Shown: piece by piece, positions 1-5,153 of the stretch
How positions within the stretch are numbered: position 1 is the stretch's first letter
Layout: each line of letters begins with the position of its first letter
Notes under the pieces: model-generated
What the model was told of the DNA's origin: nothing
Database searches by the model: none
What the model saw: the letters and a program-made list of their open reading frames with translations, nothing else
Made by a program: the position numbers and the translations under genes
From: a virus
Lineage: Duplodnaviria > Heunggongvirae > Uroviricota > Caudoviricetes
DNA: 5,153 nucleotides
Virus record (IMG/VR): IMGVR_UViG_2690316028_000001
Coordinates: 1-5,153 of that record
Direction: 5' to 3' (one strand)

Positions 1-44
1 AGAGGCGTGTCCAAGCGAGGGGGATATCTTCAATATTGAGGTAA
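1..44 (+). CDS. 3' end of an upstream gene (partial, start outside window)
   Basis: Frame 3 is open from position 3 to a TAA at 42-44, which overlaps the ATG at 44-46 of the next gene (TAATG). Only about 14 codons are visible, so identity is unknown. Confidence 0.3.
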   Translation, partial: RRVQARGISSILR

Positions 45-661
45 TGCCGCTCTACACCGTCCCTCCAGCGCCGGTATCTGTGCCCGCTGCGATGGAAATG
101 GATGATGACTTTGACAGCGCGTTTGAACACGGAAAAGCTGTCGGCTGGAACGCCTATCGCGCCGCCATGCTTCAGGCCGAACCTGTAAGTAATAGTGATG
201 AGTTACCGCTGGACTATCTGCAAGGACACAAAGACGGCCTGGAGTGGGCTGCACAATTGGCAGAAGCCAATCATCCACAAACAGGTGACTGGCTGTACGA
301 TGACCCAATCGATCTTGCACGGGCGATTAGCAAAGGTCCAGATATGCCTACCGCTCAGGCTGGCAACCATACCGAGCAACACCTCTACATGGTAGACCAT
401 TCTGGTGATGCCAACAAAATGGTGGCTGGCAACTCTCCGGTGATTCCGGATGGATGGAAACTTGTTCCGATTGACCCAACAAAAGATATGTTGCGTGCTG
501 GACAATCGGTGGTTGGGTTCTGGCTGAATACAGTGCATTGCTACTCGAAAATGCTCGCCGCCGCACCAGCAGCGCCGAAGCAGGAGGTTACTCAGGCGCT
601 TGCCAAAGGCATGGAACGTTATGGCGATGCCATGCAAAAACTCGCAGATAGTGGTGACTGA
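44..661 (+). CDS. Hypothetical phage protein, 205 aa, function unknown (nin-region accessory gene)
   Basis: Long ORF in the same orientation as the flanking phage genes, with GAGG at 38-41 and a TAATG stop/start overlap with the upstream frame. Acidic N-terminus (MEMDDDFDSAFEH) and Ala/Pro-rich tail. I recognise no family or catalytic motif. Confidence 0.6.
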   Translation: MPLYTVPPAPVSVPAAMEMDDDFDSAFEHGKAVGWNAYRAAMLQAEPVSNSDELPLDYLQGHKDGLEWAAQLAEANHPQTGDWLYDDPIDLARAISKGPDMPTAQAGNHTEQHLYMVDHSGDANKMVAGNSPVIPDGWKLVPIDPTKDMLRAGQSVVGFWLNTVHCYSKMLAAAPAAPKQEVTQALAKGMERYGDAMQKLADSGD

Positions 662-688
662 TTTTTGGTAATCATTTTTCAAAAGTGA

Positions 689-697
689 TGTTATAAT
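689..697 (+). promoter_or_regulatory. Candidate extended -10 promoter element (TGtTATAAT)
   Basis: TGTTATAAT at 689-697 matches the extended -10 consensus TGnTATAAT exactly; there is no good -35. The predicted start (~704-706) falls at the beginning of the hairpin region. Confidence 0.3.
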
Positions 698-698
698 T

Positions 699-760
699 AA
701 GTCGCAGTCGGTCTGAACAGCCGGTTGCGACTTCTGCGCATTTAAGGGGACTTAAATGCG
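699..760 (+). promoter_or_regulatory. Tandem stem-loops in the intergenic region upstream of ninB (possible tR2-like terminator or RNA regulatory structure)
   Basis: Hairpin 1: 699-711 (aagtcgcagtcgg) pairs with 721-733 (ccggttgcgactt), 13 bp including two G-U pairs, 9-nt loop. Hairpin 2: perfect 10-bp stem 737-746 (cgcatttaag) with 751-760 (cttaaatgcg), GGGA loop. Neither is followed by a U-tract. Confidence 0.35.
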
Positions 761-847
761 ACCACAATCTGAACTCCTCACCTTGTCACAGATGCAGAAA
801 TGCACCTGCGATTTTCTTCATTCTGCGTTACCTCTCGGAGGTGGCGT

Positions 848-1285
848 ATGAAACAGCCTGTTTTCTACCTCCGCGACGAACGCGTTCGCGATAACCTCAT
901 CGACTACATCAGGAAGCTGCCTGTTAACGACGCTCTGCCGCTCGTGGTGAAGTTTTCTGAGGCTGACCGCACTCTCGCCCAAAACGACCTCTTCCACGCT
1001 CTCTGTGGCGATACAGCGAAGCAATTGCAATGGGCTGGCAAGTCGCGCGACCTCGCTTCATGGAAAGTCCTGTATGTCTCAGGCCATGCCATTGCCACCG
1101 GTAAGCCTGGTGAAGTGGTGCCGGGTCTGGAAGGGGAGTTCTGCGCCATCCGGGAAAGCACTGCGAAGATGGGCATCCGTCGCATGACCAGTCTCATCGA
1201 ATACAGCCAGGCATTTGCTGTGCAAAACGGCGTGCAACTCCGTGAAGTTCGCTACTCAGGTGATTACTTCGGGAGGGTTGCGTAA
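848..1285 (+). CDS. ninB: NinB (Orf-family recombination mediator), 145 aa
   Basis: Resembles lambda NinB in length and sequence pattern (e.g. LAQNDLFHALCGD...QWAGK...ASWK versus lambda LDQNRKLWACLGD...EWHGR...ESWK, from memory). GGAGGTG at 837-843 sits a few nt before ATG 848. The ORF-track start at 800 has no RBS and adds a non-homologous extension. Confidence 0.85.
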   Translation: MKQPVFYLRDERVRDNLIDYIRKLPVNDALPLVVKFSEADRTLAQNDLFHALCGDTAKQLQWAGKSRDLASWKVLYVSGHAIATGKPGEVVPGLEGEFCAIRESTAKMGIRRMTSLIEYSQAFAVQNGVQLREVRYSGDYFGRVA

Positions 1286-1455
1286 TGGCTAGCCCTCTCG
1301 CTCGCATCATCACCAACGAAATCTACCGGGTCCGGACACGCACTAAGCGCAAGCCTGAACTCAAGCCATCCGAAATCCCATCACTGCTCGGCTACACCGC
1401 GCGACTGACCCAGGTGAAATGGGATCGCCTGAAAGCGCGGAGGTCACATGGCTGA
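1285..1455 (+). CDS. ninE: NinE-like small basic protein, 56 aa
   Basis: Not in the ORF track (under 60 aa). ATG 1285-1287 overlaps the ninB stop (TAATG). Translation [56 protein letters not shown] is basic with a W-D/I-R-(W/L) motif, like lambda NinE (about 60 aa). Confidence 0.65.
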   Translation: MASPLARIITNEIYRVRTRTKRKPELKPSEIPSLLGYTARLTQVKWDRLKARRSHG

Positions 1456-1738
1456 TTTGAGAAAAGCAGCGCGTGGTCGGGAATGCCAGGTAAGAATCCC
1501 TGGCGTATGTAATGGCAATCCTGAAACGTCTGTACTGGCACATATCCGGCTGGCTGGATTGTGCGGCACCGGTATTAAACCGCCAGACCTTATTGCCACC
1601 ATTGCATGCTCTGCCTGTCACGACGAGATCGACCGCCGTACACATTTTGTCGATGCTGAGTATGCTAAAGAATGCGCGCTGGAAGGTATGGCGAGAACGC
1701 AGGTTATCTGGCTGAAAGAGGGGGTAATCAAGGCATGA
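1448..1738 (+). CDS. ybcO: DUF1364 / YbcO-like Cys/His-rich protein (putative His-Me finger nuclease), 96 aa
   Basis: GGAGG at 1439-1443 four nt before ATG 1448; overlaps the ninE 3' end by 8 nt. Cys/His-rich ([12 protein letters not shown]...[11 protein letters not shown]...CSACHDEID). Sits between ninE and rusA as ybcO does in DLP12. Confidence 0.7.
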
Positions 1739-2097
1739 ATACTTACAACATCACATTGCCCTGGCCGCCGAGCAATAACCGCTACTACCGCCATAATCGC
1801 AGGCGCACGCACATCAGCACAGAGGGGCAGGCGTACCGCGACAGTGTCGCCAGAATCATCAAAGACTCAATGCTGGATATCGGCCTGGCTACACCCGTGA
1901 AAATACGCATTGAGTGCCATATGCCGGATCGCCGCCGCCGCGACCTGGACAATCTGCAAAAGGCCGCGTTCGACGCCCTGACGAAATCCGGGTTCTGGCT
2001 CGATGACCAACAAGTCGACTACTACAGCGTGAAGAGAATGCCGGTCGTCAAAGGCGGCAGACTTGAACTGACCATTACTGAACTTGAGTCCGCATGA
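1735..2097 (+). CDS. rusA: RusA Holliday-junction resolvase, 120 aa
   Basis: N-terminus [28 protein letters not shown]... and the core ...[38 protein letters not shown]...GGRLELTI match my recollection of E. coli RusA (120 aa). ATG 1735 overlaps the ybcO-like stop (ATGA). The ORF-track start at 1672 adds an unsupported 21-aa extension. Confidence 0.9.
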
Positions 2098-2234
2098 CAT
2101 TCGAATCCTACTTTGCTGATCATCTTCGTCTGCGATGGACTCGGTTACGCATCTATCGTCACCCGGGTTCATTTGCTACGGACTACCGAATACTGAAGAA
2201 TTACGTGAAAACTTATGCTGGAGAAGCGCTATGA
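2094..2234 (+). CDS. ylcG: Small basic protein, 46 aa, YlcG-like (DLP12 rusA-Q intergenic ORF)
   Basis: Not in the ORF track. ATG 2094 overlaps the rusA stop (ATGA) and its TGA at 2232-2234 overlaps the Q ATG (ATGA). Translation [46 protein letters not shown]. Same size and position as DLP12 ylcG. Confidence 0.5.
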
Positions 2235-3061
2235 ACCTTGAAAACACAGTGAAATACCACTTCGCAAAATCCACGCTGATTAGCGATTCTCCGCGCGCTA
2301 CCGCCTCCGATTCACTGACCGGTACCGACATCATGGCGGCAATAGGCATGACTCAGGAACGCGCTGCTATGGGGTACAGTGCTTTCCTCGGCAAGATGGG
2401 CATAAGCAATAACGACCGGGATCGGGCTATCGGACTGCTGGCTGAGTACGCGATGACCAAATGTGACAAGGTTGCCGCGCTGCGTAAGTTGGATTTCGGG
2501 GTTAAGCCTCAGGTGATGTACCAGTTGGCCACCTTCGCATTTGAGGATTATTCCCGCAGCGCAGCCAGTGTAAAACGGTGCGATTGCTGCAACGGTGAGG
2601 GCTTTATTGATGCTGAGGTATTCAGTATGAAAACCAATACGCCGGCACATGCAAAAGAAATCATTAAGGCATCAAAAGCGTTTGGTTTGAAGGTGATACC
2701 TTCGCAGCACCAAAACAGGCGTGAGGTAAAAGAGATAACGCGCGTTCTCTGTCCTCAGTGCAAAGGGAAAAAAGCCATCAGTTGCGCATGTAGTGATTGC
2801 CGTGGCCGTGGGAAAGCGGTGAATCAGAAGGAAACGAAGCAGCAAGGCGTTCCAGTATTCAGCACCTGCAAGCGCTGTGGCGGTCGCGGATATGAGCGCA
2901 TCCCGTCAACTGAGGCCCACGCAGCTGTTTGCCAGATTACGGATGTAATCAGCCTGGATACGTGGAAGAAGTCCGTTAAACCGTTCTATGATCAGCTGAT
3001 TACGAAATTCGATATTGAAGAGGCATGGGCAGAAAACCAACTGAAACAAATAACACGATAA
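2231..3061 (+). CDS. Q: Late-gene antitermination protein Q (long Q family, Cys-rich zinc-finger region), 276 aa
   Basis: N-terminus [33 protein letters not shown]... resembles enterobacterial prophage Q proteins as I recall them. GGAG at 2220-2223 seven nt before ATG 2231. Four CxxCxG-type Cys pairs. Immediately followed by a PR'/tR'-like region and the lysis genes. The ORF-track start at 2135 has no RBS. Confidence 0.85.
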   Translation: MNLENTVKYHFAKSTLISDSPRATASDSLTGTDIMAAIGMTQERAAMGYSAFLGKMGISNNDRDRAIGLLAEYAMTKCDKVAALRKLDFGVKPQVMYQLATFAFEDYSRSAASVKRCDCCNGEGFIDAEVFSMKTNTPAHAKEIIKASKAFGLKVIPSQHQNRREVKEITRVLCPQCKGKKAISCACSDCRGRGKAVNQKETKQQGVPVFSTCKRCGGRGYERIPSTEAHAAVCQITDVISLDTWKKSVKPFYDQLITKFDIEEAWAENQLKQITR

Positions 3062-3087
3062 CGGCTATGGAAGTTAATTCCAGCTAT

Positions 3088-3125
3088 TTACTTTTCCCGA
3101 ATCTGTGTTAATTTTATCCCAACGA
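3088..3125 (+). promoter_or_regulatory. PR'-like late promoter with expected qut (Q-utilisation) site
   Basis: -35-like TTTACT at 3088-3093 and extended -10 TGtTAATTT at 3106-3114, followed by CAACGATGGGTTAATTCGCTCG, which closely resembles the lambda PR' initial transcribed/pause region as I recall it. Exact +1 not determinable here. Confidence 0.45.
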
Positions 3126-3317
3126 TGGGTTAATTCGCTCGTTGTGGTAGTGAGATAAAAAGAGGCGGCGCTTACTACCGATTCCGCCTAGTTGGTCACT
3201 TCGACGTATCGTCTGGAACTCCAACCATCGCAGGCTGAGAGGTCTGTAAAATGCAATCCCGAAACAGTTCGCAGGTAATAGTTAGAGCCTGCATAACGGT
3301 TTCGGGATTTTTTATTT
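3121..3317 (+). ncRNA. 6S-like short late leader transcript (PR' to tR')
   Basis: About 195 nt between the putative PR' start and the tR' U-tract, the length class of the lambda 6S RNA. The sequence looks near-identical to my recollection of the lambda PR'-tR' leader. Confidence 0.4.
3255..3317 (+). terminator. tR'-like intrinsic terminator (the terminator Q-modified RNAP reads through)
   Basis: Outer stem 3257-3265 with 3299-3307 (tcccgaaac / gtttcggga), inner stem gcagg 3271-3275 with cctgc 3288-3292, followed by TTTTTTATTT at 3308-3317. Confidence 0.7.
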
Positions 3318-3392
3318 GGGTCAGTCGTATAAAGGTCATTACGGAAGGCTGTTAACCTTCTTATCGTGGTTCGAGTCCACGCTGTCCCGCCA
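3318..3392 (+). tRNA. tRNA-Asn (anticodon GUU), phage-encoded
   Basis: Manual cloverleaf. Acceptor 3318-3324 with 3382-3388 (6/7 bp, one U-U mismatch), U8, D stem 3327-3330 with 3339-3342, GG in the D loop. Anticodon stem gaagg 3344-3348 with ccttc 3356-3360, loop CUGUUAA (anticodon 3351-3353). T arm cgtgg-TTCGAGT-ccacg (3365-3381), discriminator G3389, encoded CCA 3390-3392. Confidence 0.65.
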
Positions 3393-3442
3393 AATACCTA
3401 CCAGGACCATAAGAGCAAAAGCTCAACGCACTACCCTCTATT

Positions 3443-3468
3443 GCCCACCGCGCCGTGGGCTTTTTTAT
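3443..3468 (+). terminator. Intrinsic terminator downstream of the tRNA
   Basis: GC-rich stem gcccac 3443-3448 with gtgggc 3455-3460, 6-nt loop, followed by TTTTTTATT from 3461. Confidence 0.6.
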
Positions 3469-3574
3469 TGCAGGCCGCAGATATCATTTTCAGATGCCAT
3501 GTAGCAATCAGAGTCTGACGGCCTTTCCCCTACAAACACACACAGCACCATCCGGAAAATCGGAGGTGAGGCCT

Positions 3575-3898
3575 ATGATAATGCCATACAAACAAGATTT
3601 CATCGCTGCGCTACTTGCCGCCAAGGAGCAGGGTATTGGTGCAATGCTGGCTTTTATCATGGCGTATCTGCGTGGTCGCTATAACGGCGGCGCGGTAACA
3701 AAAACGCTAATTGATGCGCTGATGTGCGCGATGATTGCCTGGTTCGTTCGTGACCTTCTGGACTTTATCGGCCTGAGCAGCAACCTCGCCTACATAGCCA
3801 GCGTCTTTATTGGATACATCGGCACCGATTCGATCGGCAATCTTATTAAAAAACTTGCAGCAAAAAAGGCGGGAGTTGACGATGCAAACCAGTCCTGA
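3575..3898 (+). CDS. S: Class I holin, lambda S family, 107 aa
   Basis: Translation [39 protein letters not shown]...[22 protein letters not shown] is very close to my recollection of lambda S107 ([39 protein letters not shown]...). Dual in-frame starts ATG 3575 and ATG 3581 (Met1-Ile2-Met3); GGAGGTGAGG at 3562-3571. Confidence 0.9.
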
Positions 3899-4331
3899 CG
3901 GAATTGCTCTGATAAAAAAATTTGAAGGTTGTCGGCTGACTGCTTACCCCGACCCCGGAACGGGAGATGCGCCGTGGACCATCGGCTATGGCTGGACCCA
4001 TCCGGTTGACGGAAAGCCAGTAAAGCGCGGTATGACTATCGACCAGCAAACCGCTGACAGGCTTCTGAAAACAGGGCTTGTTGGTTATGAGAATGACGTG
4101 CTGAAAGTTGTCAGGGTGAAGCTGACACAAGGCCAGTTCGACGCACTGGTGTCGTTCGCTTACAACGTTGGGTCGCGTGCTCTTTCCACATCTACACTGC
4201 TGAAAAAGCTGAATGCTGGCGATATAAAAGGCGCGGCAGATGAATTTCTGCGCTGGAATAAATCAGGCGGAAAGGTGATGCCGGGGCTCACGAATCGCCG
4301 CAAGGCAGAGCGAGCTCTGTTCCTGTCATGA
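3882..4331 (+). CDS. Endolysin, GH24 phage lysozyme (P22 gp19-like), 149 aa
   Basis: N-terminus [24 protein letters not shown]...TIGYGWT and C-terminus ...[11 protein letters not shown] resemble P22 gp19 lysozyme (recalled), with the T4-lysozyme-type Glu-8aa-Asp...Thr catalytic arrangement. No signal or SAR sequence. GGGAG at 3871-3875 before ATG 3882; 17-nt overlap with the holin 3' end. Confidence 0.9.
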
Positions 4332-4801
4332 TTAGCGCACTGGTTAAGCGTTACTGGCTGCAGTTGCTGGTGCTGGCGTTAATCGGCGCACTGGCTTTCT
4401 TCGTGAACCACTACCGCGACAACGCCATCACCTACAAAGACCAGCGCGACAAAGCCACCAAAAGTCTCCGCCTGGCTAACGACACCATCAAAGACATGCA
4501 GACCCGTCAGCGCGATGTCGCTGCACTGGATGCCAAATACACGAAGGAATTGTCCGATGCTAAAAAGACCATTAACGATTTGCGTCGTGATGTCGATTCT
4601 GGCGCTAAACGGCTGCGCATCGCTGCAACCTGCCCTGGAGTGCCAAAAGCCACCTCCTCCACCGGCGTGGATGATGCAGGAGCCCCCGAACTTACTCCAG
4701 ACGCTCGACGGAATTATTTCGATCACCGGGACGGAATCGCAACCGCTGACAAAATGATTCGCGGCATGCAGGACTACATCAAAGAGCAGTGTCTTAAGTG
4801 A
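4328..4801 (+). CDS. Rz: Rz i-spanin (inner-membrane spanin subunit), 157 aa
   Basis: ATG 4328 overlaps the lysozyme stop (ATGA). Hydrophobic N-terminal segment ([17 protein letters not shown]) followed by a charged, coiled-coil-like periplasmic domain. Position and architecture are typical of Rz. Confidence 0.85.
4557..4757 (+). CDS. Rz1: Rz1 o-spanin (outer-membrane lipoprotein) embedded in the +1 frame of Rz, 66 aa
   Basis: [22 protein letters not shown] gives a lipoprotein signal with lipobox LNGC, followed by the proline-rich [13 protein letters not shown] (lambda Rz1 has [14 protein letters not shown] as recalled). AAGGA at 4543-4547 before ATG 4557. The ORF-track start at 4515 is upstream of the signal peptide and less likely. 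Confidence 0.8.
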
Positions 4802-4820
4802 TTCGTCACCCAAATAACAG

Positions 4821-4848
4821 AGCCTGACTTCGGTCGGGCTTTTTTATT
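4821..4848 (+). terminator. Intrinsic terminator after the lysis cassette
   Basis: Stem agcctgac 4821-4828 with gtcgggct 4833-4840 (8 bp, one U-G), TTCG tetraloop, then TTTTTTATT. Confidence 0.7.
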
Positions 4849-4872
4849 CCCAGAAGAAGCAGGAGAAGAAGC

Positions 4873-5073
4873 ATGTTAACAGTAAAAGTAATGTCGCCAG
4901 GTGGCGGTGAAGAGATTCATTGCGGGTTGAGTGTAGGGTTCAATCCGGGGCAGCAGAGCATCGCGGTATCGGGAATGGACAAAAATGTATTCCTGAAACC
5001 TGGCGAGGTCGCCTACGTGATGAACCAGAACGGGAAGACGGTATCTCGTTACGAGCATAATGACCGCCAGTAG
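4873..5073 (+). CDS. Hypothetical small protein, 66 aa, function unknown
   Basis: Strong RBS AGGAG at 4861-4865 seven nt before ATG 4873. Gly-rich soluble product (MLTVKVMSPGGGEEIHCGLSVGFNPGQQ...). No family recognised. Lies between the spanins and what would be the packaging genes. Confidence 0.45.
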   Translation: MLTVKVMSPGGGEEIHCGLSVGFNPGQQSIAVSGMDKNVFLKPGEVAYVMNQNGKTVSRYEHNDRQ

Positions 5074-5153
5074 CCATTCCAAAGCTCACCTGCTGGTGGG
5101 CTTGATAATGGATATCCCCCTGAGCGGATAAATCAAAAATAACCCCTGCAACG

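Follow-up and report, generated by a model that had tools for sequence, protein, structure and literature searches.

A Mosaic Accessory Gene Upstream of ninB in a Lambdoid Virus and Its Probable Place among EaA-, DUF551- and Ea22-like Proteins

Related Proteins in Lambdoid Phages

The Ea22 protein of bacteriophage lambda is a mosaic, in which a conserved N-terminal/coiled-coil part is joined to variable acidic C-terminal domains (PMC10834534). It is tetrameric and favours lysogeny over lysis (PMC10834534, PMC7093339), and is both expressed early and non-essential (PMC10834534). Intragenic mosaicism has already been described for genes of the Ea22 type (PMC10834534). DUF551 (PF04448), a domain present, for example, in YfdS of E. 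coli CPS-53, is itself uncharacterised (PMC4776307, PMC10834534).

The DNA considered here is a stretch of 5,153 nucleotides from a virus of the Caudoviricetes (IMG/VR record IMGVR_UViG_2690316028_000001, positions 1 to 5,153), referred to below as the window. The product of its first gene resembles Ea22 in architecture and shared modules only: by analogy, it would combine a helical N-terminal part with mosaic acidic C-terminal domains. BLASTP against lambda Ea22 finds no similarity (E 2.5), the Ead_Ea22 profile (PF13935) matches neither the window protein nor its full-length relatives, and the lambda gene lies at another genomic position. In one sibling locus (L010), a true Ead_Ea22 N-terminal domain (1.2e-14, 55.4 bits) is fused to the module that opens this window.

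A colinear counterpart is found in phage phi80. Its gp52 (PHI80_52, annotated as 'similar to N15 gp45') likewise follows the replication genes and precedes a structured spacer and a ninB homologue. The two proteins have in common an MSTIT... N-terminus, the linkers, and the acidic and central modules, with 74.5% identity over 72% of the window part. They differ in that gp52 has another second module and another C-terminal cassette (VMVPVELTPDM...AAAPQWKVK), and lacks both a 66-nt insert and the tail described below. Four further relatives, P0001-P0004, and WP_250192539.1 also occupy this slot before ninB and have the N-terminus, the linkers, the acidic module and the central module in common with the window protein.

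More distant arrangements exist. The 'EaA protein' of the Salmonella phages 65FD and 66FD and of mEp043, related ORFs of HK140, and gp22 of Escherichia phage Louie share the central module and the linkers with the window protein; the HK140 and HK225 ORFs are also part of the mosaic network. EaA of 65FD has a related tail, VKTALEHGMQRYAGAMQKL. These relatives have other N-terminal and C-terminal modules, the last one in Louie gp22 being a true DUF551. The two relatives whose surroundings were inspected, those of 65FD and Louie, are located beside recombination-type genes in early-left regions and not in the nin region, and the Louie gene has an integrase and an excisionase close by. A 'Lar-like' label carried by Louie gp22 was rejected, as Pfam shows DUF551 alone in this protein; the Lar profile (PF14354) matches neither Louie gp22 nor the window protein.

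Extent of the Gene

Comparison with homologous loci indicates, with a probability of about 0.9, that window bases 2-661 on the + strand are the 3' three quarters of a single gene of ~284 codons. A good ribosome-binding site would precede its start, MSTITRE..., at ~200 nt outside the window on the 5' side, and the gene would be part of a lambdoid early rightward operon, between the replication genes and ninB. Its product would belong to the EaA/DUF551/Ead-Ea22-like mosaic network.

The window part (2..661, +) contains 219 codons and the stop codon of a gene that, judging from its relatives, is ~284-294 codons long. With the 5' end outside the window, the continuity of the gene is inferred from these relatives; on the + strand, the 5' end would lie ~194-224 nt before the window. 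The reading frame has no stop codon back to window base 2, and translates as EACPSEGDIFNIEV-MPLYTVPP.... The comparison set consisted of 23 loci with an exact match to window 1-59, which are found on 21 viral contigs and in two E. coli prophages. At 22 of these 23 colinear loci, the frame of the gene reaches an ATG 194-290 nt farther upstream. The complete ORFs at these 22 loci are 188-465 aa long, and the majority start with MSTIT(R/K)E.

The nearest relative is contig L039, which carries P0001 and has one nucleotide difference in 660 from window 2-661; its gene encodes 284 aa and starts 194 nt before window base 1, with GGAGGA located 7 nt from the ATG. The homologous gene of L038 encodes 294 aa. 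P0001 is scored as 100% identical over all 219 window codons, the one difference in its sequence being D for Y at residue 129 of the window translation. Over the same codons, P0002-P0004 (284-294 aa) reach 99% identity. The exact 59-mer from the window has no match in the genome contig collection, and a 39-mer of the gene with the Tyr variant has none in the viral or genome contig collections. The window as a whole is present in no complete E. coli genome, the best coverage being 71%.

Genomic Setting and Family Placement

The neighbouring genes in the window match NinB, YbcO, RusA and Antiterm, all above the respective cut-offs, while the match to NinE is weak (22.5 bits versus a cut-off of 25). 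The gene is the last one before a structured spacer upstream of ninB. This slot is a known hypervariable accessory region, which harbours Ead_Ea22, DUF551, HNH and DUF4014 genes, and a NinB-based look-up of related loci returned other mosaics. Lambda carries ren at roughly this place.

Neither the window protein nor its full-length relatives matched any family in Pfam or NCBIfam. NinB, NinE, NinG/Rap, the NinI phosphatase, RusA, YbcO, methyltransferases and Q were all unmatched by the protein in these two collections. The sole PADLOC match, to DpdD (E 0.02, 10.8 bits), is noise, and a sequence search of the PDB gave nothing under E 0.5. Matches do exist in PHROG. The full-length P0001 hits phrog_60 (1.6e-35) and phrog_12449 (1e-17), as well as 5117, 660 and 5913; for the window ORF, the corresponding values are 2e-18 for phrog_12449 and 3.8e-18 for phrog_60. 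Every one of the matched PHROGs is annotated as being of unknown function.

The family is large. At 50% identity, 2007 cluster representatives match at E <= 1e-3, 828 at E <= 1e-10 and 190 at E <= 1e-30. Some part of window 1-900 is matched by 1298 of 5426 complete E. coli genomes (about a quarter), and at least 80% of these 900 bases is covered in only three of them. Among cultured phages, 62 records have a match, and the labels among the matches listed are hypothetical, EaA, DUF551, or Lar-like (Louie). The closest E. coli relatives, including WP_250192539.1, bear the RefSeq/PGAP name 'DUF551 domain-containing protein'. No functional study of family members was found in the literature searched, which included eaA/eaE with P22 and phrog_60.

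On these matches, the protein is a member of a very common and heavily shuffled family of prophage accessory proteins; it is ordinary and already catalogued. The preliminary description, made from the window alone, had located the gene in the nin region, and it does sit in the hypervariable accessory slot directly upstream of ninB. That description had also considered the protein unplaceable in any known lambdoid family. This holds for characterised nin-region families, for which the proposed Pfam/NCBIfam check gave no match; it does not hold more widely, given phrog_60, phrog_12449, the phi80 gp52 relatives, and database proteins that are 99-100% identical. Nor is the gene unusual cargo, as many lambdoid prophages have it in this slot. 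The locus is no new kind of element, and near-identical proteins with family names are already in public databases. What is gained here is that the gene boundary and the DUF551 label are corrected, and that the modules are mapped and one of them is modelled with confidence.

Modular Organisation

Translations and alignments of sibling proteins reveal a chain of small modules, each portable by itself, that are joined by conserved linkers rich in Pro and Ala. The linkers are PLYTAPPAP, AAMLQ..EPVSN, GNSPVIPDGW (GNSPV.PDGW) and AAAPQQE. The DNA identity between the window and its relatives breaks at ~47, ~84, 171-180, 367, 424-458 and ~568, and these positions are linker motifs. The best explanation, judged by these alignments, is that modules are swapped between phages via homologous recombination at the linkers.

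All modules are encoded on the + strand. The first unit (2..73) comprises the end of a module, ...AHRLINKRNGVVHPWVYGSAEACPSEGDIFNIEV (2-43), and the linker (M)PLYTVPPAP (44-73). The ATG at position 44 and an out-of-frame TAA (42-44) are within this unit, with which the breakpoints at ~47 and ~84 are associated. The second unit (74..193) is made up of the acidic module proper, VSVPAAMEMDDDFDSAFEHGKAVGWNAYRAAMLQ, ending in ...MEMDDDFDSAFEHGKAVGWNAYRAAMLQ (74-175), and the linker AEPVSN (176-193), both delimited by sibling comparison. The breakpoints at 171-180 fall here. The acidic module corresponds to P0001 residues 89-128, that is, to segment 74..193 minus the final SN, and has a pI of ~4.1. 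At three sibling loci (L006, L016 and L021), alternative modules take its place.

No other part of the protein is shared as widely as the central module, SDELPLDYLQGHKDGLEWAAQLAEANHPQTGDWLYDDPIDLARAISKGPDMPTAQAGN (194..367). For most of the top 150 cluster representatives, the match is best at query residues ~50-123, and tblastn finds the central module also in Klebsiella, Vibrio and Aeromonas phages. Next comes an extra segment of 66 nt, HTEQHLYMVDHSGDANKMVAGN (368..433), at whose borders a 10-nt direct repeat, GGCTGGCAAC, occupies 358-367 and 424-433. The segment is absent from most relatives, which jump from 367 to 424, and present in P0001-P0010.

The next unit (434..586) is opened by the linker SPVIPDGW (434-457) and continues as a 'VPxxPT...AAAP' cassette, KLVPIDPTKDMLRAGQSVVGFWLNTVHCYSKMLAAAPAAPKQE (KLVPIDPTKDML...YSKMLAAAPAAPKQE, 458-586), again as delimited by sibling comparison. 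This C-terminal cassette occurs near-unchanged after many unrelated N-termini, including those of proteins of only 76-139 aa. At least 12 alternative cassettes exist with a common frame, PDGW-x-h-VP-x-x-x-T-x-x-M ... AAP, and a profile of this frame matched 2181 proteins. The protein ends in a portable tail that is predicted to be helical, VTQALAKGMERYGDAMQKLADSGD, which together with the stop codon occupies 587..661 (the tail itself, 587-658). The same tail is encountered after DUF551 domains (P0139 and P0140), after a Lar domain (P0146) and after other cassettes.

Structure Models

AF2 modelling of full-length P0001, from an alignment of 83 close relatives, gave a mean pLDDT of 46.6. Residues 1-84 reached ~65-75, and residues 85-223 remained below 50. 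The model was too poor for a fold search and was not used for one. Disorder of the middle modules, or simply their under-sampling, may account for this.

For window 422-658, 119 diverse cassette-bearing proteins were aligned, and the mean pLDDT was 82. The model of this C-terminal part consists of an extended segment, PDGWKLVPIDPT, followed by helices at residues 21-28, 37-47 and 56-76, the last of which is the tail. The preliminary description had proposed structure prediction and fold search as a check: the C-terminal module folds confidently in silico, and no solved structure was matched in the fold search with this model. In BFVD, every protein that the model matched is uncharacterised; the phages that encode these proteins are those of Salmonella, Pseudomonas, Ralstonia, Burkholderia, Xanthomonas and Aeromonas.

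Possible Function

How such a protein might act can be approached by analogy with Ea22, architecturally its nearest studied counterpart. We tentatively propose, at somewhat less than even odds, that this gene of the early operon encodes an acidic binding protein that is made of several modules and is not an enzyme. The non-enzymatic reading is put forward because no Pfam, NCBIfam or PADLOC family is matched, and because the protein has a pI of 4.5-4.7 and a net charge of -19 to -20. The N-terminal helical part and a small beta unit might form a common scaffold, possibly one that oligomerises, while each of the exchangeable C-terminal cassettes would bind one protein of the host or of a competitor. 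Early phage development or the physiology of the host would be tuned as a result, in the manner reported for lambda Ea22 and its favouring of lysogeny, with no reaction being catalysed. Binding, oligomerisation and biological role are all inferred, by likeness to Ea22. When this mechanism is blended with the identity of the gene, the account as a whole comes out as moderately probable.

It is also conceivable that the protein is dedicated to counter-defence. Its cassettes would then be inhibitors or decoys of immunity proteins of the host or of prophages (restriction, exclusion or abortive infection), diversified in an arms race. Cassette-like alleles with conserved frames in hypervariable accessory slots would fit such a role, as would the position of the gene, last before the structured spacer upstream of ninB, and that of siblings in the ea region adjoining recombination genes. 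According to a proposal in a 2026 preprint, lambdoid phages keep a reservoir of anti-immunity proteins in recombination-related hotspots, the ea region included; the preprint also describes Oad2, an inhibitor of OLD that is reported to be related to EaE of P22. Furthermore, P0146 combines the tail of the window protein with a Lar restriction-alleviation domain. However, Lar was found only in that bearer of the tail module and is absent from this copy. The sole EaE-type sequence compared, taken to represent the EaE family, was the EaE-like protein of 65FD, and it is not similar to the window protein (BLASTP, E 1.7). No anti-defence activity of family members is reported in the literature that was searched. 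Finally, a single cassette is near-invariant across contexts, a pattern that resembles recent shuffling more than rapid escape by point mutation. Taken together, a dedicated counter-defence role appears unlikely.

It is tempting to speculate further about the cassette. The unit of ~45 aa, 'PDGW-hVP-x-E-P-T-x-x-M ... AAAP', could be a mini-fold without a counterpart in the PDB, whose variable middle sets specificity, so that swaps at the linkers would retarget the scaffold as an adaptor for counter-defence or host takeover. By our estimate, this is a decidedly long shot. Since one or more of the modules recur in 2007 clusters (at 50% identity), a single experimental handle on any of them would annotate thousands of prophage genes.

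Coding Constraint

The extreme mosaicism of the gene raises the question of whether it is functionless recombination debris, which stays open only as an assembly of in-frame gene pieces. Breakpoints at short repeats, such as the 10-nt repeat around the 66-nt segment, would agree with this, and so would the low confidence in the middle of the full-length model. The pattern of substitution speaks against it. In comparison with two more distant relatives, the differences at codon positions 1/2/3 number 7/1/14 and 6/1/14, the first of these counts being noted for the central module as well. The 22 and 21 nucleotide changes result in only 4 and 3 amino acid changes. The window ORF is, therefore, a real and constrained coding sequence, because the differences concentrate at the third codon positions of its frame. 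Moreover, the ORF is intact in 22 of the 23 loci, the C-terminal module is modelled with confidence and kept in phages of Pseudomonas, Ralstonia, Burkholderia, Xanthomonas and Aeromonas, and the family runs to thousands of cluster representatives. That the gene is debris is very improbable.

The ATG at Position 44

A separate issue is where the protein begins. The preliminary description had read positions 44-661 as a stand-alone protein of 205 aa with an acidic N-terminus, translationally coupled to a gene that ends at 44, the stop of the one and the start of the other overlapping in TAATG. An ORF of 205 codons beginning with ATG is indeed present (44..661, +), and the ORF listing of the window begins there, the ATG at 44 being the earliest start codon of its frame inside the window. 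It has a GAGG just 5' of it. In addition, one of the 23 loci (L007) has an in-frame stop ~116 nt upstream, and this ATG is the first one left to its ORF.

Several observations stand against this reading. The frame is open to base 2, and at the other 22 loci, as well as in the near-identical L039, it continues as a single long ORF. The ATG has only the GAGG, at a distance of 2 nt, compared with GGAGGA at 7 nt from the upstream start. At L007, a longer ORF can be read in another frame of the upstream region, and we interpret this as the result of a frameshift in a run of A. As for the supposed partner gene, it would be in frame 3, which ends at the TAA at 42-44. At every one of the 23 loci with window 1-59, this frame is open for 29 codons, and its first ATG, GTG or TTG comes just two codons ahead of the TAA.

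The TAATG at bases 42-46 is, thus, real as a string of letters. Because frame 3 is without a usable start, it is to be read as the codon pair GTA-ATG (Val-Met) within the longer ORF, and not as an overlap of stop and start. The upstream partner was sought via relatives: the same ORF continues at 22 of 23 loci, and frame 3 offers no coupled gene at any of the 23, so the claim of translational coupling falls. The acidic string MEMDDDFDSAFEH (MEMDDD...) is present as described; because the gene extends upstream in 22 of 23 loci and in L039, it would be internal, at about residue 96 of 284, and not an N-terminus. The Ala/Pro-rich stretch (MLAAAPAAPKQE) is found in the protein as had been stated. 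The start codon, length and coupling given in the preliminary description are artefacts of the window edge, the true gene having ~284 codons. A stand-alone protein of 205 aa is accordingly hardly credible.

The DUF551 Label

In siblings, DUF551 is an alternative C-terminal module that is attached at the GNSPV(T/I)PDGW linker, at the place taken by the cassette in this gene, and the PGAP name derives from it. The matches to such siblings are clear (Louie gp22, 1.2e-20 and 74.5 bits; P0063, 7e-09 and 36.9 bits, against a gathering score of 22 bits), and the domain typically ends in ...THWMPLPEPP. The notion that the window protein itself has a genuine DUF551 domain, which the name given by PGAP to WP_250192539.1 and other close relatives would imply, can practically be dismissed: PF04448 does match siblings with ...THWMPLPEPP in place of the cassette, and finds nothing, even at E <= 1, in the window protein or in four full-length relatives, including P0001 equivalents and phi80 gp52. 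The RefSeq protein, which is P0006 in our set and has 99.3% DNA identity from window base 47, is among the DUF551-negative relatives. Members of the mosaic family without the domain appear to have acquired the PGAP label 'DUF551 domain-containing protein' by propagation.

The Spacer Upstream of ninB

Two adjacent hairpins (inverted repeats I3 and I4; 699..760, +) are located in the spacer between the gene and ninB, outside the protein. Folding of the region 655-850 gave a z of -4.08. The homologous position of the hairpins in phi80 is annotated as IR4, and the features given with the HK639 match include a terminator.

Mosaic Structure of the Prophage

The prophage is a mosaic of segments that are each common on their own, since none of the 5426 complete E. 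coli genomes contains window 1-5153 in one piece (best coverage 71%). The closest colinear pieces of the window are found in Logan contigs and in Enterobacter and E. coli prophages.

The accessory gene at window 2-661, upstream of ninB, carries a 10-nt direct repeat, GGCTGGCAAC, on the + strand (358-367 and 424-433). The two copies border a 66-nt in-frame segment, HTEQHLYMVDHSGDANKMVAGN, which is absent from most relatives and looks like an insertion or a deletion that arose by short-repeat recombination. Codon 129 of the 219-codon frame (window 386-388) is TAC, encoding Tyr. All of the close relatives inspected, namely ten database proteins (P0001-P0010) and the related DNA loci L038 and L039, have Asp at this position, where it sits in the motif HLDMV. 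A 39-mer spanning the Tyr variant has no match in viral_contigs or genome_contigs.

Among the 23 loci that share window 1-59 exactly, only L007 (IMGVR_UViG_2660237954_000011) has an upstream in-frame stop, which lies approximately 120 nt before its match to window 1-59. The sequence upstream in L007 gives a longer ORF in a different frame, and this suggests that the frame shifted within an A-run (GCCGAAAAACACGC) or that the assembly is in error.

Annotation of Relatives

The RefSeq/GenBank labels carried by relatives of this gene concern loci L001 (5761-6615), L003 (3777-4529), L004 (3807-4529) and L026 (2265-3053). The name 'DUF551 domain-containing protein' is given to family members that lack DUF551 (PF04448) according to Pfam. 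Gp22 of Escherichia phage Louie has DUF551 and lacks the Lar restriction-alleviation domain (PF14354), yet it is labelled 'Lar-like restriction alleviation protein'.

Spacer before ninB

The 186-nt spacer between the accessory gene and ninB contains two strong, adjacent hairpins on the + strand (window 699-733 and 737-760), and the predicted fold of window 655-850 has a z-score of -4.08. No T-run follows either of them. In phage phi80, the site homologous to these hairpins is annotated IR4, and a terminator is among the features listed under the HK639 match.

Antiterminator, tRNA and Lysis Genes

The Q-type antiterminator ORF (window 2135-3061, +) matches Pfam Antiterm in two stretches and, below threshold, the DnaJ CXXCXGXG zinc-finger model. 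Where it truly starts is ambiguous; as listed, it overlaps a small ORF (2094-2234) that has no Pfam match and lies where relatives have their YlcG genes. Between the antiterminator and holin genes lies a tRNA-Asn gene (3318-3392, +; anticodon GTT), a piece of tRNA cargo that the phage carries in its late-promoter region. Downstream of it, at 3443-3460, is a GC hairpin that resembles a terminator and has a T-run.

Embedded in a different frame of the Rz gene (4328-4801) is an ORF (4515-4757, +) whose product has a 22-residue stretch followed by a proline run. Its lipobox-like LNGC, identified by eye, is as expected for a putative Rz1-type outer-membrane spanin nested in Rz. Downstream of the lysis cassette, a 66-aa ORF (4873-5073, +) has no Pfam match; at its position, L001 and L004 encode a 66-aa hypothetical protein, WP_000958715.1, the likeness being one of position and length.

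Follow-up and report, generated by a model that had tools for sequence, protein, structure and literature searches.

A conserved promoter and leader cassette upstream of ninB in lambdoid prophages: a candidate translation-gated attenuator of the nin operon

What is the function of the structured stretch of DNA that precedes ninB in many lambdoid prophages? The window analysed here (a whole stretch of 5,153 nucleotides, positions 1 to 5,153 of the IMG/VR virus record IMGVR_UViG_2690316028_000001) carries ninB at 848-1285 on the + strand (Pfam NinB PF05772, E = 5.5e-39). An earlier note, made from the letters alone, had remarked in the space before this gene a promoter element, two hairpins and a possible small upstream ORF, and had left a choice between a termination region (tR2-like or Rho-dependent), a structured leader that sequesters a ribosome-binding site and a protein-binding palindrome. 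Comparison with relatives of the locus points to the second of these options. Judging from its sequence, the segment 659-852 is best explained as a self-contained promoter and leader cassette heading the nin block of recombination and antiterminator genes in many lambdoid prophages, with ninB as the first gene that the leader serves in the window. The best reading of the region is that of a translation-gated, self-promoted leader or attenuator of the nin operon, an interpretation that we hold with slightly more confidence than doubt.

The same cassette is carried by the phages 82, phi80, HK639 and HK225, by more than 100 viral contigs (IMG/VR) and by at least 1204 of 5426 complete E. coli genomes (at least 22%), O157:H7 strains among them. 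In E. coli K-12 the copy belongs to prophage DLP12 and forms the ybcM-ylcH spacer, upstream of ylcH-ybcN. The genes found directly 3' of the cassette in relatives are of the NinB type, of the YbcN type, or Q, genes encoding DUF1367 proteins are preceded by a short form of it, and some phages hold two copies. Its flanks are mosaic on both sides, the break points being the -35 and the downstream start codon. These relatives were gathered with exact-match anchors, each of which was checked in the set gathered with the other. Lambda was absent among the 29 phage records matching the region, and a scan of the whole window with the Rfam covariance models (E up to 1) gave no match in 662-851. The GTDB genome collection (596 Gb) was scanned with CTGAACA-N9-13-CTTCTGCGC, a pattern that proved too unspecific: nearly all of the 120 matches listed are due to chance, L058 being the only real one. 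Pieces of the cassette were annotated decades ago, and its function is not worked out in the reports that we found: no published functional assignment came up for the phage 82 orf33 or DLP12 ylcH region, whose annotated features are putative only, and a full-text literature search on ylcH/ybcN, ninB with sRNA, and HK639 returned nothing relevant.

The conserved block starts exactly at the -35. In the window, the extended -10 TGTTATAAT lies at 689-697 (+ strand), as the earlier note had it, and is the sole match to TGNTATAAT, with about 0.10 matches expected by chance and at least one in 17 of 200 shuffles; the homologous hexamer is conserved. The promoter proposed there is likewise supported by conservation, in most relatives as TTGATT, 17 bp and CATAAT rather than as an extended -10. 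Among 123 distinct copies, 100 show TTGATT at -35 and 114 the 17-bp spacer, while the -10 position reads CATAAT in 90, AATAAT in 12, TATAAT in 9 and CATACT in 8; the same hexamers are annotated as putative -35 and -10 signals in the phage 82 record X92588. In addition, several contigs have a canonical terminator (GGCCTCCGGAGGCC and a T-run) directly 5' of the -35, which implies that a new transcription unit starts there. The promoter is probably active, and transcription would start at about 703-705, some 7 nt after the -10 and within the 5' arm of the first hairpin.

An operator-like palindrome, TGATT-N6-AATCA (659-674, + strand), had been overlooked in the earlier note. It shares bases with the stop codon of the DUF551-type ORF that lies upstream, and a second near-palindrome, ATCA-N11-TGAT, is present at 671-689. 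In most relatives the palindrome reads TTGATT-N6-AATCAA and consists of the -35 hexamer and the spacer of the promoter. Its half-sites are kept among relatives, the 6 nt between them being variable, and a relaxed form (T[G/T]A[A/T][A/T], 4-8 nt, [A/T][A/T]T[C/A]A) occurs in 111 of the 123 distinct copies. It looks like a candidate operator, and would be the credible protein site of the region, which H1 and H2 are not. The palindrome, the linker and the H1 arm were compared by eye with the consensus sequences of boxA, ops and the sites of DnaA, IHF, FNR and Fur, and none fitted convincingly.

Just after the -10 come the two hairpins H1 and H2. H1 (699-733, + strand) has a 13-bp stem and a 9-nt loop, UCUGAACAG, or 14 pairs and a 7-nt loop if U712.G720 closes the loop; its inverted-repeat arms, 699-711 and 721-733, are 85% Watson-Crick, the two exceptions being G.T (G.U in + strand RNA). 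H2 (737-760, + strand) is indeed the perfect 10-bp hairpin that had been described: an inverted-repeat scan finds its arms, 737-746 and 751-760, to be 100% complementary across a 4-nt gap, which holds the GNRA-type tetraloop GGGA, and ACCA follows at 761-764. The linker CUUCUGCGC (731-739, + strand), made up of the base of H1, a 3-nt spacer and the base of H2, is nearly invariant in the alignment (A1). The RNA 699-764 folds into exactly H1 and H2 (-31.6 kcal/mol, z = -5.3, none of 200 shuffles as good), and folding of 690-860 gives z = -4.7.

Strong covariation is seen in both stems. In a covariance-model alignment of 63 distinct sequences, which was fitted to the structure, the paired fraction of the H1 and H2 cells is 96.7%, a value that none of 500 shuffles attains (they give 81.2%). 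Sixteen of the 20 pairs are changed on both sides, namely 8 of the 10 modelled pairs in H1, with 94.4% of cells paired, and 8 of 10 in H2, with 99.2%; the covariation score is 0.441, against 0.167 in shuffles and 0.02-0.07 in slid registers. RNAalifold predicts both helices independently, with compensatory changes in 13 of its 16 pairs, and when 75 distinct H1-H2 variants were folded alone, nearly all gave both hairpins, H2 being present throughout and H1 having lost strength in two degenerate copies. The H2 loop GGGA, which is GGAA in two copies, is combined with at least five different stems. One H1 pair is U.G in 31 sequences and C-G in 28, and such common U.G and G.U pairs indicate that the structure belongs to the RNA of the + strand. 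The covariation of H1 and H2 would warrant a new entry as an RNA family.

These changes bear directly on the idea of a regulator that binds the hairpins as DNA palindromes. The phage 82 record calls H1 a 'possible regulator-binding site', an annotation of 1996, and the phi80 record annotates H2 as IR4. However, the arms vary with compensation, about half of the sequences have at one H1 position a G.T that would be a mismatch in duplex DNA or on the other strand, and conservation resides in the loops, not in the arms; the credible protein site, moreover, is 659-674. The protein-binding palindrome of the earlier note thus finds no support in H1 and H2, where arms change freely through compensatory and G.U pairs. 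Alternatively, the block could be merely a recombination linker with no regulatory role, which would suit its mosaic flanks and their two break points, but in a passive linker the four helices, the frame of the ORF and its overlap with the next start would not be maintained from one unrelated sequence type to another. We regard this pair of explanations, palindrome or linker, as very improbable.

The layout of the hairpins raises another possibility, to which we attach hardly any weight: H1-H2 could be a put-like processive antiterminator RNA, in which promoter-proximal stem-loops bind RNA polymerase and bring about factor-free read-through of the nin terminators. HK639, a put-using phage, carries the cassette, and the terminator-like hairpin H3 comes next. 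In its gross layout, two stem-loops of about 62 nt directly after a promoter, the element resembles putL of HK022 (PMC9378689), the put RNAs also being two stem-loops of some 60-70 nt placed straight after a promoter in a lambdoid phage. Yet put stems show bulges, a triple helix and specific conserved bases (PMC9378689), whereas H1 and H2 are plain, regular helices whose stem sequences are free to change, one of them doubles as a ribosome-binding-site hairpin, and they are found in the nin region instead of at PL/PR. The covariance model of H1-H2 (R1) gave no match, at E up to 1, in HK022 27,000-40,751, which should hold putL, putR and nin. Finally, an RNA that ends right past H1 in K-12 and a silent rusA (see below) are the opposite of constitutive read-through. 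A lambda-type nut site was rejected as well: compared by eye with the consensus (boxA, then boxB with a 5-bp stem and a GNRA-like pentaloop), H1 has a loop of 7-9 nt, yCUGAACAr, with no preceding boxA. The cassette occurs in phages with different antitermination systems.

The leader ORF (756-851, + strand), 31 codons encoding MRPQSELLTLSQMQKCTCDFLHSALPLGGGV, is a member of the ylcH/orf33 family that starts in H2 and whose stop overlaps ninB. The positions read by the earlier note proved exact: the ATG (756-758) lies in the 3' arm of H2, the TGA (849-851) overlaps the ninB ATG (848-850), and the SD-like AAGGGGA is at 744-750, its GGGA being the H2 loop. All 123 copies have the start codon inside the 3' arm of H2, and in every relative the SD-like purines form the H2 loop with ATG or GTG in the 3' arm, which makes the leader sequestering a ribosome-binding site the best supported of the options first considered. 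The suspected coupling of the ORF also holds, since about 114 of the 123 distinct copies keep a frame of 31-34 codons whose stop overlaps the following start as ATGA or GTGA. Frame and overlap are strongly conserved: indels in the ORF are multiples of three, and the ATGA/GTGA overlap is kept whatever the family of the downstream gene. The earlier note would have been refuted by stems lacking covariation together with a small ORF that relatives do not share; on both points the opposite was observed, and strongly. The K-12 homologue is annotated as ylcH (b4588), overlapping ybcN, and the phage 82 homologue is orf33; the window ORF shares with YlcH/orf33 a common core (SQMQKCTC-FLH), the same start/stop geometry and the same place before ybcN/ninB. 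No Pfam family was found for the ORF.

Two more hairpins, H3 and H4, had escaped the earlier note. H4 (821-852, + strand) pairs both the ninB SD, GGAGG (837-841), and the ninB start codon (848-850), with a folding energy of -16.4 kcal/mol (z = -3.5). This arrangement recurs in silico: of 90 distinct 3' segments, which represent three unrelated sequence types, 86 have an MFE hairpin that pairs at least three of the four nucleotides of the downstream-gene SD. H3 and its T-rich tail (787-820, + strand) lie within the leader ORF and consist of CACAGAUGCA-GAAA-UGCACCUG (787-808) and the tail CGATTTTCTTCA. H3 is the only hairpin of the region listed by the terminator scan (793-810 plus ATTTTCTTCA), with a weak stem (-10 kcal/mol, z = -2.5; range -6.7 to -10 kcal/mol). 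Its sequence is almost invariant, third codon positions included, and it shows almost no covariation because it hardly varies, one compensatory CCG/CGG variant being found. Replacements of its loop alter the peptide (QKC to LSG, LNG or LIG) yet keep the stem, suggesting that the constraint is largely on the RNA. In K-12, term-seq has no 3' end at H3, and the T-tract is degenerate.

A C-rich, G-poor tract inside the leader ORF (759-786, + strand) could serve as a loading site for Rho, as far as its composition can tell. Its 28-31 nt hold 37% C and 8% G throughout the 46 distinct versions, members of several unrelated types, against 25.5% C and 26.5% G in the whole window, and it is short for a rut site. 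One dataset, covering LB at OD 0.4 only, contains no Rho-dependent region at the locus, nor is there a term-seq 3' end there in that condition.

Taken together, these elements suggest how a translation-gated leader might work. A sigma-70 promoter with an operator-like palindrome would start an RNA whose first 60 nt or so fold into two hairpins; H1 would occupy the extreme 5' end, and most transcripts would seemingly end or be cut just past it. By placing the purines of the ribosome-binding site in a GNRA tetraloop and the leader start codon in a stem, H2 would throttle translation of the leader. The leader ORF would then take ribosomes across the C-rich, G-poor tract and the weak, terminator-like H3 to an end 1 nt inside the ninB start codon. 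The ninB SD and AUG, locked in H4, would be translated only by ribosomes fresh from the leader that had melted H4 (translational coupling). Ribosomes on the leader would, in addition, mask the C-rich tract and open H3, and transcription would thus proceed into the nin genes only with the leader translated. We infer four of these steps, namely promoter activity, gating by H2, coupling by H4 and any attenuation dependent on Rho or H3.

Downstream of the cassette in DLP12, rusA is reportedly silent unless an IS element inserts upstream, and this silence fits a leader that normally blocks expression. If the leader is translation-gated as proposed, (i) the silence of DLP12 rusA until IS insertion would be explained, (ii) ylcH, an annotated but uncharacterised small ORF, would be given a role, and (iii) the timing of the lambdoid lytic programme would gain a checkpoint that is missing from lambda itself. 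The cassette stands between the replication genes and the nin/Q block, and access to Q, NinB/Orf and RusA/NinG would be controlled at this point; Q is the activator of the late genes, and in some phages the cassette lies directly before it, while NinB/Orf and RusA/NinG serve recombination.

Leader ORFs combined with occlusion of a ribosome-binding site and coupling are known from the c4-icd-ant immunity region of P1 and from leader-peptide and Rho-dependent attenuators. The predicted likenesses are a small ORF whose translation is needed by the overlapping downstream gene, a hairpin-buried ribosome-binding site, a C-rich tract and a terminator-like hairpin masked by translation, and a leader that may yield a small RNA. 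In contrast to those systems, there is no sequence similarity and no trans-acting antisense partner was found, and unlike in leader-peptide attenuators, the peptide shows no evident regulatory codons.

The orf33 region of phage 82 (X92588, Mahdi et al. 1996) and the ybcM-ylcH-ybcN spacer of DLP12 are homologous elements, which score 69.6 bits with model R1. Their parts follow one another as in the window: promoter hexamers, H1, linker, H2 containing the start codon, small ORF, H3, H4 and overlapping next start. They differ from the window in having a -35/-10 promoter rather than an extended -10, other stem sequences in H1 and H2 (their H2 with one bulge), a 33-codon ORF with a different N-terminal part, a next gene of the YbcN type instead of NinB, and no ACCA after H2.

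The K-12 copy has a mapped RNA 3' end. Term-seq of K-12 (Adams et al. 2021, PMC7815308, supplementary files 1 and 3) places 3' ends at 572349 and 572350 (+), in LB at OD 2.0 and in M63. They fall in ...GGUGACUUCUG(C), at the equivalents of G736 and C737 of the window and 5-6 nt past H1, and no other term-seq 3' end is listed in K-12 over the ylcH-ybcN-ninE stretch (about 572200-573099). Termination, pausing, cleavage by RNase P and exonuclease trimming all fit this end. The termination region suggested at the outset is supported only in part, by the K-12 3' end just past H1, but H1 has no U-tract. The absence of U-runs had been correctly seen: the sequence after H1 is CUUCUGCG and that after H2 is ACCACAAU, neither hairpin shows the signature of an intrinsic terminator (a GC-rich hairpin followed by at least five U in eight), and neither passes the corresponding scan (at least five T in eight).

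In lambda, tR2 is found between the replication/ead genes and ninB. H1 occupies the matching position and might chiefly be its equivalent, i.e. the 3'-end hairpin of the early rightward (PR) operon, read through by antiterminated polymerase and preceded by promoter-like hexamers that are incidental. We consider this improbable. The place before ninB in the early right operon and the 3' end 5-6 nt beyond a GC-rich hairpin in the K-12 homologue are what such a terminator would give, and the outer pairs of H1, 5' of the predicted local start, also covary, from which it follows that full-length H1 must also matter in transcripts reading through from upstream. However, lambda tR2 combines a canonical hairpin with a U-tract and lacks a promoter, a leader ORF and a coupled start, whereas the cassette has a putative promoter, a leader ORF and a predicted coupled start, and the terminator scan does not pick up H1, which is followed by UUCU only. 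An incidental promoter also sits poorly with the -35/17-bp/-10 geometry, kept in more than 100 copies with conservation that begins exactly at the -35, and with the contigs that already have a canonical terminator just 5' of it. The cassette is doubled in some phages and precedes other genes, Q included, and H2, the ORF and H4 would be left unexplained.

The same 3' ends could instead reflect a small stable RNA as the main product of the locus: a short H1 or H1-H2 transcript, released endonucleolytically and acting alone as a decoy or regulator. We see this as a possibility that deserves some attention, still well short of likely. Immunity RNAs derived from leaders are known in P1 (C4), P4 (CI) and N15 (CA). 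In the window, H2 is a 10-bp GNRA-closed helix followed by A761-C762-C763-A764, which matches the hairpin recognised by RNase P (a helix of about 10-12 bp and a 3' RCCA), as it does in phi80 and HK639. H2 and ACCA would be a minimal RNase P substrate with a predicted cut at G736/C737, and the sole 3' ends listed at the K-12 locus are the equivalents of these nucleotides, exactly at the base of H2, which, should the promoter be used, implies an RNA of about 35 nt. Since phi80 carries the cassette, its RNA might be the phi80-induced 'M3 RNA', a substrate of RNase P of about 60 nt. M3 RNA is cited among hairpin-like RNase P substrates in reviews (PMC5499578, PMC11143913, PMC10731613). The 10-bp helix, tetraloop and 3' ACCA of the window-type H2, the coincidence of the K-12 3' end with the predicted cleavage site and the presence of the cassette in phi80 all recall such substrates (phi80 M3, P1/P7 C4, P4 CI and the 4.5S precursor). 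A conserved loop and linker are also expected of an RNA that is recognised by something.

Against this, RCCA is missing after H2 in the phage 82/K-12 type and in a third sequence type. The mapped K-12 ends sit 2-3 nt inside the predicted H2 stem, so that exonuclease trimming back to H1 or termination are equally good explanations, and a search of the leader and of a 14-kb prophage context turned up no conserved target complementary to the H1 loop or the linker. Because the ORF, the overlap and H4 are so strictly conserved, the RNA must also work as an mRNA leader, which counts against a small RNA acting alone. It is nevertheless tempting to speculate, at a similarly low level of confidence, that H1-H2 is a phage-encoded family of processed small RNAs present in about a fifth of E. 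coli genomes, cut between H1 and H2 (in the ACCA type by RNase P) and identical to M3 RNA of phi80. Just as tentatively, the yUGAAC loop and CUUCUGCGC might be recognised by a host or phage factor that decides whether polymerase and ribosomes enter the nin and Q genes. If this were true, the element would act as a switch ahead of late gene expression and lysis.

The translation-gated leader remains the reading that we prefer, and it gives no account of the conservation of the H1 loop (yUGAAC) and of CUUCUGCGC, of what would bind the palindrome, or of the signal that would open H2. Several candidates were considered for the loop and the linker. Pairing of the linker UUCUGC with the 5' side of H3 (GCAGAA), as an antiterminator, was rejected because variants in either partner show no compensation. 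A kissing partner of the H1 loop was also rejected: TGTTCAG and CTGAACA occur only at chance level, all of them in coding sequence, in a 14-kb identical prophage context. The oop RNA of lambda contains UUGUUCAG, which we regard as a coincidence, lambda not being among the phage records that match the cassette. Lambda has NinE, and for the same absence from those records NinE as a partner protein finds no argument in co-occurrence. The loop of H2, be it GGGA or GGAA, always contains GGA, which may be compared with a CsrA-binding leader, where a GGA in a hairpin loop overlapping the SD is accompanied by another GGA site within about 60 nt; no consistent second single-stranded GGA was identified. 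When relatives were collected with an anchor outside H1, almost every one of 88 distinct upstream variants had kept the H1 loop core UGA(A/G)C, one reading UGAAU, and together with the linker this conserved core may point to a binding partner.

The window is a piece of a lambdoid prophage, its nin/late-regulatory segment. From a DUF551-type ORF it has the 3' part, up to 661, which is followed by NinB (848-1285), a NinE-like gene (1285-1455), YbcO (1448-1738), RusA (1735-2097) and a 276-aa Q antiterminator (2231-3061), then by tRNA-Asn (GTT, 3318-3392) directly after tR', and by holin, lysozyme and Rz in that order. The region 5' of ninB (659-852, hereafter the cassette) is most likely a leader-ORF/translational-coupling device, unusual in form, very widespread and with strong covariation. 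Its 662-851 part recurs, 100% identical and at the matching position, in the E. coli chromosome NZ_LR536430, flanked by repressor, replication and ead genes on one side and by NinB on the other. The elements that the earlier note had read from the sequence are all present: TGTTATAAT at 689-697, an extended -10, is the sole TGnTATAAT in the window (0.10 expected by chance); hairpin H1 (699-711/721-733) has 13 pairs, two of them G.U on the + strand, or 14 if U712.G720 closes the loop; and hairpin H2 (737-746/751-760) has 10 perfect pairs and a GGGA loop. Folding of 699-764 gives exactly H1 and H2 (-31.6 kcal/mol, z = -5.3), and a terminator scan found no T-run after either. Two further hairpins had escaped that reading: H3 (787-808), which is weak, has a GAAA loop followed by CGATTTTCTTCA and lies within the 31-codon leader ORF (756-851), and H4 (821-852), in which the ninB GGAGG and AUG are paired (-16.4 kcal/mol, z = -3.5 on folding). 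The ninB SD region (833-842, TCTCGGAGGT) can also pair with ACCTCCGCGA at 867-876, codons 7-10 of ninB, a possible alternative to H4.

With blastn, 29 phage records matched the region, those of phage 82, phi80, HK639 and HK225 among them, while exact-pattern scans of IMG/VR with two independent anchors returned at least 120 contigs each; blastn mapping then gave, among the matches listed, 145 copies, 123 of them distinct. The element is also present in at least 1204 of 5426 complete E. coli genomes (megablast). In K-12 it lies between ybcM and ybcN of prophage DLP12, where the small ORF is the annotated gene ylcH (b4588), overlaps ybcN and, in one transcriptome paper, is 2-fold up in microaerobic growth. 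The 1996 record of phage 82 annotates a putative -35/-10, calls H1 a 'possible regulator-binding site' and names the small ORF orf33; H2 is labelled IR4 in the phi80 record. Known since 1996, the sequence is partly annotated (orf33, ylcH, IR4), without an RNA family entry: an Rfam scan of the window gave no match to the element, and a functional study of it was not found in the literature.

Nearly all of the 75 distinct H1-H2 sequences self-fold to both hairpins in single-sequence folding (H2 formed in 75/75, H1 weakened in two degenerate copies). A covariance model built from 15 same-length copies aligned 80 hits, 63 of them distinct, and in this alignment, itself fitted to the model, 96.7% of cells were standard pairs vs 81.2% in column shuffles, a value reached by 0/500 shuffles. 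Both sides had changed in 16 of the 20 H1 and H2 pairs, and the covariation score was 0.441 vs 0.167 for shuffles and 0.02-0.07 for slid registers; the slid-register control and the single-sequence folding are independent of the fit. RNAalifold predicted both helices from the same alignment, with compensatory changes in 13 of its 16 pairs. The H1 stems are highly divergent (GTCGCAGTCGG/CCGGTTGCGAC, GTCACCGGAG/CTCCGGTGAC, TTGCCGCCGG/CCGGCGGTGA or TCTGCCAG.CGG/CC.CTGGCAGA), and H2 exists in at least five versions (ATTTAAG, TAAACG, TTTGAG, ATATGATT, ATCTGATT). U.G and G.U pairs are frequent, one H1 position having 31 U.G and 28 C-G; because these would be mismatched in duplex DNA as well as on the other strand, the selected structure is the + strand RNA. 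This G.U-rich compensatory variation contradicts the protein-binding DNA palindrome that had been offered for H1/H2 and, together with the conserved frame and overlap of the leader ORF, makes it very improbable that H1/H2 is a DNA operator or that the cassette is a passive linker for recombination. Equally remote is a put-like antiterminator, to which the gross layout of H1-H2 is similar, for the architecture differs and the H1-H2 covariance model has no match in HK022 27,000-40,751. It is the unpaired parts of this region that are constant: the loop of H1 (yUGAAC, rarely UGAGC or UGAAU, in the set collected via the H3 anchor), the linker CUUCUGCGC joining the bases of H1 and H2 (731-739), and that of H2, a GNRA-type GGGA or GGAA. 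By their conservation, these single-stranded motifs point to a binding partner.

Conservation of the cassette starts exactly at the -35 hexamer, upstream of which the sequence is unrelated between contigs. Among the 123 distinct copies, the -35 is TTGATT in 100, the spacer is 17 bp in 114, and the -10 is CATAAT in 90, AATAAT in 12, TATAAT in 9 and CATACT in 8. In several contigs (L200, L182, L205, L272, L285 and others) a canonical intrinsic terminator, GGCCTC(T/C)(T/C)CGGAGGCC plus the T-run TTTCTCTT, lies about 20 nt 5' of the -35; in that subset of phages this terminator would be the true counterpart of tR2, and its position directly 5' of the promoter argues that a new transcription unit begins at the cassette. 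AATCAA is invariably present in the spacer, so that in most relatives the -35 and spacer form a palindrome, TTGATT-N6-AATCAA, of variable centre (phi80 has TTGATA...TATCAA, a symmetric variant). That of the window type (TGATT-N6-AATCA, 659-674), which the earlier note did not mention, lies about 12 bp further upstream, where it overlaps the preceding ORF's stop codon, and the promoter depends on the extended -10 instead; the palindrome is therefore conserved independently of its -35 role, which suggests a candidate operator for a dimeric protein. A near-palindrome, ATCA-N11-TGAT, follows it (659-689 in all). Only 1-4 nt separate the -10 from H1. Transcription starting about 7 nt downstream of the -10 would thus begin within the 5' arm of H1, and the RNA would carry a hairpin at its very 5' end, without an overhang. 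Since the outer H1 pairs covary nonetheless, full-length H1 must also matter on transcripts arriving from upstream.

The proposal of a structured leader with a coupled ORF proved largely right. The ATG at 756 lies in the 3' arm of H2 and the TGA overlaps the ninB ATG; an ATG or GTG occupies this arm in 123/123 distinct copies among the matches listed, and in about 114 of the 123 the frame runs for 31-34 codons and ends in ATGA/GTGA on the start of the next gene, which is of NinB type, of YbcN type or, in one contig, Q. Codons 3-11 are wholly different between sequence types, with indels always multiples of three. The core SQMQKCTC-FLH, coinciding with H3 and its T-tract, is near-invariant, third codon positions included. 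Some variants of the core retain H3 pairing and alter residues (CAG..CTG to CCG..CGG, Q to P and C to G), and others swap the loop (QKC to LSG, LNG or LIG); because the peptide changes in both cases, the constraint on the core appears to lie mainly on the nucleic acid. The downstream SD lies within the last leader codons and is predicted to be paired in H4 in 86 of 90 distinct 3' segments, across three unrelated sequence types. In such folds the layout would be the classical one for obligatory coupling, in which only ribosomes that have just opened the hairpin translate the downstream gene. The 28-31 nt from the leader start to H3 are 37% C and 8% G in all sequence types, the composition expected of a Rho loading tract, if a short one.

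We thus somewhat favour a self-promoted, translation-gated leader. H2 would throttle initiation on the leader ORF, since the SD lies in its GNRA tetraloop and the AUG in its stem; leader translation would be required to open H4, hence to translate ninB or ybcN, and would, in addition, hide the C-rich tract and H3, letting transcription continue. H1 may terminate or pause a fraction of polymerases, or protect RNA ends; a stable K-12 species ends just after it. Coupling is the best-supported part of this model, attenuation and the role of H1 being inferred, and the conserved H1 loop and linker, the partner of the palindrome and the signal for opening H2 fall outside what it explains. The rusA gene of DLP12 was reportedly found silent by Mahdi et al. 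in 1996, which the model fits.

Related forms occur. Some contigs (L283 10348-12852, L276 232-2748, L264 6816-11112, L166, L291 and L165) have two copies 2-4 kb apart, the extra one with a degenerate leader ORF; in L283 and L276 it is followed by a hydrophobic ORF of 29 aa, by a Bro-N antirepressor-like gene and by two more ORFs, and in L264 it lies directly 5' of a Q gene. A short form without leader ORF (L127 3445-4100, - strand; also L151, L196, L224 and L243) adjoins the start side of a DUF1367 gene; its H1 is 5 bp with the cassette's CCUGAACAA loop, its linker is unchanged, and its H2 is an RBS hairpin whose loop holds GGAG and whose stem holds the AUG. The promoter/H1/linker/RBS-hairpin core therefore appears to be a portable expression head for nin-region genes.

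Term-seq of MG1655 places + strand 3' ends at 572349 (LB, OD 2.0) and 572350 (M63) (Adams et al. 2021, PMC7815308), between CTCCGGTGACTTCTG and CGCTAAACGG, 5-6 nt after H1 at the equivalents of window G736 and C737. The same data list no other 3' end at about 572200-573099 (ylcH, ybcN, ninE) and no Rho-dependent region at the locus, the Rho scores covering LB OD 0.4 only. The earlier suggestion of tR2-like termination gains from this end and from the map position, and loses from the missing T-runs; that the cassette is such a terminator only is doubtful, given the conserved promoter geometry, the canonical terminators already upstream, the duplicate copies and the ORF/H4 architecture. Slightly more credible, if still unlikely, is a processed small RNA rather than an mRNA leader alone. 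H2 followed by ACCA, as in the window/phi80/HK639 type, amounts to a minimal substrate for RNase P, with cleavage predicted at G736/C737, exactly where the K-12 end maps. The H1-H2 RNA of phi80 is a candidate for M3 RNA, a ~60-nt RNA that phi80 induces. Reviews count M3 among the hairpin-type substrates of RNase P (PMC5499578, PMC11143913, PMC10731613). Other sequence types lack RCCA after H2, however, and in K-12 the end falls within the predicted H2 stem, by 2-3 nt, so that trimming by an exonuclease would account for it equally well. If true, the M3 link or a loop-binding factor would raise the interest of the finding.

Downstream, 3100-3315, 3' of Q, is 95.8% identical to the lambda PR'/qut/6S RNA/tR' segment, with a hairpin at 3255-3309 and a T-run. 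The Q protein is an Antiterm protein with a DnaJ-type CXXC domain, and the window looks to pair a lambda-type late promoter region with a seemingly non-lambda Q. A canonical terminator (3443-3460) follows tRNA-Asn; phages mEp506 and Kapi1 have the tR'-tRNA-terminator order annotated as well. At 4773-4843, across the end of Rz and a terminator (4819-4842), Rfam's isrJ sRNA family matches weakly (27.2 bits, under the gathering score of 37), which is probably mere terminator similarity. Within Rz, an ORF in another frame (4515-4757), with a lipobox-like LALNGC and a proline-rich tail, likely encodes the Rz1 o-spanin.

Follow-up and report, generated by a model that had tools for sequence, protein, structure and literature searches.

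The window analysed here is a stretch of 5,153 nucleotides from a virus assigned to Caudoviricetes (IMG/VR record IMGVR_UViG_2690316028_000001). It encodes a Q antiterminator carrying four motifs of the CxxCxGxG type, and the question raised by this locus is whether these motifs build a DnaJ-like centre with two zinc ions, unlike the single zinc finger of lambda Q, as had been proposed from the sequence.

Translation of the open reading frame gave a protein of 276 aa whose label as a Q antiterminator was confirmed by a Pfam scan (PF03589 'Antiterm', 150 bits against a cut-off of 26.7, E 2e-44), by a full-length match to phrog_127 ('anti-termination protein Q-like', E 2e-103) and by the lambda Q chains of the PDB (phmmer, E 2e-47). 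The alignment with lambda Q begins at residue 1 and is collinear in two blocks, residues 1-113 with lambda Q 1-113 and residues 185-276 with lambda Q 116-207, which take in the N-terminal nozzle-forming segment, the body helices and the C-terminal HTH region. In lambda Q, residues 61-113 belong to the body, the first ~60 residues are refolded to form the nozzle and the HTH lies in the body, within residues 153-207 (PMC9388147). The Q protein of phage mEp237 is 99.3% identical to that of the window, and its annotated gene shares the same start codon. An upstream start at position 2135 (308 aa) was rejected because the homology with lambda Q starts with the M1 of the shorter, 276-aa protein, and because the annotated mEp237 gene uses the 276-aa start, with an ATGA overlap with the stop of the upstream ORF.

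The full-length AlphaFold2 model (pLDDT 90.6) recovered the lambda Q fold, a four-helix body with a zinc-ribbon arm, with helices at residues 31-44, 46-56, 60-80 and 92-107 in the N-terminal part and at 226-234 and 242-275 in the C-terminal part. When this model was compared to the PDB with Foldseek, 7UBN chain Q (E 4e-16, TMt 0.80) and 7UBM chain Q (TMt 0.84) were matched, and nothing significant was found besides lambda Q entries; the BFVD viral structure library gave no match at E <= 0.001. Genes for NinB, NinE, YbcO and RusA lie upstream of Q and those for a holin, a lysozyme and Rz downstream, the context expected for the lambda Q family (end of the nin/early-right region, late promoter, pause element, terminator and lysis genes). 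By homology and context, the gene is an ordinary, normally annotated lambda-family Q antiterminator of a lambdoid phage or prophage. The features of the locus are listed in Table 1.

Table 1. Features of the Q gene and of the DNA downstream of it, in coordinates of the window.
Feature	Position	Strand	Basis or remark
Q late-gene antiterminator gene	2231..3061	+	276 aa plus stop; lambda Q family, long four-knuckle form
Residues 1-113, N-terminal segment and first half of helical body	2231..2569	+	collinear with lambda Q 1-113
Residues 114-184, inserted module, predicted second zinc ribbon, without lambda Q counterpart	2570..2782	+	alignment gap between lambda 113 and 116
Knuckle 1, C117-DC-C120-NGEG	2579..2602	+	strict CxxCxGxG
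Residues 125-173, variable hairpin/linker cassette between knuckles 1 and 2	2603..2749	+	spacing and identity variation
Knuckle 2, C174-PQ-C177-KGKK	2750..2773	+	partial, CxxCxGxK (last G replaced by K)
Knuckle 3, C187-SD-C190-RGRG	2789..2812	+	strict; equals lambda Q C118/C121 (CRDCHGTG)
Residues 195-212, interior of lambda-like zinc-ribbon arm	2813..2866	+	two short strands and a helix: E195-197, H199-205, E210-212
Knuckle 4, C213-KR-C216-GGRG	2867..2890	+	strict; equals lambda Q C144/C147 (CGRCKGVG)
Residues 221-276, second body half, with lambda HTH-homologous region and C-terminal helix	2891..3058	+	alignment to lambda Q
Putative late promoter PR' with Q-binding element (QBE)	3087..3126	+	alignment with lambda PR' and annotated phi80 pR'/Q site
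Putative PR' -35, TTTACT	3087-3092	+	by alignment
PR' spacer TTTCCCGAATCTGTGT, candidate QBE	3093-3108	+	by alignment
Putative PR' extended -10, TGt-TAATTT	3106-3114	+	by alignment
Sigma-dependent pause element AACGAT	3121-3126	+	lambda-like
Lambda-like 6S leader and tR' terminator	3121..3313	+	stem about 3258-3306, then T-run

The four motifs CDCCNGEG, CPQCKGKK, CSDCRGRG and CKRCGGRG (knuckles 1 to 4) are present in the protein, three of them exact and one (CPQCKGKK) partial, just as predicted. They occupy nucleotides 2579-2890; the interval first given, 2580-2891, pointed to the right region and was one base off. The separation of ~55 residues announced between the first two motifs is real, but it measured 49 residues between the two motifs proper, or 57 when counted from Cys117 to Cys174. 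When the protein was shuffled 200,000 times with its composition kept, at least one strict motif appeared in 0.17% of the shuffles and at least three in none, and the eight motif cysteines were invariant in 34 of 34 diverse four-motif homologues. A chance origin of the motifs was rejected on these two grounds; the four-knuckle feature of this Q protein is real. In knuckle 2, C174, C177 and G179 are invariant among the 34 four-knuckle homologues, while knuckle 3 is written C-x-C-x-G-x-G in many homologues.

Comparison with lambda Q (4MO1, 7UBJ-7UBN; PF03589) showed the same fold, gene position, two-knuckle arm and knuckle spacing of 26 residues. However, lambda Q has 207 aa and four ligand cysteines, whereas the Q protein of the window has 276 aa, eight such cysteines and a module of ~70 residues between the positions of lambda residues 113 and 116. 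Residues C187, C190, C213 and C216 align with the lambda arm ligands C118, C121, C144 and C147, and they are invariant. The 'single zinc finger' of lambda Q is itself made of two CxxCxGxG motifs, CRDCHGTG and CGRCKGVG, which correspond to motifs 3 and 4, so the DnaJ-like signature is not special to the window. The proposed centre would differ from that of lambda Q in having a second site in addition to the lambda one, but not in its motifs.

The arrangement, which the original prediction set apart from lambda Q, is to a large extent already known among Q proteins, as it is the commonest form of the lambda Q family. Four knuckles were found in 29 of the 48 near-full-length representatives of clusters made at 50% identity, and four-knuckle Q proteins also occur in phi80, SfV, Gifsy-2, HK225, ES2, mEp237 and Stx2a/Stx2c phages. 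The long-form Q proteins of mEp237, HK225, phi80 (gp17), SfV, Gifsy-2 and the 'QuuQ'-type Stx2a/Stx2c phages share the same layout with spacings of 13 and 25-26, are annotated as Q or late gene regulator like that of the window, and differ from it in detail only, for example in the type of hairpin cassette. The third knuckle is CxC in phi80 and Gifsy-2 Q and CxxC in the window. Among homologues, residues 114-184 are present or absent as a whole, and the natural two-knuckle forms miss knuckles 1 and 2 together and are scattered among four-knuckle clades in a neighbour-joining tree built without support values. These comparisons indicate that the module is a family-wide feature and not one peculiar to this phage, the lambda/P22-type Q being the form without it, and the module is probably ancestral in the family.

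We then considered how the eight cysteines could be shared between metal sites. The module consists of knuckle 1, a long beta-hairpin with a helical tip and knuckle 2 (E114-116, E125-136, H139-150, H157-160, E162-173 and E182-184 in the model, pLDDT 88-96). In both AlphaFold2 models, that of the full protein and that of a fragment (pLDDT 93.9), knuckles 1 and 2 come together at the base of a beta-hairpin of 12+12 residues, on which two short helices form a cap. The model and the alignment together show the layout of a zinc ribbon in residues 114-184, with an antiparallel hairpin between two CxxC knuckles and with invariant cysteines. The strands matched in the model were 114-116 with 182-184, 125-136 with 162-173 and 195-197 with 210-212, which puts knuckles 1 and 2 at one end of the hairpin and thereby favours the pairing 1-2/3-4. 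The unit formed by knuckles 3 and 4 superposed on the zinc-containing arm of lambda Q with an rmsd of 1.3-1.7 A over about 41 residues. The AlphaFold2 models carry no metal ions. The 1-2/3-4 pairing is drawn from the secondary-structure layout, homology and indel patterns.

The distances between first cysteines in the family vary from 14 to 63 residues for knuckles 1-2, are always 13 for knuckles 2-3 and are 25-26, with few exceptions, for knuckles 3-4. In three of the two-knuckle forms (P0159, P0261 and P0269), the first knuckle is of the CxC type and is unmistakably knuckle 3. The indel and spacing pattern implies, as far as alignments can tell, a tandem pairing (1-2/3-4) in preference to an interleaved one. 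The first knuckle of lambda Q can be read as a hybrid of knuckles 1 and 3 that arose by deletion between repeats, as the sequence on its N-terminal side carries on the flank of knuckle 1 and the sequence on its C-terminal side the flank of knuckle 3. Because this reading is possible, the ancestral pairing is not fully fixed by homology alone. An origin of the module by duplication of a lambda-like arm was rejected, since a profile-profile comparison of modules 1-2 and 3-4 aligned only 11 columns, in which knuckle 1 stood against knuckle 4 at a probability of 79%, and gave no sign that a whole module had been duplicated.

With eight invariant cysteines in four knuckles, two Cys4 zinc sites are the natural reading, and the Cys-x-x-Cys motifs, four in all, most likely build a pair of adjacent zinc ribbons. 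C117, C120, C174 and C177 would, in all likelihood, jointly hold a second Zn ion, while C187, C190, C213 and C216 would form the zinc site known from the lambda Q crystals; the two sites would stand in tandem, rigidly linked by the invariant spacing of 13 residues between knuckles 2 and 3. From the model and the alignment, zinc binding by knuckles 1 and 2, and hence a second zinc site, is plausible. Knuckles 1 and 2 might instead be metal-free, held as a disulfide or a conserved turn, with zinc bound by knuckles 3 and 4 only. The imperfect end of knuckle 2 (GKK) in the window would suit such an arrangement, and the reachable literature gives no metal analysis of a long-form Q, no zinc stoichiometry experiment on any of them and, for Q with zinc and DnaJ, phi80 Q and quuQ, no description of a second zinc site. 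However, the four cysteines of knuckles 1 and 2 are invariant where the region is only 29-60% identical, which is typical of metal ligands, and the geometry at the base of the modelled hairpin is that of a classical zinc ribbon. In a cytoplasmic phage regulator, reliance on a disulfide is also unlikely. We consider a metal-free pair of knuckles very improbable.

The likeness to DnaJ was examined at the levels of motif, profile and fold. The cysteine-rich domain of DnaJ/Hsp40 (PF00684; 1EXK, 2CTT) has four CxxCxGxG repeats and two zinc ions per domain, with a short fixed spacer between consecutive knuckles of different zinc centres, and in these respects it resembles the Q protein; a DnaJ-like signature was noted earlier for a lambda-Q-like phage protein (PMC5313236). 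It differs in that its knuckles are paired 1-4/2-3 in an interleaved, V-shaped fold, as opposed to the tandem 1-2/3-4 pairing inferred for Q, and in that it works in an Hsp40 setting, as opposed to a transcription factor that binds DNA and RNA polymerase. A true DnaJ-type domain in Q, interleaved and perhaps with chaperone or thiol-oxidoreductase properties, would agree with the three strict repeats and the partial one, and with the fixed spacing of 13 between knuckles 2 and 3, which resembles that of DnaJ motifs 3-4. Scans with the Pfam model DnaJ_CXXCXGXG (PF00684) aligned it across motifs 2-4, but at 27.9 bits, below the curated cut-off of 32.7, and the NCBIfam DnaJ models fell far under their cut-offs (E 0.009-0.9); precomputed public annotations nevertheless assign PF00684 (newer PF00684.26) to most close homologues. 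The profile of the region matched 2CTT (E 6e-4) and 1EXK (E 3.6e-5), the latter across two adjacent knuckles only.

Comparison of the folds did not extend this likeness. Foldseek gave no significant match of the high-confidence fragment model to a DnaJ cysteine-rich domain (best DnaJA2, E 0.76, TM 0.14, rmsd 9.9 A), and its structural matches were to the lambda Q arm only. The unit of knuckles 3 and 4 fits that arm, in which the same four cysteines share one zinc, and a 1-2 spacing that ranges from 14 to 63 is ill-suited to a segment obliged to pair with a fixed 3-4 segment. No J domain, G/F region or C-terminal client-binding domain was found in the Pfam and NCBIfam scans of the protein. The DnaJ signature thus stood at the level of the motifs but not in fold or topology, and a DnaJ-type domain is quite improbable. 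The two-zinc centre first proposed is plausible from its four knuckles and eight invariant cysteines, although not in the DnaJ-type arrangement. A lambda-family Q that acts like lambda Q, with an inserted second zinc ribbon in tandem (1-2/3-4) found across the family, is the reading we regard as likely.

Downstream of the Q gene, a simple consensus promoter scan passed over the putative PR', in which the -10 TAATTT matches the consensus at only 3 of 6 positions; the scan being silent, the call rests on the alignment with lambda and with phi80, where a pR' is annotated together with a Q site lying between its -35 and -10. The 6S/tR' segment is nearly identical to the lambda DNA downstream of Q. 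Comparison with lambda showed that the pause element, 6S leader and tR' are nearly identical while the PR' spacer is TATTGAATAAAATTGGG in lambda and TTTCCCGAATCTGTGT in the window. The latter spacer recurs unchanged in mEp237 and HK225, and almost unchanged in ES2, 640R1 and Stx2a_EH1910. In mEp237 and HK225 the Q gene lacks a lambda-type 6S/tR' segment, whereas in the window it is joined to one.

By homology, the Q protein would bind the QBE between -35 and -10 through the HTH of its body and its zinc-ribbon arm, dock on RNA polymerase during its pause at the AACGAT element and travel with it as a nozzle on the RNA-exit channel. The modified polymerase would then ignore tR' and later terminators, and the lysis and morphogenesis genes would be expressed. 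By analogy, QBE binding and antitermination should proceed as they do with lambda Q.

The module could itself be a determinant of DNA specificity, with the hairpin reading extra base pairs of a QBE longer than, or different from, that of lambda Q. Residues beside the zinc ligands of the lambda Q arm touch QBE positions 11-13 (PMC9388147), the two-zinc region is very rich in positive charge (mean net +11) and no part of the protein varies more than the hairpin, which could suit an element of specificity. However, the hairpins of window/mEp237 Q and HK225 Q are unrelated (37% identity, other length) while the region from -35 to -10 is identical. Those of ES2, 640R1 and Stx2a_EH1910 differ again, with nearly the same spacer (TTTCC(C/G)GAA(T/C)CTG), and phi80 has a hairpin of the 640R1 type (57% identity) yet a different site, TCGCGGA. 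Upstream of -35 there is no conserved DNA, and the window and mEp237 differ there despite their 99%-identical Q proteins. These arguments concern the hairpin and not the knuckles themselves, and we judge a role of the module in DNA specificity improbable.

Identities along the protein showed how the hairpin has changed partners. Window and HK225 Q are 89% identical in the rest of the protein and 37% in the linker, while HK225 and P0125 Q are 44% identical in the rest of the protein and 61% in the linker. On these identities, the hairpin between knuckles 1 and 2 is a cassette that recombines, and its type does not follow the putative Q-binding site.

The ~70-residue module (114-184), the predicted second zinc ribbon, is inserted exactly at the junction of body and arm. 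In lambda Q, the contact with the beta' zinc-binding domain of RNA polymerase is made by residues 110-112, 117 and 122-126, and the arm contacts QBE positions 11-13 (PMC9388147). Our best guess, by analogy, is that the module serves as a structural brace at the hinge of the arm and enlarges the basic surface beside the contact with the beta' zinc-binding domain, the hairpin tip being solvent-exposed and free to vary. It is rather unlikely, in our estimation, that the second ribbon makes a functional contact missing in lambda Q, with the polymerase near the beta' zinc-binding domain, with NusA or with nascent RNA. If it did, exchange of cassettes would tune host range, factor dependence or escape from host defence independently of QBE specificity, and the lambda Q structures would show a pared-down loading complex typical of a minority of the family.

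For the phage of the window itself nothing changes, its Q gene being normally annotated. To our knowledge, the four-knuckle layout of Q has never been solved structurally and its second ribbon is structurally uncharacterised. All of the structural knowledge of the Q family and most of the mechanistic knowledge come from lambda Q, which is the short, minority form. It is useful to know that the additional part is probably a tandem second ribbon and not a domain of the DnaJ type, and that promoter specificity probably does not lie in its hairpin. The module lies at the hinge of the DNA-binding arm, exactly at the place of contact between lambda Q and the beta' zinc-binding domain, and the long form that carries it makes up most clusters of the family, including the Q proteins of phi80 and of Shiga-toxin phages, in which Q activity controls toxin release.

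The results of our Pfam search confirmed the Q antiterminator label originally given to the protein, PF03589 (Antitermination protein Q) scoring 150 bits against a cut-off of 26.7, and phrog_127 'anti-termination protein Q-like' (PHROGs) was matched over the full length (E 2e-103). The only strong matches among PDB sequences were lambda Q chains (7UBM/7UBN, 4MO1 and 7UBJ-L), and residues 1-113 and 185-276 of window Q aligned with residues 1-113 and 116-207 of lambda Q, respectively. The gene is near-identical to a deposited phage gene, the 'late gene regulator Q' of mEp237 (97.7% identity in DNA and 99.3% in protein), and protein identity to HK225 Q was 79%. The genes flanking Q, NinB, NinE, YbcO and RusA upstream and holin, lysozyme and Rz downstream, are a typical lambdoid phage set. 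Window Q is a lambda Q family protein by every criterion that can be tested computationally.

Translation gave three strict CxxCxGxG motifs and one partial motif (knuckles 1 to 4), as originally noted; the coordinates first given were off by one base, and the ~55 residues first reported between motifs 1 and 2 are a spacer of 49 residues, or 57 when counted between the first cysteines of the two motifs. One strict motif occurred in 0.17% and three in none of 200,000 composition-preserving shuffles of the protein, so the four-motif pattern is genuine and chance does not explain it. Cys185 is located two residues upstream of knuckle 3.

Features of the window in and around the Q gene
Feature	Position (nt)	Strand	Details
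ORF, 205 aa	44-661	+	no Pfam match at E <= 0.001
ORF, 46 aa	2094-2234	+	stop overlaps Q start codon as ATGA
Q gene	2231-3061	+	276 aa (translation)
Motif 1	2579-2602	+	C117-DCCNGEG, strict CxxCxGxG
Hairpin/linker cassette	2603-2749		residues 125-173
Motif 2	2750-2773	+	C174-PQCKGKK, partial CxxCxGxG
C-A-C-S-D-C	2783-2800		residues 185-190
Motif 3	2789-2812	+	C187-SDCRGRG, strict CxxCxGxG
Motif 4	2867-2890	+	C213-KRCGGRG, strict CxxCxGxG
Region with mosaic junction	3087-3313
Putative PR' -35	3087-3092	+	TTTACT
Putative PR' spacer	between -35 and -10		TTTCCCGAATCTGTGT
Putative PR' -10	3106-3114	+	TGt-TAATTT
Pause element	3121-3126	+	AACGAT
tRNA-Asn (GTT)	3318-3392	+	ARAGORN and Rfam, 55 bits; directly after tR'-like terminator
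GC-rich hairpin and T-run	3443-3460		terminator-like; between tRNA-Asn and holin gene
Rz gene	4328-4801		named by Pfam
ORF, out of frame within Rz	4515-4757	+	lipobox-like LALNGC and proline-rich stretch
ORF, 66 aa	4873-5073	+	no Pfam match at E <= 0.001

The arm of lambda Q (residues 114-152) is a crystallographic zinc ribbon with ligands C118, C121, C144 and C147 (PMC9388147). Its sequences CRDCHGTG and CGRCKGVG are already two CxxCxGxG motifs, and the DnaJ-like signature is therefore a trait of the whole Q family; it was noted earlier for the lambda-Q-like protein of phage Loki (PMC5313236). In our alignment these two motifs corresponded to motifs 3 and 4 of window Q, with a spacing of 26 residues in both proteins, whereas residues 114-184, a module of ~70 residues carrying motifs 1 and 2, were absent from lambda Q. 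The insertion point lies between lambda residues 113 and 116, at the body/arm junction.

AlphaFold2 modelled the whole protein with a mean pLDDT of 90.6 (37-sequence alignment) and residues 108-226 alone with a pLDDT of 93.9; the models carry no metals, and Cys pairing was read from the layout of the elements. Both models had the order strand 114-116, knuckle 1, strand 125-136, helices 139-150 and 157-160, strand 162-173, knuckle 2, strand 182-184, knuckle 3, strand 195-197, helix 199-205, strand 210-212 and knuckle 4. In both, the strands pair up by length (3/3, 12/12 and 3/3), which points to a long hairpin whose base brings together knuckles 1 and 2. The module is thus modelled as a classical zinc ribbon, followed by the lambda-type ribbon, and its predicted ends lie next to each other, as they should in a domain that has been inserted. 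Two tandem Cys4 sites are predicted, knuckles 1-2 and 3-4. Homology alone leaves this pairing unfixed, since the first knuckle of lambda Q can be read as a hybrid of knuckles 1 and 3.

The interleaved centres of DnaJ (1-4 and 2-3) would pair the knuckles differently. The profile of the fragment did match the DnaJ cysteine-rich domain 1EXK (E 3.6e-5), in an alignment confined to Q knuckles 2-3 and DnaJ motifs 3-4. Foldseek, however, matched the full model to lambda Q only (7ubn_Q, E 4e-16, TMt 0.80; 7ubm_Q, TMt 0.84) and the fragment to the lambda Q arm only (~41 residues, rmsd 1.3-1.7 A, 44-48% identity), with no significant DnaJ-type match to the fragment (DnaJA2 7ZHS, E 0.76, TM 0.14, rmsd 9.9 A), and DnaJ_CXXCXGXG reached only 27.9 bits in Pfam, under its cut-off of 32.7. 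The proposed likeness to DnaJ therefore holds for the repeat motif and fails on the remaining criteria, and the hairpin layout, together with the missing fold match, argues against interleaved centres and for the tandem arrangement.

A scan covering 1.84 billion cluster representatives in full returned 251 relatives; of the 48 representatives with a length of 195-300 aa, 29 had four knuckles and seven had two. The spacing of knuckles 2-3 was 13 residues in all four-knuckle proteins compared and that of knuckles 3-4 was 25-26 residues with few exceptions, while that of knuckles 1-2 ranged from 14 to 63 residues across relatives. The eight cysteines were invariant in all 34 diverse four-knuckle sequences aligned (29-71% identity to window Q within this region). 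Named phages with this form include phi80, whose Q is an experimentally studied protein, SfV, Gifsy-2, Stx2a- and Stx2c-converting phages, HK225, ES2 and mEp237, and PF00684 (DnaJ_CXXCXGXG) is already present in the precomputed database annotations of most close homologues. The long architecture is already widespread and visible in databases, and lambda Q is a stripped-down minority short form. Our search of the accessible literature, which did not extend to Guo & Roberts 2004 on phi80 Q, turned up no account of a Q protein with a second zinc site.

Knuckle 3 takes the form C-x-C-x-G-x-G in many members, one residue shorter than the CxxC type, and three two-knuckle forms keep a CxC-type first knuckle, which is therefore knuckle 3. 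In a crude NJ tree built from the regions shared by both forms, the two-knuckle proteins (lambda and homologues P0162, P0184, P0261, P0269 and P0159) were dispersed among four-knuckle lineages, and P0159 cleanly lacks the module yet is a close relative of four-knuckle P0134. The module therefore behaves as a discrete unit that was lost or gained several times.

The hairpin has evolved separately from the rest of Q. Identity fell from 89% in the rest of the protein to 37% in the hairpin between window and HK225, and rose from 44% to 61% between HK225 and homologue P0125 and from 37% to 57% between 640R1 and phi80. Several unrelated hairpin types, compared across these proteins and homologue P0137, were shuffled among otherwise distant Q proteins; the hairpin is a recombining cassette within a single gene.

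These swaps amount to a natural test of promoter specificity. We assigned the putative late promoter by aligning the region with lambda PR' and with the pR' and Q site annotated in phi80. From the -35 through the pause element, window and HK225 were identical despite their unlike hairpins; mEp237 differed from the window by one base, after the -10, and the two shared no conserved DNA upstream of the -35. ES2, 640R1 and Stx2a_EH1910 had nearly the same promoter with other hairpins, whereas phi80 had a 640R1-type hairpin and a different site, TCGCGGA. The hairpin is therefore unlikely to determine specificity for the Q-binding element (QBE).

A mosaic junction was observed inside the late promoter region. 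The window matched mEp237 and HK225 from the -35 to the AACGAT/GGGTTAAT pause element. Beyond it, as far as the tR' T-run, the window differed little from the lambda 6S leader, whereas in mEp237 and HK225 another leader follows, which is short and terminated; the crossover seems to fall within the pause element common to them. In the related phage 640R1, a tRNA-Met occupies the slot of the tRNA-Asn. The ATGA overlap of the 46-aa ORF, which had no match in Pfam, suggests translational coupling with Q; the mEp237 RefSeq record has a 'YlcG family protein' overlapping the Q match. The ORF nested within Rz resembles an Rz1 o-spanin.

In lambda Q, residues 110-112, 117 and 122-126 touch the beta' zinc-binding domain of RNA polymerase, and residues close to the zinc ligands touch QBE positions 11-13 (PMC9388147). 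The module interrupts the middle of the equivalent surface. The 'RSAA' segment preceding it is conserved (90% or more of sequences have S110 and A111), and the two-zinc region is strongly basic (mean net charge +11). Our best inference is that the module would have a structural role, bracing or extending the arm hinge and the surface that contacts RNA polymerase, with a variable tip left exposed. These results would not surprise a specialist; the useful and testable point is the minority status of the lambda Q form, together with the predicted placing of the additional ribbon at the interface with RNA polymerase and DNA.

Follow-up and report, generated by a model that had tools for sequence, protein, structure and literature searches.

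The DNA analysed here (the window, 5153 nucleotides) carries a late antitermination cassette of the Q-lambda family in which the leader has been exchanged by recombination and the Q-specific half of the qut site came together with Q, a reading to which we give a probability of about 85%. The left module, made up of the Q gene, the late promoter and the Q-binding region belonging to it, and the transcript start, would derive from an HK225/ES8-like phage. The right module, consisting of the 6S leader from about +15, tR' and a tRNA-Asn, would derive from an HK446/lambda-like phage, and the joint would lie inside CCCAACGATGGGTTAAT, the 17-bp pause-element stretch common to both parents. Since the Q-specific part of qut would have travelled with Q, no mismatch between Q and qut is expected.

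The window corresponds to all 5153 bases of contig LLYK01000039.1 (E. coli draft assembly GCA_001484375.1) and represents a lambdoid nin–Q–lysis region, with the features collected in Table 1. All of the cassette genes, checked with Pfam, were intact. The Q gene (2231-3061) lies upstream of the leader, and not downstream of it as had been stated, and the non-coding stretch of 514 bp between Q and the holin gene houses the promoter/leader joint. Holin S, lysozyme and Rz (3575-4801) are the late lysis genes, with a predicted dependence on Q. The two outer ORFs, at 44-661 (205 aa) and 4873-5073 (66 aa), had no Pfam family. A sub-threshold Rfam match to isrJ at 4773-4843 (27 bits, gathering score 37), which overlaps a terminator-like sequence after Rz, is probably due to chance.

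Table 1. Features of the window (coordinates are those of the window; positions with a sign are relative to the transcription start)
Feature	Coordinates	Strand	Basis or remark
NinB	848-1285		
NinE-like ORF	1285-1455		
YbcO	1448-1738		
RusA	1735-2097		
YlcG	2094-2234		
Q antiterminator gene	2231-3061	+	276 aa; PF03589
Late promoter, long-Q type (predicted)	3087-3114	+	Position relative to lambda PR' and conservation
-35 TTTACT (predicted)	3087-3092	+	Inferred from position relative to lambda PR'
Spacer, 16 nt, predicted QBE zone	3093-3108	+	TTTCCCGAATCTGTGT
Extended -10, TGn-TAATTT (predicted)	3106-3114	+	TAATTT at 3109-3114 (-12 to -7)
Crossover interval CCCAACGATGGGTTAAT	3118-3134 (-3 to +14)	+	17 bp, the same in both parent types
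Transcription start, +1 (predicted)	3121	+	Inferred relative to lambda
Sigma-dependent pause element AACGAT (+1 to +6), then GGG	3121-3129	+	Same as lambda
6S leader transcript, lambda/HK446-type (+1 to +193)	3121-3313	+	190/193 identical to lambda
tR' intrinsic terminator	3256-3313	+	Hairpin 3256-3307, U-run 3308-3313; no mismatch to lambda after +127
tRNA-Asn (GTT)	3318-3392	+	ARAGORN; Rfam tRNA, 55 bits
Second terminator-like hairpin GCCCACCGCGCCGTGGGC with T-run	3443-3467	+	Terminator scan; between tRNA and holin gene
Holin S	3575-3898	+	Pfam PF05106
Lysozyme	3882-4331	+	Pfam PF00959
Rz	4328-4801	+	Pfam PF03245

Sequence analysis showed that the Q protein of the window is a member of the Q-lambda family and not a foreign type. 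The protein, which is identical to WP_060617188.1, recorded as 'antitermination protein [Escherichia coli]', matched PF03589 in two stretches with an E value of 2.1e-44 and 150 bits (cut-off 26.7), and lambda Q gave 193 bits in the same scan. PF03589 has been assigned to Q-lambda, PF06530 to Q21 and PF06323 to Q82 (Yin et al., PMC9388147), and neither PF06530 nor PF06323 matched the window Q in the Pfam scan even at E<=10. In the phmmer search of PDB sequences, the matches of the window Q were Q-lambda chains only, and no Q21 chain was found among them. Membership in the 82 or 21 family was ruled out by the Pfam and PDB searches. It had been noticed earlier that this Q is longer than lambda Q and Cys-rich, and both points held (276 aa versus 207 aa; four invariant CxxC pairs). 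The proposed comparison with the lambda, 21 and 82 proteins also bore out the difference from lambda Q, the BLASTP identity being 50% before and 37% after an insertion of 71 residues, but it left the protein inside the Q-lambda family.

The insertion comprises aa 114-184 (window 2570-2782) and is located exactly at the junction of body and arm. According to the phmmer alignments, aa 1-113 of the window Q correspond without gaps to residues 1-113 of lambda Q, and aa 185-276 correspond to residues 116-207; the homologous N-terminal part covers lambda residues 1-60, the RNA-exit-channel torus, and the first half of the body. The Q-lambda arm, lambda residues 114-152, is a zinc ribbon (PMC9388147). 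The four CxxC pairs of the window Q are C117/C120, C174/C177, C187/C190 and C213/C216, and their eight Cys residues were invariant across 51 homologues. C187, C190, C213 and C216 align with C118, C121, C144 and C147 of the lambda zinc ribbon, and the pairs C117/C120 and C174/C177, which are located on the insertion, are extra in comparison with lambda Q. An AlphaFold (AF2) model of the window Q was of moderate quality (mean pLDDT 66). The top eight Foldseek matches were all Q-lambda chains (7ubn, 7ubm, 7ubk, 7ubj, 4mo1 and 7ubl) with E values from 9e-10 to 1e-4, and Q-lambda structures were the only significant PDB matches of the model, which fits a helical body with an HTH fold. In the model, the insertion forms a long beta-hairpin that ends in a helical tip and lies between the two extra knuckles (pLDDT about 63-80), a fold suggestive of another zinc ribbon placed in tandem with the canonical arm of Q-lambda.

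The closest relatives of the window Q are likewise long. It shared 79% amino acid identity with the Q of HK225, annotated as Qin-like, and up to 99% with those of ES8 and L177. Prophages of Citrobacter, Enterobacter, Escherichia, Kluyvera, Leclercia and their relatives commonly encode a long Q of this kind, on which a literature search (Qin-type long Q, QuuQ/YdfT) gave no relevant study.

For Q to load, two elements are required in cis: a QBE between the -35 and -10 elements and, within the first transcribed bases, a pause element resembling a -10 (PMC4914094, PMC9388147). The original prediction held the whole PR'/qut region to be conserved with lambda, and this was true of the pause-element half of qut, the leader and tR' but not of the half containing the promoter and the Q-binding zone: lambda is matched at just 35 of 63 aligned positions across the 59 bases of 3062-3120, where the -35, the spacer and the -10 are located. 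The lambda -35/-10 spacer TATTGAATAAAATTGGG gave no match in the window even with up to three mismatches allowed. The stretch 3062-3134, running from the stop codon of Q to +14, was instead 100% identical to HK225. Because a simple sigma-70 scan missed the promoter, its assignment rests on position relative to lambda PR' and on conservation; the hexamers match the consensus at 4/6 and 3/6 positions, and tR', whose stem is bulged, was not called by the simple terminator scan either.

Conservation of this region was evident among the long-Q loci. Six reference loci, HK225 and five E. coli prophages with Q genes 76-99% identical in DNA to that of the window, all have GCTATTTACTTTTCCCGAATCTGTGTTAATTT followed by AACGATGGGTTA. 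In 51 distinct long-Q promoters drawn from IMG/VR and the reference loci, CTATTTACTTTTCCCGAATCTGTG-n-TAATTT was invariant or nearly so, as were the positions from -38 to -7 except for -13, which was free as expected of a TGn extended -10; positions -6 to -2 and those upstream of -38 were variable, and ACGATGG (+2 to +8) was invariant. On these grounds the -35/-10 region of the window is the predicted cognate sequence of the long-Q type itself, to which Q is predicted to bind, and the QBE of the window appears to differ from that of lambda, as judged from the whole -35/-10 spacer being different.

A further difference from lambda was found just upstream of the pause element, where the window has TTATCC at -9 to -4 in place of the -35-like TTGACT. 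In the Q-loading complex, sigma region 4 is taken to sit on the TTGACT that adjoins the lambda pause element. TTGAC is retained by nearly all lambda-Q loci, whereas the corresponding long-Q segment (3115-3120 in the window; loci L017-L096) is variable, and the long-Q promoters conserve instead the TG of the extended -10 at -15/-14. As the long-Q promoters conserve no -35-like site for sigma region 4 at that place, Q loading might differ somewhat, and the putative extra zinc ribbon might substitute for a contact during loading of the long Q. Among the features specific to the lambda qut, AACGAT and the pause-site sequence were present in the window, while the lambda QBE spacer and the TTGACT seat were absent; the cassette is thus a member of the Q-lambda system without a lambda-specific qut.

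From the transcript start onwards, the similarity to lambda was close to complete. The claim that the sequence resembles the lambda late leader from CAACGATGGG (3120/3121) through tR' was fully borne out, and in the alignment with lambda, the kind of check that had been named, the leader was lambda-like from 3121, with the 35/63 agreement upstream of it. In the ungapped comparison with NC_001416 starting at AACGATGGG (window 3121, lambda 44587), only 3 of 195 positions over 3121-3315 differed. The mismatches fall at +37, +116 and +127, and all three are common to HK446; the ungapped count gave no mismatch in AACGAT, in the +16/+17 pause region or in the tR' hairpin, and +1 to +36 are the same as in lambda. 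In a megablast search of 3062-3317 against 50,697 phage records, lambda (E = 7e-94) and about 30 relatives were matched, with matches starting at query base 39-49, and HK225 and mEp237 matched the first 73 query bases only, HK225 at 100%. The leader RNA had a predicted folding z score of -3.5, with the tR' hairpin appearing in both the MFE and centroid folds. No Rfam family was found for the leader, the tRNA and the sub-threshold isrJ being the only Rfam matches in the window.

The pause element AACGATGG is native to both the lambda-type and the long-type Q cassettes. At lambda PR', AACGAT serves as a pause element resembling a -10, and the polymerase pauses at +16/+17 (PMC9191641, PMC4914094), which corresponds to 3136/3137 of the window; the positions +15 to +21 around the pause site tune the pause lifetime (PMC9191641), and termination occurs at +193 (PMC4914094). 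As a side observation, position 3157 (+37) is A in the window and in HK446 and G in lambda, by which the ATG of the annotated lambda orf-64 (NC_001416 44621-44815) is lost. The fetched loci with a lambda-type leader divided into 21 with G and 27 with A at this position; given this lack of conservation of its start codon, orf-64 is unlikely to be a gene.

Alignments with the two parent types, HK225/ES8/L177 on the left and HK446/lambda on the right, located the joint. ES8, L177 and the loci with 95-99% identical Q proteins match the window as far as +14 and depart from it at +15 (G), and all of these closest Q relatives carry their own native short leader. HK446, the closest relative on the right, agrees from -3 through the tRNA-Asn to 3396 and has GAC at -6 to -4 where the window has ATC. 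The crossover therefore falls within 3118-3134, where both parents are the same because the pause element is functionally constrained. Mosaic exchange of this kind, at the borders of modules, is a textbook trait of lambdoid phages. The exact Q protein of the window was found by exact-protein look-up on seven more contigs, which come from different samples in ENA and Logan; all of them carry the junction and are identical to the window over every covered part of the Q-to-holin stretch. Their flanks are mosaic, with one contig (L011) being wholly different upstream of about 750 and another (L009) differing downstream of about 4400, so that the hybrid segment stands in at least three flanking backgrounds. 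Q together with a lambda-type leader in one match was found neither in 5426 complete E. coli genomes nor among the 50,697 phage records, and exact-pattern scans with a 45-mer and a 27-mer of the junction gave no match in GTDB species representatives or IMG/VR. The joint is a real and ordinary mosaic joint, and the combination is rare in the collections searched; the seven contigs and the window may descend from a single recombination event, the most probable source being one rare recombinant lineage.

In addition to the individual alignments, a survey of IMG/VR showed how the parts of the cassette are inherited. It comprised 80 loci with relatives of the window Q (78-100% amino acid identity) and 80 loci with a lambda-type Q, the latter sample being narrow in that all 80 were about 100% identical to lambda Q. 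In this sample the promoter type followed the Q type in all 160 loci: the TTTACTTTTCCCGAATCTGTG promoter occurred in 80/80 long-Q loci and 0/80 lambda-Q loci, and the TTGACTT-TTGAATAA-TTGGGTAAATT promoter occurred in 80/80 lambda-Q loci. Leader types varied inside each Q group, and some were common to both. The lambda-Q loci contained 37 leaders of the lambda 6S type, 33 short leaders with GGATAAATGCAC, 4 short leaders of the HK225 type and 6 others; the long-Q loci contained 64 of the HK225-type short leader, 15 with GGGCATTG, 1 other and no lambda 6S leader. The native short leader of the six long-Q reference loci reads GCCTTCGTTT-AAGCCCCGCGG-ATAACA-CCGTGGGGC-TTTT, with the terminator at roughly +25 to +55. 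Reciprocal hybrids were also observed, with four loci (L119, L123, L128 and L136) having a lambda-type Q and promoter joined at the pause element to an HK225-type short leader and terminator. Since several leader types were seen with either Q type, the cassette evidently tolerates an exchange of leaders.

The tRNA-Asn begins 5 nt after the U-run of tR' and, given this placement, should be expressed only upon read-through by Q. It is part of the HK446-like patch, in which homology to HK446 stops at 3396, and HK446 has the same tRNA-Asn at the same place together with a tRNA-Thr. Within the 3' half of the tRNA-Asn there is a second joint, from where the Citrobacter phage Omnitron shares 3347-4632 at 92% identity, including the hairpin at 3443-3467. 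In Omnitron, a terminator is directly followed by a tRNA-Asn and then by the same downstream spacer, and the Q position is occupied by an unrelated protein. The ORF at that position (L184 1111-1854, 247 aa), which precedes a promoter, the terminator and the tRNA-Asn, had no Pfam match even at E<=10 and may stand for a protein that takes the place of Q without belonging to any of the three described Q families.

A working mechanism is expected by analogy with the lambda paradigm. RNA polymerase would initiate constitutively at 3121, sigma70 would re-bind AACGAT, and the complex would pause at about +16/+17. The long Q would bind its own element, located between the -35 and the -10, and from there load onto the paused complex, and the modified polymerase would pass tR' and the second terminator into the tRNA-Asn and the lysis genes. 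Without Q, transcription would stop at tR' (3313), giving a lambda-like 6S RNA. Polymerase modified by Q passes terminators processively and without terminator specificity, as in the read-through of lambda tR' with 82Q on hybrid templates (PMC4914094). Since the swap replaced +15 to +21, the zone that tunes the pause lifetime at lambda PR', the efficiency of Q loading could differ quantitatively from that of the native arrangement.

The concern implied by the original observation is that a non-lambda Q stands on a lambda qut and would either cross-recognise a lambda site or fail on it, and it is favoured by the lambda-like pause-element half of qut and the lambda-like leader as a whole. It was not upheld, since the -35/-10 region is that of HK225 at 100%, the pause element is native to both Q types and read-through by Q-modified polymerase has no terminator specificity; with a spacer that is not lambda-like (35/63; no match with up to three mismatches) but is conserved as the cognate sequence of the long-Q type, a true mismatch of Q and qut is highly improbable. 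An artefact of assembly, in which two prophages were misjoined at the common 17-bp pause element, might be suspected from the window being a short draft contig of 5153 bp and from the absence of the junction from the 5426 E. coli genomes, the 50,697 phage records, the GTDB representatives and IMG/VR. Such a chimera is scarcely credible, since the same junction occurs on the seven other contigs, which differ in sample and assembler (ENA and Logan) and include one of 15 kb, with differing flanks upstream of about 750 or downstream of about 4400, and a 17-bp repeat is far below the k-mer and read lengths behind such misjoins.

A real recombinant which is functionally impaired or altered in Q loading or late timing, perhaps in a decaying prophage, is unlikely. 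With the native leader of +15 to +55 replaced, the terminator moved from about +55 to +193 and the pause-site sequence changed, in a region (+14 to +20) that tunes the pause lifetime at lambda PR' (PMC9191641). Such a combination is also rare (0/80 IMG/VR long-Q loci and 0/19 E. coli genomes matching at least 80% of a query of the long Q and promoter), and the native leader is retained in the nearest relatives of this Q. These points are opposed by the intact state of all the cassette genes, by the unchanged segment in at least three flanking backgrounds, which suggests spread as a working unit by further recombination, and by the reciprocal hybrid and the several leader types per Q type. The preferred reading remains a leader exchange that left Q with its own part of qut.

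Beyond this reading, the long Q proteins of 271-277 aa with two arms may form their own specificity class within the Q-lambda family, marked by a conserved element of their own, TTTCCCGAATCTGTG, within the promoter. The 6S leader of lambda, accompanied in the window by the tRNA-Asn, may be a discrete and highly conserved cassette that hops between Q modules via the pause element. Taken together, an unstudied specificity class of two-arm Q and a hopping 6S cassette form a tentative proposal that we consider rather doubtful as a whole. Terminated PR' transcripts such as 6S RNA have been suggested to be selected small RNAs, with StxS as a comparison by which regulation has also been proposed for lambda 6S RNA (PMC7547250), and a hopping 6S cassette, if true, would fit this suggestion.

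Our results removed the false alarm of a Q on a foreign qut, as Q is paired with its own predicted site. The current understanding of Q antitermination is unchanged, and the cassette is a natural example of exchangeable parts, in which Q and its promoter-embedded site are co-inherited and the leader, terminator and tRNA are swapped in both directions. The long Q with an apparent double zinc ribbon and its distinct promoter element are a possible comparison partner for lambda Q and the specificity of the QBE.

Among known systems, the lambda cassette (NC_001416 43886-44780) resembles that of the window in having a PF03589 Q, the same gene order, the pause element AACGATGGGTTAAT, a leader identical at 190/193 positions including tR' and a -10 hexamer equally far from +1. 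It differs in the -35 hexamer, the spacer and the positions -6 to -1, with TTGACT in lambda and TTATCC in the window; the spacer is 17 nt in lambda and 16 nt in the window, which has a TG extended -10, and the window has in addition the 71-aa insertion in Q and the tRNA-Asn after tR'. HK225 (NC_019717), mEp237 and prophages of E. coli, Citrobacter and Enterobacter likewise encode the long 'Qin-like' Q (271-277 aa), but the HK225-type loci have the short leader GCCTTCGTTTCAAGCCCCGCGG-ATAACA-CCGTGGGGCTTTT with a terminator at about +25 to +55, and neither the 193-nt leader nor the tRNA. HK446 (NC_019714) is 98.6% identical over 3104-3396, including the three non-lambda variants and the tRNA-Asn, but has a lambda-type Q, a lambda-type promoter and the additional tRNA-Thr. 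The Q21 and Q82 families have no sequence relationship to the window Q, but share with this cassette the common logic of a QBE, a sigma-dependent pause and terminator read-through (PMC9388147, PMC4914094).

Follow-up and report, generated by a model that had tools for sequence, protein, structure and literature searches.

Does the 75-nt cloverleaf that begins where the late terminator of a lambda-like prophage ends belong to a working tRNA, and what would a phage use it for? The question concerns a 5153-nt stretch of DNA, called the window below, in which an earlier inspection of the letters alone (the sequence-only reading) had proposed a tRNA-Asn(GUU) gene, diverged or decaying, with its own downstream terminator. 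Judged by its sequence, the element is an intact asparagine tRNA gene that follows the late-gene terminator in a lambda-like prophage. We give a probability of roughly 80% to the reading in which the late operon opens with this gene and its product is a functional phage tRNA-Asn(GUU), transcribed from pR' under the control of Q, processed by host enzymes and charged by AsnRS. The features that enter into the argument are collected in Table 1.

Table 1. Features at and around the tRNA locus, in window coordinates, with the evidence for each.
Feature	Position	Strand	Evidence and remarks
Late antiterminator Q gene	2135..3061	+	Longest ORF; PF03589 Antiterm 149 bits, in two stretches
Putative late promoter pR'	3087..3114	+	Alignment to lambda pR' (TTGACT / TAAATT)
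Lambda-type late leader (6S RNA equivalent)	3121..3317	+	Homology to lambda; ends in tR'
tRNA-Asn(GUU) gene, allele A	3318..3392	+	75 nt; ARAGORN, Rfam, identity to annotated phage copies, covariation
Mosaic joint CCAAATA	3390..3396	+	Homology switch from tRNA phages to lysis-leader module
C/A-rich spacer, 5' part of lysis-leader module (AAATACCTACCAGGACCATAAGAGC...)	3393..3442	+	Module comparison
Second intrinsic-terminator-like hairpin (GCCCAC-CGCGCC-GTGGGC) plus TTTTTT	3443..3466	+	Terminator scan
Holin gene S	3575..3898	+	PF05106, 103.6 bits; first late protein gene downstream

Detection and structure of the tRNA gene

ARAGORN makes a single tRNA call in the window, a tRNA-Asn with anticodon GTT at 3318-3392 on the plus strand. 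Rfam model RF00005 matches 3318-3389 over its entire length (model 1-71 of 71) with 55.3 bits (E 2.7e-10), against a gathering score of 29 bits. The two programs bear out the identification as tRNA-Asn with a GUU anticodon. The sequence-only reading had also called for a comparison with the host gene; host tRNA-Asn (asnT) is 76 nt long and scores 72.6 bits, so that the 75-nt phage tRNA scores lower than its host counterpart and well above the threshold.

The acceptor stem, GGGUCAG/CUGUCCC, has a U4.U69 mismatch at positions 4-69 and is followed by the discriminator G73 and by a CCA encoded at 3390-3392, both present as proposed. A D stem GUAU/UUAC with a U13.U22 mismatch carries an 8-nt D loop that contains GG. 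The anticodon arm is GAAGG-CUGUUAA-CCUUC, with GTT at positions 34-36 and all five stem pairs, 27-43 to 31-39, of the Watson-Crick type. The T arm is CGUGG-UUCGAGU-CCACG, and the variable loop has 4 nt. When the bases of tertiary interactions were examined (U8, G18G19, U33, T54-Psi55-C56 and A58), T8, the D-loop GG, the CT-GTT-AA loop and GGTTCGAGTCC were found to be kept. The exceptions to the canonical tRNA pattern are the U4.U69 and U13.U22 mismatches. The acceptor mismatch and the odd D arm had already drawn attention in the letters alone; both are real, and both are conserved marks of a phage tRNA-Asn lineage. Thermodynamic folding by itself returns a cloverleaf-like minimum free energy structure with a weak z-score of -1.74, a measure that is uninformative for tRNA.

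Other RNA families gave only sub-threshold Rfam matches in the window, namely isrJ with 27.2 bits (threshold 37) and sR39 with 16.8 bits (threshold 50). The isrJ match, at 4773-4843 (+), falls on a GC-rich hairpin with a T-run. This element overlaps the 3' end of the Rz reading frame, stop codon included, and reaches about 40 nt past the gene; it is probably an intrinsic terminator.

The late regulatory region upstream

Pfam matches give the gene order ninB, ybcO, rusA, Q, then S, R and Rz. The true start of Q is possibly an ATG near 2231, and its product would have about 270-308 residues, compared with 207 in lambda. The Pfam match of Q is split by an insert that resembles the DnaJ_CXXCXGXG zinc finger (29.8 bits, cut-off 32.7), and the predicted protein is a member of the lambda Q family with an inserted zinc-finger-like stretch. 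Two other plus-strand ORFs, at 44-661 (205 aa) and 4873-5073 (66 aa), had no Pfam matches; the latter, which lies downstream of Rz, is kept as a 66-residue gene (10546-10746) in six of six contigs that encode an identical Rz protein.

The putative pR' consists of a -35 element TTTACT at 3087-3092, a 16-nt spacer, and TGT plus a -10 element TAATTT at 3106-3114, from which a transcript would start at about 3121-3122. This promoter was assigned by homology only, because the consensus promoter scan did not pick it up; the same scan found no other plus-strand promoter between Q and S. Lambda 44568-44781, the segment with the start region of pR', the 6S leader and tR', shares 95.8% identity with window positions 3100-3315, and the identity ends at or inside the T-tract of tR'. 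Together with the PF03589 match of Q, this homology of leader and terminator marks a late regulatory unit of the lambda type. The transcribed leader is about 98% lambda, while 3040-3119, the region of the promoter and of Q binding, has diverged; this fits a lambda-family Q with an extra zinc-finger-like insert. The tR' hairpin at 3255-3307 (-26.9 kcal/mol, z -7.6) is followed by the T-tract TTTTTTATTT at 3308-3317, and the tRNA starts at 3318 directly after it, with at most 3 bases between T-tract and G1. That the tRNA abuts the U-tract of tR', as first described, is correct.

Distribution of the gene

All 75 nt are identical in 41 phage records, including those of phages 21, Sf6, ST64T, L, SfI, BTP1, HK446, mEp506, Kapi1 and PS3, and many of the 41 annotate a tRNA-Asn (e.g. 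CPT_21_64 in phage 21 and Sf6t01 in Sf6). Of 5426 complete E. coli genomes, 368 contain the identical sequence, which bears the RefSeq label tRNA-Asn there; none of the complete E. coli genomes matches the window over 80% or more of its length. A curated phage 21 record has the order pR', Q-binding element, a terminator ending at base 1200, tRNA-Asn from 1201, and tRNA-Thr. The gene was detected with tRNAscan-SE by the authors of the SfI and L sequences (PMC3636060, PMC8022706), and Asn and/or Thr genes have been described at the same position in Sf6, ST64T, PS3 and p21 (PMC3636060). The gene is already known, having been annotated or discussed since the phage 21, ST64T and Sf6 sequences. Phages 21, Sf6, L, ST64T, BTP1, SfI, HK446, mEp506 and Kapi1 all share the 75 nt and the placement Q-tR'-tRNA-holin with the window. 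In contrast to the window, however, they have a second tRNA 5 nt downstream, Thr-UGU in general and Leu-UAA in L.

From two IMG/VR scans and the phage records we compiled 157 copies. The sequence in the window, designated allele A, accounts for 77 identical copies plus single-base variants; another, allele B, found for example in Citrobacter phage Omnitron, accounts for 43 identical copies plus variants. The layout of tR' followed by tRNA is found with lambda-type and 21-type tR' and with at least one other type. Asn is nearly always first in the array, and the tRNA starts 3-9 nt past the T-tract behind three unrelated terminators. A tRNA-Thr(UGU) follows 5 nt downstream in 87 of 103 allele-A copies, and others have Gly, or Leu in phage L. 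This usual partner is absent from the window, which has one tRNA where the cassette of 21 and Sf6 has two. Asn-only versions make up 24 of the 157 copies and are mostly of allele B; the window is the sole copy among the 157 to combine allele A, a lambda-type tR' and Asn alone. Among species-representative genomes, the joint between tRNA and lysis leader was found only in an allele-B copy, from Apirhabdus apintestini.

Shiga-toxin phages such as 933W carry the tRNA genes ileZ-argN-argO between Q/pR' and the first late genes. These resemble the window tRNA in their late-leader position, but they are rare-codon Ile and Arg readers. An stx-adjacent ileX tRNA is cited in the SfI paper (PMC3636060).

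Salmonella phage SI8 (L007, 928-1000) has an odd 73-nt tRNA-like gene, called Gln-CTG by ARAGORN and unannotated in the record, which sits after a tR'-like terminator; the leader module of the window comes next. In Klebsiella phage 2b LV-2017 (L191, 1108-1269), an STnc100 sRNA match of 80.4 bits (threshold 47) lies in the late leader about 430 nt downstream of the tRNA-Asn.

Alleles, relatives and covariation

Alleles A and B agree in the acceptor stem, U4.U69 included, in the anticodon loop and in G73-CCA; the T loop shows a single base difference. The shared acceptor stem carries no weight alone, because the scan pattern for allele B required that stem. Nine stem pairs, drawn from the D, anticodon and T stems, differ between the two alleles, and every one of these differences is a compensatory double change. 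Allele B, known from Omnitron, the Apirhabdus apintestini prophage and many IMG/VR prophages, likewise sits after a tR'-like terminator; it differs from the window in that C13-G22 pair canonically, the D loop has 7 nt and the variable loop 5 nt. Relatives from Klebsiella prophages, a Serratia jumbo phage and a T4-like Mosigvirus have the same D arm and different but fully compensated acceptor stems.

When 14 distinct relatives are aligned, pairing is kept in 95.2% of cells, and both sides change in 14 of the 18 pairs tested, with compensatory changes found in all four stems. None of 500 shuffles reached the observed values, and sliding the partners against each other gave 36-51% pairing. Among the relatives, little or no variation is seen in the anticodon loop CUGUUAA, G18G19, the T loop or G73. 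At 4-69, lambdoid copies have U.U and relatives from lytic phages U.G, and 13-22 is U.U throughout lineage A. By these comparisons, the tRNA structure is under purifying selection. One allele-A copy, in IMG/VR contig 2657245634_000025 (L141, 13532-13606), has GTT changed to GAT (Ile) along with two other substitutions, which could be either anticodon switching or decay.

Host tRNA-Asn genes asnT/U/V/W agree with the window in the anticodon loop CUGUUAA, G73, CCA and the T loop UUCGAGU. Host and phage tRNAs differ, among other places, at 1-72 (U1-A72 in the host, G1-C72 in the phage), at 4-69 (U4-A69 versus U.U) and at 28-42 (C28-G42 versus A-U). Every stem differs from that of the host asparagine tRNA, and the gene is therefore no recently captured host copy. 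Capture from the host or a role as attachment site was rejected on the same grounds, and there is no integrase nearby.

The joint with the lysis-leader module

Downstream of the tRNA the homology switches. The match to the tRNA-carrying phages HK446, mEp506 and Kapi1 stops at 3396. Three prophage loci without a tRNA (L254, L256 and L258) match window positions 3390-5153 at 99.8%, with the joint at about 9063 in their numbering, and contigs with an identical Rz protein likewise match the window only from 3390 onward. Because one homology ends at 3396 and the other starts at 3390, the crossover is placed within the common CCAAATA. Elsewhere, the module so joined accompanies allele B or stands without a tRNA; Omnitron shares the 186 nt downstream of the window tRNA at 100%.

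The spacer contains no tRNA according to ARAGORN, Rfam and alignments. A remnant of a deleted second tRNA at 3399-3410 was considered, since MAFFT paired CTACCAGGACCATAA weakly with the 3' end of tRNA-Thr. This reading was downgraded because the module (AAATNCCTACCAGGACCATAAGAGC) follows several different tRNAs, among them Asn-B, Arg and Met, and is found without any tRNA in 32 of 67 loci. An intact tRNA ending in TACCAGGACCA was found at no locus. The spacer may nevertheless preserve the 3' end of a former tRNA as an old scar (ACCAGGACCA). In some tRNA-less IMG/VR late leaders (...GGCGGCCTTTTTTATTGCACCAAATACC...), the terminator T-tract runs straight into GCACCA, the last six bases of the tRNA-Arg or tRNA-Thr found at the same site in relatives, and these loci look like scars of tRNA deletion. 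The C/A-rich run CACCACACACCAAAT is present in other tRNA-less late leaders.

The second hairpin begins 50 nt past the CCA. Its stem-loop, 3443-3460, has 6 bp, 5 of them GC (-11.2 kcal/mol, z -3.0), and it is homologous to a terminator annotated in phage L. A terminator about 50 nt on had been predicted, and it exists; its description as the tRNA's own did not stand up. The element is unchanged in tRNA-less prophages and therefore belongs to the leader of the lysis genes. The next gene, S, encodes a holin of the lambda family with a Met-Ile-Met dual-start motif. What the window adds to the known gene is minor: a recombinant with Asn alone, whose tRNA meets a tRNA-less lysis leader at CCAAATA, and a following terminator that is the leader's.

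Expression and processing

We infer the transcription route, processing and charging, as well as a benefit to the phage. Constitutive transcription from pR' would produce a short 6S-like leader RNA that stops at tR' (3255-3317). RNA polymerase modified by Q would read through tR', the tRNA and the second terminator (3443-3466) and continue into S-R-Rz and the genes of the virion. The tRNA lies too close to tR' for a promoter to fit in between, and the plus-strand scan revealed none, so that pR' under Q is the only evident route. Host RNase P would then cut at G1, and host 3' processing would trim the transcript to the encoded CCA. The identity elements of E. coli AsnRS are the anticodon GUU and G73. 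The window tRNA has both, G73 standing before CCA, and AsnRS would charge it through them, adding phage Asn-tRNA to the pool during late protein synthesis. In a lysogen the majority of transcripts would end at tR', and leaky read-through there would yield a small pR'-leader-tRNA transcript with its end at the second terminator.

Whether the tRNA is cut out of late mRNA or has a separate promoter was left open by the phage L authors (PMC8022706). For BTP1 lysogen cultures, the two tRNA genes were set apart when five genes with TPM >100 were listed (PMC7067206), which implies that the BTP1 tRNA genes, with a tRNA-Asn identical to that in the window, are also highly expressed.

Codon usage

A comparison of AAC and AAT use had been suggested together with the gene itself, and we ran it on the late genes of allele-A phages. 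Asn makes up 4.2% of codons in their late-gene ORFs, and AAC has a share of 0.54, which shows no bias; the host sample for this comparison, 15 K-12 genes, is small and atypical, and the conclusion leans on its agreement with the SfI paper (PMC3636060). The SfI authors likewise found no Asn codon bias and called the tRNA-Asn's significance unclear (PMC3636060). In the coat gene of phage L, 24 of 25 Asn codons are AAC (PMC8022706). The host already has four asn tRNA genes (asnT/U/V/W), and many close relatives have no tRNA at the site (lambda; L254-L258). Supplementation of the host tRNA pool for Asn codons is not supported by the codon counts, and the gene's role is described as unclear in two papers.

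Alternative explanations

A tRNA with U4.U69, U13.U22, a 4-nt variable loop and 55.3 bits next to 72.6 for host tRNA-Asn might be suspected of being a decaying pseudogene that hitch-hikes in the late leader, the more so as Serratia phage BF annotates a relative as "tRNA-Pseudo" and many relatives have lost every tRNA at the site. However, its score equals that of host serU (57 bits), both mismatches are themselves conserved (U.U or U.G at 4-69, and U.U at 13-22 in lineage A), and we saw none of the disrupted stems, lost invariant bases or free drift that mark a pseudogene. The identity of the sequence across dozens of otherwise mosaic genomes, and the compensatory changes in all four stems, therefore lead us to reject decay, and we regard a pseudogene as hardly credible; between the alternatives of a diverged and a decaying gene, only the former survives. 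Another reading would keep the fold and dispense with decoding: the tRNA would serve mainly as a cleavage signal for RNase P and RNase Z-type enzymes between the qut/tR' leader and the late mRNA. The constant position of the tRNA start, 3-9 nt past the T-tracts of three unrelated terminators, and the near-constant first place of Asn would suit such a role. A cleavage signal, however, would have no need of a GUU loop and a G73 that stay invariant in both alleles as well as in the Klebsiella, jumbo and T4-like relatives; related tRNAs are found in ordinary tRNA clusters of lytic phages, and the same lysis cassette is expressed in lambda and many prophages that lack the tRNA. We consider this reading very unlikely and keep to that of a functional, decoding tRNA-Asn.

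The remaining alternative follows the same expression route as the preferred reading and differs from it only in the selective benefit: the phage tRNA-Asn would be a back-up that escapes the defence or competition nucleases cutting host tRNA-Asn and is still charged with Asn. Rescue tRNAs are known from other phages, such as the tRNA-Lys of T5 against PARIS and a tRNA-Tyr against retron-Eco7 PtuAB. P2-OLD, a P2 prophage nuclease responsible for the exclusion of lambda, cuts tRNAs with paired CNG motifs, preferably at 28-30 and 40-42, in their anticodon stem; it cuts tRNA-Thr(UGU) first and host tRNA-Asn(GUU) as well (PMC12445682). The tRNA-Thr(UGU) of phage 21, which belongs to the same cassette as the window tRNA-Asn and adjoins it there, has been found experimentally to protect against P2-OLD (PMC12445682). 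Host asnT has CGG/CCG at 28-30/40-42, whereas the window tRNA has AAG/CUU and so has lost the paired CNG motif. A second nuclease, CdiA-CT EC869, depends on G73 and the weak U1-A72 pair when it cuts host tRNA-Asn, and a variant with G1-C72 is a poor substrate (PMC9071432); G1-C72 is the pair of the phage tRNA. Finally, the absence of an Asn codon bias leaves the gene otherwise unexplained. Against this, a suppressor screen of 245 coliphage tRNAs with P2-OLD enriched Thr(UGU) alone, and a change at 28-42 by itself gave no protection, a shortened anticodon stem being needed as well (PMC12445682). The anticodon stem of the window tRNA is a full 5 bp and is not shortened, and its anticodon loop is the same as the host's. 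Klebsiella-type copies and some allele-A variants carry CAG/CUG, with both CNG motifs kept; G1-C72 is the commonest tRNA end pair, and the T4-like relative has U1-A72; and the Thr partner is absent from the window. We found no published test of nuclease resistance for any phage tRNA-Asn. On balance a nuclease-resistant back-up is a possible but doubtful account of the benefit.

Implications

The same observations suggest a bolder proposal, in our judgement an unlikely one: the late-leader tRNA-Asn would form the second half of an anti-defence cassette with tRNA-Thr(UGU), in which the AsnRS elements are kept and the nuclease determinants are lost. Within this anti-defence reading, nuclease escape would also draw on the conserved non-Watson-Crick pair at 4-69. 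If the reading is true, the Asn and Thr(UGU) tRNAs would let lambdoid phages complete late protein synthesis while a prophage or competitor destroys tRNAs. Since P2-OLD cuts host tRNA-Asn and the partner tRNA-Thr protects, the phage tRNA-Asn as a nuclease-resistant replacement becomes a testable question, for which the window offers a natural Asn-only variant without the Thr partner.

Follow-up and report, generated by a model that had tools for sequence, protein, structure and literature searches.

Morons, reportedly defined by Hendrix and colleagues and said to include lambda bor, lom and the HK97/HK022 morons, are extra small genes that lie at module junctions of the late region, are variably present and are bounded by transcription signals. 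Acb2/Tad1 and Tad2 sponges are small soluble phage proteins. Q-modified RNA polymerase reading through terminators is established lambda biology, and tRNA arrays are known counter-defence regions. For most small phage genes no function has been established; the strongest candidates for host-interaction or counter-defence factors are those that unrelated phage lineages share in conserved form. Terminators that are read through within the late operon have been described in P22-like phages (PMC8022706). The tRNA-rich region of the T5-like phage SP15 was found experimentally to be unnecessary under laboratory conditions and to encode counter-defence functions (PMC11555353; preprint 10.1101/2023.03.15.532788), exerted via tRNA-Tyr and ORF75/Rad (Azam et al., PMC11555353). 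In the PeSL cassettes of T4-type phages, repeated and oriented intergenic stem-loops flank small accessory ORFs (Arbiol et al. 2010, PMC2839356).

The window, as we call the whole 5153-base stretch of DNA analysed here, spans the junction of the early and late operons in a lambdoid prophage, from the rightmost early genes into the first late ones. Behind its lysis cassette lies a gene for a 66-aa protein that belongs, as an uncharacterised new member, with the accessory genes known from phage late regions. Existing annotation calls the product hypothetical, and its family, phrog_3909, has no assigned function. New here is a covarying RNA hairpin of ~40 nt that closes many unrelated small late-region genes, and the anatomy of the cassette is the most informative new result; conservation across lineages, an unmatched fold and the repeated hairpin at the gene boundary add to the interest of the locus.

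Like morons, the gene is a small, variably present addition at a late-region module junction with transcription signals at its borders. It differs from them in that no promoter was detected, its terminator lies upstream and not downstream, its predicted product is cytoplasmic and not an envelope protein, and its family resides mainly in lytic phages. With the SP15-type tRNA-rich region it shares a T5-like homolog, which sits at the edge of that region and adjoins the last tRNA gene; Rad, however, is a 189-aa Toprim-like protein to which the homolog has no similarity. As in PeSL cassettes, repeated oriented stem-loops flank small accessory ORFs, and, as with PeSL, REP and T7 RNase III hairpins, the element coincides with homology break-points between related phages. 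Unlike PeSL, it holds no consistent promoter element (some copies read TGTGATAAT) and its sequence is unrelated, and, unlike REP, it is not associated with a RAYT-type transposase or integrase. The Acb2/Tad1 and Tad2 sponges resemble the product in being small and soluble, and genes of their families lie in the same accessory zone or further downstream, but the product matches neither family.

Genomic context

The features of the window to which we refer are as follows.

848-1285: NinB
Listed between NinB and the Q-type antiterminator: NinE, YbcO and RusA genes
2231..3061, plus strand: Q-type late antiterminator (Pfam Antiterm PF03589, E 2e-44)
3318..3392, plus strand: tRNA-Asn(GUU) at the 5' end of the late operon (ARAGORN; Rfam tRNA, 55 bits)
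3443-3460, plus strand: terminator after tRNA-Asn (terminator scan)
3575..4801, plus strand: lysis cassette overall
3575-3898, plus strand: holin S (Pfam Phage_holin_3_1)
3882-4331, plus strand: endolysin (Pfam Phage_lysozyme)
4328-4801, plus strand: i-spanin Rz (Pfam Phage_lysis)
~4557-4757, plus strand: o-spanin Rz1, embedded in Rz (frame in the ORF list, lipobox LNGC)
4819..4848, plus strand: predicted intrinsic terminator (stem 4819-4842, 10 pairs, loop TTCG, T run to ~4848)
4849..4872, plus strand: purine-rich leader CCCAGAAGAAGCAGGAGAAGAAGC with Shine-Dalgarno AGGAG at 4861-4865 (read from the sequence)
4873..5073, plus strand: 66-aa protein-coding gene of the phrog_3909 family (ATG start, stop included)
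5074..5111, plus strand: bipartite RNA hairpin (outer helix 5074-5078/5107-5111, inner helix 5082-5090/5095-5103, loop 5091-5094)

The window is mosaic: at most 71% of it occurs at a single site in any complete E. coli genome. Its Q-to-holin spacer (3062-3470) contains a long hairpin with a T run (~3262-3316), the tRNA-Asn gene and a second terminator, similar to the arrangement of late promoter, tR' and tRNA in phages L and Sf6 (PMC8022706). In related prophages, three or four tRNA genes take the place of tRNA-Asn (locus L001, 6750-7058).

The position of the 66-aa gene in lambdoid prophages of Enterobacterales is always the same, after the spanin and before the packaging genes, and the modules on both sides of it change. 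The identical protein is paired with holin families 3_1, 3_3 and 2_1, and holin_8 also occurs in the prophages; the flanking spanins are either Rz or DUF2570/DUF7940; the packaging modules found with the identical protein are Nu1/A, Terminase_2/6, Terminase_4/TerL and DUF2280, and the packaging types downstream in prophages are lambda Nu1/A, P22-type, HK97-type and DUF2280. In some E. coli genomes (hits H22-H25) the end of Rz and the terminator are as here and the ORF is absent. Because the flanking modules vary freely and the ORF is missing from some otherwise matching genomes, the gene is accessory cargo at a module junction, which is what a first-pass annotation had claimed for the interval between spanins and packaging genes: it is variably present, among at least three holin, two spanin and four terminase types.

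Other genes share this accessory zone. Klebsiella prophages carry an Acb2/Tad1-hairpin-family gene ~750 nt upstream, and E. coli prophages carry a Tad2-like gene further downstream. A related locus (L104) has a lipoprotein-like ORF (MKKLLFAALIGVSALTITAC...) at ~4869-5330 in the zone; envelope morons and cytoplasmic small-gene cassettes thus coexist between spanin and terminase.

Coding evidence

The ORF starts with an ATG and has 66 codons on the plus strand. The first-pass annotation, which gave it the span 4873-5082, had its start right; the true end is 5073, and 5082 is where a 68-aa minus-strand ORF with a TTG start (4876-5082) ends. The same annotation described a strong RBS, which we find as AGGAG at 4861-4865, 7 nt 5' of the ATG, and a Gly-rich product, which holds in moderation (9/66 residues, 13.6% Gly).

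The homology and structure search that had been proposed for the product was run and gave a match to phrog_3909 (E 8e-37) and no convincing match to a solved structure. At E 8.1e-37, the phrog_3909 match is full-length, with residues 1-63 on positions 1-63 of a 64-position profile (PHROGs v4). Homologs form 164 clusters in a collection of 5.8 billion proteins, all of them named "hypothetical", and the identical protein is annotated in RefSeq as WP_000958715.1, "hypothetical protein", in E. coli MS 115-1 and other strains. Across 52 pairs from 16 distinct coding sequences, the median dN/dS is 0.05 and no pair exceeds 0.20; many homolog pairs are close to saturation at synonymous sites. The full-length family match, the 164 clusters and the low dN/dS are far beyond chance, and the ORF is therefore a genuine, strongly conserved phage gene. 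It is conserved in syntenic prophages, and its family is one of no assigned function and not a known late-region protein, two points on which the first-pass claim of a small accessory gene might have failed. Residues M1, K5, G11, E13, N24, L41, A47, V49, G54 and S58 are invariant among 80 relatives, and the near-invariance of the N-terminal MLTVK fixes the start codon.

The 68-aa ORF on the opposite strand is present in the window, and in more distant homologs (Yersinia, T5-like, Mydo) every antisense frame is interrupted, each by 3-6 stops; it is a shadow ORF.

Protein family and predicted fold

AlphaFold2, run on an alignment of 80 sequences, returns a confident all-beta model (pLDDT 95.5, pTM 0.81) that has six strands and lacks helices. 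The protein has a mass of 7 kDa and a pI of 6.7, against a family median of 5.7-6.0, and its most hydrophobic 19-residue window reaches 0.5 on the Kyte-Doolittle scale. The sole Cys, residue 17, falls in the motif IHCGL and is not preceded by a hydrophobic leader, and we found no signal peptide, lipobox or transmembrane or other hydrophobic segment. Given the pI values and the lack of a hydrophobic segment, the protein is predicted to be soluble and cytoplasmic, not bor-like, and not a typical nucleic-acid binder.

Foldseek with the model found no match in the PDB, and a fold search of BFVD retrieved uncharacterised phage proteins only (Av-05, Serbin, ZL19, Rtp and others). Pfam (even at E <= 10), NCBIfam and PADLOC gave no match to the protein, lax thresholds included, and the Acb2_Tad1_hairpin and Tad2-like Pfam and PADLOC-DB HMMs matched the neighbouring genes alone. 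Literature searches on WP_000958715.1, phrog_3909, the peptide string and DUF2560 found nothing relevant, and phrog_3909 does not appear in the supplements of an anti-defence machine-learning preprint.

Profile searches of 1.8 billion representatives place the protein in a wider superfamily of 60-100-aa proteins that share MLTVK...G.E...YVMN..GKT(V/I)..Y. In this superfamily N51 is invariant and M1, T3, K5, G11, E13, G54 and T56 are nearly so; the best 120 matches of the superfamily profile are all hypothetical and free of Pfam domains. One distant member lies on a lytic-phage contig among small early ORFs that adjoin HNH, Dam, ThyX and primase-helicase genes. On a further IMG/VR contig (L213), a 127-aa protein starts with MFTVK and ends in ...GDQVYVMNSHGSTIETVK, and is followed by the repeated hairpin described below (minus strand, start at 1086 in reverse-complement coordinates); it looks like a superfamily member with a large central insertion.

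Several candidate relatives were discarded or found no support in sequence. WD40 sequence matches in the PDB amount to ~3 bits per stretch, summed over 7-9 identical blades of designer proteins, and the fold search disagrees with that assignment (Foldseek TM 0.31); multi-stretch matches to giant repeat proteins in the representative search are likewise sums of ~3-bit matches over identical repeats. The name "FHA domain-containing protein" on one cluster member could not be reproduced by an FHA profile or structure match. T4 Dmd (PDB 5hy3_B), the antitoxin of the RNases RnlA and LsoA, came up as a fold lead and is not backed by sequence, with an hhalign probability of 0.1% and no BLASTP alignment. 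A YaeO/Rof (Rho inhibitor) fold has no sequence support and structural matches at noise level, and an Hfq/Sm-like identity failed in both fold and sequence comparison, with structural similarity again at noise level.

Distribution among phages

The ORF occurs in ~14 of 5426 complete E. coli genomes, and its exact sequence is indexed in 2367 blocks of public assemblies; members of its cluster are common in Enterobacter, Klebsiella and Raoultella. Using tblastn, we found 253 phage records that carry the gene, ~240 of which are T5-like Demerecviridae that infect Klebsiella, Salmonella and Escherichia and encode proteins of 60-75% amino-acid identity. Mydo-like myoviruses (~145 kb) carry it at 78% amino-acid identity, and it is also present in the lambdoid phages Fraca and ST13-OXA48phi12.2.

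The homologs of lytic phages sit in tRNA gene arrays. In SP15 the homolog (E0157_058, 28293-28487; L013) comes after tRNA-Ile and is followed by another gene, not a tRNA; in Sugarland it lies between tRNA-Thr and tRNA-Trp (L014); and in Mydo it lies between tRNA-Pro and tRNA-Arg, within ~2 kb of the spanin and TerL genes. The gene was not present in the T5 genome, in which the slot between tRNA-Ile and the acetyltransferase-like T5.056 (L015, 28038-28286) holds tRNA-Met and a 27-codon ORF, T5.057. The T5 and SP15 slots show a gene-for-tRNA replacement within the tRNA-rich region. A near-identical copy of the gene is also found in Klebsiella phage vB_Kpn_AM_K4 (PP355766.1, L017; 288,685 bp, filed under Straboviridae), the tRNA region of which has the gene order of the T5-like Sugarland; it is possible that the record joins two phage genomes.

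Upstream terminator and expression

We compared the anatomy of the cassette over 110 gene-carrying loci. The element at 4819-4848 has the GC-rich stem-loop, the U tract and the compensating changes of an intrinsic terminator, and is predicted to be one. It bears out the earlier description of a strong terminator before the ORF: a 10-pair stem followed by a T run, with a dG of -17.6 kcal/mol for the stem at 4819-4842 and a z of -5.0 against shuffles. Of 36 distinct upstream flanks from temperate loci, 35 have a terminator at this position; these use 20 different 5'-arm strings with compensating stems and span dG -11.5 to -17.6. In temperate loci T5-7 follows, and then the leader ATTMCCAGAAG(AAG)CAGGAGAAGAAGC-ATG; the leader at 4849-4872 is nearly identical across all temperate loci and unpaired in the centroid fold. 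Homology between loci on the upstream side ends in or beside the terminator.

The first-pass annotation had left two routes of expression, an own promoter or antiterminated read-through, and had proposed promoter prediction over 4800-4872. A consensus scan of the plus strand from 3000 to 5153 found no sigma-70-like site, hence nothing promoter-like in 4800-4872, and the T run and the ATG are separated by just 24 nt. These two observations speak against the first route and favour the second: with no promoter-like site found, expression most likely needs Q-antiterminated read-through, and we consider it highly probable that this is a real late-operon accessory gene expressed in that way.

A sub-threshold match to Rfam isrJ (RF01393; 27.2 bits against a gathering score of 37) at 4773-4843 runs from the final Rz codons through the spacer and the terminator. 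The similarity to IsrJ is largely a shared terminator class: the terminator of IsrJ, an sRNA of Salmonella Gifsy-1 (AGCCTCGC-CATCGT-GCGGGG) is of the same class as those upstream of the target gene in other loci. To judge from the match, a 3'-end-derived sRNA could be made here. The 62-aa ORF of Gifsy-1 IsrI (PMC2330248) is not a homolog, and Gifsy-1 lacks the family.

A repeated hairpin closes the cassette

Directly after the stop codon, positions 5074-5111 fold into a hairpin, a slightly degenerate instance of an element that recurs in late regions. Its energy is dG -20.4 (z -4.3) on the plus strand and -14.9 on the minus strand, where the fold is weaker because of G.U pairs. The same element stands 3' of the ORF in nearly all temperate loci, ~2-3 nt past the stop. 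Across loci, the outer helix reads (G/C)CATTA:TAATG(C/G) and is followed by a 2x2 internal loop, and the inner helix has 9-10 pairs, with many compensating variants, and a loop of 3-4 nt; most copies have a dG between -17 and -27 and a z between -4 and -9. A U tract is lacking, and the terminator scan made no call there. In consensus, the element reads CATTACAG-stem-loop-stem-YGATAATG, is ~40 nt long and is strand-specific.

With a covariance model we detected one to four copies per temperate locus, scoring up to 68 bits on the plus strand against ~30 for the palindromic shadow; the degenerate copy of the window falls below listing at E <= 0.01, and no copies were found in the lytic phages that carry the gene, in T5 or in Gifsy-1. 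Over 33 distinct copies, 97% of cells are paired and 8 of 17 pairs show compensatory changes, in an alignment that was derived from the model and hence leans towards it; none of 500 shuffles scored as high, and slid controls pair at 33-56%. Copies are sometimes arrayed at a spacing of ~310-330 nt; those in L104 lie at 4201-4241, 4533-4574, 4845-4885 and 5588-5632, and those in L027 at 5292-5332, 6533-6574 and 6845-6885.

The element is not tied to one gene. Copies stand 0-8 nt after the stops of at least seven unrelated small genes, among them DUF2560/phrog_571, phrog_5415, phrog_1935/8618, phrog_9518, phrog_1761 and phrog_6978, none with an assigned function. An exact-pattern scan found it in at least 120 further viral contigs, of which just 6 have the target gene, and ~30 clusters of candidate ORFs, including spanins and a few that look like chance ORFs, have their end no more than 8 nt before a copy. 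Rfam holds no family for it. Homology from phage to phage stops right after ...GATAATG, the 3' end of the hairpin.

Multiple oriented copies, a covarying stem-loop and intergenic positions make this a repeated intercistronic hairpin. By comparison with known elements it is best read as an intercistronic RNA element that would act in processing or as a 3' stabiliser, and, by analogy with PeSL (PMC2839356), REP and T7 RNase III sites, as one that also marks recombination joints. Other identities were set aside. A promoter inside the hairpin, with GATAAT as its -10, would need a consistent -35 or TG extension, and across copies neither was present; no consistent -35/-10 pair was seen in the copies. 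A mini-ORF from the ATG of GATAATG was dropped, as its length and sequence are not conserved. The outer helix (CATTAC...GATAATG) does not have the cores RYYYAAC ... GTTRRRY of an integron attC, and no integrase was called in the late regions that carry the cassette.

Proposed role and alternatives

The cassette is made up of the predicted intrinsic terminator, a conserved leader that is unstructured and bears a strong Shine-Dalgarno sequence, the ORF and the conserved RNA hairpin. We propose that ordinary transcription would stop at the upstream terminator, which would thereby block spurious transcription in the lysogen; Q-modified RNA polymerase coming from the late promoter would read through, and the gene would be made only then. 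Since only the modified polymerase would reach it, the gene would be a late lytic one, expressed together with the lysis and head genes. More tentatively, the protein may act in the cytoplasm of the infected cell, where it would bind a small ligand or some conserved component of the host or of a defence system, with counter-defence or host take-over, and not a change of the lysogen, as the outcome. We place its action there because temperate lambdoid, T5-like and Mydo-like phages of Enterobacterales all maintain near-identical versions of the protein under strong purifying selection. That the product serves the phage in infection is more likely than that it serves the lysogen, to judge from the retention of the family in obligately lytic phages, its placement in early and tRNA regions, the counter-defence functions of such a tRNA-rich region in SP15 and the nearby Acb2/Tad1-hairpin-family gene of Klebsiella prophages. 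The anti-retron study of SP15 gives no data on the homolog (28293-28487), since by primer mapping it lies outside the tested fragments (29889-38135). Taken as a whole, a promoter-less late-operon accessory cassette, expressed by late read-through and with a host or defence partner in infection, is the account we favour, at a little short of an even chance; that the product is a counter-defence factor or a binder of a host target is a more speculative assignment, plausible rather than probable.

A classical moron or lysogenic-conversion gene, bor-style, would have a promoter of its own, active in the repressed prophage, and would benefit the lysogen. The spanin-to-terminase slot is one in which morons accumulate, the gene's presence there is variable, the upstream terminator insulates it from its neighbours, and a related locus has a lipoprotein-like ORF in the same zone. 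The junction and the variable presence are as expected of a moron, whereas we found neither an own sigma-70 promoter, for which there is no room between T run and Shine-Dalgarno sequence and no promoter-like site on the plus strand, nor a canonical factor-independent terminator downstream. The product, moreover, appears cytoplasmic and has none of the signal peptide, lipobox or hydrophobic segment that the first-pass suggestion of a bor-like or lysogenic-conversion gene would lead one to expect, and the majority of its homologs, ~250, are in obligately lytic T5-like and Mydo-like phages, in which lysogenic conversion is meaningless. We regard this explanation as improbable and give up the bor-like suggestion.

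Equally improbable, in our estimate, is an RNA-binding or regulatory protein that acts on the structured RNA beside its gene, the 3' hairpin in prophages and tRNAs or their precursors in lytic phages, with possible roles in mRNA stability, processing or the protection of tRNAs from anticodon nucleases. A stable RNA structure does follow the stop within 0-4 nt (the hairpin in temperate loci, tRNA-Arg in Mydo, tRNA-Trp in Sugarland), and the small all-beta fold bears a faint similarity to Hfq and YaeO/Rof. Those structural matches, however, are at noise level, the pI is near-neutral to acidic (6.7 here, lower in the family median), and the SP15 gene precedes another gene and not a tRNA. The same hairpin also stands behind 7 or more unrelated genes in the target loci and ~30 ORF clusters elsewhere; being common to many unrelated genes, it is not a private operator.

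Slightly less probable still is an auxiliary lysis or packaging factor, for example one for lysis timing or a terminase accessory. Its place directly after the spanins in every lambdoid prophage, the proximity of the Mydo copy to the spanin and TerL genes and co-expression with the late genes under the read-through model would suit such a role. Against it, the gene combines freely with unrelated lysis and packaging modules, most lambdoid prophages do without it, as the ~14 carriers among the complete E. coli genomes illustrate, and the T5-like copy lies in a tRNA-rich region that the corresponding literature treats as dispensable. That the ORF is non-functional, either a chance ORF or the shadow of a real antisense gene, might be thought of given its shortness and the overlapping opposite-strand ORF of similar length, but it is refuted by the dN/dS of 0.05 at saturated synonymous sites, the conserved start and full-length phrog match, and the interrupted antisense frame in homologs, which reduce its probability to almost nothing.

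Returning to the read-through cassette, we also considered a bolder version, in which a new kind of counter-defence or host take-over factor and an undescribed intercistronic hairpin occur jointly. The factor would be common to temperate and virulent phages and may, for instance, be a small beta-sandwich protein that captures a nucleotide signal or inhibits a conserved defence or host protein of Enterobacterales, and the hairpin may process or stabilise late mRNA and serve as a recombination joint that shuffles promoter-less cassettes from one lambdoid phage to another with no integrase. As a conjunction, this version is rather unlikely.

The family is useful in that it is 60-78% identical between lambdoid and T5-like/Mydo-like phages under strong purifying selection, has a confident predicted fold with no solved relative, adjoins tRNA arrays and lies near Acb2/Tad1-like genes. 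With these four properties, it is a well-defined target that could be screened cheaply, by deletion and by expression, against libraries of defence systems. The repeated hairpin, for its part, offers a testable handle on the exchange and expression of accessory genes in lambdoid late operons.

Sequence beyond the hairpin

The last stretch of the window, 5104-5153, and its continuation in a related prophage (L001, 9405-9500) contain GATAAT-like hexamers and inverted repeats of the form TTATCC-N8-GGATAA; in the window, the inverted repeat 3' of the hairpin reads GGATATCCCC...GCGGATAA. In relatives, TGATAATGGTTATCC resembles the 7-1-7 motif of a Fur box, and in phage Fraca a gene further downstream is annotated as "Fur regulated protein". 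From their sequence and position, the repeats at 5104-5153 are a possible operator or promoter of the next gene.
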